From assembly GCA_017601265.1 (NCBI GenBank), contig JAFNJA010000005.1, forward strand, positions 1-33,013: 33,013 nt of DNA. Reading direction: 5' to 3'. This DNA is from Candidatus Brockarchaeota archaeon (GTDB lineage: Archaea; Thermoproteota; EX4484-205; DTQO01). Below the pieces are notes generated by a model. That model searched no databases. It had not been told where the DNA came from and saw only the letters and a list, made by a program, of their open reading frames with translations. The position numbers were made by a program, and so were the translations under genes. This document shows, piece after piece, positions 1 through 33,013 of this stretch. The number at the start of each line of letters is the position of its first letter. Within the stretch, counting starts at the first letter, position 1.

Positions 1-1846
1 GCGTTATCGTCTTGAGCACCCACGCCACTAGGAAGGGCAACCACAGACCGAACAGGCTCGAAGAAGAGGTAATGCCCAGCACGAACCCTATCGGCTCCAG
101 CGGGAACCATATGAACCTCGAGCGGAGGAAACTCAGCGCGGCCGAGATTACGAGGCCTGCGAGCGTATACTCCACCCACGGCTCCGCGGCTGGCGCGCCT
201 GACCACCAATCTGGCATCTGCGAGATCCTCTCGCCAATGCTCTCAAACCAGCTTTTCCACATGCCTATGTTCCTTCCTCCAACTCCGTGCAGGATCGTCA
301 GGAATCCCAAGTGCGACGCCAGTGGAGCTATCATCAGCGCTGCCAACAACGTTATGAACGTGTTCCTCGCGCTCACGCCCGCCAGTTTGGCGAACTTGTA
401 CGAAGCGAACGTCGAGAAGGCGGCCGCACCCCAGGGGTATGAGGGCGTGTCAGAACCTGACTGGACGGCCGTCCTGAAGATCAGGAATTCCTTGGCCGTC
501 GGTGGACGGCTCATTTGCGGGTAGAGCAGCCTGTAGAATATTAAGCCCTTGTCCGCGCTCCTCCAGTAAGCACCTGCGAGACCGTACATCCTCGTCATGG
601 GATACCAGATCGCGAAAGCCGTTACGGGCATCAACACAGCTTCCACGAATGTCAGCGTTGAAGCCATCCAGAAAGCTATGACTGCTACGAGAGTTATCGC
701 CATCATCGCGTAGCATGTCCTGTAGCTTATAGCCTCGTCTTTGTAATCGCCCATGCCCCTTTGCGCCGCTCTGAAAGTCTCGACAACGTACTTCCTGTTG
801 AGTACCAGATGCATTATGCCCATCATCAAAAGGGCTCCGGTAGCTATCGCCATGAACTTCAAAGGCGGATCGGAGTTGGGGGTCGGGGGACACCACATTC
901 TCCCGCACGTTCCCTTCTCGGTTATGCCAGTATAGTACCCGAAGGTGTAGGCTATCTGCACGGCGACCATGTAAACGATGGCGAAGAACCAGGTGCTGAA
1001 TAGGACGTGCAGCGGAGCCAAATAAGCCATGGCCAATACCGGAGGATTGTAATTGGCGCTCATCATCCCGGGTATGGTCGCGAGTATGTCGCCAGAAACG
1101 AAGTAACGGGTGACGTGCGGGCAGGTGTTGATCCTGACGCCGTATATGTCTGGGAACCAAGGAAACAGGCCGGTAAGCACTACCGGAATCTCGAACGCCA
1201 GGCCAACGATTATGCCAAGCAGGAACATCTTGCCCCATCCCCTGTCAAGCGCGTTGTTTCGCGCAAACTCGAAGGCGACCAGAGTCTGCGGGAAAGGCAC
1301 GTTCTCGACGTCTATCCAAAGCCTCCGGAATAGGGTGGCCACCGACAGGAGGAAGAGCCCCATAGTCACGTTTTCCACCCAGAACCACGCTATGGGCAAA
1401 GACCAAGCCGACCAATCTATCGGGCCTCCTGAGACTATCCGTTGGCAGACGTCGGCAGGGGGGCACATGAAGCTGGGTATGATGTCGGCGAGAGGCATCT
1501 CGACGTACCTGCTAGCGTAGAGGTAACGCTGCCCCAGTGCCCATGGAAAGTTGATGAAGTAGGACGCCACCAAGGAACTGACGTACAGGTATGCCATCGT
1601 CTTGATGCCAAACCTATCTCTGATGGATTTGCTTCTGTAAATTGGGGCACACAGCAGCAAGGATAGGAATGGCGCCGTCGACATTCCTATGTTGCAAATC
1701 GATTCTCCAAGTGAGCCCACGATCCAGTACGGGAAGCTCGATATTAGTAACTGCCATATCGGCCCGAAGAAGCCAATAAGAGCAGGCACAAGAATTATGA
1801 GCAATATCGGAGGTCTTTCGACTATCTCTGCTTCAGATCTTGCCAA
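1..1846 (-). CDS. Uncharacterised polytopic integral membrane protein. The 3' end lies beyond the left window edge. The start is uncertain: TTG 1846, TTG 1867, or ATG 1684.
   Basis: Hand translation of the minus strand gives an uninterrupted frame of about 615 codons from the TAA at 1883-1885 down to position 2. It is absent from the ORF track because it has no stop inside the window. The product is rich in hydrophobic helices (ILLIIILVPALIGFFGPIW, MGLFLLSVATLF, FLLGIIVGLAFEIPVVLTGLF, YAMMAITLVAVIAFWM, LFGLWLPFLVAWVL). All listed ORFs overlapping 12-1666 look like off-frame R/G/P-rich translations. A TATA-like box lies at 1881-1890. Confidence 0.75.
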   Translation of the reverse strand, partial: MARSEAEIVERPPILLIILVPALIGFFGPIWQLLISSFPYWIVGSLGESICNIGMSTAPFLSLLLCAPIYRSKSIRDRFGIKTMAYLYVSSLVASYFINFPWALGQRYLYASRYVEMPLADIIPSFMCPPADVCQRIVSGGPIDWSAWSLPIAWFWVENVTMGLFLLSVATLFRRLWIDVENVPFPQTLVAFEFARNNALDRGWGKMFLLGIIVGLAFEIPVVLTGLFPWFPDIYGVRINTCPHVTRYFVSGDILATIPGMMSANYNPPVLAMAYLAPLHVLFSTWFFAIVYMVAVQIAYTFGYYTGITEKGTCGRMWCPPTPNSDPPLKFMAIATGALLMMGIMHLVLNRKYVVETFRAAQRGMGDYKDEAISYRTCYAMMAITLVAVIAFWMASTLTFVEAVLMPVTAFAIWYPMTRMYGLAGAYWRSADKGLIFYRLLYPQMSRPPTAKEFLIFRTAVQSGSDTPSYPWGAAAFSTFASYKFAKLAGVSARNTFITLLAALMIAPLASHLGFLTILHGVGGRNIGMWKSWFESIGERISQMPDWWSGAPAAEPWVEYTLAGLVISAALSFLRSRFIWFPLEPIGFVLGITSSSSLFGLWLPFLVAWVLKTIT

Positions 1847-1880
1847 TCGTTCCCACCGTAAAGACAAATCAATATTTGAT

Positions 1881-1890
1881 ATTTATAAAA
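1881..1890 (-). promoter_or_regulatory. TATA-like box (TTTATAAAT on the minus strand) in an A/T-rich spacer upstream of the membrane-protein gene.
   Basis: Positions 1861-2000 form the most A/T-rich stretch of this part of the window. The box lies about 35 nt upstream of the TTG at 1846. Confidence 0.45.
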
Positions 1891-1992
1891 TTTTTCTATA
1901 TACCTTAATCCCCGGCGCATTTGAGTTACGACTTAGCCCCGAAGAGATGGATAGCGTTTGATATTTTGATACTATCCCGCCCGGATTTCGGA

Positions 1993-2521
1993 TCAAGATG
2001 GGTAGAAAAACATGACCATCCCGACAGCCCCGAGTATGAGGTATACAAGCGTGCACCAGGCCACCGTCCCGCTCGGAGGAGCAAACCGTATTCCTCGTGA
2101 AAGGCGCTACAATCATGAACTCCCTGGTGTATTCAGGAGGGTTCGTCGGCCAAACCAGGAGCCTGTGCACGGCGTTCGCGTGCTCCATCCCCCTCATGTA
2201 CCCTCCGCTAAGGCCGTAGAGCCTGGAGTTGGCATAAAAGTACAGAAAATACGTTACGGGCATCAGGAAGGCAGGCCAGATGCTCACCCCGGCCACCATG
2301 AAGACGATTATCGTCCCAACGAACCCGAAGACGACAAGAAGCCAAGTGGACCTGTACGGCATAGCTTCGTTGCGCTCCACCTCCGAGCCTCCCTTAGCGC
2401 CTTTGAAGGCCGCAGCGAGGGTTTCGCTCAGGTACTTCCTGCTCAGCCAAACGCTGAAAACGGTCGGCTTTTGGATGATAGTCGTATTCGACTTACTTTC
2501 TCGATTATTGGGTCCACGCAA
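1993..2521 (-). pseudogene. Truncated, probably frameshifted paralogue of the adjacent polytopic membrane protein. It matches only the middle part of that protein.
   Basis: ORF 1883..2521 (-) aligns by eye with residues encoded at about 460-810 of the neighbouring gene. LSRKYLSETLAAAFKG pairs with LNRKYVVETFRAAQRG. LMPVTYFLYFYANSRLYGLSGGYMRG pairs with LMPVTAFAIWYPMTRMYGLAGAYWRS. HRLLVWPTNPPEYTREFMIV pairs with YRLLYPQMSRPPTAKEFLIF. After ...FTRNTV the listed frame turns non-protein-like, while a neighbouring frame gives a TM-like tail (TVAWCTLVYLILGAVGMVMFFYPS, stop at 1993-1995). Confidence 0.45.
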
Positions 2522-3344
2522 GCCCCCTTCCGCGCTTTGCTTCTTCGTACGCCCCCGCCAAAGCCCGCAACGAAGGGAATATCAAGTTCGGCCTTTGCCC
2601 CGGCGGGTAACCTTCGCGCCTCGCGCCCTTTGAAACTCCCGTGAGGAGCAGTATGCCGACGCAACCGGCCCTCCTCGCCATCGCCATGTCGGTTTCGGGC
2701 CTGTCCCCCACGACGGCCGTGCGGCGAATCGCGCATTTGGTTGCACGGATCGCTTCCTTGACCAGCGCCGGGCTCGGCTTCCCTATAACCTTGGGCCTCC
2801 TGCCGGTGCAAGTCGCTATGCTAGAGACTATGGCTCCAGCACCCGGGACCTCCCCGTCCTCGGTTGGCAACGTGGCGTCGGTGTTTGTTGCCACGAACTC
2901 GGCCCCCAGCCTGATGAACCTGTTCGCCTCCGCCATCTTCGCGTACGTGAACCCCCTGTCTATTCCAACGACGACGGCGTCGCACCTTTTGGCGCTCCCG
3001 TCGACGATGGCGAGCCCCGCGCAAGTCAACTCCTTCCTCAACCCCTCCTCCCCGACCGCGTAAACCGTCCTCGCCTTTTTGGCCGCTAGGTAGCTGGCCG
3101 CGAGGTGGGCGGTCGTCAGCGTGTCTTCCGGTTCCGCCGGTATGCCGATCTCGTTCAACTCTCGTGAAAGCGACTCCCTGCTCCTCGAAGCGTTGTTCGT
3201 GACGAACAACACCTTGCCTCCGCTTCTCCTGATCGCCTCTACGGCCCGCGCCGCTCCCGGTATCGGCGTCCTGCCCTTGACGACCACCCCGTCCACGTCC
3301 AGCAAAAATAACTCCAAGTTCCTCAGGAGGTCGCGCCCTTTCAT
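2505..3344 (-). CDS. HAD superfamily subfamily IIA phosphatase (NagD / p-nitrophenyl-phosphatase-like).
   Basis: 279-aa ORF with ATG at 3344. HAD motif I is FLLDVDGVV. FVTNNASRS is typical of HAD-IIA. The C-terminal motif is VVGDRPETDMAMARRAG. Confidence 0.85.
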   Translation of the reverse strand: MKGRDLLRNLELFLLDVDGVVVKGRTPIPGAARAVEAIRRSGGKVLFVTNNASRSRESLSRELNEIGIPAEPEDTLTTAHLAASYLAAKKARTVYAVGEEGLRKELTCAGLAIVDGSAKRCDAVVVGIDRGFTYAKMAEANRFIRLGAEFVATNTDATLPTEDGEVPGAGAIVSSIATCTGRRPKVIGKPSPALVKEAIRATKCAIRRTAVVGDRPETDMAMARRAGCVGILLLTGVSKGARREGYPPGQRPNLIFPSLRALAGAYEEAKRGRGLAWTQ

Positions 3345-3366
3345 CGCGCTTCCTCGGCCTCCTTCG

Positions 3367-3381
3367 CTCTATATCGTTATC
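3367..3381 (-). promoter_or_regulatory. A/T box (CTCTATATCGTTATC) about 25-35 nt upstream of the HAD gene ATG. Candidate TATA box giving a short or absent leader.
   Basis: Lies in the divergent 108-nt spacer 3345-3452. Confidence 0.35.
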
Positions 3382-3408
3382 TCGATTCGGTCCGCCATTC
3401 CGCGCGCT

Positions 3409-3423
3409 CTTAAACTTATAAGG
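3409..3423 (+). promoter_or_regulatory. A/T box (CTTAAACTTATAAGG) about 30-40 nt upstream of the isomerase start codon.
   Basis: Lies in the divergent spacer 3345-3452, and the position is appropriate for an archaeal TATA box. Confidence 0.4.
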
Positions 3424-3452
3424 TCCAATATCGTTCAAAGCTGCAGGGTGCT

Positions 3453-4430
3453 TTGGACTTGAAGTATGGAACAGGTCTTTGGGCTTTCGGCGGAGTCGCG
3501 GATAGGTTCGTTCCCGGAGGTTACAAGCCCCAGCTTTCCCTGGAGCGGCAGTTCCGTTTGGCGGCTCAGGTCGAACTCGTCAAGGGGGTCGAGATACACT
3601 ACCCGTCCGACTTCAAGGAGGACCAGGTGGGCGAGGTCCAGCAGCTTTTGGAGAGGTTCGAGTTCGAGGTTCCGACCATCTGCCTCAACTTCTTCTCCGA
3701 TCCGAAATGGCAGAACGGGTCGTTCACTTCCCGCAACCCGGCGCTTAGGAAAGAGGCGGAGAAAACGACCAAGGCCGCGATAGACATCGCGAGGGAGATG
3801 GGCGTGAAGGCTTGCACCGTCTGGCTCGGCCAGGACGGCCACGACTACCTCTTCAACGACTACGGCAAGGCGTGGGATTGGCTCGTAAGCGGGATGGGCG
3901 AGGTCGCCGACTACGCCAAAGGCTTGACGGTGTACATGGAGTACAAGCAGAAGGAGCCCAGGACCCACCTGATAAACGCCAACGTGGGCAAGGCCCTCTG
4001 CATCGTGGACGAGTTGAAGGCCAAGAACCTTGGCGTCGTCATAGACGTCGGCCACGCCTTCATGTCGGACGAGAACATGGCCGAGTCGGTCGCGATCGTC
4101 AGCAGGAGGCGCGTCCCTTTCACGATGCACTTCAACGACGCTTACGGCTACTGGGACGACGACATGATCGCCGGCTCCATAAACTTCTGGAAGTACGTGG
4201 AACTTTTCTACCAGCTGAAGAAGGTCGGTTACGATGGCTGGCACGACCTGGACATCTTCCCGTACAGGGAGGACGCCGTAAGGGCGGTCGACCAGAGCCT
4301 CAGGTTCATCGATTACGTGAAGAAGAGGGTCGAGGAGCACTACAAGGAGATCGACGCCTCCGTAGCGGATGGCGACGTTCACAACACGATAGAGGTCACG
4401 AGAAGGTTGTTCCTCAAAGGGTACGGGTAG
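3453..4430 (+). CDS. Xylose-isomerase-family (class I-like) sugar isomerase, TIM barrel.
   Basis: 325 aa. GLWAFGG resembles the FGLWTVG of actinobacterial xylose isomerase. MEYKQKEPRTH resembles EPKPNEPR. The metal/catalytic region is VIDVGHAFM and HFNDAYGYWDDDM. Confidence 0.75.
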   Translation: MDLKYGTGLWAFGGVADRFVPGGYKPQLSLERQFRLAAQVELVKGVEIHYPSDFKEDQVGEVQQLLERFEFEVPTICLNFFSDPKWQNGSFTSRNPALRKEAEKTTKAAIDIAREMGVKACTVWLGQDGHDYLFNDYGKAWDWLVSGMGEVADYAKGLTVYMEYKQKEPRTHLINANVGKALCIVDELKAKNLGVVIDVGHAFMSDENMAESVAIVSRRRVPFTMHFNDAYGYWDDDMIAGSINFWKYVELFYQLKKVGYDGWHDLDIFPYREDAVRAVDQSLRFIDYVKKRVEEHYKEIDASVADGDVHNTIEVTRRLFLKGYG

Positions 4431-4436
4431 TTTTTC

Positions 4437-5342
4437 ATGGCGGCAATCAAGGTCGGCATCAACAACTGCTTCGCCGTGAAAAGGTGGCCCGAACCGGAAG
4501 AGTGGGCGAGGATCGTCGGAAAGGATTTGGGGCTCGAAATCGTCCAGTTCTCGTACGACCTCCTCGACCCGGCTACGCGAGAGCCGACGCTTTCCCTCCT
4601 ATCGGGCGAGACCCTCGAGGCCTGCAGGGCCAACGGGTTGAAGATCGACACCACCTTCACGGGCCTCATAGGCTACAGCATGAACCTCCTGGCGCACCCC
4701 GACCTCGGGATGCGCCTCGAAGCCTTGAGGTGGTACGAGCAAGCGGTCCTCGCGGCATCCAAGCTGAAGGCCAGGGGCACCGGGGGGCACGTCGCGTCCA
4801 TGAGCGTCAAGGACTTCGGGGACGGGAGGAGAAGGAGCTACTTGGAGTCTTTCCTGATCGAAAGCCTCCAGTACCTCGCTTCGATCGCCCGAGCGCAGGG
4901 GCAGGAGTTCCTCCTTTGGGAACCGATGCCCCTCTCGAGGGAGCAACCTTGCACGATGGATAGGGCGAAGGAGCTCCTCGCGGAAGCCAACGAGCGCTCG
5001 AAGCTCCCCATAAAGCTCTGCATCGACGTCGGCCACCAATGCGCCTGGGACGCGAAAGGAAAGGACCTCGACCCCTACGCCTGGCTAAGGGAGCTGGCAC
5101 CGGAATCCCCGGTCGTCCACGTCCAGCAGACGGACGGCAAGGGCGACAGGCACTGGCCTTTCACCGAGGAATTCAACCGCAAGGGCATCATAGAAGCAGG
5201 CAAACTGCTGGAAGCCATCGATTCTTCGGGGGCGAAGGAAGTGACGCTCGTGATGGAGGTCATACACGCTTCGGAGGAGAGGGAGGGCAAGGTCCTGGAG
5301 GACCTCAAGGAAAGCTCGAAGTACTGGATGGAGCGCGCCTGA
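4437..5342 (+). CDS. Xylose isomerase-like TIM-barrel protein (sugar phosphate isomerase/epimerase family).
   Basis: 301 aa, starting 6 nt after the previous gene. Motifs CIDVGHQCAW and VHVQQTDGKGDRHWPF are typical of the AP-endonuclease-2/XI-like TIM barrel family. Confidence 0.7.
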   Translation: MAAIKVGINNCFAVKRWPEPEEWARIVGKDLGLEIVQFSYDLLDPATREPTLSLLSGETLEACRANGLKIDTTFTGLIGYSMNLLAHPDLGMRLEALRWYEQAVLAASKLKARGTGGHVASMSVKDFGDGRRRSYLESFLIESLQYLASIARAQGQEFLLWEPMPLSREQPCTMDRAKELLAEANERSKLPIKLCIDVGHQCAWDAKGKDLDPYAWLRELAPESPVVHVQQTDGKGDRHWPFTEEFNRKGIIEAGKLLEAIDSSGAKEVTLVMEVIHASEEREGKVLEDLKESSKYWMERA

Positions 5343-5367
5343 CGGCAAAGGCCCGCGTGAAAAGCGT

Positions 5368-6042
5368 TTGGAAAAGCCCGTCGAATTGGGGAAGCTGCTG
5401 GCGGACCTTGCCAAGTTCTCTAGGCTGGTTTACGAGATGAGGCTGACCGCCGGCCCTGGCGGGAACACCAGCGCGAGGCTCCCGGGAAGCAGGGTGATGC
5501 ACCTGAAGCCGAGCGGCCTTTCGTTCGCGGAACTCGGGCCGGAGGATTTCGTAGCCGTCGACATCTACACGATGAAAAAGGTGGGGGGAAGGCTGAAGCC
5601 CTCCTCAGAACTGGCCCTCCACGCGGCCTGCTACAGGAACAGGGAGGACGTGAACGCGGTTTTCCACGCCCACCCGGCAGCGAGCATCGCGCTCGGCGCG
5701 TCCGGCCAAAACCTCGACCGCCCAATGTATCCCGACCACGTCGTCTACCTGGGAAAGGTTTCATTCGTGCCCTACGTGGCGCCGACGACTCGCGAGCTGG
5801 CGGAGAAGGTCGGGAGGTGCGCGAAGAGGAGCAACTGCGTCTTGCTGCAGAACCACGGGACCGTGGCGCTCGGGTCGAGCGTCAAGGAAGCTTTCTACAG
5901 GACGGAGCTCATGGAGGAGAGCGCCAAGATCGCCCTCTGGAGCAAAATTCCGGGCAAGGCCAGGGCGCTTTCGGACGAGGACGTGAAGAGGATCGAGGGC
6001 TTGAGGAGCGAGGCTTACAGGAAAAAGGTGCTGAGAAAATAG
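5368..6042 (+). CDS. Class II aldolase/adducin family protein (L-fuculose-1-phosphate aldolase / ribulose-5-P 4-epimerase-like).
   Basis: 224 aa. Motifs present: GGNTSARLPG, KPSGLSF, SSELALHAACY, AVFHAHP, LLQNHGTVALG. Confidence 0.85.
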   Translation: MEKPVELGKLLADLAKFSRLVYEMRLTAGPGGNTSARLPGSRVMHLKPSGLSFAELGPEDFVAVDIYTMKKVGGRLKPSSELALHAACYRNREDVNAVFHAHPAASIALGASGQNLDRPMYPDHVVYLGKVSFVPYVAPTTRELAEKVGRCAKRSNCVLLQNHGTVALGSSVKEAFYRTELMEESAKIALWSKIPGKARALSDEDVKRIEGLRSEAYRKKVLRK

Positions 6043-6102
6043 CTTCCGCCCGTCCTTCGCACTGCCCCAAGGCTTAAACGATCGAAGAGGCGCGTTGCCC
6101 GC

Positions 6103-7128
6103 ATGGCAACCGTGAAATTCGTCCAGTACGGGCTCGGCCCGATCGGTTGCGGGATCGCGCGCCACGTAATTAGCTTGCCTGGGTACAAGATCGTAGGCGC
6201 CTTGGACATCGATCCCCAAAAGGTCGGGCGGGACGTTGGCGAGGTTTTGGGACTCGGGAGGAAGCTGAACCTGCCCGTTTCCAGCGACCCGTCCGTCATA
6301 AAACGTTCCAAGGCCCAGCTCGTCCTGCACGCGACGGGCTCCAGGCTCGTTTCAGTTCGCCGGCAGCTTTTCGCCGCCATAAATGCCGGCTGCAGCGTGG
6401 TCTCGACCTGCGAAGAACTCGTCTACCCGTCCGCCAGGAATCCGAGACTCGCCCGGGAGATAGACCGCCTGGCAAGGAGGAAAGGGGTAGCGGTCTTGGG
6501 AGTCGGCGTGAACCCGGGATTCGTCATGGACGCCCTCCCGCTCTTCTTGACATCGGTCTGCAAGCAGGTCAGGAAGATCGAGGCCAAGCGGATCGTCGAC
6601 GCATCCAAAAGGAGGCTCCCGTTGCAGAGGAAGGTGGGGGCGGGCCTCTCGGTCGAGGAGTTTTACAGCAAGGTCAGGGCCAAGGAGCTCGGGCACGTGG
6701 GTTTGCTCGAATCGGCCAGGATGGTCGCGGACGGCCTGGGCTGGAAGCTCGAAAACTTGTCTGAGACCATCGAGCCGGTAGTCGCGGAGGAGAAGGTCGA
6801 GACCCAGTTCCTGGCGGTCGAAAAAGGGATGGTGGCGGGCATCAAGCAGGTCGCCAAGGGGACTAAGGCTGGGGAGGAGGTGCTGACGCTGGAGCTTCAG
6901 ATGTACGTCGGCGCCAAAGACCCCCACGATTCAGTTCTGATAGACGGAGAGCCTCCCGTCGACGCGGTGATCAGGGGTGGGATTCACGGGGATTCCGCGA
7001 CCGTCGCCATAGTGGCGAACTCGATTCCGCGCGTCCTGGCTTCGAAGCCAGGACTCGTGACCGTGCGCGATCTTCCGATCGTTGCGTTCGCCGGGAACCT
7101 GCAAGGGAGATGCCGTGCCAATAAATAG
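6103..7128 (+). CDS. NAD(P)-dependent oxidoreductase of the DapB-like / 2,4-diaminopentanoate (amine) dehydrogenase family.
   Basis: 341 aa. The N-terminal Rossmann motif is VQYGLGPIGCGIARH. VLGVGVNPGFVMD and KELGHVGLLES resemble the DapB-like amine dehydrogenase family. Confidence 0.6.
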   Translation: MATVKFVQYGLGPIGCGIARHVISLPGYKIVGALDIDPQKVGRDVGEVLGLGRKLNLPVSSDPSVIKRSKAQLVLHATGSRLVSVRRQLFAAINAGCSVVSTCEELVYPSARNPRLAREIDRLARRKGVAVLGVGVNPGFVMDALPLFLTSVCKQVRKIEAKRIVDASKRRLPLQRKVGAGLSVEEFYSKVRAKELGHVGLLESARMVADGLGWKLENLSETIEPVVAEEKVETQFLAVEKGMVAGIKQVAKGTKAGEEVLTLELQMYVGAKDPHDSVLIDGEPPVDAVIRGGIHGDSATVAIVANSIPRVLASKPGLVTVRDLPIVAFAGNLQGRCRANK

Positions 7129-7251
7129 CCTCTTCCGTTAAAAGAGCGCGCAATTCCAGGGGCCGGGCCGAGCGTCATACTCGCCGTTGAAGCCGGGCGT
7201 GTCTGAGGGGTTCTTCCGCGGCTAGCTTTTCGTGGCCGTCCGGCGGCCGCC

Positions 7252-8463
7252 TTAGTTGAACTCGAAATCCTTGTCGAGAGGGAATATTGGGCGCATGACG
7301 CGCTCGTAGGGCAGCCTCCCGATATCGAGCGAAGTGAATCCCGGGCTCAGGGCCATGATCGACCTCCTCGCGATGTCGCGGATTTCTGGGAAGAGGTATC
7401 CGAGCTTCACAACGATAATCTTCCTGTCGAGAGGATTTATTCCAACTTCTTGGAAACCTTTCGCGCTCGCGAATTGCCAACGGCTTGAGAGCAATACAAC
7501 CTCCACTCCATCAACCTCTATGACGGCGATCCTTGGATCGGAGTGCTTAACTACTCCAGTCACGTCAATGGGGTATCCGTTCACCCTGTCAAGCTTGCCT
7601 CCGATCCGCAAGCGCACCCTCGATCCTTTCCTGGCTTTTGCGCAGGTCGATACGGCTTCAGGATCGATTATGCCGGCAACGACGGATTCGGTCGCGCCCA
7701 AGCTGAGCAACCTTTCGAGCACTATCGGCACGTCCCCCGCTCCCCCCGCCGTGACGTTATCTCCCGAATCCGATATGAAGACCGGCCGCTCCTTGGCCTT
7801 CATTGCCTTTTCGATAGCCTCGTCGACCTTGAGGGTTTCGACCTCGGGAGCGAACTCCGAACGCCTTTTCCAGATCTCGCGCGCCAAGCCCTCCGCGAGC
7901 TCTCGCGCGCGCGAACCGTGCTCTTCGCCCTCTCCGCATACGATCACGCTGACGGAGGTTCTGCTCGTGTCGGCCCAAGCGCATCCTATCATGATCGATG
8001 CGTCAATGATCCCTTTTTCCTTCTCCAAATCAGCCAGCCTTCCGTAAAGCGATCTGGCCGGCTCGACGTCCGTCACCGCGAACTCGCCCGGCAAGATGAG
8101 GGGCAGCTTCACCAAGGTGTTCGAAGGCCTGATCCCTTCCTCGACGCATTTCACGAGATGCCCAACAGCCCTCTCCGTCGTCCGTTCCCCGTCCCTGTGG
8201 GGTGCCGTGCGAAGCGCCGTCAGCACGTTGACGTTCCTCGCGAGCTCATGCGACACGTTTCCGTGCAGGTCCAAGGTGGCAACGATCGGGACCTCGCCGC
8301 CAACAACTTCCCTGACCGCTTTGGTCAGATCGCCCTCCCCGTCACCGATGCCTTCGACCTCCATCGCGCCATGCAAATTTAGCAGCACGCCATCGACCGG
8401 CAGGGATGAACTGAGCCTATCGAGAAACTCGTCCCTGAGCGCCAGGTAGGCGCCCCTTTCCAC
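7252..8463 (-). CDS. M81 family metallopeptidase (MlrC-like). Coordinates give the minimal ORF from GTG 8463. The conserved N-terminal region continues in frame up to about 8640 without a canonical start.
   Basis: 403-aa listed ORF with MlrC-like features: LLNLHGAM, VATLDLHGNVS, ISDSGDNVTAGGAGD. In-frame upstream codons encode ARCAIGGICHETNTFS, the typical MlrC N-terminus. Confidence 0.75.
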   Translation of the reverse strand: MERGAYLALRDEFLDRLSSSLPVDGVLLNLHGAMEVEGIGDGEGDLTKAVREVVGGEVPIVATLDLHGNVSHELARNVNVLTALRTAPHRDGERTTERAVGHLVKCVEEGIRPSNTLVKLPLILPGEFAVTDVEPARSLYGRLADLEKEKGIIDASIMIGCAWADTSRTSVSVIVCGEGEEHGSRARELAEGLAREIWKRRSEFAPEVETLKVDEAIEKAMKAKERPVFISDSGDNVTAGGAGDVPIVLERLLSLGATESVVAGIIDPEAVSTCAKARKGSRVRLRIGGKLDRVNGYPIDVTGVVKHSDPRIAVIEVDGVEVVLLSSRWQFASAKGFQEVGINPLDRKIIVVKLGYLFPEIRDIARRSIMALSPGFTSLDIGRLPYERVMRPIFPLDKDFEFN

Positions 8464-8691
8464 GAGGCCGTGCGGGAATGCCTCGGCGAGGAGCGTGGGG
8501 GCCCAGTCGACGCGCCCAAACGAACTCCAGAATTTGCCTAATATTTGATCTCCGCGCAGAACGCTAAAGTCGCCAATCCCCGTGCGAAGCGTCGAGAACG
8601 TGTTGGTCTCGTGGCATATGCCTCCGATCGCGCACCTCGCCCTCCCCCCAGCGCGCCTCGTCCTCCTTTCCTCCCCAGCCCTCTTTAACGC

Positions 8692-9987
8692 CTACCGCGT
8701 TTTCACGGTCTCGGCGAAAAGCCGCGTCACCTCTATCAGCTTCGTGATGTCTTCCTGGGTGTGCACGTACGATATGTTGTTGAAGTGCGTCGGGAGGCCG
8801 AAGATCCCGCGGTTGATCAGGAAAAGCCCGTATCGCCAGAGAGCGTCCATGTCGCCCTTGAACACGTCCTTGGCGTTCCTTACCTCCCCGGCCTTGAAGT
8901 GCACGTAGAAGGTGGACCCGAGGCCCGTAACCGTGACGCCCTTCCCTTCGAAAGCTTCCGAGATGCCCCTCCTCGCCCTCGCTCCCAAGCCGTTGATGTG
9001 GTCGTAGACCGCCTTGTCCTCCAGAACCTTGAGCGTTTCCAACCCCGCCCTCATCGTGACGGGGTTGCCGCAGAACGTGCCGCCCTGGTAAGCGAGCTGG
9101 TGCGGCTGGTACTTCCACGGGTCCATCCTCTGCATCACCTCCCTCGGCCCCGCGATGGCCCCGATCGGGTGCCCTCCGCCGATTATCTTCCCAAGCACCG
9201 TGAGGTCAGGCTTTACCTTGAGGTACTCCTGGGCCCCTCCCTTCGAGAGCCTGAATCCCGTTATGACCTCGTCGAAGATCAAGAGCGAACCCGACCTTTC
9301 GCAAAGCTCCTTCAAGCCTTCCAGGAACCCCCTCTCGGCCGGGACGCAACCTTGCCCGAGCATCGGCTCGACGAGGATGCACGCGAGCCTTTCGCCCCTT
9401 ACCCTCCTCTTGACCCCGTTCAGGTCGTTGTAAGGGAGCAGGACCGTGTTCCTCAGCTCCGACTTCGGCAAACCCGCCGAAGGGAGCCTTTCGAATGGAG
9501 GCTTGGTTCCGACGTGGACGTCATTGAAACCTCCGTGCCAGCCGCCTTCGAATTTCCCCACCTTCGCCCTGCCCGTGTAAGCCCTGGCGAGCCGCAGGGC
9601 GTACATCGCCGCCTCGGTCCCGCTGTTCGTGAACCTAACCATCTCCGCGGACGGGAGCATCCTCCCGATCTGCTCCGCCAGAAGGATCTCGCACTCGTTG
9701 AACGTCCCGTAATGGGAGGATCTCTCGACCTGCTCCTTAACGGCCTTCACGACCGGGGGGTAGTTGTGCCCCAGGATCAGCGCGCCGTGGCCGTTCCAAT
9801 AGTCAACGTACCTGTTCCCATCCGCGTCGATGAGCACGTTTCCGTCCGCCGACACAACGCAGAAAGGGTACGGCTTGAACGCCCTTATGTTGTGGTTCAC
9901 GCCCCCGGGCATGGCGTTCCTCGCCCTTTCAAAGAGCTCCGCGGATCTCTTCGTCCTAGACTTGTATTCCTCTTCTACGGACGACAC
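8692..9987 (-). CDS. Class III (GSA-aminomutase/HemL-like) PLP-dependent aminotransferase. The maximal ORF extends to TTG 10098. GTG 9987 or 9999 fits the family N-terminus better.
   Basis: Motifs present: LFERARNAMPGGVNHNIRAF, DYWNGHGALILGH, FTNSGTEAAMYALRLARAYTGR, FDEVITGFR. Confidence 0.85.
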   Translation of the reverse strand: MSSVEEEYKSRTKRSAELFERARNAMPGGVNHNIRAFKPYPFCVVSADGNVLIDADGNRYVDYWNGHGALILGHNYPPVVKAVKEQVERSSHYGTFNECEILLAEQIGRMLPSAEMVRFTNSGTEAAMYALRLARAYTGRAKVGKFEGGWHGGFNDVHVGTKPPFERLPSAGLPKSELRNTVLLPYNDLNGVKRRVRGERLACILVEPMLGQGCVPAERGFLEGLKELCERSGSLLIFDEVITGFRLSKGGAQEYLKVKPDLTVLGKIIGGGHPIGAIAGPREVMQRMDPWKYQPHQLAYQGGTFCGNPVTMRAGLETLKVLEDKAVYDHINGLGARARRGISEAFEGKGVTVTGLGSTFYVHFKAGEVRNAKDVFKGDMDALWRYGLFLINRGIFGLPTHFNNISYVHTQEDITKLIEVTRLFAETVKTR

Positions 9988-10176
9988 TTTTCCTCGCACC
10001 GGCTCCGGAGCTGGCGATTTAGTTCTTTTGATGCCGAAAGCGTCGCGCGCGCGTTGCTTGGAAGAAAGGTTAATAGTCTTCGCAGGGCGCCTCGGCAAGG
10101 CATTACAGCCGATTCCAAGTAACGCGGGGGAAAAATAATATCAGAACCAAAGCGGAGCCGGCGGCGGAGGATAAGC

Positions 10177-10404
10177 ATGCCTGAAGACGTCCTGGACAGG
10201 ATCCAGAAAGCGATCGACAACTACGTCCGCTTGCAGGGAAAGGATTGGGTCTTGTCGAAAAACAACGTCAACCTGGACGTAAATTCTGCCGCCTTCAGCG
10301 AGGGGGACATAACCTACCTGATCAGCGTGAGCAGGGGGTACGGGATAAGCAGCAACGTGTTGGCGGACAAGAACAAAGCCGTTTGGCGATTCTTGGCCAA
10401 GTAG
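10177..10404 (+). CDS. Small hypothetical protein (75 aa).
   Basis: ATG is preceded by GGAGG at -8. Composition is protein-like (MPEDVLDRIQKAIDNYVRLQGKDWVL...). GC is lower than in the flanks, and a T8 run follows 24 nt after the stop. Confidence 0.55.
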   Translation: MPEDVLDRIQKAIDNYVRLQGKDWVLSKNNVNLDVNSAAFSEGDITYLISVSRGYGISSNVLADKNKAVWRFLAK

Positions 10405-10427
10405 CACCAAAGCTTCTCCCCAGAGCC

Positions 10428-10435
10428 TTTTTTTT
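10428..10435 (+). terminator. Oligo-T (T8) tract, a candidate archaeal intrinsic terminator after the 75-aa ORF.
   Basis: TTTTTTTT lies 24 nt downstream of the TAG at 10402-10404. Confidence 0.45.
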
Positions 10436-10560
10436 CCCACGTTTCGCCCTTCCATTCCATCCAGACCTCCGTCCGAGCTTTCGCCGCCGCGCATTCCGCC
10501 TTCCCGGAGCTGCCGCCGGCAAGGCCGGTACCAAGCCTTTAATTCCCTTCAGATCTTTCG

Positions 10561-11430
10561 GTGCCCGTGCGCGCGGACGTTTCCTCGGTGTGGGAAGACC
10601 CGGACAAGGTGAGGGAATTCGGCGAGGAAGAGGTGACGAACCTCCTGCAAGAATCCCTGGAGGCTTTCCGCGATGAACGCAACCTGCTTCGCATAGGCCG
10701 GGGAAAAACCCTGTTCGTGGGAGACACGCACGGCAACTTCTCGGCCACGAAGGAAGCTTTCCGCGCCTTCTCGAGCGGAGGCTTCGACAGGATCGTGTTC
10801 TTGGGAGACTACGTGGACCGCGGGGAGGAGCAGCTCGAAAACGCAAACTTCGTCCTAAGCCTCAGGCTCGCCAAGCCCGAACGGGTTTTACTCTTGCGGG
10901 GAAACCACGAGACCTTCTCCACGAACTCCAGGTACGGGTTCCGGCAGGCGGTGGCCGAAAAGCTTCCGGAAGGTTTCTTCGTGCTTTACAACCGCGCTTT
11001 CTCTTACCTGCCCCTCGCCGCCGTGACTTGGGACGGCATCTTCGCGGTGCACGGGGGGATAGCGGAGGGCCTCGATAGTATCGGTCAGATAGACGGCCTT
11101 CCAAGGGGGGAGCTGGAGCCGACCAGCGACCTGGTCCTGCAGCTCCTGTGGAACGATCCTTCCGAGGAGGTGGACGGCTTCGCGTTCAACGACCAAAGGG
11201 GTGGCTTTTGCTACTACGGACAAGGCGCCCTGGCCAAGTTCATGGACGCGAACGGGTTGAGGATGCTCCTCCGTTCTCACGAGGTTTTCCTCGAGGGATT
11301 CAAGCGTTTCTTCGGCGGAAAGCTCCTCAGCATCTTCTCCTCGACGGGGTATTGCGGCCTTCCGATCAAGGGGAAGGTCGCCTGCCTGTCGAGCGACGGA
11401 GAGGTGAGCCTGATGGGCATCGAGGGCTAA
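10561..11430 (+). CDS. PPP-family serine/threonine protein phosphatase (metallophosphoesterase).
   Basis: 289 aa with the three PPP signature motifs: GDTHGN, GDYVDRG, RGNHE. Confidence 0.88.
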   Translation: MPVRADVSSVWEDPDKVREFGEEEVTNLLQESLEAFRDERNLLRIGRGKTLFVGDTHGNFSATKEAFRAFSSGGFDRIVFLGDYVDRGEEQLENANFVLSLRLAKPERVLLLRGNHETFSTNSRYGFRQAVAEKLPEGFFVLYNRAFSYLPLAAVTWDGIFAVHGGIAEGLDSIGQIDGLPRGELEPTSDLVLQLLWNDPSEEVDGFAFNDQRGGFCYYGQGALAKFMDANGLRMLLRSHEVFLEGFKRFFGGKLLSIFSSTGYCGLPIKGKVACLSSDGEVSLMGIEG

Positions 11431-11506
11431 AGGCTTCGGCGGAGGCTAACCGATCTCCGGAACCTTCGTGCTTGGGCGTGCGCCAAGCTTATGGATTGGG
11501 CGCAGC

Positions 11507-11986
11507 TCACCGCCCAAGCAGCCTGCAAGCGAGTTTGGCAGTCCTTTCGCCGAGTTCCTCGCACAGCTTCTTCGTCTTCTCGTCCGGCTTGCCGACGCTT
11601 GCAACCCCGTAGTGCTTGTCCGAGCTGTTCCCCTGCACAACCATGCCGTGCACGAGCATGGCTTGCAAGATGGAAAGTATGGCCGTCTCGGCGCCGGTAG
11701 CGGTGCCTCCGGCTGACGTGAACGCGGCGCCGACCTTTCCTTCCAACCGCCCGTGTATCTCGACCGAATCGTCAAAGACGGCCTTCAGCTTTCCCGACAT
11801 CTCCCCGTAGTACGTGGGCGACCCCGCTATTATCGCGTCGTAACCCTCCAGGCTCTTGGCGTCGAAGCCGTCGACCTTCTTAACTTCTACCTCGCTCCCT
11901 TCCACCTTTTTCGCTCCGCGGGCCACGGCCTTGGCCATCTCCTCGGTGTTCCCGGACCTCGAGTCGTACAGGACCAGCAGCTTCAT
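11507..11986 (-). CDS. Flavodoxin-like fold protein (WrbA / NAD(P)H:quinone oxidoreductase-like).
   Basis: Internal ATG at 11986 is preceded by GGAGG. The product begins MKLLVLYDSRSGNTEEMA and contains IIAGSPTYYGEMS and AAFTSAGG. The 60-codon N-terminal extension of listed ORF 11507..12166 overlaps gatC and looks non-coding. Confidence 0.8.
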   Translation of the reverse strand: MKLLVLYDSRSGNTEEMAKAVARGAKKVEGSEVEVKKVDGFDAKSLEGYDAIIAGSPTYYGEMSGKLKAVFDDSVEIHGRLEGKVGAAFTSAGGTATGAETAILSILQAMLVHGMVVQGNSSDKHYGVASVGKPDEKTKKLCEELGERTAKLACRLLGR

Positions 11987-12005
11987 GCCTCCCACCGCCG
12001 TCAGA

Positions 12006-12024
12006 CTTAAAGATAAAAATATCC
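12006..12024. promoter_or_regulatory. Shared A/T box (CTTAAAGATAAAAATATCC) in the 58-nt divergent spacer between the flavodoxin gene and gatC.
   Basis: About 25-35 nt from both start codons (11986 and 12045). This is consistent with TATA boxes driving short-leader or leaderless transcripts. Confidence 0.45.
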
Positions 12025-12044
12025 TCGGCGGCGGGGCTTCAAAC

Positions 12045-12350
12045 ATGGCGGAAGGTTCGGCAGGCAAGAGGTTCACGGTCAGCGAGCTCAGGAAATACGC
12101 GTCCCTCGCGAAGATCAAGCTGCAAAGCAGCGAGGAGGTTCGGCTCGCTTCGGAGCTGGGCCGCATATTGAGCTACTTCGAGCAGATCAAGGAGGTCGAT
12201 ACCGAGGGCGTCGAGCCGACTTACAGCGTGACGGGCGCCGTGAACAGGTTGAGGGAAGACCGGCCAGGGCCATGCCTGAGCCAGGATGAGGCCACGGCGA
12301 ACGCGGCGGAGAAGGAGAGGGGTTACGTCAAGTCTCCAAAAGCCTTCTAG
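12045..12350 (+). CDS. gatC: Asp/Glu-tRNA(Asn/Gln) amidotransferase subunit C.
   Basis: 101 aa from the internal ATG at 12045. VSELRKYASLAKIKL...ELGRILSYFEQIKEVDTEGVEPT is the typical GatC pattern, and the gene lies immediately upstream of gatA. Confidence 0.85.
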   Translation: MAEGSAGKRFTVSELRKYASLAKIKLQSSEEVRLASELGRILSYFEQIKEVDTEGVEPTYSVTGAVNRLREDRPGPCLSQDEATANAAEKERGYVKSPKAF

Positions 12351-12366
12351 TGAACAGTGAAACCGC

Positions 12367-13809
12367 TTGAGGACACTAAGCGCCGTCATGGACGTAAAGA
12401 ACGGGAATGCGACGGCCGCCGAACTGGCAGCCAGGGCGATGGAAACCATCGAGAGGAAGGAACCCCTCATACGCGCCTTCATAACGGTCGCCGAGCGCGC
12501 GGTGGAGGCGGCGGAGGAGGTGGACAGAAAGATCGCCAGGGGGGAAGACGCGGGATCGCTCGCTGGCCTGCCCATAGCCATCAAGGACAACATCAGCGTG
12601 AAGGGGATGCGCAACACGTGCGGGTCGAGGATGTTGGCAAACTACGTCCCTCCGTACAACGCGACCGTCGTCGACAAGCTCTTGGCCCAGGGCGCGGTCA
12701 TATGCGGCAAGACCACGATGGACGAGTTCGCGATGGGCTCGTCGACCGAGACATGCTTCTTCGGTCCGGCGCGCAACCCGTGGGACGTTTCGAGGGTTCC
12801 AGGAGGGAGCAGCGGGGGAAGCGCCGCCGCCGTCGCATCGGGCGAGGTTCCCGCTGCCTTGGGCAGCGACACGGGCGGGAGCGCGAGGTGCCCCGCGGCC
12901 TTCACCGGAACAGTCGGTTTGAAACCGACGTACGGGAGGGTGTCGAGGTGGGGGCTCGTTTCGTATTCCCACTCCCTGGAGCAAATCTCCCCGATCGCGC
13001 CGGACGTCCTCGGGGTTGCCGCCCTTTTGGGCGCCATCGCAGGATCCGATGGAAGGGACGCGACAAGCGCCGAGGTGGAGGTCCCGTCCTACGTCGACGA
13101 GGCTACAGCTGAACCCGGGAGGTTCAGGGTGGGCGTCGTCAAGGAGTTCTTCGGCGAGGGGACGGACGAAAGGGTGGCTAACCTCGTCTACGGCGCCTTG
13201 GAGAAGGTCAAGGAGGCCGGAGGAAGCTTGGAGCAGGTCTCAATCCCGTGCCTGAGGTACGCCTTGCCCACCTACTACTTGATCGCCATGAGCGAGTGCT
13301 CGAGCAACCTTTCAAGGTTCGACGGCTTGAGGTACGGCTTCCACCTCGACGCGAAGCCAAACGAAGGTTGGGACGAACTCTTCTCCAGGACCAGGGCTGC
13401 AGGGTTCGGGGACGAGGTGAAGAGGAGGATAATACTCGGGACGTTCGCCCTGTCAGCCGGATACTACGACGAGTGGTTCGTGAAAGCCGCCAAAGTCAGG
13501 ACCCTCGTAATCAGGGACTTCCTGAGGGCGTTCAAGTCGTTCGACATCCTCGCGGGGCCCACGATGCCCTGCCTGCCTTGGAAGGTGGGGGAGCTTGCGG
13601 ACCCCTTGAGCGTGTACAGGATGGACGTGGACACGGTCGCCGTAAACCTGGCCGGGCTCCCCGCGATCAGCCTTCCCGCCGGCCTCGCGGGCGGGCTGCC
13701 CGCCGGCCTCCAGCTCATAGGCAGGCACTTCGAGGAGCCTTTCCTGCTGAGGGTTTCTTACGCTTACGAGCAAATCACGGGGTTTCCGAAGAACGTCCCG
13801 GTAAGCTAG
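12367..13809 (+). CDS. gatA: Glutamyl-tRNA(Gln) amidotransferase subunit A (amidase signature family). The start is TTG 12367 or ATG 12388.
   Basis: Amidase signature GGSSGGSAAAVASG. Also LAGLPIAIKDNI and TTMDEFAMGSSTE. About 475 aa. Confidence 0.92.
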   Translation: MRTLSAVMDVKNGNATAAELAARAMETIERKEPLIRAFITVAERAVEAAEEVDRKIARGEDAGSLAGLPIAIKDNISVKGMRNTCGSRMLANYVPPYNATVVDKLLAQGAVICGKTTMDEFAMGSSTETCFFGPARNPWDVSRVPGGSSGGSAAAVASGEVPAALGSDTGGSARCPAAFTGTVGLKPTYGRVSRWGLVSYSHSLEQISPIAPDVLGVAALLGAIAGSDGRDATSAEVEVPSYVDEATAEPGRFRVGVVKEFFGEGTDERVANLVYGALEKVKEAGGSLEQVSIPCLRYALPTYYLIAMSECSSNLSRFDGLRYGFHLDAKPNEGWDELFSRTRAAGFGDEVKRRIILGTFALSAGYYDEWFVKAAKVRTLVIRDFLRAFKSFDILAGPTMPCLPWKVGELADPLSVYRMDVDTVAVNLAGLPAISLPAGLAGGLPAGLQLIGRHFEEPFLLRVSYAYEQITGFPKNVPVS

Positions 13810-13925
13810 CCCGCCGGCCTTGGCGTGCGCTACCCTCGCGGAAGAACCTCAAAATCCGGGCCGGCCCGCAGCGCTTTCGGGGGAACATTTAAGCGCCGTA
13901 AACGGCCGCGAAAAGTCTCAGAGGT

Positions 13926-15374
13926 TTGAGGGCCCTCGGAATCGACGTCGGGACCACGAGCGTGAAAACCGCTATCTTCGACACCGAACGAGGGCTCGTC
14001 GACCATTCGGCGGTAGACATCTCGAGCCTGACGAGGCGCCCCGGGCCGAACTTCGCGGAGAGGAGCGCGGACGAGGTGTGGAGGAACGTCGCGAATGCTT
14101 TGCGCTCGATGGAGCACGCGCGGAGCGTTGAGGCGCTTTCGGTCGACGCGACAAGCGGGACTATAATAGCGGTCGACTCCAAAGGCTCCCCCATCTGCCC
14201 CGCCATCTTGTACGCCGACAAGAGGTCCCATAAAGAGGCAGAGGAGGTCTTGGAGGCGAGCGAGAGCGCAAGGGAGTACCAAACCTTCCTCCCGGTCGAC
14301 GCAAGCCTCGTACTTCCCAAGGTTCTGTGGCTGAGGAGAAACCTGCGGGACTTCGGGAAGGTTTCAGGCATACTCCACGAAAGCGACTTCGTCGCCATGA
14401 AGCTCTGCGGGGTCGTAAGGACGAGCCCGAACGTCGCGGGGAAGTCGCACGTGGACGTCAGGTCAGGGAAATACCTCAAAAGCGTCTACGAGGACCTGAA
14501 AGTTCCTTTGTCCCTCATGCCTCCCATAGCGGAAGTCGGGGACGTCGTGGGCTTCGTCACCGAATGCGCCTCGGCCGAGACCGGGTTGCCCGAGGGCATT
14601 CCGGTGGTCAACGGGGTCACGGACGCGACCGCGGGGGACGTCGCCACCGGGACCCTCGAAAAAGGCCAGCTCAACGCCACGATCGGCACGACCCTCGTCG
14701 CGCACGCGGTCGTGGACGAGCCGGTGCCGGACTCGAAGAAACGCATCTACTACAAGACCTTCCTCGGCCCGACTTACCTGGCCGGGGGCGCGACGGACGC
14801 GGGCACGCTCCCGCTCGACGCCGTCTGCGCCGCTTTCCGCCTCAGCTTGGGCGACCTCGACCTGGCCGCGTCGAAAGTTCCAGCCGGCTGCGACGGGCTC
14901 TTGGCGCAACCCCAGTGGACCGGGACGAGGGTTCCGGACCACAACCCGGACGTGCGCGGGTTCTTCATCGGCTTGACGGCCAAGAACTGCACCCCAGGCC
15001 ACATCTTCAGAAGCCTTCTCGAAGGGAACGCGGCCGTACTTTCCGAAGTCATCGGGATAATCGAAAGCGTCACGAGAGTCGGCATAAAGGAGGTGAGGGT
15101 TTGCGGAGGGGGTTCGAGGAGCGACGTCCAGAACCAGATCGTGGCCGACATGACGGGCCTCGAGGTTTTGGCGCTGGAGAACGTGGAGGCCGCGGCCGGG
15201 TCCGCCTTGATCGCGGCTTGGGGGGCTGGAGGAAAAAGGGACATCGGCAAGCTAGCGGCCAAGGCAGTGAAGCCGAGGAGGAAGTACTTTCCGCGGGAGA
15301 ATCTAGCAGAAATTTACCGAAGCCAAAGGGACCTCCTCCGCGACCTTACGGCCAGGATATACGGCAAACGCTGA
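13926..15374 (+). CDS. FGGY-family carbohydrate kinase (xylulokinase/ribulokinase-like).
   Basis: 482 aa. TTG start is preceded by GAGG. The N-terminal motif is LGIDVGTTSVKTAIFD. C-terminal motifs are VCGGGSRSDVQNQIVADMTG and AAGSALIAAWG. Confidence 0.85.
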   Translation: MRALGIDVGTTSVKTAIFDTERGLVDHSAVDISSLTRRPGPNFAERSADEVWRNVANALRSMEHARSVEALSVDATSGTIIAVDSKGSPICPAILYADKRSHKEAEEVLEASESAREYQTFLPVDASLVLPKVLWLRRNLRDFGKVSGILHESDFVAMKLCGVVRTSPNVAGKSHVDVRSGKYLKSVYEDLKVPLSLMPPIAEVGDVVGFVTECASAETGLPEGIPVVNGVTDATAGDVATGTLEKGQLNATIGTTLVAHAVVDEPVPDSKKRIYYKTFLGPTYLAGGATDAGTLPLDAVCAAFRLSLGDLDLAASKVPAGCDGLLAQPQWTGTRVPDHNPDVRGFFIGLTAKNCTPGHIFRSLLEGNAAVLSEVIGIIESVTRVGIKEVRVCGGGSRSDVQNQIVADMTGLEVLALENVEAAAGSALIAAWGAGGKRDIGKLAAKAVKPRRKYFPRENLAEIYRSQRDLLRDLTARIYGKR

Positions 15375-15437
15375 GCTAGTCGGAGCGAAACCCCTCGGGT
15401 AGTTGCGAAAAATCGCCTCTTTCTCCCAACCATTTTT

Positions 15438-16553
15438 ATGCCCTGTCCGCTTTCCCCCGGGGGGAAGTTGGGGCCGGGCGCGGAAAAGCGGGAGCGCTTC
15501 AGGCAAGTCGCTAGGGAAATCGCGGCCAAAATTTCCGCGAAGAAGGAAATAGTGGGCGTTTTCCTCTTCGGCTCCGCCGTAAGCGGAGGGTCGGACGAGG
15601 AGAGCGACGTGGACGTCGGTTTGGTTTACGGCGGCTCAAGAATCCGGGAAGGAAGGGAAGAAAGGCGCATCGAGGGAATCCGCGTGGACGTCTGCCACTA
15701 CCCCGCTTCCAGGTTCTCCGGCGTCTTCGAATCCGAAAGCATGCGCGGAAAGCGGGACACCTGGTTCAACGCGAGCTTATGGCTGGGTCTGATGAGGGGG
15801 TGCGAGATAATAGAAGACCCCCTCGGCCTCTTGAGGAGGTGGAAGGAGGCGGCCCTGAGCTGGAAGTGGAGGGAAGGCGAGATCGAGCACCTCGAACTGG
15901 CCTACCTCAAGAACCTGTCCGCTGCCAACCTGTTCATCGAAGAAAAGAGGGTCCTCGAAACGCTGGTCTTCCTGAGGGAAGCCCTTGGTGCTGCCGTTTG
16001 CGCCCGCCTGATGAGGAGCAACCTCGTCCCTTACTGGGATCCCAGGTTCCTCTACCGCAGCATCGTCTCGTCCTGCGAATTGGCGGGATTGCGCGGATTT
16101 TACGAGCGCTTGAACGACCTTGACGCGGTCGATGCCAGTCTCCTGAGGTCTCTCCTGAAAAAGTTGAGGTTCTACGTCGAAAGGGAGGGGGAAAAAAGCT
16201 CGGGAGTTGCGACGCACTTCCACAACGCCCTGGACGGTTACTGGAGGCGCCAATACGCTTCGGCCCTGCTCTCGGCCCGGCTTTCGGCGTTCCTTCTCGC
16301 GCCAAGGGTAGTTTACGGTCCCTCCGCGAGCCTTCCGCCCCTGGCGGACAGGATCTTGGACGGCGGGCAGCACGTCGAAATGATAAAGAAGCTCGAAGGA
16401 TCCGATAAAGGCTTCCACGGATTTTACCTCAACCTGCTCTTCGTCGAAAGGTGGAAACTGGAGGCGCTTCGAGGCGCTTTAGATGCCCTCTGCGCAATAA
16501 GCAATGGCAAGAAGGGAGGCCTGAAGACGCCGTCCCGTCAGGAGGAAACTTAA
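15438..16553 (+). CDS. Pol-beta-superfamily nucleotidyltransferase domain protein with a helical C-terminal region of about 270 aa.
   Basis: Minimal NTase motif GVFLFGSAVSGGSDEESDVDVGLVY (GS...D.D). The rest is predicted helical, with no motif I can name apart from an R-x5-H (REGEIEH). Confidence 0.7.
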   Translation: MPCPLSPGGKLGPGAEKRERFRQVAREIAAKISAKKEIVGVFLFGSAVSGGSDEESDVDVGLVYGGSRIREGREERRIEGIRVDVCHYPASRFSGVFESESMRGKRDTWFNASLWLGLMRGCEIIEDPLGLLRRWKEAALSWKWREGEIEHLELAYLKNLSAANLFIEEKRVLETLVFLREALGAAVCARLMRSNLVPYWDPRFLYRSIVSSCELAGLRGFYERLNDLDAVDASLLRSLLKKLRFYVEREGEKSSGVATHFHNALDGYWRRQYASALLSARLSAFLLAPRVVYGPSASLPPLADRILDGGQHVEMIKKLEGSDKGFHGFYLNLLFVERWKLEALRGALDALCAISNGKKGGLKTPSRQEET

Positions 16554-16620
16554 CTGAATTCGCTTTCGAAGCTCCAAGCAAGTTTTTCGCGCAGCGTCCA
16601 GTTTAACCTGAGCTCGCGTT

Positions 16621-17595
16621 TCACAAAGGCAGCCTCGTCCCGATTCCTTTCGAAACCGCCTTGCGGTACAGCCTGATCGCTGTTGCCACGTCCTCTATCG
16701 CCAAGCCCAGGTTGGCGCACACTATCCTTTGCGCCTCGTCCTCCCTTCCGGCGACCCTCCCAGCCAGAAGATCCCCGAGGTCGCCGATCGGTTCGGGAAC
16801 ATTCTTGAAGTAGCCGGAATTCCTGTAGTACCTGAACTGCTCGAGGTCGTCGGTGAAGAACTTGTCCGCCGCCCTGAAAGCTCCCGGGGTGACGTAAGAA
16901 TCGAAATCAAGCGTGCAGACGAAGCTGCCGGGCGACAGCCACCCTTCCTCTATCGTGGGCTTCGGCTCCTTAAGTATCGGCCCAGCCGTAACGACGATGT
17001 CCGCTCCCTCGACCGCGTCCCTCGGGTTGGAAACCGCCTTCACGGAAACGCCTATCGGGGCCATCTCCCTCGCGTACTTCTCGGCCTTCTCCGGCAGGAT
17101 GTCGTAAGCCCTCACTTCCACCATCGCTGGGAAGAACGCCTTCAGGGCCGCGAGGTTGCTCCTTCCCTGGACGCCGCAACCGAGGACTCCTAGTGTCTTG
17201 GAATCGGCCTTGGCCAGGTGCTTGGCCGCAACCGACGTGGCCGCGCCCGTCCTTACCGCCGTTATCCACGTGCAGTCCATCACGGCGATCGGGACGCCGG
17301 TCTCAACGTCGTTGAGCACGAGCAGTCCCGTGACGTAAGGCAACCCCTTCCTGTAGTTCTCCGGATACCCCCCAACCCACTTTATTCCCGCTGCCCCCAG
17401 CTCTGGTATGTATGCGGGCATGGCGTGTATGAAAGCGTCGGGCCGCGTGTGTATCCCGGGCTTCGGAGGCATCTCCACCCTTCCAAGCGCCTTCTGGAGT
17501 ATCGCTTCTTGGACGGCTTGCGCGACCTCTTCGATGCCCATTCCGACTTCCTCGATGTCCTTCCTAGAAAGGTAAAGGATCTCCCTGCCCTGCAT
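16621..17595 (-). CDS. Ornithine cyclodeaminase / mu-crystallin family NAD-dependent enzyme (archaeal alanine dehydrogenase-like).
   Basis: 324 aa. ITAVRTGAATSVAAKHLA and the Rossmann motif LGVLGCGVQGRSNL give the typical OCD/mu-crystallin layout. Confidence 0.82.
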   Translation of the reverse strand: MQGREILYLSRKDIEEVGMGIEEVAQAVQEAILQKALGRVEMPPKPGIHTRPDAFIHAMPAYIPELGAAGIKWVGGYPENYRKGLPYVTGLLVLNDVETGVPIAVMDCTWITAVRTGAATSVAAKHLAKADSKTLGVLGCGVQGRSNLAALKAFFPAMVEVRAYDILPEKAEKYAREMAPIGVSVKAVSNPRDAVEGADIVVTAGPILKEPKPTIEEGWLSPGSFVCTLDFDSYVTPGAFRAADKFFTDDLEQFRYYRNSGYFKNVPEPIGDLGDLLAGRVAGREDEAQRIVCANLGLAIEDVATAIRLYRKAVSKGIGTRLPL

Positions 17596-17728
17596 TCCCG
17601 AATACCTTGCGCACCACGTCCGGGGCCGAGTAGATGAATCTTGGCATCGCCCGCGCCTGGCGTGCCAGGCGGCTTATTTTGGTCGGCCGTCCTGCTTTTC
17701 GAGCCGGTCGCTGCAAAGTTCGCTTCGT

Positions 17729-18214
17729 TCAGGCTAGGTGGCCGAGTTGCGCCCTGTCGAAGTCCCTCACGATCTCGAATTCCCCGGTGAACCTGCTTTT
17801 TACGCCGGCGAACTCCGGAAAGAACGCCAACGGGCCTGGGGGGGAGCACATCCTCGCCGACGCGTGGCTTTCCCCGAACGACTTCCTCGCGACGTTCAGC
17901 GCGATCCGCCTCGCCTCCGCTTCGTCGACGTAGCCCAGCGAGTGGAGGTACTCGTGGAGGAGGACGCTGTAGACGAAAGCGTTCTTCTCCCTCCGCGTCC
18001 TGGGGCTTTTCTCGACCGCTTCCAGCAGAGCCTTGTTGACCACTATCGAATTCGAACCCACTTGGTGGAAAGCCCCGACGTTGGCGGGAAGGTTTGCGAG
18101 GTAGAGGGACAGCCCCGCCCTGCGCCTCCCAATTACTTGGTAGACGGACCTCTTCACGATCTCGAAGACATCCCCGAAGTCCTTGCACCTGTCCAGCTCT
18201 TCGGCCAGCGCCAA
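17729..18214 (-). CDS. Small putative zinc metalloprotease with a single HExxH motif (SprT/Wss1-like zincin candidate).
   Basis: 161 aa. TTG start is preceded by GGGGAGGGG at -8. SIVVNKALLEAVEKSPRTRREKNAFVYSVLLHEYLHSLGY contains the HExxH. It is the last gene of the cdc48 operon. Confidence 0.6.
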   Translation of the reverse strand: MALAEELDRCKDFGDVFEIVKRSVYQVIGRRRAGLSLYLANLPANVGAFHQVGSNSIVVNKALLEAVEKSPRTRREKNAFVYSVLLHEYLHSLGYVDEAEARRIALNVARKSFGESHASARMCSPPGPLAFFPEFAGVKSRFTGEFEIVRDFDRAQLGHLA

Positions 18215-18238
18215 TCCGAACCCCTCCCCGAAGCGCGG

Positions 18239-18661
18239 TCAACCGCCCCTCCTGAGCTCCCTTTCGATCTCTTCCATCACCCTGCGCGTCGCCGCGCACA
18301 TCAGGATGCTGGCGAACCCGAGCCGCGAAAGCCTGTAGTGGACGTTCCGGGGGTGCCTCTCCACCCTCTCAACCAAATCGTTCTTGATCATCTTCTGCAA
18401 GGCGTCGTAGATTATCTTCTGGTTGGCGTCAAGCTCCTCCATCAGGTCCGTGAACCTCGGATCCGATCTCTTGGTTATCTCGCAGAGCATCTTGATCCTC
18501 GTCCTGTTCGAGTAGAGGTCGTGGAGAGCCTCTATTTCGCCTATCTCCTCCTCTATCTCCTCCATCTCCTCTTCGAGCCTTTTTTGGTCCCAGTCGTGCA
18601 TCCCGAGTGGCATCTCGAAGATGACCTTGTCGTCCTTTACCAGCTGGAGCTTCAGTCCCAT
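18239..18661 (-). CDS. ArsR-type winged-helix DNA-binding protein with an N-terminal extension and an acidic helix.
   Basis: 140 aa. The C-terminal half (LYSNRTRIKMLCEI...FTDLMEELDANQKIIYDALQKMIKNDLVERVERHPRNVHYRLSRLG) fits an ArsR/wHTH. The N-terminal 55 aa include EEEMEEIEEEIGEIE. The ATG lies 10 nt after the cdc48 stop. Confidence 0.7.
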   Translation of the reverse strand: MGLKLQLVKDDKVIFEMPLGMHDWDQKRLEEEMEEIEEEIGEIEALHDLYSNRTRIKMLCEITKRSDPRFTDLMEELDANQKIIYDALQKMIKNDLVERVERHPRNVHYRLSRLGFASILMCAATRRVMEEIERELRRGG

Positions 18662-18671
18662 CTTTCTCGAC

Positions 18672-20918
18672 CTAGACCAGCTCGACCGTTTTGAGCGCTT
18701 CGGTCCTGCCCTTCTTGGCCGTTTGCCCGATCATCGCTTCGTACCTCGCCCTTTCCTGCGGCGTCGAGACCCTCACCTTGCTCATCGCCTGCTCGATGTG
18801 CCTCAAAGATATCTTTAGGCTTCCCAGGTTTTCTTTCGCGTTTTCCGGAGTCCCAGACCGAGCCAGCAGCTCCCTTATCGCAAGGAGGCCCGCCTCGTTG
18901 CACACCTCCTCGATGTCAGCCCCGCTGTACCCGTCCATCCTCTTCGCGAGCTCCGAGATGTCAACGTCGACGTCGAGGGGCTTGTTCCTCAAATGTATCC
19001 TCAGGATCTCTTTCCTGGACTCGAGGTCCGGCCAACCCGTCGTGAGCACCTTGTCGAACCTGCCCGCCCTGAGCAGGGCCGGATCTATCATGTCCGGCCT
19101 GTTCGTCGCCCCTATGACAACCACGCCCCTCAGCGATTCCAGGCCGTCCAGCTCCGTCAGGAGCTGGCTTATGACGCGCTCCGTGACGCCGGAATCTCCG
19201 AACCGCGATCCCCTCGTGGGAGCTATCGCGTCTATCTCGTCGAAGAAGATTATGCAGGGCGAGGCCTGCCTCGCCTTCCTGAAGATCTCCCTCACGCCCC
19301 TCTCGCTCTCGCCCACCCACTTGGAGAGGAGCTCGGGCCCCTTGACCGAGATGAAGTTCGCCTCCGACTCGGTCGCGAGCGCCTTCGCGAGCAGGGTCTT
19401 GCCCGTTCCGGGCGGGCCGTAGATCAGTATCCCCTTCGGTTGCCTTATGCCCGCCTCTTTGAAGAGCTCCGGGTACTTCAAAGGCCACTCTATCGAGGAG
19501 ACGAGCTCTTGCTTGACCGCGTCCAAACCGCCGATGTCCGACCAACGGACGTTCGGGGACTCGATCATCACCTCCCTCATCGCCGAAGGTTCGACCTCCT
19601 TCAGGGCTTCTTCGAAGTCCCGCATCTGGACCACGATCTTGTTCAAAACCTCGGCCGGGATGCTTTCAACCTCCAGGTCGAGCTCCGGTAAAACCCTCCT
19701 AAGGGAGCGCATCGCAGCCTCCTTCGCCAGGGCCTCCAAGTCCGCGCCGACGAAGCCGTGCGTTATGTCTGCCAGCCTCTTCAGGTCGACGTCCTTGCCA
19801 AGCGGCATGCCCCTCGTGTGGATCTGCAGTATCTCGAGCCTTCCAGCCTTGTCGGGAATCCCTATTTCGATCTCCCTGTCGAACCTGCCCGGCCTCCTGA
19901 GAGCGGGATCGAGGGCGTTGACCCTGTTCGTGGCCCCGATCACGACGACCTTTCCCCTCGCTTGCAGGCCGTCCATCAGCGCGAGCAGCTGCGCCACGAC
20001 CCGCTTCTCGACCTCCCCCGTGACCTCCTCCCTCTTGGGCGCTATGCTGTCAAGCTCGTCGATGAAGATTATGCTGGGGGCGTTCTCCTCAGCCTCCTTG
20101 AAGATCTCCCTGAGCCTCTGCTCGCTCTCCCCGTAGTACTTGCTCATGACCTCCGGGCCGCTTATGCTTATGAAGTGCGCGTTCGTCTCGTTGGCAACGG
20201 CTTTGGCGAGTAAAGTCTTGCCCGTTCCGGGCGGCCCGTGCAGCAGCACCCCCTTGGGCGCCTCGACGCCCAGCCTCTCGAAAAGCTCGGGGTGCCTCAG
20301 CGGGAGCTCCACCATCTCCCTGACCTTCTGTATCGCGTCCCTCAGGCCCCCTATGTCCTCGTACGTTATCCTCGGAACCGCCCTCGCCGTCGCCGCGTAG
20401 ACCTTCTCGCTGATCTTCATGACCGTGTCCTCGTTCACTATGACGGCGTCCGCCAAAGGCTGGTAGGCGGTCACGACGAGGTTTATGGCCCTGCCCATGA
20501 TCCTCACGGGGACGGAGTCCCCTTTCGCTATTATCCTTCCGGTGAGCATGTTCTTCACGTATTCCTCCCCGCCGACTATCCTCAGGGGTTCGGTGGGGGC
20601 CAGCGTGACGCTTTGCGCGTACTTCGCCGATATCTTCCTGATCCTGACCTTGTCGTCGATGCTCACGCCCGCGTTTTCCCTGATGTAGCCGTCTATCCTG
20701 ATCAAACCCTTGCCGGCGTCCCTCGGGTGGGCGGTCCAGCAGAGGGCGAAGGTGCGCCGCTTGCCGAAGATCTCGATCGCGTCGCCCGCCGATATCTTGA
20801 GCCTCTCGGCGACCTCGGGATCGATCCTCGCTATGCCCCGGCCGACGTCTATCGATATGGCCTCGGAGACCCTCAAAATCGCGTGGGGCGCTCCTTTCCT
20901 ATCGTACCCCTCGCTCAC
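18672..20918 (-). CDS. cdc48: CDC48/VCP/p97-type tandem AAA+ ATPase.
   Basis: 748 aa. The N-domain is [22 protein letters not shown]...[11 protein letters not shown]. There are two Walker A motifs ([17 protein letters not shown] and [17 protein letters not shown]) and two Walker B motifs ([16 protein letters not shown]). GTG start with GGAGG at -9. Confidence 0.95.
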
Positions 20919-21066
20919 GACCGTTTCCTCCGAAAGTTTTTATGCCTTCCTTGCTGAATGAAGTAGCAACGCCAGGTTTTAACTTTATCTGAAACGCGGT
21001 CCGCAACCCTTTAGCAGCCTCTAGGCGCCCATATATAGGTAATTGGGACTTTTTATTATTGGAAAC

Positions 21067-22413
21067 CTAAAGGTTTTTCTTTACCAAGCCTGCGAAAAAT
21101 TCCATCCTGGATTCGGCTTCTTCCTCGCTCCTCGCCTCGGATAGGACGCGCACCAAGGGCTCGGTTGCCGAAGGCCTGACCAGGACCCACCAGCCGCTGC
21201 CGGAAACCCTTACGTCGTCCAGCACGTCCACCGCGCCCACCCGTTTGGCTTCCGCCTCGACCTTCGATAAGATCCTTTTCGCCTTCTCAGCCGGGCAGCG
21301 TACGCTCTCCTTCCTCAGGTGGAAGCGAGGGTATCGCTTCACGATTCTGGAGAGGCTTTCCCTCTCCCTCTTGAGCAAGCCCGACAGGAGGGCGAGGGCC
21401 AACGCGCCGTCCCTGGCAAGTTCGAACTCCGGCATAACAACGCCACCGCTGCTGCCCTCCCCGCCAATCTCCGATCCGACTTCTAGCATCGCCGACGCCA
21501 CGTTCCTTTCGCCCACGCCCGCCCTGATGATCGGGACGGAATGGTCCTGGCAGATCCGGTCAAGCAGCATCGAGGTCGCCCTGTTCACGACGACCGGGCA
21601 CTTGCGGAGGGAAAGGTAGTAGTCCACGGCCAATGCTAGGGTGTAGTCCTCCCTCAAGACCTCGCCGTCGTCCGTTACCAGGACGACCCTGTCCCCGTCG
21701 CAATCGAACCCGGCGCCAACGTCCGAGCCGGATCTCAATACCTCTTCGCGAAGTTCCGAGAGGTTTTCTGGGAGCGGCTCTATCGGCCTCTTGAAGGAAC
21801 CGTCCATCTCCCCGTTCAAAACCTCGGTCCTGCATCCCAGGCCTTCAAGCACCCGGGGTACGGCCAACGCGGAAGGGCCGTTCCCGGCGTCTATGACGAA
21901 CCTTAGCGCGCACTCCCTCGCGCCTAGGCCAAAGGCCAAGGAAATCGAATCCCTTACGTACGCCTCGAGGAGCCCCTTGTCTTCCTTAACCCGGGCAACG
22001 GAGTTCCGGGCTTCCCCTGCAGCCCTCGAGGGCGCGGCCCGCGCCTCCTCAGCGAGCTCCCTGAGCCTGGGCCCTTCCATGATCAGGCCTTCTCCAGTGA
22101 AGATCTTGATCCCGTTCCATTCAGGGGGGTTGTGGCTCGCGGTGACCATCACGGACGTGGAGACGTAGCGCTTCCTGACCGCGTGGGCCAAAACGGGCAC
22201 GGTGCAAAGCCCGGCGTAGGTGATCGAGGCCCTCGATTCAACCATGCCTTCCAGCAGCGCCGAGCAGATCGCTTGGCCGCTAGGCCTCGAGTCCCTCCCC
22301 AGGGCGACGGCGCCGGGAAGGCGGCTTCCCACGAGGCGGCCCAAGTTGGAGAAGAAAGCCTTCTCCTCCGCGGGTTTGAACACTCCCCTTATGCCTGACG
22401 CGGAAACTATCAA
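21067..22413 (-). CDS. Phosphoglucomutase/phosphomannomutase family protein (archaeal PGM/PMM or GlmM-like).
   Basis: 448 aa. The active-site loop is VTASHNPPEWNGIKIF. The metal loop is GFDCDGDR. The start is SASGIRG. TTG start is preceded by GGAGGAGGAGG. Confidence 0.88.
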   Translation of the reverse strand: MIVSASGIRGVFKPAEEKAFFSNLGRLVGSRLPGAVALGRDSRPSGQAICSALLEGMVESRASITYAGLCTVPVLAHAVRKRYVSTSVMVTASHNPPEWNGIKIFTGEGLIMEGPRLRELAEEARAAPSRAAGEARNSVARVKEDKGLLEAYVRDSISLAFGLGARECALRFVIDAGNGPSALAVPRVLEGLGCRTEVLNGEMDGSFKRPIEPLPENLSELREEVLRSGSDVGAGFDCDGDRVVLVTDDGEVLREDYTLALAVDYYLSLRKCPVVVNRATSMLLDRICQDHSVPIIRAGVGERNVASAMLEVGSEIGGEGSSGGVVMPEFELARDGALALALLSGLLKRERESLSRIVKRYPRFHLRKESVRCPAEKAKRILSKVEAEAKRVGAVDVLDDVRVSGSGWWVLVRPSATEPLVRVLSEARSEEEAESRMEFFAGLVKKNL

Positions 22414-22504
22414 GATTCCGCCTCCTCCTCGAGCGAAGGACGCAAGGATAAAGCTTGGCCGATCGGCGCCAAGCCGGTCGGTTCCGGGGAGCCCGATCCA
22501 ACGG

Positions 22505-23428
22505 CTAAAGCTTCTTGTAAAGTATCCAGTAGTTCCTGACGCCCCTTATCAGCGGCACGCGGGAGAAGAAGGAGAAATAGGATCCGCAAGGTATCGTGGC
22601 GCTCTTCCTCCCGTCCTCCCTCATGTTGGCAAGGGACTTGAAAAGCAGGACGGAACCGATTCCCTTCCTCCTCTCGCCCTCGACGACGCCGATCGGGCCG
22701 AACCAATCGAGCTCCAAGGCGCTGTAAGCGGCGAAACCAACCGTCTTGCCTTCCTTCGAGGCGAGCAAAACTGAGGGCGGGCTGTGCCTGAAGGCCTCAG
22801 AGACTTCGTGGGACCAAAGCGGGCCAAAGTTGGAATGGACCCATTCGGCCACCTCTTCCTTCTTGTCCTGCGAAGCGGTCGAGAAAGCGTACCCTTCCTT
22901 GGCGAGGTTGACCTCCCGCTCCAAAACGAGCGAAGGCGTCCTCAACCCTGCCAAGCACACTTCGCACTCGAGGCTCTCGCTGACCTTGCCGTAGCCGTGG
23001 TCGTAGAAGAACCTGATGAGGCCCTGGTACCTGACGTCGACGCCGGGCCAGAAGTACCAGCCTGCGAAATCGGAAACTCGGACGTCCTTCGCGCCCCTGG
23101 ATTTCAGGCCTTTTTCCACGTAAAGCAAAAGCCGGTCGGCAAGGCCGGTCCCTCCGTACCTCGGGTTGACGGCCGCCAGCTTGATCCAACCGTGCTCGTT
23201 GCCCGCCATCTCCTGGGGCGCTTTGGACCTTATGGCCCCGATCACGATCCCAACGGGCTCGCCTTCGTCGAGCGCGACGATGGTCAACTTCGGATCGAAG
23301 TTCGGATCGAGGATCGTGCACCTGCTTACGGTCCAAGGGGTCACGGCCTCGAATTCTAGCGACCTGTTCACGAGCTTTGCAACCTTGGCGACCAGGCCCT
23401 CGGTAAGGGGCGAGTACTCCATGAGCAT
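22505..23428 (-). CDS. GNAT-family N-acetyltransferase, apparently with two tandem GNAT folds.
   Basis: 307 aa. There are two acetyl-CoA-binding-like segments: VNPRYGGTGLADRLLLYVEKGLKSRG and VVEGERRKGIGSVLLFKSLANMREDG. Confidence 0.7.
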   Translation of the reverse strand: MLMEYSPLTEGLVAKVAKLVNRSLEFEAVTPWTVSRCTILDPNFDPKLTIVALDEGEPVGIVIGAIRSKAPQEMAGNEHGWIKLAAVNPRYGGTGLADRLLLYVEKGLKSRGAKDVRVSDFAGWYFWPGVDVRYQGLIRFFYDHGYGKVSESLECEVCLAGLRTPSLVLEREVNLAKEGYAFSTASQDKKEEVAEWVHSNFGPLWSHEVSEAFRHSPPSVLLASKEGKTVGFAAYSALELDWFGPIGVVEGERRKGIGSVLLFKSLANMREDGRKSATIPCGSYFSFFSRVPLIRGVRNYWILYKKL

Positions 23429-23545
23429 TTCTAAATGGGAAAACCGCCCACAAGCTTATCTGCATTTCCTAGCGATGCGCCAAGCTTTTATGGAAGCGGC
23501 TCGTTCCGAGCCCCCGGCTTGAAGCGGAAGAAAGAACCGGACGCG

Positions 23546-23959
23546 ATGAAGAAGAAATTCGCCGAAATCTTCATGGCCATCTACGCGAAGGATAACGCGA
23601 AAGCGGGCAGGATGCTTGAATGTCTGAAGCTCGACAGGGCGGACAAATACGCGCAGGCGTACGCGGACTCTGTCGCGGCGATGCTTAAGGCGAGGGAGGC
23701 CAACGGAGGCAGGTACTTCATCTCGAGCATCGGAGAAACGAGGCAGGATTTCGTGAAGGCCAGGGAGCTCCTGCAGGAAACGAGGAGGGCGCACGTTTTG
23801 GGCGAGGCGGATGCCGGCTACATTGCCGCCTGGCTGGATTACCTCGAAACCGTCATAGAATCCGGCCGCCTGCCGAGCAGGAGGGAATCAGACGGCGAAG
23901 GAAGAAAGGAGTATCCAGGTGAAGAGCCAGGAGAAGAAGAAACCTCCGATTCCCTTTAG
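23546..23959 (+). CDS. Hypothetical helical protein (137 aa).
   Basis: Internal ATG at 23546. The N-terminal 110 aa are protein-like and helical (MKKKFAEIFMAIYAKDNAKAGRML...AAWLDYLETVIESG). The tail is low-complexity and overlaps the convergent gene. Confidence 0.45.
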   Translation: MKKKFAEIFMAIYAKDNAKAGRMLECLKLDRADKYAQAYADSVAAMLKAREANGGRYFISSIGETRQDFVKARELLQETRRAHVLGEADAGYIAAWLDYLETVIESGRLPSRRESDGEGRKEYPGEEPGEEETSDSL

Positions 23960-24178
23960 GTAAAGCTGGCTTTCGCCTCCCACGTCCTCCGGCGCTATCT
24001 TGAACACGAGCCTAAAGACGTAGTACGTGGCAAGGTAGATGACCAGCGCTATGGAGATGGGCGTGAAAGAGCCAGGGACGCCCCGCCAAAAAAAGAAGAA
24101 TATAAGCCCCAAGGCGGTCCCTGCCGCCACCCTCCCCCAGTAAACCACTGAATCAGCCTTAAACCTGCCGCTCTCCAT
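23888..24178 (-). CDS. Small membrane protein (96 aa, about 3 TM), EMC6/Rab5ip-like by eye.
   Basis: Internal ATG at 24178. TM segments are AAGTALGLIFFFFW, ISIALVIYLATYYVF and GIGGFFFSWLFTWILLSSF. Confidence 0.6.
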   Translation of the reverse strand: MESGRFKADSVVYWGRVAAGTALGLIFFFFWRGVPGSFTPISIALVIYLATYYVFRLVFKIAPEDVGGESQLYLKGIGGFFFSWLFTWILLSSFAV

Positions 24179-24219
24179 GGGTGCGCACCTGCGAAGGGTG
24201 GTCGGAAATCCAGTCCGCA

Positions 24220-26139
24220 ATGACCAGCTTCGACGTCGCGGCCGTGGTGGAAGAGCTCGCCGGCAGGCTCGTTGGAGCGAGGGTCATGAACGTCTACCAT
24301 CTTGCGGACTCCCAAGCCGTCATATTAAGGTTGAGGCTCGAGGACCAGAAGGAGCTCCTCGTCCTCCAAGCCGCCAGGAAGGTTTGCCTCACCCAGTACG
24401 AAGTCGCCGTTCCAAAGGCGCCGTCCCAATTCGCGGCGCAGCTTAGGAGGGAGGTGAACGGCGGCGTCATAGAGGGGGTGTCCCAGCTGGGTTTCGACAG
24501 GATCGTTTCGATCAAGATCAGGGCGGGCGAGAGGCGTTTCGAGCTCTTGGCCGAGCTGCTTCCGAGGGGGAACGTGGTGCTGCTTGAAGAGGGCGTCATA
24601 AAGGCCGCCCTTTTCAGGAGGGCGATGAGGGACAGGAGGGTGTGGAAAGGCGAGAGGTACAAGCCGCCGCCTTCGAACACCCTGCACCCAGAGGAGCTGA
24701 GGCGCGAGGACCTGGCGGCTCTCCTTGATTCGGACGAGAGCGTCGGCAGGGTTCTCGCGAGAAGGCTCGGTTACGGCCCGCCTTACGCCGACGAGATCTG
24801 CATCAGGGCCGGAGTGGGGGCGGGAGAACCCGCGAGCGCGATGGGCCCGGAGGAAACGCGTAGGATACTGGATTCCGCGAGGAAAGTGTGCGCGATGGCG
24901 AAGGGGCGCGAGTCGCCCAGGATCTACAGGGATTCCAACGGCGTTCTCGTCGGGTTTTCGCCGTTCGAACTCCTTGCATACTCGCGGCATTCGCATGAAG
25001 AGTACGGGACGATGAACCAGTTGGTTGACGATTACTTTGCTGAATTGGAGGCGGCGGAAAAGCGGGCGATGAGGGAGAAAGCCAGGGCCGAGGATGAGGA
25101 GAAAAGGAGGGAATCGGTCAGGAGGCTCAAGGAAACCGCGGACGAGATGCTGCGGAGGGCGAAGTCGCTGAGGGAAGCCGGAAGCGCCTTGTTCGGCAAC
25201 CTGGGCGCGTTCCAGGAGGCGGTCGATTCGGCCAGGTCTGGAAAGGAGGCCGCTACCTTCGGGCCCGTCAAGCTGCTCGAGGCGACAGGCGGGAAGGAAG
25301 GGAAGCTTAAGGTGGATGTCTCCGGCAACGTGCTAGAATTCCCCGCGAACGCGGACGCGGCAAAGATCGCCTCTTCGCTGTTCGACGAAGCCAAAAGGCT
25401 GGAAAGGGACCGCGAGAAGTTGGCCGCGAAGATCGGGGAGCGGGAACGGATGGCCGGACGAGTGAAAGAGGAAACCGGGGCCGAGGCGCCGGTGAAGAGG
25501 AAGAGGAAGGCTTGGTACGAAAGCTACAGGTGGTTCACCTCCTCGGACGGAATCCTCGTGGTCTGCGCAAGGGACGCGTCCTCCAACGAAGCCCTGGTCA
25601 AGAAGCACTCCAAGCCGGAAAACCCGGTTTTCCACTCGGAAGTTACGGGAGCCCCTTTCGTCCTCGTGCAGGCGGATTCCGAAAAAGTCCCGCAAAGCAC
25701 GCTCGAGGAAGCGGCGCAGATGGCGGCAAGCTACACGACAAGGGCGTGGCAAGCGGGGTATTCTTCGCTGGACGTCTTCTGGGTAAGGGCCAGCCAGTTG
25801 ACGAAAACGCCCCCGTCGGGCGAGTACTTGGGGAGCGGGGCGTTCGTCGTCAGGGGGCGGAAGAATTACATCAGGGGTTCGCGGCTCATGCTCGCGGTTG
25901 GAGCGGTAAGGGAAGAAGGAGCCTTGAGGATCGTCGCGGCTCCCGAAAGGGCGGTTGCCAGCAAGACGGCCACTTACGTGAGGATCGCCCCTGGCAGTAT
26001 CGAGAAAAGGAAACTGGCCCAGATGGTCAAGGCAAGGCTCGTGGCGCTCGCCCCTTCGGATGAAAAAAGGGAGATCGAGGCCGTGCCAACGGGGGACATC
26101 TCGTCCATCATGCCTGGCAAGAGCGGGGAGATCGTTTAG
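24220..26139 (+). CDS. rqcH: NFACT-family ribosome quality control protein (RqcH/Rqc2/NEMF homologue, formerly FbpA-like/DUF814).
   Basis: About 639 aa from ATG 24220. The NFACT-N start is MTSFDVAAVVEELAGRLVGARVMNVY. A central coiled coil is rich in E/K/R. The NFACT-R/DUF814 region is WYESYRWFTSSDGILVVCARDASSNEALVKKH...VFHSEVTGAPFVLV. Confidence 0.85.
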   Translation: MTSFDVAAVVEELAGRLVGARVMNVYHLADSQAVILRLRLEDQKELLVLQAARKVCLTQYEVAVPKAPSQFAAQLRREVNGGVIEGVSQLGFDRIVSIKIRAGERRFELLAELLPRGNVVLLEEGVIKAALFRRAMRDRRVWKGERYKPPPSNTLHPEELRREDLAALLDSDESVGRVLARRLGYGPPYADEICIRAGVGAGEPASAMGPEETRRILDSARKVCAMAKGRESPRIYRDSNGVLVGFSPFELLAYSRHSHEEYGTMNQLVDDYFAELEAAEKRAMREKARAEDEEKRRESVRRLKETADEMLRRAKSLREAGSALFGNLGAFQEAVDSARSGKEAATFGPVKLLEATGGKEGKLKVDVSGNVLEFPANADAAKIASSLFDEAKRLERDREKLAAKIGERERMAGRVKEETGAEAPVKRKRKAWYESYRWFTSSDGILVVCARDASSNEALVKKHSKPENPVFHSEVTGAPFVLVQADSEKVPQSTLEEAAQMAASYTTRAWQAGYSSLDVFWVRASQLTKTPPSGEYLGSGAFVVRGRKNYIRGSRLMLAVGAVREEGALRIVAAPERAVASKTATYVRIAPGSIEKRKLAQMVKARLVALAPSDEKREIEAVPTGDISSIMPGKSGEIV

Positions 26140-26160
26140 GGCGATCGACTAAAGCTTAAA

Positions 26161-26451
26161 TTGCCGGGCGAAGATGAACTTCCAGGCGAAATGTCCGGGC
26201 ACCTGGCGGTCGGCGTCCTCCTCTTCGCGCTCAGCATCGCGATCATGCTCGTCTACGTGGCAGCTTCGATTGTTCCAAGCATCTTGGCAGCCCCGTTTGG
26301 AATCACCGCGGAGAAGCTGCAGTTCACCCTCGTCTTCGTCCCGGTCGCTTTGGCCATGATCGGGGTATCGATAGGCGTGGCTTACGTGGGTTACTCGATC
26401 GTGAAGGAGTCCCAGGAAAGGAAGGGGCCGGAAAAAGAGGAAAAGGGATGA
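26161..26451 (+). CDS. Small membrane protein (96 aa from TTG 26161, alternative ATG 26191).
   Basis: Two or three hydrophobic helices (LAVGVLLFALSIAIMLVYVAASIV, FTLVFVPVALAMIGVSIGVAYVGYSIV) and a charged tail. Starts 21 nt after rqcH. Its stop overlaps the next start (ATGA). Confidence 0.55.
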   Translation: MPGEDELPGEMSGHLAVGVLLFALSIAIMLVYVAASIVPSILAAPFGITAEKLQFTLVFVPVALAMIGVSIGVAYVGYSIVKESQERKGPEKEEKG

Positions 26452-26954
26452 GCACGGGGGGGCGTTCCGGAAACGCGGGGAGGAGCCCCGCCGCGGGTTT
26501 CATGCTCGGAGTCTCAGCCAGTTTCCTCGCCCTCCTTCTCGCGACGATGGCGGCGCAGCTCCTTGAAGCCACCCAGGCGGCCTTCGGGCTCCGCTCGCTT
26601 TTCGAGTACGCGTTCGTCCCTTTGGTCGTGCAAAGCTGCCTCGTATCGATGTACATGCGGGGGAGGGTCGCGGGCCTCTTGCTTCCCCTGGCATCCACGA
26701 TCGCTGGGACGCTCCTTTTCCTGGCGGTAATGTTCATGCCTTCGCTGCCGCTCACGGTGATCGTTCCGACGATGTACAACGCCATGATCGCGAGCGTTCT
26801 CGGAGGCGTGGTCGGAACCGCCGCGGGCGGGGCGAGGATCGGCAAGGTGAAAACCTACAACTCGGATTCGAAGCCGAGGACTTGTTGGGCGTGCGGTTCT
26901 GAGATCCCGCCAGGGGCGTTCTTCTGCCAAAGGTGCGGGGAAAAGGCGAGATGA
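26448..26954 (+). CDS. Membrane protein with a C-terminal zinc ribbon.
   Basis: 168 aa with 4-5 hydrophobic helices, then CWACGSEIPPGAFFCQRCG (CxxC-x10-CxxC). Start and stop overlap both neighbours. Confidence 0.6.
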   Translation: MSTGGRSGNAGRSPAAGFMLGVSASFLALLLATMAAQLLEATQAAFGLRSLFEYAFVPLVVQSCLVSMYMRGRVAGLLLPLASTIAGTLLFLAVMFMPSLPLTVIVPTMYNAMIASVLGGVVGTAAGGARIGKVKTYNSDSKPRTCWACGSEIPPGAFFCQRCGEKAR

Positions 26955-28228
26955 TGGCCGACGTGGTTTCGGTCTCCCTGCCCTATGGAAAGGGAGCGGT
27001 CGACTGCAAGCTTCCGAGGCGGAGGGTCAGGGGCGTTCTGGAACCGAGGGAGGTGGAGGCCGGGCTTCCGCCCGGGGACGTGCTCGCTGCAGCGCTCAGG
27101 CGGCCGATCGGGATCGCTGGCAGGCTTGGACGGCTCGCGAGGGGCAGGAAGAAGATCTTGTTGATAAGCAGCGACCAGACGAGGCCCGTGCCGAGCAGGA
27201 TCACTCTCCCCCTCCTCCTCGACGAGATATCTTCGAAGGAAGCCGAGGTCAAACTGCTGATCGCGACCGGGCTGCATTCCCCGCCGTCGAGGAGCGAGAT
27301 GGAGGAGAAGTACGGGAAGGACAACCTTGAGAGGTTCTCCCAGATCATAATTCACAGGAGCTCGGAGGATGACGAGCAGTTCCATGCGGGGAGGCTGTCC
27401 ACGGGCATGGAACTCGAGGTCAACAAGGAACTGATGGCTGAGGGTCAGCTGACGATCGCTGAGGGCTTCATAGAGCCCCATTTCTTTGCGGGCTTCACTG
27501 GCGGCCCGAAGAGCGTCCTACCGGGAGTCGCTGGCGCGAGGAGCATCATGTTCAACCACTCCGCGGACAGGATAGACGATCCGCTTTCGAGGAGCGGCGT
27601 GCTCAGGGGCAACCCGATACAGGAGGAGATGAGGGAGGCTTCGTTGAAGGCGGGGCTCGGGTTCGTGCTGAACGTCATCTTGGACGGAAAGAAGGAGATA
27701 GCCGGGGCGGTCGCGGGGGAGACGCTAGCCGCCCACGAAGCCGGGTGCGCGATGGTATCGGAGCGCAGCAAGGTAAAGGCGGCGCCCTCCGAGATAGTGG
27801 TGACATCGAACAACGGCTTCCCCCTCGACAGGAACCTTTACCAGATGGTGAAGGGGTTGTCGGCGGCGGCTTTGACGGTGAAGCGGGGGGGCGTCATTGT
27901 CATAGTCGGGGAGTGCGTCGACGGCGTAGGGCACGGGAAGTTCCAGAAGATGCTGGAAGGATCTGAGAGCCCGGAGGACCTGCTCCTGAAGATAAGGAGC
28001 GGGGAGATCAACGAAGAGGACCAGTGGGAGGCGCAGATCCTTGCGAAGGTTCTCGAGATCGCGAGGGTGATCGTCGTGAGCGGGGGCCTCAAGAAGAGCG
28101 TCGTCGAGCGCATGCACATGCTCCACGCGTCATCATTGGAGGAAGCGCTCGACAGGGCTTTCGAGCTGGCTGGTCCGGAAGGAAAGGTGACCTTCCTTCC
28201 CAGGGGGCCCGCCACGATCGTCGCTTAG
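26951..28228 (+). CDS. larA: LarA-family nickel-pincer-cofactor-dependent racemase/epimerase (lactate racemase-like, DUF2088).
   Basis: About 425 aa. ATG overlaps the upstream stop (ATGATG). IATGLHSPP, FIEPHFFAGFTGGPKSVLPGVAG and FNHS correspond to the LarA His/Lys cofactor and catalytic regions as I recall them. Confidence 0.8.
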   Translation: MMADVVSVSLPYGKGAVDCKLPRRRVRGVLEPREVEAGLPPGDVLAAALRRPIGIAGRLGRLARGRKKILLISSDQTRPVPSRITLPLLLDEISSKEAEVKLLIATGLHSPPSRSEMEEKYGKDNLERFSQIIIHRSSEDDEQFHAGRLSTGMELEVNKELMAEGQLTIAEGFIEPHFFAGFTGGPKSVLPGVAGARSIMFNHSADRIDDPLSRSGVLRGNPIQEEMREASLKAGLGFVLNVILDGKKEIAGAVAGETLAAHEAGCAMVSERSKVKAAPSEIVVTSNNGFPLDRNLYQMVKGLSAAALTVKRGGVIVIVGECVDGVGHGKFQKMLEGSESPEDLLLKIRSGEINEEDQWEAQILAKVLEIARVIVVSGGLKKSVVERMHMLHASSLEEALDRAFELAGPEGKVTFLPRGPATIVA

Positions 28229-28767
28229 GAAAAGCGCCCCCGTCTCTTACCCTGACCGCGGGAAAGGGCCTTGGCCAAGAAGGACGCGATCTCATTCGCC
28301 GCGCATTCGACCTCGGGAGTCAGGCCGGTCCCGAAATCCGAACGCCCCGGCTGGATGAGCAGCAGCGCGATCTTCGCTTCCGTCTCCTTCTCGATGAGGT
28401 TGCAAAAGATCGAGAGGGGGAGGGAGTGCGTCGAGACCGAAGAGATCGAAGCCAATTCTCCGGGGTCTGCCAACGTCCTGTATCCTGGTTCTCTTCCCAA
28501 GGCCGCGGCGTCGATGAGCAAGACGTGGGTGGGTTTGAAATTGGCTATGGGCTGGACGAAGTTCTCCGGGACGGTTTCGCACTCCGCCAAGTAAACGTTC
28601 TCCGGAACCTTGCCGCGCAAGTCTTGGACGATCTTGACCCCGACGGAATCGTCCATCCTGAGCGGGTTCCCAATCCCCGCTACAGCGACGCGCCCAGCTT
28701 CGGAGAGCCACCTCGAGAGCTTCCTTTCGGCCCCCATCGAGCCAGCGCCTTCGAAGCGGCTTCCCAT
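28225..28767 (-). CDS. hycI: [NiFe]-hydrogenase maturation endopeptidase (HycI/HybD family). The start is 28767 or ATG 28737.
   Basis: VAVAGIGNPLRMDDSVGVKIV, LLIDAAALG and VSTHSLPL are typical of the maturation protease. It is divergent from the hydrogenase operon. Confidence 0.82.
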   Translation of the reverse strand: MGSRFEGAGSMGAERKLSRWLSEAGRVAVAGIGNPLRMDDSVGVKIVQDLRGKVPENVYLAECETVPENFVQPIANFKPTHVLLIDAAALGREPGYRTLADPGELASISSVSTHSLPLSIFCNLIEKETEAKIALLLIQPGRSDFGTGLTPEVECAANEIASFLAKALSRGQGKRRGRFS

Positions 28768-28969
28768 ATCCGTTGCTCTTCCCGAGGGCGTATTCGAAGC
28801 GCCGGATGGACTAAGGGGGCCAAAATCCCGCCTTCAGTTCGGGGCGGTTTGGACGAACGCTTAAAGCGCGCAGGAAGGCGCGTTAAGTTTAAATCCAACC
28901 GCTTTCGCCGCGCTTCGGGTTCGGAACTACCTGAAAGGAGGCGGCGTATGAACGTTAGAAGATTCGGCT

Positions 28970-29278
28970 GTGGCGCTTGCGAGCATCTTGGCCGTCTCGG
29001 CCCTCATATACCTTCTCGGTAGGTCAAAGGCGCCGAAGCCCGGAAGGAGCGCGGAAAAGCTCTCCGCGTACGCTTGCGGCGAAAGGGTCCGCCTCGGCAG
29101 GCTGGCGATAGACGTTACGTTGTGCAACTACCTCGTTTACTTCACGATCCTCGACTCGGCTGTCCTAATTTTGGCCTTCGCATCCCCGGAGGTAGTTCAT
29201 GCGGGATTCGCGACGTTGATGACCTACATTTTCACGGTACTGGCAGCCGCGCTCCTGCTGTCTTTTGGTGGTGAATGA
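28970..29278 (+). CDS. NuoA/ND3-like membrane subunit of the hydrogenase complex.
   Basis: 102 aa. An N-terminal TM helix is followed by KLSAYACGE (compare K..PYECG in NuoA) and YLVYFTILDSAVLILAF. The stop overlaps the next start. Confidence 0.7.
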   Translation: MALASILAVSALIYLLGRSKAPKPGRSAEKLSAYACGERVRLGRLAIDVTLCNYLVYFTILDSAVLILAFASPEVVHAGFATLMTYIFTVLAAALLLSFGGE

Positions 29279-29709
29279 TGCCCAGGCTTGGGCTCTTGGA
29301 GTGGGCGAGGAAGAGGTCTCCCTGGATGCTTCACTTCAACAGCGGAGCTTGCAACGCGTGCGACGTGGAGGTGGTGGCGCTTCTGGCGCCCAGGTACGAC
29401 GTTGAGAGGTTCGGCGTCCTCAACAACGCAACCCCTAGGCAGGCGGACATCCTGGTCGCTACCGGGCCGGCGACTAGGCAAGCGGCACCAAGGTTGGTGA
29501 GGACCTACGAGCAGATGCCGGAACCGAAGTTCGTCATCGCCGTCGGGACGTGCGCCTGCTCCGGAGCGCCCTTCAAGACGTGCTACAACGTCCTTTGCGG
29601 CGTTGACAAAGTGGTTCCGGTCGACATGTACGTTCCCGGATGCCCGCCAAAGCCCGAGGCGATCCTCTACGGAATAACCAAGCTCCTGGACCTGAAAAAC
29701 GGAGGTTGA
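29275..29709 (+). CDS. Group 4 [NiFe]-hydrogenase small subunit (NuoB/PSST-like).
   Basis: 144 aa. The cluster ligands are CNAC, GTCACSG and PGCPPKPEAI. Confidence 0.9.
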   Translation: MMPRLGLLEWARKRSPWMLHFNSGACNACDVEVVALLAPRYDVERFGVLNNATPRQADILVATGPATRQAAPRLVRTYEQMPEPKFVIAVGTCACSGAPFKTCYNVLCGVDKVVPVDMYVPGCPPKPEAILYGITKLLDLKNGG

Positions 29710-29734
29710 GGGCTTGTCCGCGGAGGAGGAGGCA

Positions 29735-31384
29735 ATGGAAGCCATTTCCAAAAGGTTGGGCGAGAGAGCGCAGGAATGCAGGATCGCGGCACCCAGGAGG
29801 ATCTGCGTTCTTGTCAGGTGCGGATCGCACAGGGACGCCATCTCGGCGCTCCTCGAGCGTTTCGAGTTCACGACGATCTCGACGATAACGGGCGTCGACC
29901 TTGGCGAAGATATCGAGCTGAATTACCACCTCTGGTGCGGGAGGACGGAAGTTACGGTGAAGACAAGGTTGCCGAAGATCAGGCCCGATGTTGAAACCGT
30001 GACCGACATCTTGCCGGGCGCAGCCCTTTACGAGAGGGAGGCGTTCGAACTGCTCGGCGTCAGGTTCCTGGGCCACCCAGGGCTGAAAAGGCTTGTGCTT
30101 CCGGATTCGTGGCCCGAGGGGCAGTACCCGCTCAGGAGGGATTGGAAACCCGAAATCGCAGGCTTGGAATTCCCGCAAGAAGCGGATTCGGTCGCCATCG
30201 GAGCGGAGGGGGAGAATCGAGGTTCGACCGTAAACGTCGTCTTCGGCCCTCAACACCCTGCCCTGCACGAGCCCGAAAGGTTTCTTTTCAAGCTTGACGG
30301 GGAGATCGTCGTCGATGTCGAACCGCGACTGGGGTACGCCCACAGGGGCATAGAGAAGGGAGCAGAGAAGCTCATGTTCTTCCAAGCGACCCACCTGATC
30401 GAAAGGATTTGCGGCATATGCAACGTGGCGCACGCCACCTGCTTCTGCCAAGCTGTTGAGTCCTTGGGCGGCATCGAGGTCCCGCCGAGGGCCAGTTACC
30501 TGAGGACGATCGTGCACGAGCTCAACAGGTTGCACAGCCACCTTCTCCTACTCGGAGTTGCCGGCATGGAGATCGGGTTCGAGACGCTTTTCCAATACTC
30601 GTGGCGCGACAGGGAGATGGTGCTGGACCTTACCGAGAAGGCGACGGGAAACAGGATCATGGCGGAATACAACGCGATAGGGGGCGTGAGGAGGGATCTT
30701 GACCCGATCGTTGGGGAGGAGATGAAGAAGGTGTTGTCAGGGATCAAGAGGCGCGCGGCCTTCTACAAGAAACTTTTGGGCGAAGATCCAACATTCGGGT
30801 TGAGGACGAGGGGGATCGGGGTCCTAAAGGCTGCCGAAGCCTTGAGGCTGAGCGTCGTCGGGCCGGTCGCCAGGGGGTCGGGCATCAAGATGGACGTGAG
30901 GAGGCACGACCCGTACGCTGCGTACGGGGAGATTCCCTTCGAGGAGGTCGCGTACGGGGAGGGCGATTCCTGGGCCAGGTTCATGGTTAGGTTGGACGAG
31001 ATCGCACAAAGCGTCGATATCGTAAACTACGCGATAGAAAAACTTCCGAGCGGCCCATACAGGGCAAGGGTTCCGAGGAGGGTTCCGGAGGGGGAAGCGC
31101 TCGGCAGGGTGGAGGCTCCGCGCGGAGAACTCGTCCACTACGTGAAGAGCGACGGCACCGCGTACCCGCAACGCGTCAAGGTGCGGAGCCCCACGCTGGC
31201 GAACATAATGTCTTTCAGGGAGATGATCAGGGGATGCTACGTCGCGGACATACCCGCGGTCCTAGCAAGTTTGGACCCGTGCTTCTCCTGCACGGACCGC
31301 ATGGCTTTCCTCGACGTTAAAAGCGGAATGAAGTGGTTTTGGAGCTTGGAGGAGATCAAGAGGAGGAGGCTCGGAAAGCCGTGA
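29735..31384 (+). CDS. Group 4 [NiFe]-hydrogenase large subunit fused to an N-terminal NuoC-like domain (NuoCD/HycE-like architecture).
   Basis: ATG 29735 is preceded by GGAGGAGGAGG (alternative TTG 29714). The NuoC part is YEREAFELLGVRFLGHPGLKRLVLP. The NuoD part is FGPQHPALHEP. The NiFe ligand motifs RICGICNVAH and DPCFSCTDR are followed by a 27-aa C-terminal extension. Confidence 0.92.
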   Translation: MEAISKRLGERAQECRIAAPRRICVLVRCGSHRDAISALLERFEFTTISTITGVDLGEDIELNYHLWCGRTEVTVKTRLPKIRPDVETVTDILPGAALYEREAFELLGVRFLGHPGLKRLVLPDSWPEGQYPLRRDWKPEIAGLEFPQEADSVAIGAEGENRGSTVNVVFGPQHPALHEPERFLFKLDGEIVVDVEPRLGYAHRGIEKGAEKLMFFQATHLIERICGICNVAHATCFCQAVESLGGIEVPPRASYLRTIVHELNRLHSHLLLLGVAGMEIGFETLFQYSWRDREMVLDLTEKATGNRIMAEYNAIGGVRRDLDPIVGEEMKKVLSGIKRRAAFYKKLLGEDPTFGLRTRGIGVLKAAEALRLSVVGPVARGSGIKMDVRRHDPYAAYGEIPFEEVAYGEGDSWARFMVRLDEIAQSVDIVNYAIEKLPSGPYRARVPRRVPEGEALGRVEAPRGELVHYVKSDGTAYPQRVKVRSPTLANIMSFREMIRGCYVADIPAVLASLDPCFSCTDRMAFLDVKSGMKWFWSLEEIKRRRLGKP

Positions 31385-32376
31385 TACTGGATACGCGCTT
31401 CTTCTTCAGGGTACTCGTCTTCCCCGGATTCCTGTTCCTCTTCTCGTTCACGCTCTTCTGCGACTGGTTCGAAAGGAAGGTCATGGCCAGGATGCAAAAC
31501 AGGATGGGGCCTTCCTACGCGGGTCCATTCGGGATCCTCCAGCCCTTCGCGGACTGGGTCAAGTTGCTAACCAAAGAAGACATCGTTCCCGAGGGCGCTG
31601 GTGGGCTTGCGCTTGCCATCGCTCCGATAATCTCATTTTCCTTGCTCGTGCTGTCGATGCTTTACTTCCCATTGGACGGCGCGAACGCCTTCTCCAACGA
31701 AGGATTCGAGGGCGACCTTCTTCTCGTCCTGGCATTGGTGACGTTCGCCAACTTCCTTCTGTTCCTCTTGGGCTGGTCATCCTCGAACCCTTACAGCGGG
31801 ATCGGGGCCGTCAGGATCATGACCCAGTTCGTCGGTTACGACATACCGCTCACGATCCTGTCTTTGGGGCCGGCCTTTTTGGCAGGAAGCTTGTCATTAT
31901 CTAGGATAGCCTCGGTCCAGAAAGTGCCTTTCGCTCTTGTAATTCCATGGGTCTTCGCGTTTTTCCTTCTTGCCCTTCAGGCAGAGCTCGAGGAGGACCC
32001 CTTTGACACGCCACACGCAGAGACCGAGATAGCGGCAGGTTACTGGACAGAGCTCACAGGCAGGAAGCTGGCCTTCGTCCGCTTTTCTGAAGACCTCCAA
32101 GTTGTCTTCGGGGCAGTGCTTGCTGCCGACCTGTTTTTAGGTGGCCCGTATGGGCCAGCGTTCGAGCTTGGACATGGTTTGCCTATAGTCTGGTTCGTCC
32201 TGAAGGCCCTTTTCATTATATTCATGCTTGAGTTCGTCGAGGCGGTTTGCGCACGACTCCGAATAGACCAAGTGGTTAGGACTAATTGGAAGCTGATGGT
32301 CCCCCTCTCGCTTCTCTCCTTGGCACTTGTGACATTTTGCATTCCATTCGTTCAGTCAGCAACGGGAGGAGCCTGA
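31381..32376 (+). CDS. NuoH/ND1-like membrane subunit (HycD/MbhM/EchB family).
   Basis: GTG overlaps the upstream stop (GTGA). Contains ERKVMARMQNRMGPSYAGPFGILQPFADWVKLLTKEDIVP and multiple TM helices. Confidence 0.9.
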   Translation: MILDTRFFFRVLVFPGFLFLFSFTLFCDWFERKVMARMQNRMGPSYAGPFGILQPFADWVKLLTKEDIVPEGAGGLALAIAPIISFSLLVLSMLYFPLDGANAFSNEGFEGDLLLVLALVTFANFLLFLLGWSSSNPYSGIGAVRIMTQFVGYDIPLTILSLGPAFLAGSLSLSRIASVQKVPFALVIPWVFAFFLLALQAELEEDPFDTPHAETEIAAGYWTELTGRKLAFVRFSEDLQVVFGAVLAADLFLGGPYGPAFELGHGLPIVWFVLKALFIIFMLEFVEAVCARLRIDQVVRTNWKLMVPLSLLSLALVTFCIPFVQSATGGA

Positions 32377-32379
32377 GAG

Positions 32380-32745
32380 TTGGGGAGGGTTAGGCTGCCG
32401 CGGATGGCGGTGGAGGTTGTCTCATCGCTTTTCAAGAAGTCATCTACACGCAAGTATCCTTTCGAGAAGCCGATCGTTCCACTCGGCTCGCGCGGGATGC
32501 AGGTCTTCCATTCGGTGATGTGGCACGGCTGTGGACTGTGTCCCAGGGACTGCCCTGCGGGTGCGATCGAGATGGTAGAAGTTTCGGGCAAGAAGATGCC
32601 GCTCATACGCATAGACAGCTGCATATTTTGTTACGTCTGTGTCGAAAACTGCCCAAGGAAAGCTCTGACGGAATCGAACTTAGCTGGCCACCGCGGACAA
32701 AGAGGAGCTCGTCATCAGGCCAGGAGGGAGCCCTCCGAGCGCTGA
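32380..32745 (+). CDS. NuoI-like 2x[4Fe-4S] ferredoxin subunit (MbhN/HycF/EchF family). The 3' end is probably frameshifted.
   Basis: The N-terminus RVRLPRMAVEVVSSLFKKSSTRKYPF is MbhN-like. The motifs are WHGCGLCPRDCP and CIFCYVCVENCP. The R-rich tail after TESNL looks off-frame. Confidence 0.8.
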   Translation: MGRVRLPRMAVEVVSSLFKKSSTRKYPFEKPIVPLGSRGMQVFHSVMWHGCGLCPRDCPAGAIEMVEVSGKKMPLIRIDSCIFCYVCVENCPRKALTESNLAGHRGQRGARHQARREPSER

Positions 32746-32792
32746 AACCTCTAGGGGGGATTAGGACGTTCGCTTACGACAACCTTTTCGCC

Positions 32793-33013
32793 ATGGCGAT
32801 ACTCGTTTCGGCCTTCATGGCGTTGCATCTCGAGAACATCACGCATGCCGTGATCTCATTCGCTGTAGCTCTTGTAGCTCTTTCTGCCCTTTACTTCTAC
32901 GTAGAGGCTCCTTTCGCAGCGATCTTCCAACTTGTGGTCGGAGCTGGAACTATCGCCGTCTTTCTCCTTGCTGGCGAGATGCTCTCTCCGAAAGGGGAGA
33001 AGGCCCAGAGGCT
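32793..33013 (+). CDS. NuoJ/ND6-like membrane subunit. It is partial (runs off the right edge), and the true N-terminus probably lies upstream of the first ATG.
   Basis: The frame through 33013 is open and not in the ORF track. LENITHAVISFAVALVALSALYFYVEAPFAAIFQLVVGAGTIAVFLLAGEML matches the NuoJ pattern (RN.IH....Y..L.A.F.A..Q..VY.GAI.VLFLF). Confidence 0.65.
   Translation, partial: MAILVSAFMALHLENITHAVISFAVALVALSALYFYVEAPFAAIFQLVVGAGTIAVFLLAGEMLSPKGEKAQR

Follow-up and report, generated by a model that had tools for sequence, protein, structure and literature searches.

The cluster of three genes encoding a Cdc48-type ATPase, a winged-helix (wHTH) protein and an HExxH protein, found in a 33,013-nucleotide stretch of Candidatus Brockarchaeota DNA (the window), is on balance probably a Phr/HSR1-type operon of the heat-shock (proteotoxic-stress) response, with a mini-zincin as a new core member of the regulon. 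The combination of a Phr-like regulator, an operator and the set of regulon genes makes a Phr/HSR1-like heat-shock regulon in Thermoproteota the best explanation of the data. We propose that in relatives the 140-aa wHTH repressor would bind copies of the palindrome GTTAC-N5/6-GTAAC on either side of the TATA box and close to it, and that the bound repressor would keep transcription from starting both at its own promoter and at those of a few genes of protein quality control: hsp20, cdc48, the gene of the HExxH mini-zincin and, in certain lineages, dnaK. By analogy with Phr and HSR1, stress would release the repressor and the regulon genes would be expressed together. Damaged proteins would then be held by the small heat-shock protein (sHsp) and unfolded or extracted by Cdc48, and the 161-aa zincin (HExxHxxGxxxE) would serve as a peptidase, induced by stress, for the unfolded polypeptides. 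In the window lineage, three members of this putative regulon (cdc48, regulator and zincin) are joined in one operon.

All three open reading frames (ORFs) lie on the minus strand. The first gene of the operon, cdc48 (18672..20918; 748 aa, GTG start), encodes a double-AAA+ unfoldase; the wHTH gene (18239..18661; 140 aa, ATG start) encodes a short-form ArsR-type winged-helix regulator resembling Phr and HSR1; and the HExxH gene (17729..18214; 161 aa, TTG start) encodes a single-domain mini-zincin. The original prediction had described three tightly packed same-strand genes, and its ORFs, coordinates and gaps were all reproduced, with 10 nt (18662-18671) between cdc48 and the wHTH gene and 24 nt (18215-18238) between the wHTH and HExxH genes. 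The Shine-Dalgarno-like element that it had assigned to the last gene was read directly from the sequence as GGGGAGGGG (18221..18229, minus strand), 6 nt 5' of a TTG start that is consistent with the N-termini of homologues. The 161-aa product contains, as had been said, a single HExxH (LLHEYLHSLGY). A plus-strand ORF of 318 aa (17738-18694) overlaps both small genes; in this genome, of 60% G+C, it is most likely a spurious antisense ORF. The product of cdc48 scored 1078 bits against TIGR01243 (CDC48; cut-off 803), matched CDC48_N, CDC48_2, two AAA domains and AAA lids in Pfam, and is a bona fide AAA ATPase of the CDC48 (CDC48/VAT) family.

The best match in the PDB for the profile of the wHTH family (A2) was 2p4w (E = 3.8e-6), about 200-fold ahead of the next ArsR protein; this is the structure of P. 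furiosus Phr (PMC4027180). The NCBIfam model Phr_regulator gave sub-threshold matches with 7 of 19 wHTH members (best E = 9.5e-6). When orthology to Phr was judged by NCBIfam NF053602, the score was 20.6 bits against a cut-off of 320, with the alignment confined to the wHTH and not reaching the C-terminal dimerisation domain. By these comparisons the protein is a predicted transcription factor related to Phr, but not a Phr orthologue by NCBIfam criteria. Two forms of the regulator occur: the short form has about 140 aa, and the long form, of about 250 aa, carries an additional N-terminal domain. By analogy with Phr and HSR1, it would be an autorepressor of its own operon. The suggestion that the wHTH protein supplies DNA binding in trans to the protease gives way here to that of a Phr/HSR1-like autoregulator with a palindromic operator.

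In relatives, the palindrome GTTAC-N5/6-GTAAC flanks the TATA box of the regulator gene. In 923 kb of related loci, the exact form GTTAC-N5-GTAAC was observed about 29 times, against an expectation of about 0.9. Nearly all copies lay upstream of the wHTH start codon, at a distance of about 43 or about 10 nt, with the TATA box between the two positions. The spacer followed the type of regulator, being N5 at 31 of 31 sites before long forms and N6 at 10 of 10 before short forms. The dual operator preceded the regulator gene at about 30 loci from genomes and 20-27 from metagenomes, and in these relatives the regulator is predicted to control itself via a palindrome at its own core promoter. In the window, a putative BRE/TATA element, AGATAAAGTTAAAAC (20976..20990, minus strand), would serve as the operon promoter; it is kept in L208, the nearest relative (CAGATAAAGTTAAA), and the TATA boxes of L081 and L085 align with it. 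The segment between this element and the cdc48 start (20919..20975, minus strand) aligns with the operator-bearing segment of relatives; in L081, L084 and L085, which are somewhat more distant than L208, two tandem xTGGTxAAAAAGTAAC sites, only half-conserved, lie between the TATA element and the cdc48 start. Upstream of cdc48, the window contained no recognizable GTTAC/GTAAC half-site within 160 nt, and neither did L208, so that we infer regulation of the window operon by homology.

The operator also precedes hsp20 (L046) and the HExxH gene (L012 and L022) at loci without an adjacent regulator gene. Scanning metagenomes for dual operators yielded at least 120 sites. Those in TATA-oriented promoters preceded genes for the regulator (20), Hsp20 (10), Cdc48 (6) and HExxH proteins (3), and only three others; the dual-operator sites of hsp20 came to 10-11 in all. 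Two further sites lay before DnaK, and one was divergent to an HtrA-like protease. Besides the regulator itself, the regulons of Phr and HSR1 contain an sHsp together with an AAA+ ATPase, VAT/Cdc48 (PMC10653856, PMC10746257), and the regulon predicted here from its operators likewise includes hsp20 and the AAA+ protein Cdc48/VAT. As with Phr (Pyrococcus/Thermococcus) and HSR1 (Archaeoglobus fulgidus), the regulator is an ArsR-like wHTH protein, a presumed autorepressor, whose gene is co-operonic with targets, and a palindrome lies at the core promoter. The HSR1 operator is CTAAC-N5-GTTAG, downstream of BRE/TATA, and the Phr site contains TGGTAA (PMC2396416, PMC9133787), located at the transcription start; in GTTAC-N5/6-GTAAC the second half-site often reads GGTAAC. 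However, the half-site differs from theirs, the operator usually occurs twice, once on each side of the TATA box, the regulator has two forms, the mini-zincin and sometimes dnaK are added to the regulon, and the system is found in Thermoproteota (Brockarchaeota and Bathyarchaeia), where the literature describes no heat-shock regulator (PMC10746257, PMC9133787). A heat-shock regulon of regulator, cdc48 and hsp20 is already known in Euryarchaeota, and it is the zincin that is new.

According to reviews, the known archaeal heat-shock regulators are limited to Phr and HSR1, which are both from Euryarchaeota, and Crenarchaeota/TACK lineages have no known regulator of this kind (PMC9133787, PMC10746257). 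Sequence alone defines a Phr/HSR1-like regulator family in Bathyarchaeia and Brockarchaeota, with a sharply defined dual operator around TATA and a compact predicted regulon. This opens the way to asking how the heat-shock response of abundant uncultivated archaea is wired, how heat-damaged proteins are degraded where archaea have neither FtsH nor Lon-type partners of Cdc48, and whether Cdc48-coupled metalloproteolysis predates eukaryotes.

The gene-neighbourhood survey proposed with the original prediction showed that the linkage of the trio cdc48-wHTH-HExxH is kept in Brockarchaeota-like relatives (contigs L081-L087 and L208-L212, in several of which the contig end truncates cdc48). The genes flanking the trio vary, as seen in L081, L084, L085 and L208, and the arrangement is not a chance juxtaposition. 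Among 80 genome loci, the regulator was present at 28, at about 25 of them on the same strand and at most two genes upstream of the HExxH gene; Hsp20 was present at 14, at 12 of these directly upstream. Three of five Hsp20 neighbours tested scored 33-49 bits with Pfam HSP20 (cut-off 20.8). Cdc48 adjoined the HExxH gene at five of the 80 loci. Adjacency of zincin and cdc48 was seen on at least four branches of the family tree and in four different gene orders (cdc48-wHTH-HExxH, wHTH-HExxH-cdc48, cdc48-HExxH and HExxH-cdc48), and at metagenome loci each of the two genes was also found as a stand-alone unit. The recurrent adjacency and the shared operator establish the link between zincin and Cdc48 as one of conserved co-regulation. 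Because the HExxH gene is most often accompanied by this regulator and an sHsp, and because dnaK also has the operator, the data point to protein quality control rather than to repair of DNA-protein crosslinks. Of the functional link to cdc48 originally proposed, the genetic connection has stood, whereas its crosslink-repair sense has fared poorly.

The frequent pairing of zincin and regulator could also be explained if the zincin cut the adjacent wHTH repressor on stress, making it a switch of the regulon rather than an effector, a reading modelled on ImmA-ImmR and IrrE-DdrO. Repressor-protease pairs are a common architecture, and here, as in the ImmA/IrrE systems, a small HExxH protease gene lies beside that of a DNA-binding repressor of a stress regulon; the regulator is the zincin's most frequent neighbour, usually directly upstream on the same strand. 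In addition, we know of no mechanism in the literature by which Phr-type repressors sense heat. However, Peptidase_M78/ImmA-IrrE (PF06114) was absent among Pfam matches at E ≤ 1 in 133 member scans, and the regulator is of the ArsR rather than the Xre type. The regulator was also missing from 52 of the 80 loci, so the zincin is not strictly bound to it by position, and in many genomes the zincin gene stands alone behind its own dual operator, as other effectors do. We regard cleavage of the repressor as quite unlikely.

In the heat-shock reading that we prefer, the zincin is an effector. The 161-aa protein belongs to a self-contained family (396 homologues; 374 species genomes; 476 clusters at 50% identity), all of whose members are single-domain; this widespread family has no Pfam assignment, and the regulon would provide its first functional context. 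The active-site motif, H87-E88-Y-L-H91-S-L-G94-Y-V-D-E98 (HExxHxxGxxxE; 17921..17956, minus strand), is conserved in the family: H87, E88, H91, G94 and E98 showed no variation across 40 sequences, and across 93 each was either invariant or conserved to 90% or more. There are two invariant candidates for the third ligand, i.e., E98 (+7) and, as the alternative, H117 (+26; invariant in A1). In the AF2 model, which is of high confidence (pLDDT 87.9, pTM 0.86), strands at residues 36-40 and 56-60 are followed by a helix (74-92) that ends in the motif, and E98 opens the next helix. By the general features of zincins (MEROPS clan MA), which are HExxH conserved on an active-site helix, a mixed beta-sheet N-subdomain and a third ligand after the helix, the modelled protein is a zincin-type metallohydrolase, and it is probably a stress peptidase.

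The original prediction had seen in this protein a SprT/Spartan-like layout, and in the locus an archaeal form of the Cdc48-coupled SprT/Wss1/SPRTN proteolysis of DNA-protein crosslinks. The likeness extends to a small HExxH zincin domain, a strand-helix layout before the active-site helix and a genuine genetic link to Cdc48. SprT-like (PF10263) recurred as a sub-threshold match in 4 of 40 and 8 of 93 members (best E = 0.0019), the window protein reaching 12.9 of the required 25.6 bits (E = 0.099), and SprT-like phage proteins were among weak BFVD matches (E = 0.2-0.4). The top PDB match was a minigluzincin-type enzyme, and WLM and SprT domains are structurally near minigluzincins (PMC4559962, PMC5557861). 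However, in the profile search that had been suggested neither SprT-like nor WLM (PF08325) reached its gathering threshold; WLM was never matched in Pfam scans of 40 and 93 members, and Zincin_1 outnumbered SprT-like by 19 to 8. The suggested structure comparison did recover a zincin fold, but structures of SPRTN and Wss1 were absent among 37 Foldseek matches in the PDB, all of them weak (E ≥ 0.17). A third zinc-ligand His follows HExxH at about +6 in Wss1 and about +15 in SPRTN; a His 5-16 residues after HExxH occurred in only 22 of 117 members of the present family, and not in the window protein. A regular-expression scan of the 117 members for Cdc48-binding motifs found SHP in one, and VIM and VBM in none; nor were a PIP motif, a DNA-binding module or ubiquitin/SUMO-binding modules found in the family, which is acidic to neutral (median pI 6.05; the window protein has a pI of 8.97). 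Membership of SprT-like/WLM was not supported. The wHTH protein, for its part, appears to be an autoregulator with a defined operator, and the regulon partners are hsp20 and dnaK, not genes of repair. Crosslink repair is, in our view, highly improbable.

Matches of the zincin to known families were non-significant throughout (Pfam E ≥ 0.001, Foldseek E ≥ 0.17). The recognizable Foldseek matches were zincins only, the best in the PDB being the minimal gluzincin selecase (prob 0.97, E = 0.17, TM 0.38/0.53, the latter over the target), BepA (M48), TTHA0227 and LTA4H. Like the minigluzincins (selecase, 4QHG; proabylysin, 4JIU; projannalysin), the protein is a small, soluble, single-domain archaeal zincin. 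However, minigluzincins have about 100-110 aa and it is 50 residues longer, its presumed third ligand (at HExxHxxGxxxE) differs, and no sequence similarity to selecase/proabylysin was detectable. Selecase-type mini-zincins can be latent. The commonest sub-threshold Pfam match was Zincin_1 (PF06262; 19 of 93 members, best E = 0.001), a bacterial family of unknown function that includes the mini-zincins Acel_2062 (3E11) and TTHA0227 (2EJQ). It shares the same Gly turn, and 2EJQ was among the Foldseek matches, but its acidic ligand is the D of HExxHxxGxxD, whereas the present family has a Glu one residue further along; with matches only below threshold, membership of Zincin_1 was likewise not supported.

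The protein could also be a hydrolase of zincin fold acting on another substrate (e.g., as a YbeY-like RNase of ribosome quality control), or else a stress protein without catalytic function. YbeY was a sub-threshold match in 5 of 93 members, and its motif, HGxLHLxGYDH, resembles HEYLHSLGYxxE. However, YbeY has a Gly in place of the catalytic Glu of HExxH, which is invariant here, and the best structural matches were peptidases. Although several mini-zincins of solved structure are without demonstrated activity (PMC3890501), we assign a non-peptidase role only a small probability compared with that of a stress peptidase.

The C-terminal tail of the window protein (residues 156-161, ...QLGHLA; 17732..17749, minus strand) is predicted to be disordered (pLDDT <50). 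In the family, the tail ends nearly invariantly in Y-[ILFV]-x, with an antepenultimate Tyr in 116 of 117 full-length homologues; the sole exception is the window protein, which has His. A C-terminal Tyr has been discussed functionally in Zincin_1 mini-zincins (PMC3890501), and proabylysin, which the family resembles in having such a tail, is auto-inhibited by its own (PMC5557861). Speculatively, and by analogy with proabylysin, the conserved Y-I-x tail may serve in latency or in docking.

Docking would fit a physical two-component protease, in which the mini-zincin would attach to the hexamer of stress-induced Cdc48 and degrade whatever the hexamer unfolds. A Cdc48 paralogue induced by stress would then have the zincin as its dedicated peptidase, possibly docked via the zincin's C-terminal tail. 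In function, the pair would be a split counterpart of FtsH, in which AAA+ and an M41 zincin are fused, or of Cdc48-Wss1/SPRTN in eukaryotes (a proto-Cdc48/Wss1 module). Such a protease would act on damaged proteins generally, as a special case of the heat-shock reading. The tight adjacency of zincin and cdc48, on several branches and in different orders, and their common operator argue for it, as does the fact that zincin-linked Cdc48 paralogues mostly lack a C-terminal HbYX (window Cdc48 ends in ...TVELV, without a penultimate Tyr, and so has no HbYX motif). However, among the 80 genome loci adjacency is limited to five, both genes also occur as stand-alone units, the zincin lacks SHP, VIM and VBM motifs, and its tail is not HbYX because the Tyr is antepenultimate, the window protein lacking even that. 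Moreover, co-regulation by itself accounts for the linkage. We therefore consider a physical partnership doubtful. If it were true, Cdc48 with a free-standing 160-aa zincin would represent an ancestor-like state of Cdc48-coupled metalloproteolysis in archaeal relatives of eukaryotes.

The three genes proposed to form an operon were found packed on the minus strand as predicted. They are cdc48 (18672-20918; 748 aa, a canonical CDC48/VAT ATPase with a TIGR01243 score of 1078 bits), a gene for a 140-aa ArsR/TrmB-type winged-helix (wHTH) protein (18239-18661), and a gene with a TTG start (17729-18214) for a 161-aa protein with a single HExxH motif, the gaps between them being 10 and 24 nt. The Shine-Dalgarno sequence expected ahead of the last gene is also present (GGGGAGGGG, 6 nt 5' of the TTG). 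The HExxH protein, hereafter the zincin, has the same sequence as the JTT11_00845 product. This gene trio is shared by Brockarchaeota-like contigs among the homologous loci compared with the window (L081-L087 and L208-L212), whereas gene content outside it varies among L081, L084, L085 and L208, so that the trio represents a conserved unit in this Brockarchaeota-like lineage. The observations behind the original prediction were thus confirmed, although its interpretation was supported only in part. Downstream of the operon lies a block of ornithine cyclodeaminase/alanine dehydrogenase-like, nucleotidyltransferase-like and FGGY sugar kinase genes (15438-16553 and 13926-15374 on the plus strand, 16621-17595 on the minus strand), which is syntenic in most Brockarchaeota-like relatives. 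A 318-aa plus-strand ORF (17738-18694), antisense over both small genes, is most likely a spurious product of G+C-rich sequence.

No Pfam or NCBIfam model exists for the zincin family. A word-indexed search returned 396 homologues, relatives were present in 374 species-level genomes, and an exhaustive profile search of 1.84 billion representatives placed the family in 476 clusters at 50% identity; among the best 150 matches listed (down to about E 1e-25) it was self-contained. The host genomes are mainly Bathyarchaeia, but also Caldarchaeales, Wolframiiraptor and Nitrososphaerales. Two zincin contigs (L021 and L072) are binned as 'Candidatus Acidiferrales bacterium', a bacterial MAG, and one (L056) as 'Aenigmatarchaeota', a DPANN MAG; mis-binning is likely, because L021 shows a typical Bathyarchaeia context. 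Nearly every member is a single-domain protein of ~160 aa (family median pI 6.05), and the N-terminal extensions of some were rejected as fused domains, being of low complexity and not conserved. In 40 aligned sequences the invariant residues include R32, G34, H50, N55, N60, H87, E88, H91, G94, E98, H117 and D151, and the core motif is HExxHxxGxxxE. A non-peptidase hydrolase resembling YbeY is possible, but the invariance of the catalytic Glu throughout the family speaks against it.

The AlphaFold2 (AF2) model of the zincin was confident (pLDDT 87.9, pTM 0.86), with an N-terminal helix, a small sheet, and an active-site helix (residues 74-92) carrying the HExxH at its end, followed by a Gly turn and a helix beginning at E98. 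Foldseek returned 37 PDB matches, all weak, of which the recognizable ones were zincins, i.e., selecase (4qhg, probability 0.97, E 0.17), BepA (M48), TTHA0227 (2ejq) and LTA4 hydrolases; there was no SPRTN or Wss1 entry among the 37. Against viral models, SprT-like phage proteins appeared at E values of 0.2-2.4, interspersed with M48 and lethal-factor-like proteins. When PDB sequences were searched with HMMER, using either the zincin alone or two family profiles (A1 and A4), there were no matches, or only chance ones (thrombin, L20). In Pfam scans, the window zincin scored 12.9 bits for SprT-like against a cut-off of 25.6. Sub-threshold SprT-like matches were seen in 4 of 40 members (best E 0.0019) and in 8 of 93 in a broader sample, where Zincin_1 (PF06262, HExxHxxGxxD mini-zincins) was commoner, although also sub-threshold (19/93); WLM was never matched in either scan. 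Because WLM and SprT domains are structurally close to minigluzincins (PMC4559962, PMC5557861), the likeness to SprT/Spartan seen originally is genuine for minimal zincins as a whole. Membership of the SprT or WLM families was not supported, however: the scores were sub-threshold, a third His near the HExxH is not conserved in the family, and SHP, VIM, VBM and PIP motifs are lacking. Regex scans for these motifs and for HbYX were negative in both the zincin and the wHTH families.

To survey gene neighborhoods, ORFs were called and clustered in 80 zincin loci from reference genomes. A member of the wHTH cluster was present in 28 of these, in about 25 cases on the same strand and within two genes upstream of the HExxH gene. 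Another linked gene was found in 14 of the 80 loci; in 12 of them it is directly upstream of the HExxH gene, and so between regulator and zincin in those that have the regulator. It encodes a small heat-shock protein (sHsp): three of five members tested scored 33-49 bits with Pfam HSP20 (cut-off 20.8), and the other two were just under the cut-off. Cdc48 adjoins the HExxH gene in five of the 80 loci, directly downstream in L006, L012, L013 and L022 and upstream in L003. In a neighbor-joining tree of the zincins, the Cdc48-linked members and the Brockarchaeota clade occupy four or more separate branches, with four gene orders. Other lineages have other zincin neighbors (thioredoxin, beta-galactosidase, SHMT and more), and since these are variable, the recurrent companions of the zincin are the regulator, the sHsp and Cdc48.

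The regulator (L005-L068, e.g., L026:1754-2506 and L007:4609-5370) exists in two forms, a short form of ~138 aa (the type in the window) and a long form of ~250 aa with an additional N-terminal domain. When both were aligned (A2), the short form retained only the first β-strand and one more segment of that domain. The domain (~150 aa) has no Pfam match, contains a conserved ...D(V/L)xG...VFCE(T/I)... segment, and is possibly nuclease-like or a sensor. The best match of the A2 profile in the whole PDB was 2p4w, P. furiosus Phr (PMC4027180, PMC13286277), with an E value of 3.8e-6, the next being an ArsR protein at 8e-4. NCBIfam Phr_regulator matched 7 of 19 regulator members, far under its orthologue cut-off. 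The window protein scored 26.1 bits with HTH_Cmi2_C (PF24270), just below the threshold of 27, and the protein database's precomputed table gives it that domain; a literature search for 'Cmi2' found nothing relevant. AF2 modelled the wHTH protein poorly (pLDDT 59.5), and the Foldseek matches of that model, which were generic ArsR/MarR/PadR proteins at E ≥ 0.17, were not used as evidence.

Upstream of the regulator gene, immediately ahead of the TATA box, there is a conserved GTTAC-N5-GTAAC palindrome, and many regulator loci have a second copy past the TATA box, ahead of the start codon. Exact N5 matches numbered ~29 in 923 kb, against ~0.9 expected, nearly all at about -43 and -10 relative to the wHTH start. 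Short-form loci have the same palindrome arms with an N6 spacer, and the co-variation of spacer with regulator form was perfect (N5 in 31/31 long-form sites, N6 in 10/10 short-form sites), which argues that the wHTH protein itself recognizes the GTTAC-N5/6-GTAAC sites. The promoter retains the BRE/TATA element (CAGATAAAGTTAAA) both in the window and in L208, its nearest relative. No GTTAC/GTAAC half-site occurs in the cdc48 promoter of either, and scans of the window's cdc48 promoter for either spacer (N5 or N6), allowing as many as 3-4 mismatches in the arms, gave no convincing site. The somewhat more distant L081, L084 and L085 carry two tandem xTGGTxAAAAAGTAAC sites between the TATA box and the ATG, the right half of which is that of the N6 operator.

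The operator is also found ahead of genes other than the regulator. In L046 it occurs twice ahead of hsp20 with no regulator adjoining, and in L012 it lies 20 nt ahead of the HExxH gene (L022 has it at the same coordinate), the HExxH and cdc48 genes in L012 and L022 being paired without a regulator. As an independent test, metagenome contigs were searched for pairs of palindromes separated by 12-24 nt (20 specified bases). This yielded at least 120 sites, of which we retained those whose TATA box gave an unambiguous orientation and which had a called ORF no more than 80 nt away. Among the matches listed, the retained promoters were those of genes for the regulator (20), Hsp20 (10), Cdc48 (6), the HExxH protein (3) and others (3), while two more dual-operator sites drive DnaK (Pfam HSP70, 702 bits). 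An HtrA-like protease gene (Trypsin_2 plus PDZ; L120:552-1781, minus strand), divergent from a dual-operator regulator promoter among the same listed matches, may also belong to the regulon in that lineage. ORFs of 128 aa and 154-158 aa that recur divergently to operator sites were discarded as probable antisense artefacts. Because HExxH and cdc48 genes in these dual-operator loci, among the matches listed, stand alone and yet are preceded by the operator, their link is one of co-regulation and not of adjacency alone. The existence of stand-alone zincin genes under operator control, and the lack of any M78 signal in the zincin, also count against an ImmA/IrrE-like anti-repressor function, which the frequent pairing of regulator and zincin had suggested.

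The extreme C terminus of the zincin, Y-[ILFV]-x, is nearly invariant (116 of 117 members) and lies in a segment that is disordered in the AF2 model. The window zincin is the sole exception to the antepenultimate Tyr, ending ...GHLA (17732-17740) where its closest relatives end ...SYLA; the difference may be a genuine substitution or may stem from sequencing or assembly. In proabylysin the active site is blocked by a C-terminal tail (PMC5557861), and by analogy the zincin tail is conceivably a latency or docking element. A physical Cdc48-zincin protease, i.e., a split FtsH or a proto-Wss1, is possible given this conserved tail and the recurrence of tight adjacency to cdc48, but that adjacency is rare, known Cdc48-binding motifs are absent, and co-regulation is a sufficient explanation.

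Co-regulation of this kind resembles that by Phr and HSR1, the only known archaeal heat-shock regulators, none being known in Crenarchaeota (PMC9133787, PMC10746257). Their regulons comprise the regulator, an sHsp and an AAA+ ATPase (VAT/Cdc48) (PMC10653856, PMC10746257). According to secondary accounts (PMC2396416, PMC9133787), HSR1 has the operator CTAAC-N5-GTTAG, which lies 3' of the BRE/TATA in the promoters of hsp20-2 and of hsr1, the latter forming an operon with hsp20; the Phr site has TGGTAA where transcription starts, with TTTA and AAAA on either side. The arrangement found here matches that of both. Judging from the Phr match and the spacer co-variation, the wHTH protein is probably an autoregulator of the Phr/HSR1 kind, rather than the in-trans DNA-binding partner of a protease as first envisaged. 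We interpret the system as an extension to Thermoproteota of the Phr/HSR1 type of heat-shock regulon, in which the operator is newly defined and one core member is a mini-zincin family not classified before. The locus would be a heat-shock operon, in which the wHTH protein would repress its own operon, and elsewhere hsp20 and dnaK, through binding to operators that flank the TATA box. On stress the repressor would be released, and the sHsp, Cdc48 and the mini-zincin, the last a putative stress peptidase, would then be made together. The sequence-level parts of this scheme were observed here, the operators in the promoters of relatives; we infer repression, heat responsiveness and peptidase activity by analogy. 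The regulon context contradicts the original proposal of an archaeal counterpart of Cdc48-coupled SprT/Wss1-type proteolysis in repair of DNA-protein crosslinks, for which every family-defining feature that could be tested was also absent.

Some further neighbors of the zincin gene were noted. In four Nitrososphaerales loci (L029, L037, L038 and L040) a thioredoxin gene (WCGPC) lies on the same strand ahead of it, with a gap of 25-94 nt, and is another neighbor of redox or proteostasis type. In 12 Bathyarchaeia loci (L039, L042, L049, L050, L053-L055, L058, L063, L069, L077 and L078; e.g., L049:6533-6811) a conserved protein of ~92 aa with no Pfam match (MRLFGRKK...YEIFGGFTITK...) is encoded on the same strand directly downstream. 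In 10 others (L007, L008, L017, L020, L021, L025-L027, L032 and L041; e.g., L020:6474-8771) the gene for NrdD, the anaerobic ribonucleotide reductase, is convergent just downstream, and this NrdD has an N-terminal ArsR-like wHTH (DUF7347) and an ATP-cone.

Follow-up and report, generated by a model that had tools for sequence, protein, structure and literature searches.

The closest described relative of the enzyme considered here is Hfo, an Fpo-like [NiFe] hydrogenase with 11 subunits from Bathyarchaeia (Bathy-6), reported by Loh, Hervé and Brune in 2021 and assigned to HydDB subgroup 4g, within the 4g-6 lineage of that paper (PMC7886697). The same arrangement was seen again in 2023 in the cultivated Bathyarchaeum tardum (PMC10477458). 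No member of the Hfo family, or of any other part of subgroup 4g, has been biochemically characterised (PMC7886697), and the H2 activity of the family is therefore an inferred property. For the Brockarchaeota, the paper describing the phylum reported only group 3b and group 3d hydrogenases.

In this article, we analyse a Candidatus Brockarchaeota contig of 33,013 nucleotides (JAFNJA010000005.1; hereafter, the window), at the end of which we find the beginning of an operon, probably encoding a complex-I-like, energy-converting [NiFe] hydrogenase of the Hfo type. Judged by its sequence, the enzyme is a new relative of the already described Hfo kind.

Gene content and order of the operon

The genes were annotated with Pfam and NCBIfam profile scans (Table 1). 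The gene order NuoA-B-CD-H-I-J and the divergent protease gene that the first-pass annotation had read from the sequence are all present in these scans, and no hyp genes occur within the window. Since the window is a whole contig, the operon is not traceable further within the source genome: the contig end cuts the HfoJ gene, whose start is uncertain (first ATG at 32793), and a search for a continuation past this end found none. The HfoA orthologues in two relatives (L001 and L002) are called as Oxidored_q4. The ATG of HfoH overlaps the HfoCD stop codon, and this start is backed by the gene call in a second, independent assembly (L003) with 99.66% nucleotide identity to the window. The two assemblies show no difference in the CD, B, A and HycI genes, 18 of the 23 differences in nuoH are synonymous, and all reading frames of the window operon are intact.

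Table 1. Features of the operon and its divergent neighbour (window coordinates)
Feature	Position	Strand	Evidence
HycI-type hydrogenase maturation endopeptidase, 180 aa	28225..28767	-	Pfam HycI E 2.4e-13; divergent from operon
Spacer hycI/operon, 202 nt, TATA-like TTTAAAT at 28889-28895	28768..28969	.	sequence reading
HfoA / NuoA-like membrane subunit, 102 aa, GTG start	28970..29278	+	Pfam Oxidored_q4 E 6e-4, weak, under gathering score
HfoB / NuoB-like hydrogenase small subunit, 144 aa, one proximal [4Fe-4S]	29275..29709	+	Pfam Oxidored_q6 E 3.5e-30
HfoCD, fused NuoC-like + [NiFe] large subunit, 556 aa	29714..31384	+	Pfam Complex1_30kDa, NiFeSe_Hases, Complex1_49kDa
L1 motif RICGICNVAH, HfoCD residues 231-240	30404..30433		
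L2 motif DPCFSCTDR, HfoCD residues 521-529	31274..31300		
C-terminal extension of HfoCD	31301..31381		
HfoH / NuoH-like membrane subunit, 331 aa	31381..32376	+	Pfam NADHdh E 1.8e-85
HfoI / NuoI-like 2x[4Fe-4S] subunit, 121 aa	32380..32745	+	Pfam Fer4_7, Fer4_9
HfoJ / NuoJ-like subunit, N-terminal part	~32760..33013	+	NCBIfam NuoJ NF005168 E 8e-10; 60% identity to L001 J

The proposal that the order of complex I and Fpo continues beyond the contig is borne out by the relatives: those at 80%, 70% and 63% identity go on with J-K or J-K-L-M-N, the full K-L-M-N series being found at 63–70% identity, and about 55 of the 84 related genome loci read A-B-CD-H-I-J-K-L-M-N. For the source genome, we infer the K, L, M and N subunits from these relatives, the window itself having only A to J. 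The operon of L001 contains no Mrp, formate dehydrogenase or NuoEFG genes.

Subunit sequences and family relationship

Both hydrogenase motifs of the large subunit are kept, as had been claimed, and the C-terminal extension comprises exactly the 27 residues past DPCFSCTDR that had been counted. The four cysteines concerned (Cys233, 236, 523 and 526 of HfoCD) show no variation among 27 close homologues or across all 84 related loci and are, consequently, not assembly artefacts; the CD gene of the second assembly is identical. In an alignment, E. coli NuoCD, Thermus Nqo4, Aquifex NuoCD2 and chloroplast NdhH no longer have these cysteines. The top solved-structure match of full-length HfoCD is E. 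coli HycE (299.7 bits), and the D domain alone matches MbhL (275 bits), HycE (252) and Nqo4 (243) best; the FpoD model of NCBIfam gives 312 bits against a cutoff of 600. HfoB carries CNAC...GTCACSG...PGCPP, in which the first two Cys have the CxxC spacing of E. coli HycG rather than the tandem CC of NuoB, and its blastp score is 124 bits with HycG versus 112 bits with NuoB.

By score, the B and CD subunits are nearer to Hyc, and the membrane subunits (H, K, L, M and N) score higher with E. coli Nuo than with Hyc/Hyf (for HfoH, 146 bits with NuoH versus 78 bits with HycD). HfoA conserves the residue that corresponds to Asp79 of E. coli NuoA, HfoH retains most conserved NuoH acidic residues, and in alignments of the family the L-like subunit retains E144, K229 and K399, the M-like subunit E144, K234 and E407, the N-like subunit E133 and K395, and the K-like subunit E36. 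Altered family-wide are M K265, N K217 and K247, and K E72. HfoI scores under the cutoffs of both the NuoI and the FpoI models of NCBIfam.

The divergently encoded protease passes the model of the hydrogenase-maturation-protease superfamily, TIGR00072 (NCBIfam hydrog_prot; 97.8 bits, cutoff 47.45), and falls under the cutoff of the hycI equivalog model (105.5 bits versus 119.1). It is 26% identical to E. coli HycI, with which its GxxxxDD, xDA and TH motifs align; we take these to be the metal-binding Asp/Asp/His. The tail of HfoCD and the adjoining HycI-type gene fit endopeptidase-dependent maturation. Every sequence hallmark of a group-4-type [NiFe] hydrogenase is present, which agrees with the suggestion of the first-pass annotation that this may be a genuine H2-handling enzyme.

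The novelty that the annotation implied did not survive; its comparison set (Ech, Coo, Hyc and Mbh) consisted of biochemically characterised enzymes only. The same gene order was published as Hfo in 2021 (PMC7886697), and the large subunit falls inside that described subgroup. In a tree of 357 columns with few outgroups, built by neighbour joining rather than by maximum likelihood with the HydDB references, all fused-CD loci, mostly of complex-I order, form one clade with 81% bootstrap that holds the window and published Hfo; the window belongs to a sister subclade of published Hfo (91% bootstrap) that keeps the C-terminal extension. Tree distances from the window are 0.70–0.72 to published Hfo, 1.13–1.18 to HycE/HyfG and 1.11 to MbhL. 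One of the loci, L067, is MAG Lab288P3_bin169 of the Hfo paper, with the gene order and CD fusion of the window.

Proposed mechanism and alternative readings

We propose that the large subunit is first synthesised in precursor form, from which the HycI-type protease would cut the 27-residue tail after Ni insertion. Catalysis would reside in a peripheral arm of B (one [4Fe-4S]), CD (the Ni-Fe site) and I (two [4Fe-4S]), where electrons would pass between a low-potential carrier, most likely ferredoxin at subunit I, and H+/H2 at the Ni-Fe centre. This reaction would be coupled to ion translocation across the membrane via the NuoH/A/J/K interface and the three antiporter-like subunits L, M and N known from the relatives. 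The small ferredoxin/H2 energy span does not easily account for three antiporter-like modules, a puzzle that also applies to E. coli Hyf. In a fermentative host, the likely direction would be ferredoxin oxidation with H2 release, generating a membrane potential; for acetogenic Bathy-6, Loh et al. proposed the reverse reaction, in which H2 reduces ferredoxin and the membrane potential is consumed (PMC7886697).

Instead of ferredoxin, or besides it, the electron partner in the window subclade could be F420, a reading that we regard as possible if somewhat doubtful. An FrhB/FpoF-like flavoprotein would then attach to the peripheral arm in the way that FpoF attaches to Fpo, making the enzyme an H2:F420 or F420H2:H+ oxidoreductase. 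A candidate gene, FrhB-CBS, encodes a protein that begins with a 2x[4Fe-4S] domain and ends with a CBS pair, through which adenine nucleotides might possibly act as a gate. It follows nuoN on the same strand, at a spacing of 10–110 nt or with an 11-nt overlap, in all loci of the window subclade whose contig extends that far (L001, L005, L007, L009, L010, L012, L013, L014, L022, L024 and L065, and as a fragment in L062), and lies about 0.9–1.3 kb upstream in L020, L021, L033 and L039. The architecture Fer4 + FrhB_N + FrhB_C + CBS is found in 13 of 13 copies, and the closest relatives of solved structure are F420-binding subunits of the FrhB type (8riu_B, 3zfs_C). Among five FrhB-CBS proteins sampled solely on the length of their contigs, four directly follow a group-4-hydrogenase/Nuo-like cluster, which in L091 is a differently arranged, unfused A-B-C-D-H-I cluster, but the fifth (L089) is unlinked. 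According to Loh et al., the source of F420H2 in Hfo-bearing Bathyarchaeia is unclear, and FrhB homologues occur without FrhAG (PMC7886697); the linkage to FrhB-CBS is not reported in that paper. However, adjacency of genes does not amount to physical association, the Bathy-6 Hfo loci have no FrhB-CBS gene nearby, and in the source genome the gene is out of sight, the contig stopping in nuoJ. The protein also scores under the cutoffs of both the FrhB and FpoF models of NCBIfam, and a pump with three antiporters would gain very little free energy from the H2/F420 couple.

Subunit I shows one departure from its family. Its first motif reads W-HG-C-GL-C-PRD-CP, with Trp in place of Cys1, whereas all other loci have C-IS-C-GL-C-xRD-CP; out of more than 70 loci no other has this replacement, which recurs in the second assembly. 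It could compromise or modify the cluster through which electrons enter, and might be read as the first lesion of an operon degenerating in this lineage, with the active enzyme lost. We consider such decay improbable, given the intact frames, the four genes identical in both assemblies and the mostly synonymous changes in nuoH; a nearby His could, moreover, substitute as a ligand.

Quite improbable is a NADH-quinone oxidoreductase or Fpo-like complex that would pass electrons to a membrane quinone, phenazine or other acceptor (for example, heterodisulfide via HdrD) rather than to protons. Such a function is suggested by the NCBI name of the large subunit (NADH-quinone oxidoreductase subunit C), by its narrow passing of the NCBIfam NuoD model (363.8 bits versus a cutoff of 360), by the Nuo-like membrane subunits, by the His kept at the Nqo4 His38 position in the GPQHPALHEPE loop, and by the reading of Bathyarchaeia clusters as Fpo-like by Qi et al. 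(PMC8407382). Against it stand the invariance of both motifs and their four cysteines over a large and diverged family, the Gly that HfoCD has in place of Tyr87, which binds quinone in Thermus Nqo4 (CGIC aligned to DYLH), the CxxC of subunit B, the cleavable-type tail with its protease and the absence of NuoEFG from the operon; in addition, methanophenazine biosynthesis genes were not found in Bathy-6 by Loh et al. (PMC7886697).

Finally, a formate hydrogenlyase-type enzyme coupling formate oxidation to H2 release, as suggested by the JGI name of many homologues (formate hydrogenlyase subunit 5), by the HycE match and by the C-D fusion, tail and HycI protease common to HycE/HyfG, is highly improbable, as neither the window nor the complete operons of the relatives contain a formate dehydrogenase or HycB-like gene, the gene order is unlike hyc and hyf, and HycE/HyfG are remote in the tree.

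Comparison with known systems

The window enzyme shares with Hfo of Bathy-6 the order A-B-CD-H-I-J(-K-L-M-N), the fused C/D subunit, intact L1 and L2, the hydrogenase-type CxxC of subunit B and the lack of NuoEFG, Mrp and formate modules. The large subunits are, however, only 48–52% identical, and the two differ in that 1) the window subclade has a C-terminal extension of 25–33 aa where published Hfo stops at DPCFSCTDR, 2) a HycI gene adjoins the window operon, 3) relatives of the window carry FrhB-CBS 3' of nuoN where the Hfo paper finds FpoFO absent (PMC7886697), 4) about 20 aa are inserted between Cys1 and Cys2 in subunit I of Bathy-6 but not in that of the window, and 5) the window MAG is labelled Brockarchaeota and the Hfo hosts Bathyarchaeia. 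Fpo (F420H2:methanophenazine oxidoreductase) and the Fpo-like 11-subunit complexes of Methanothrix and Methanomassiliicoccales have the same order of 11 core subunits and three antiporter-like subunits, and resemble the window relatives in a linked FpoF-like gene (Fer4 + FrhB). In contrast to the window, FpoD is without Ni-Fe ligands (PMC7886697); no FpoO is seen in the window family, and the acceptor would be protons in place of methanophenazine.

Complex I (E. coli NuoA-N, Thermus thermophilus Nqo4) has the same order of shared genes, C/D fused in E. coli and Aquifex, and the GPQHP loop with the His38 equivalent, but Asp/His/Val/Asp or similar residues at the Ni-Fe Cys positions; the window differs further in its Gly at Tyr87, the CxxC in place of CC in subunit B, the lack of NuoEFG, and its tail and maturation protease. 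Mbh of Pyrococcus furiosus (group 4d; PDB 6CFW) is likewise of the ferredoxin-type energy-converting kind with NuoB/C/D/H/I homologues; unlike the window it has a Mrp-type Na+ module, one antiporter-like subunit, separate C and D genes and a different gene order (see also PMC7886697). E. coli hydrogenases 3 and 4 (Hyc/Hyf, formate hydrogenlyase; PDB 7Z0S) share the fused NuoC-NuoD-like large subunit, a C-terminal extension that HycI removes (32 aa in both HycE and HyfG) and, in Hyf, three antiporter-like subunits, but they differ from the window in gene order and in their formate-linked HycB/HyfA and FdhF partners, and their membrane subunits are less similar to those of the window than the Nuo subunits are.

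Gene content of the locus

The hydrogenase genes occupy the last 4.8 kb of the complete contig of 33,013 bp and are listed in the table together with a partner gene found in relatives. The first-pass annotation had described the gene order, the cysteine motifs and C-terminal tail of the large subunit, and the divergently oriented protease gene; gene calls, Pfam and NCBIfam searches and alignments confirm that description in every detail.

Features of the hydrogenase locus (window coordinates unless a locus is named)
Feature	Position	Strand	Remarks
HycI-type hydrogenase maturation protease, 180 aa	28225-28767	-	Pfam HycI
NuoA-like protein (A)	28970-29278	+	
NuoB-like small subunit (B), 144 aa	29275-29709	+	
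CD, NuoC-like domain joined to [NiFe] large-subunit/NuoD-like domain, one 556-aa protein	29714-31384	+	
NuoH-like protein (H)	31381-32376	+	
NuoI-like 2x[4Fe-4S] protein (I)	32380-32745	+	
NuoJ-like protein (J), first ~84 residues	about 32760-33013	+	cut by contig end
FrhB-CBS gene of the related locus L001	L001:18827-20365		directly downstream of nuoN; equivalents in L005, L007, L009, L010, L012, L013, L014, L022, L024, L065

A second independent assembly (L003, GCA_038852595.1) is 99.66% identical to the window over 8.2 kb, with no difference between the two in A, B, CD and hycI. Comparison over window positions 24613-32842 reveals 28 differing positions, of which 23 cluster in nuoH and 3 in nuoI. 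That both contigs stop inside nuoJ suggests a break of the assembly at this point by strain heterogeneity.

The remaining genes of the window have housekeeping or metabolic roles (CDC48, phosphoglucomutase, amidase, FGGY kinase, ornithine cyclodeaminase, aminotransferase and others), and no hyp genes were found among the genes of the 33,013-bp window. A LarA-like gene (Lar_N and LarA_C domains; 26933-28228, plus strand) converges on hycI with a 4-nt overlap. LarA belongs to the nickel-pincer-cofactor lactate racemase family, and the adjoining position of two nickel-related genes may be a coincidence. At the other end of the window, two adjacent minus-strand ORFs (1-1867 and 1883-2521) both match DUF6785, the first of them also DUF6784; they are unrelated to the hydrogenase and may be paralogues or a single split gene.

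Hydrogenase and complex I features of the subunits

The CD protein contains the motifs RICGICNVAH (residues 231-240) and DPCFSCTDR (residues 521-529, followed by 27 residues), which conform to the L1 (RxCGxCxxxH) and L2 (DPCxxCxxR) motifs of group 4 [NiFe] hydrogenases and supply all four cysteine ligands. These cysteines are invariant in 27 of 27 homologues (58-100% identity) and in all 84 related loci, which were drawn from species-representative genomes and metagenomes. Since the CD gene is moreover the same in L003, an assembly artifact is excluded as the source of the motifs. None of the four ligand columns of the alignment holds a cysteine in E. coli NuoCD, Thermus Nqo4, Aquifex NuoCD2 or chloroplast NdhH, and in CD the glycine of CGIC occupies the position of Tyr87, which binds quinone in Nqo4. 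The small subunit B has the signatures of a single proximal [4Fe-4S] cluster (CNAC, GTCACSG and PGCPP). Its alignment with E. coli HycG shows that both have a CxxC spacing of the first cysteine pair in place of the tandem CC of NuoB. The Ni-Fe cysteines, the glycine at the Tyr87 position and the CxxC of subunit B all speak against identity with respiratory complex I and its NuoD; a NuoEFG dehydrogenase module was found neither in the window nor in L001, a relative with 70% identity.

Similarity scores divide the subunits in two. For B and CD, E. coli HycG and HycE give better scores than NuoB and NuoCD, whereas for H, as well as for K, L, M and N of L001, E. coli Nuo outscores Hyc/Hyf. Among solved structures, the D domain scores 275 bits with MbhL, 252 with HycE and 243 with Nqo4. 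From the Hyc-side scores of B and CD, the Ni-Fe features and the Nuo-side scores of the membrane subunits, the enzyme is predicted to be a hydrogenase-type catalytic module mounted on a complex-I-type membrane arm. The Ni-Fe motifs, the CxxC of subunit B and the gene order thereby support, at the level of sequence, the earlier reading of the locus as a genuine hydrogenase organized like complex I.

The CD protein clears the NCBIfam NuoD equivalog model NF004739 by only 3.8 bits (363.8 bits, cutoff 360), which is why NCBI names it "NADH-quinone oxidoreductase subunit C". The whole family is named NADH-quinone oxidoreductase subunit C/D in GenBank, and many members are called "formate hydrogenlyase subunit 5" at JGI. 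Naming by annotation pipelines as NADH-quinone oxidoreductase subunits hides hydrogen metabolism in genome surveys. The beta1-beta2 loop of CD, GPQHPALHEPE (residues ~178-188, window 30260-30292), is a hybrid of the complex I form GPQHPSTHG, which has a histidine at the position of Nqo4 His38, and the Mbh form GPIHPGLEEPE.

Placement in the Hfo family and probable maturation

The continuation of the operon can be followed in relatives. In the closest of them (L004, 80% identity) I-J-K can be read up to the contig end, and in L001 and L005 (70% and 63%) I-J-K-L-M-N; about 55 of the 84 loci have the order A-B-CD-H-I-J-K-L-M-N with C and D fused. The NuoH-like gene is thus in the window itself, and the antiporter-like L, M and N genes are seen in relatives only, as the contig ends in nuoJ. 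For the source genome, matching the exact large-subunit sequence against the databases yielded no more than the shorter second assembly, which also ends in nuoJ, and a search with the NuoM of L001 gave no match labelled Brockarchaeota, the most promising NCBI match coming from an unrelated metagenome assembly.

Other known arrangements do not fit. Formate hydrogenlyase (Hyc/Hyf) is ruled out by its different gene order and by the lack of HycB/HyfA and formate dehydrogenase genes in the window and its relatives. An Mbh (group 4d) or Mrp-type arrangement is likewise ruled out, as the operon of L001 comprises only Nuo-type Pfam families and the FrhB-CBS gene; Mrp, formate dehydrogenase and NuoEFG genes are all missing from that operon, and the lack of an Mrp-type module in Hfo, the Fpo-like 11-subunit [NiFe] hydrogenase of Bathyarchaeia, was pointed out previously (PMC7886697). 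Identity with the F420H2 dehydrogenase Fpo is contradicted by a score of 312 bits with the NCBIfam FpoD model, whose cutoff is 600, and FpoO was not seen.

The arrangement that does fit is Hfo itself, described by Loh et al. as the first [NiFe] hydrogenase with 11 subunits and the gene order of Fpo/Nuo (PMC7886697). The window has A-B-CD-H-I-J of this order, and L001, L005 and others add K-L-M-N. We constructed a neighbor-joining tree of the D domain (357 columns, 90 sequences, 100 bootstraps, few outgroups), the references being E. coli HycE, HyfG and NuoCD along with sequences of MbhL, Nqo4, NdhH and Aquifex NuoCD2 reconstructed from PDB alignments; of these, Nqo4, NdhH and NuoCD2 lack internal stretches. 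All hydrogenase-type sequences are split from the complex I references with 100% bootstrap support, and all fused-CD loci, most of them in complex I order, form one clade (81%). Within it, one subclade (100%) contains the published Hfo sequences L067 and L068, a Bathy-6 complete genome (L045) and Bathycorpusculum (L057), and its sister subclade (91%) contains the window, L001, L002, L004-L013, L015 and L062. The large subunit of the window shares 48-52% identity with the former and 59-80% with sequences of its own subclade. L067 comes from the MAG of the Hfo paper, Lab288P3_bin169 (WRCX00000000), and has the order A-B-CD-H-I-J-K-L with intact ligands.

The tree and gene order place the window in a sister subclade within the published Hfo family, and its clustering with sequences classed as 4g (PMC7886697) would assign it to HydDB subgroup 4g, of which no member has been characterized biochemically (PMC7886697). 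The novelty implied by the first-pass annotation is consequently not borne out: the arrangement was published as Hfo in 2021, the window clusters with those sequences, and in the tree the large subunit falls within a described subgroup of the same gene order (PMC7886697), the outcome that the annotation had itself set against its claim. The same cluster, with its L1 and L2 motifs, has been noted in the cultivated Bathyarchaeum tardum (PMC10477458), and other authors describe Bathyarchaeia clusters simply as Fpo-like (PMC8407382).

Several loci from genomes labelled as bacterial deserve mention. Three Chloroflexota MAGs (L078-L080) are bacterial relatives with 42-43% identity, intact Ni-Fe ligands and tails that lie outside the Hfo clade; their gene order differs from that of the window, being J-K-L-N-B-C-D-H-I-HycI in L079. 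Two archaeal-type Hfo loci nested among Bathyarchaeia, L062 (CAYTTK010000009.1, "Pirellulales bacterium") and L052 (DATIXS010000195.1, "Candidatus Acidoferrum sp."), are probably mis-binned contigs.

The two Hfo subclades differ in the C-terminus of the large subunit. Every member of the window subclade has an extension of 25-33 aa after DPCFSCTDR (27 aa in the window, 31301-31381), whereas nearly all members of the published-Hfo subclade end at the arginine of that motif, the sole exception being L023 with 10 residues. The adjacent protease gene scores 105.5 bits with the hycI equivalog model (cutoff 119.1) and above the cutoff of the superfamily model, and its Asp-Asp, Asp and His positions, those expected to bind metal, align with those of E. 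coli HycI; the fold match, the aligned residues and a predicted substrate with a 27-aa tail after DPCxxCxxR together identify a HycI-type endopeptidase. Judging from the tail and the adjacent HycI gene, the window subclade probably matures like HycE and the other subclade like tail-less large subunits. The family would accordingly comprise two subclades of differing maturation logic, one with extension and protease and one with neither, and the split in tails implies that protease-dependent and protease-independent maturation may coexist in a single family.

Proposed electron transfer and the candidate partner gene FrhB-CBS

By homology with the structures of Mbh, FHL and complex I (6CFW, 7Z0S and 4HEA), subunit I would take up or release electrons at its surface cluster; between there and the Ni-Fe site in CD they would travel via the other cluster of I and the only cluster of B. 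Turnover at the Ni-Fe site would be coupled via loops of H and A and via J/K to three antiporter-like subunits. The electron partner is most likely ferredoxin, as is assumed for all 4g enzymes (PMC7886697). Since the description paper of Brockarchaeota presents them as fermenters that release H2, the direction favored is ferredoxin-driven H2 evolution that builds membrane potential; the reverse direction is favored for acetogens (PMC7886697). For the window enzyme, we infer activity, partner and direction from these comparisons.

The charged residues that serve this coupling in E. coli complex I, whose numbering was checked against the E. coli sequence, are mostly kept in the membrane arm: E144, K229 and K399 of the L-like, E144, K234 and E407 of the M-like and E133 and K395 of the N-like subunit, E36 of the K-like subunit, and the acidic residues of NuoH. 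Four positions differ throughout the family, as judged from L001, L005, L007, L012, L014, L022, L062, L045, L057 and L030: E, G or S stands in place of NuoM K265, E in place of NuoN K217 and D in place of NuoN K247, and the NuoK E72 position is hydrophobic.

Subunit I, of the 2x[4Fe-4S] NuoI/HycF/MbhN type for which eight cysteines are expected, departs from the family in both the window and L003. Trp replaces the first cysteine (Cys1) of its first motif, with a His adjoining it (…SVMW-HG-C-GL-C-PRD-CP, residues ~45-60), where other loci have …ERC-IS-C-GL-C… and all 70+ related loci keep Cys1. A frameshift or assembly error is ruled out, as neither alternative frame restores the family sequence and L003 has the same residues. 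By analogy with NuoI-type ferredoxins, the first motif would bind the cluster more distant from subunit B, where electrons enter. With Trp in this place, the cluster might be coordinated by only three cysteines or with the help of the adjoining His, or the subunit might be damaged. Decay of the operon is unlikely, given the sound appearance of its other genes and the 18 synonymous changes among the 23 nuoH differences between the two assemblies. Subunits I of derived Bathy-6 sequences have an insertion of ~20 residues that separates Cys1 from Cys2 in the first motif (C-NxIDxGxG...-C-xVC; L030, L034, L037, L038, L040, L041, L043, L045-L050, L053, L054, L056, L057, L059, L061, L064, L067, L068 and L074), which no member of the window subclade has; it lies at the same spot where the window lost Cys1.

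Relatives have no NuoEFG genes. Downstream of nuoN they encode an FrhB/FpoF-like flavoprotein of ~505-525 aa with Fer4, FrhB_N, FrhB_C and two CBS domains (FrhB-CBS), its 2x[4Fe-4S] part N-terminal and its CBS pair C-terminal, on the same strand and either 10-110 nt away or overlapping by 11 nt. In the window subclade, the gene follows nuoN in all loci whose contigs extend far enough; the same holds for basal members of the sister subclade, and in four further loci it lies ~1 kb upstream. It is also found directly downstream of nuoN in L090, L092 and L093, and directly downstream of subunit I in L091. Among five FrhB-CBS proteins chosen solely for their long contigs, four are encoded directly after a group-4-hydrogenase/Nuo-like cluster, one such cluster being unfused and in a different order. 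The proteins have an FpoF-like architecture; they score 115-119 bits with NCBIfam FpoF models (cutoffs 444-475) and also fall below the curated FrhB threshold. FpoF is absent from these complexes according to the Hfo paper (PMC7886697) and Qi et al. (PMC8407382), and the former left the source of F420H2 unclear, noting FrhB homologues without FrhAG. We found no description of a linkage between FrhB-CBS and Hfo in the literature searched, which is not proof that none exists.

We consider it possible, if rather doubtful, that in the window subclade FrhB-CBS is a genuine Hfo subunit and the complex a membrane-bound, ion-coupled hydrogenase linking H2 with coenzyme F420. Such a complex would amount to an Fpo in which protons replace methanophenazine, or to an Frh on a complex I membrane arm, and its CBS pair might provide regulation by cellular energy charge. 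It would account for the origin of F420H2, a point that the Hfo paper leaves unanswered (PMC7886697), and would represent a second intermediate form on the path from hydrogenase to Fpo and complex I. The gene is a candidate partner conserved in one subclade, and the predicted physiology would change if its product truly belonged to the complex.

At the level of sequence, no known family comes closer than Hfo to bridging proton-reducing hydrogenases and respiratory complex I: it combines a hydrogenase-type catalytic module with a complete complex-I-type membrane arm, and Loh et al. discuss it as linked to complex I more closely than Mbh (PMC7886697). This concept has been in the literature since 2021 and the present locus adds little to it; beyond it, interest attaches to the linkage of FrhB-CBS and to the tail/protease dichotomy, both seen mainly in relatives. 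The locus extends the family to a MAG labelled Brockarchaeota, a phylum whose description paper lists hydrogenases of groups 3b and 3d only. It resembles published Hfo in gene order, in the fusion of C and D and in its place in the common clade, but is set apart by the C-terminal extension of its large subunit and the adjacent HycI gene.
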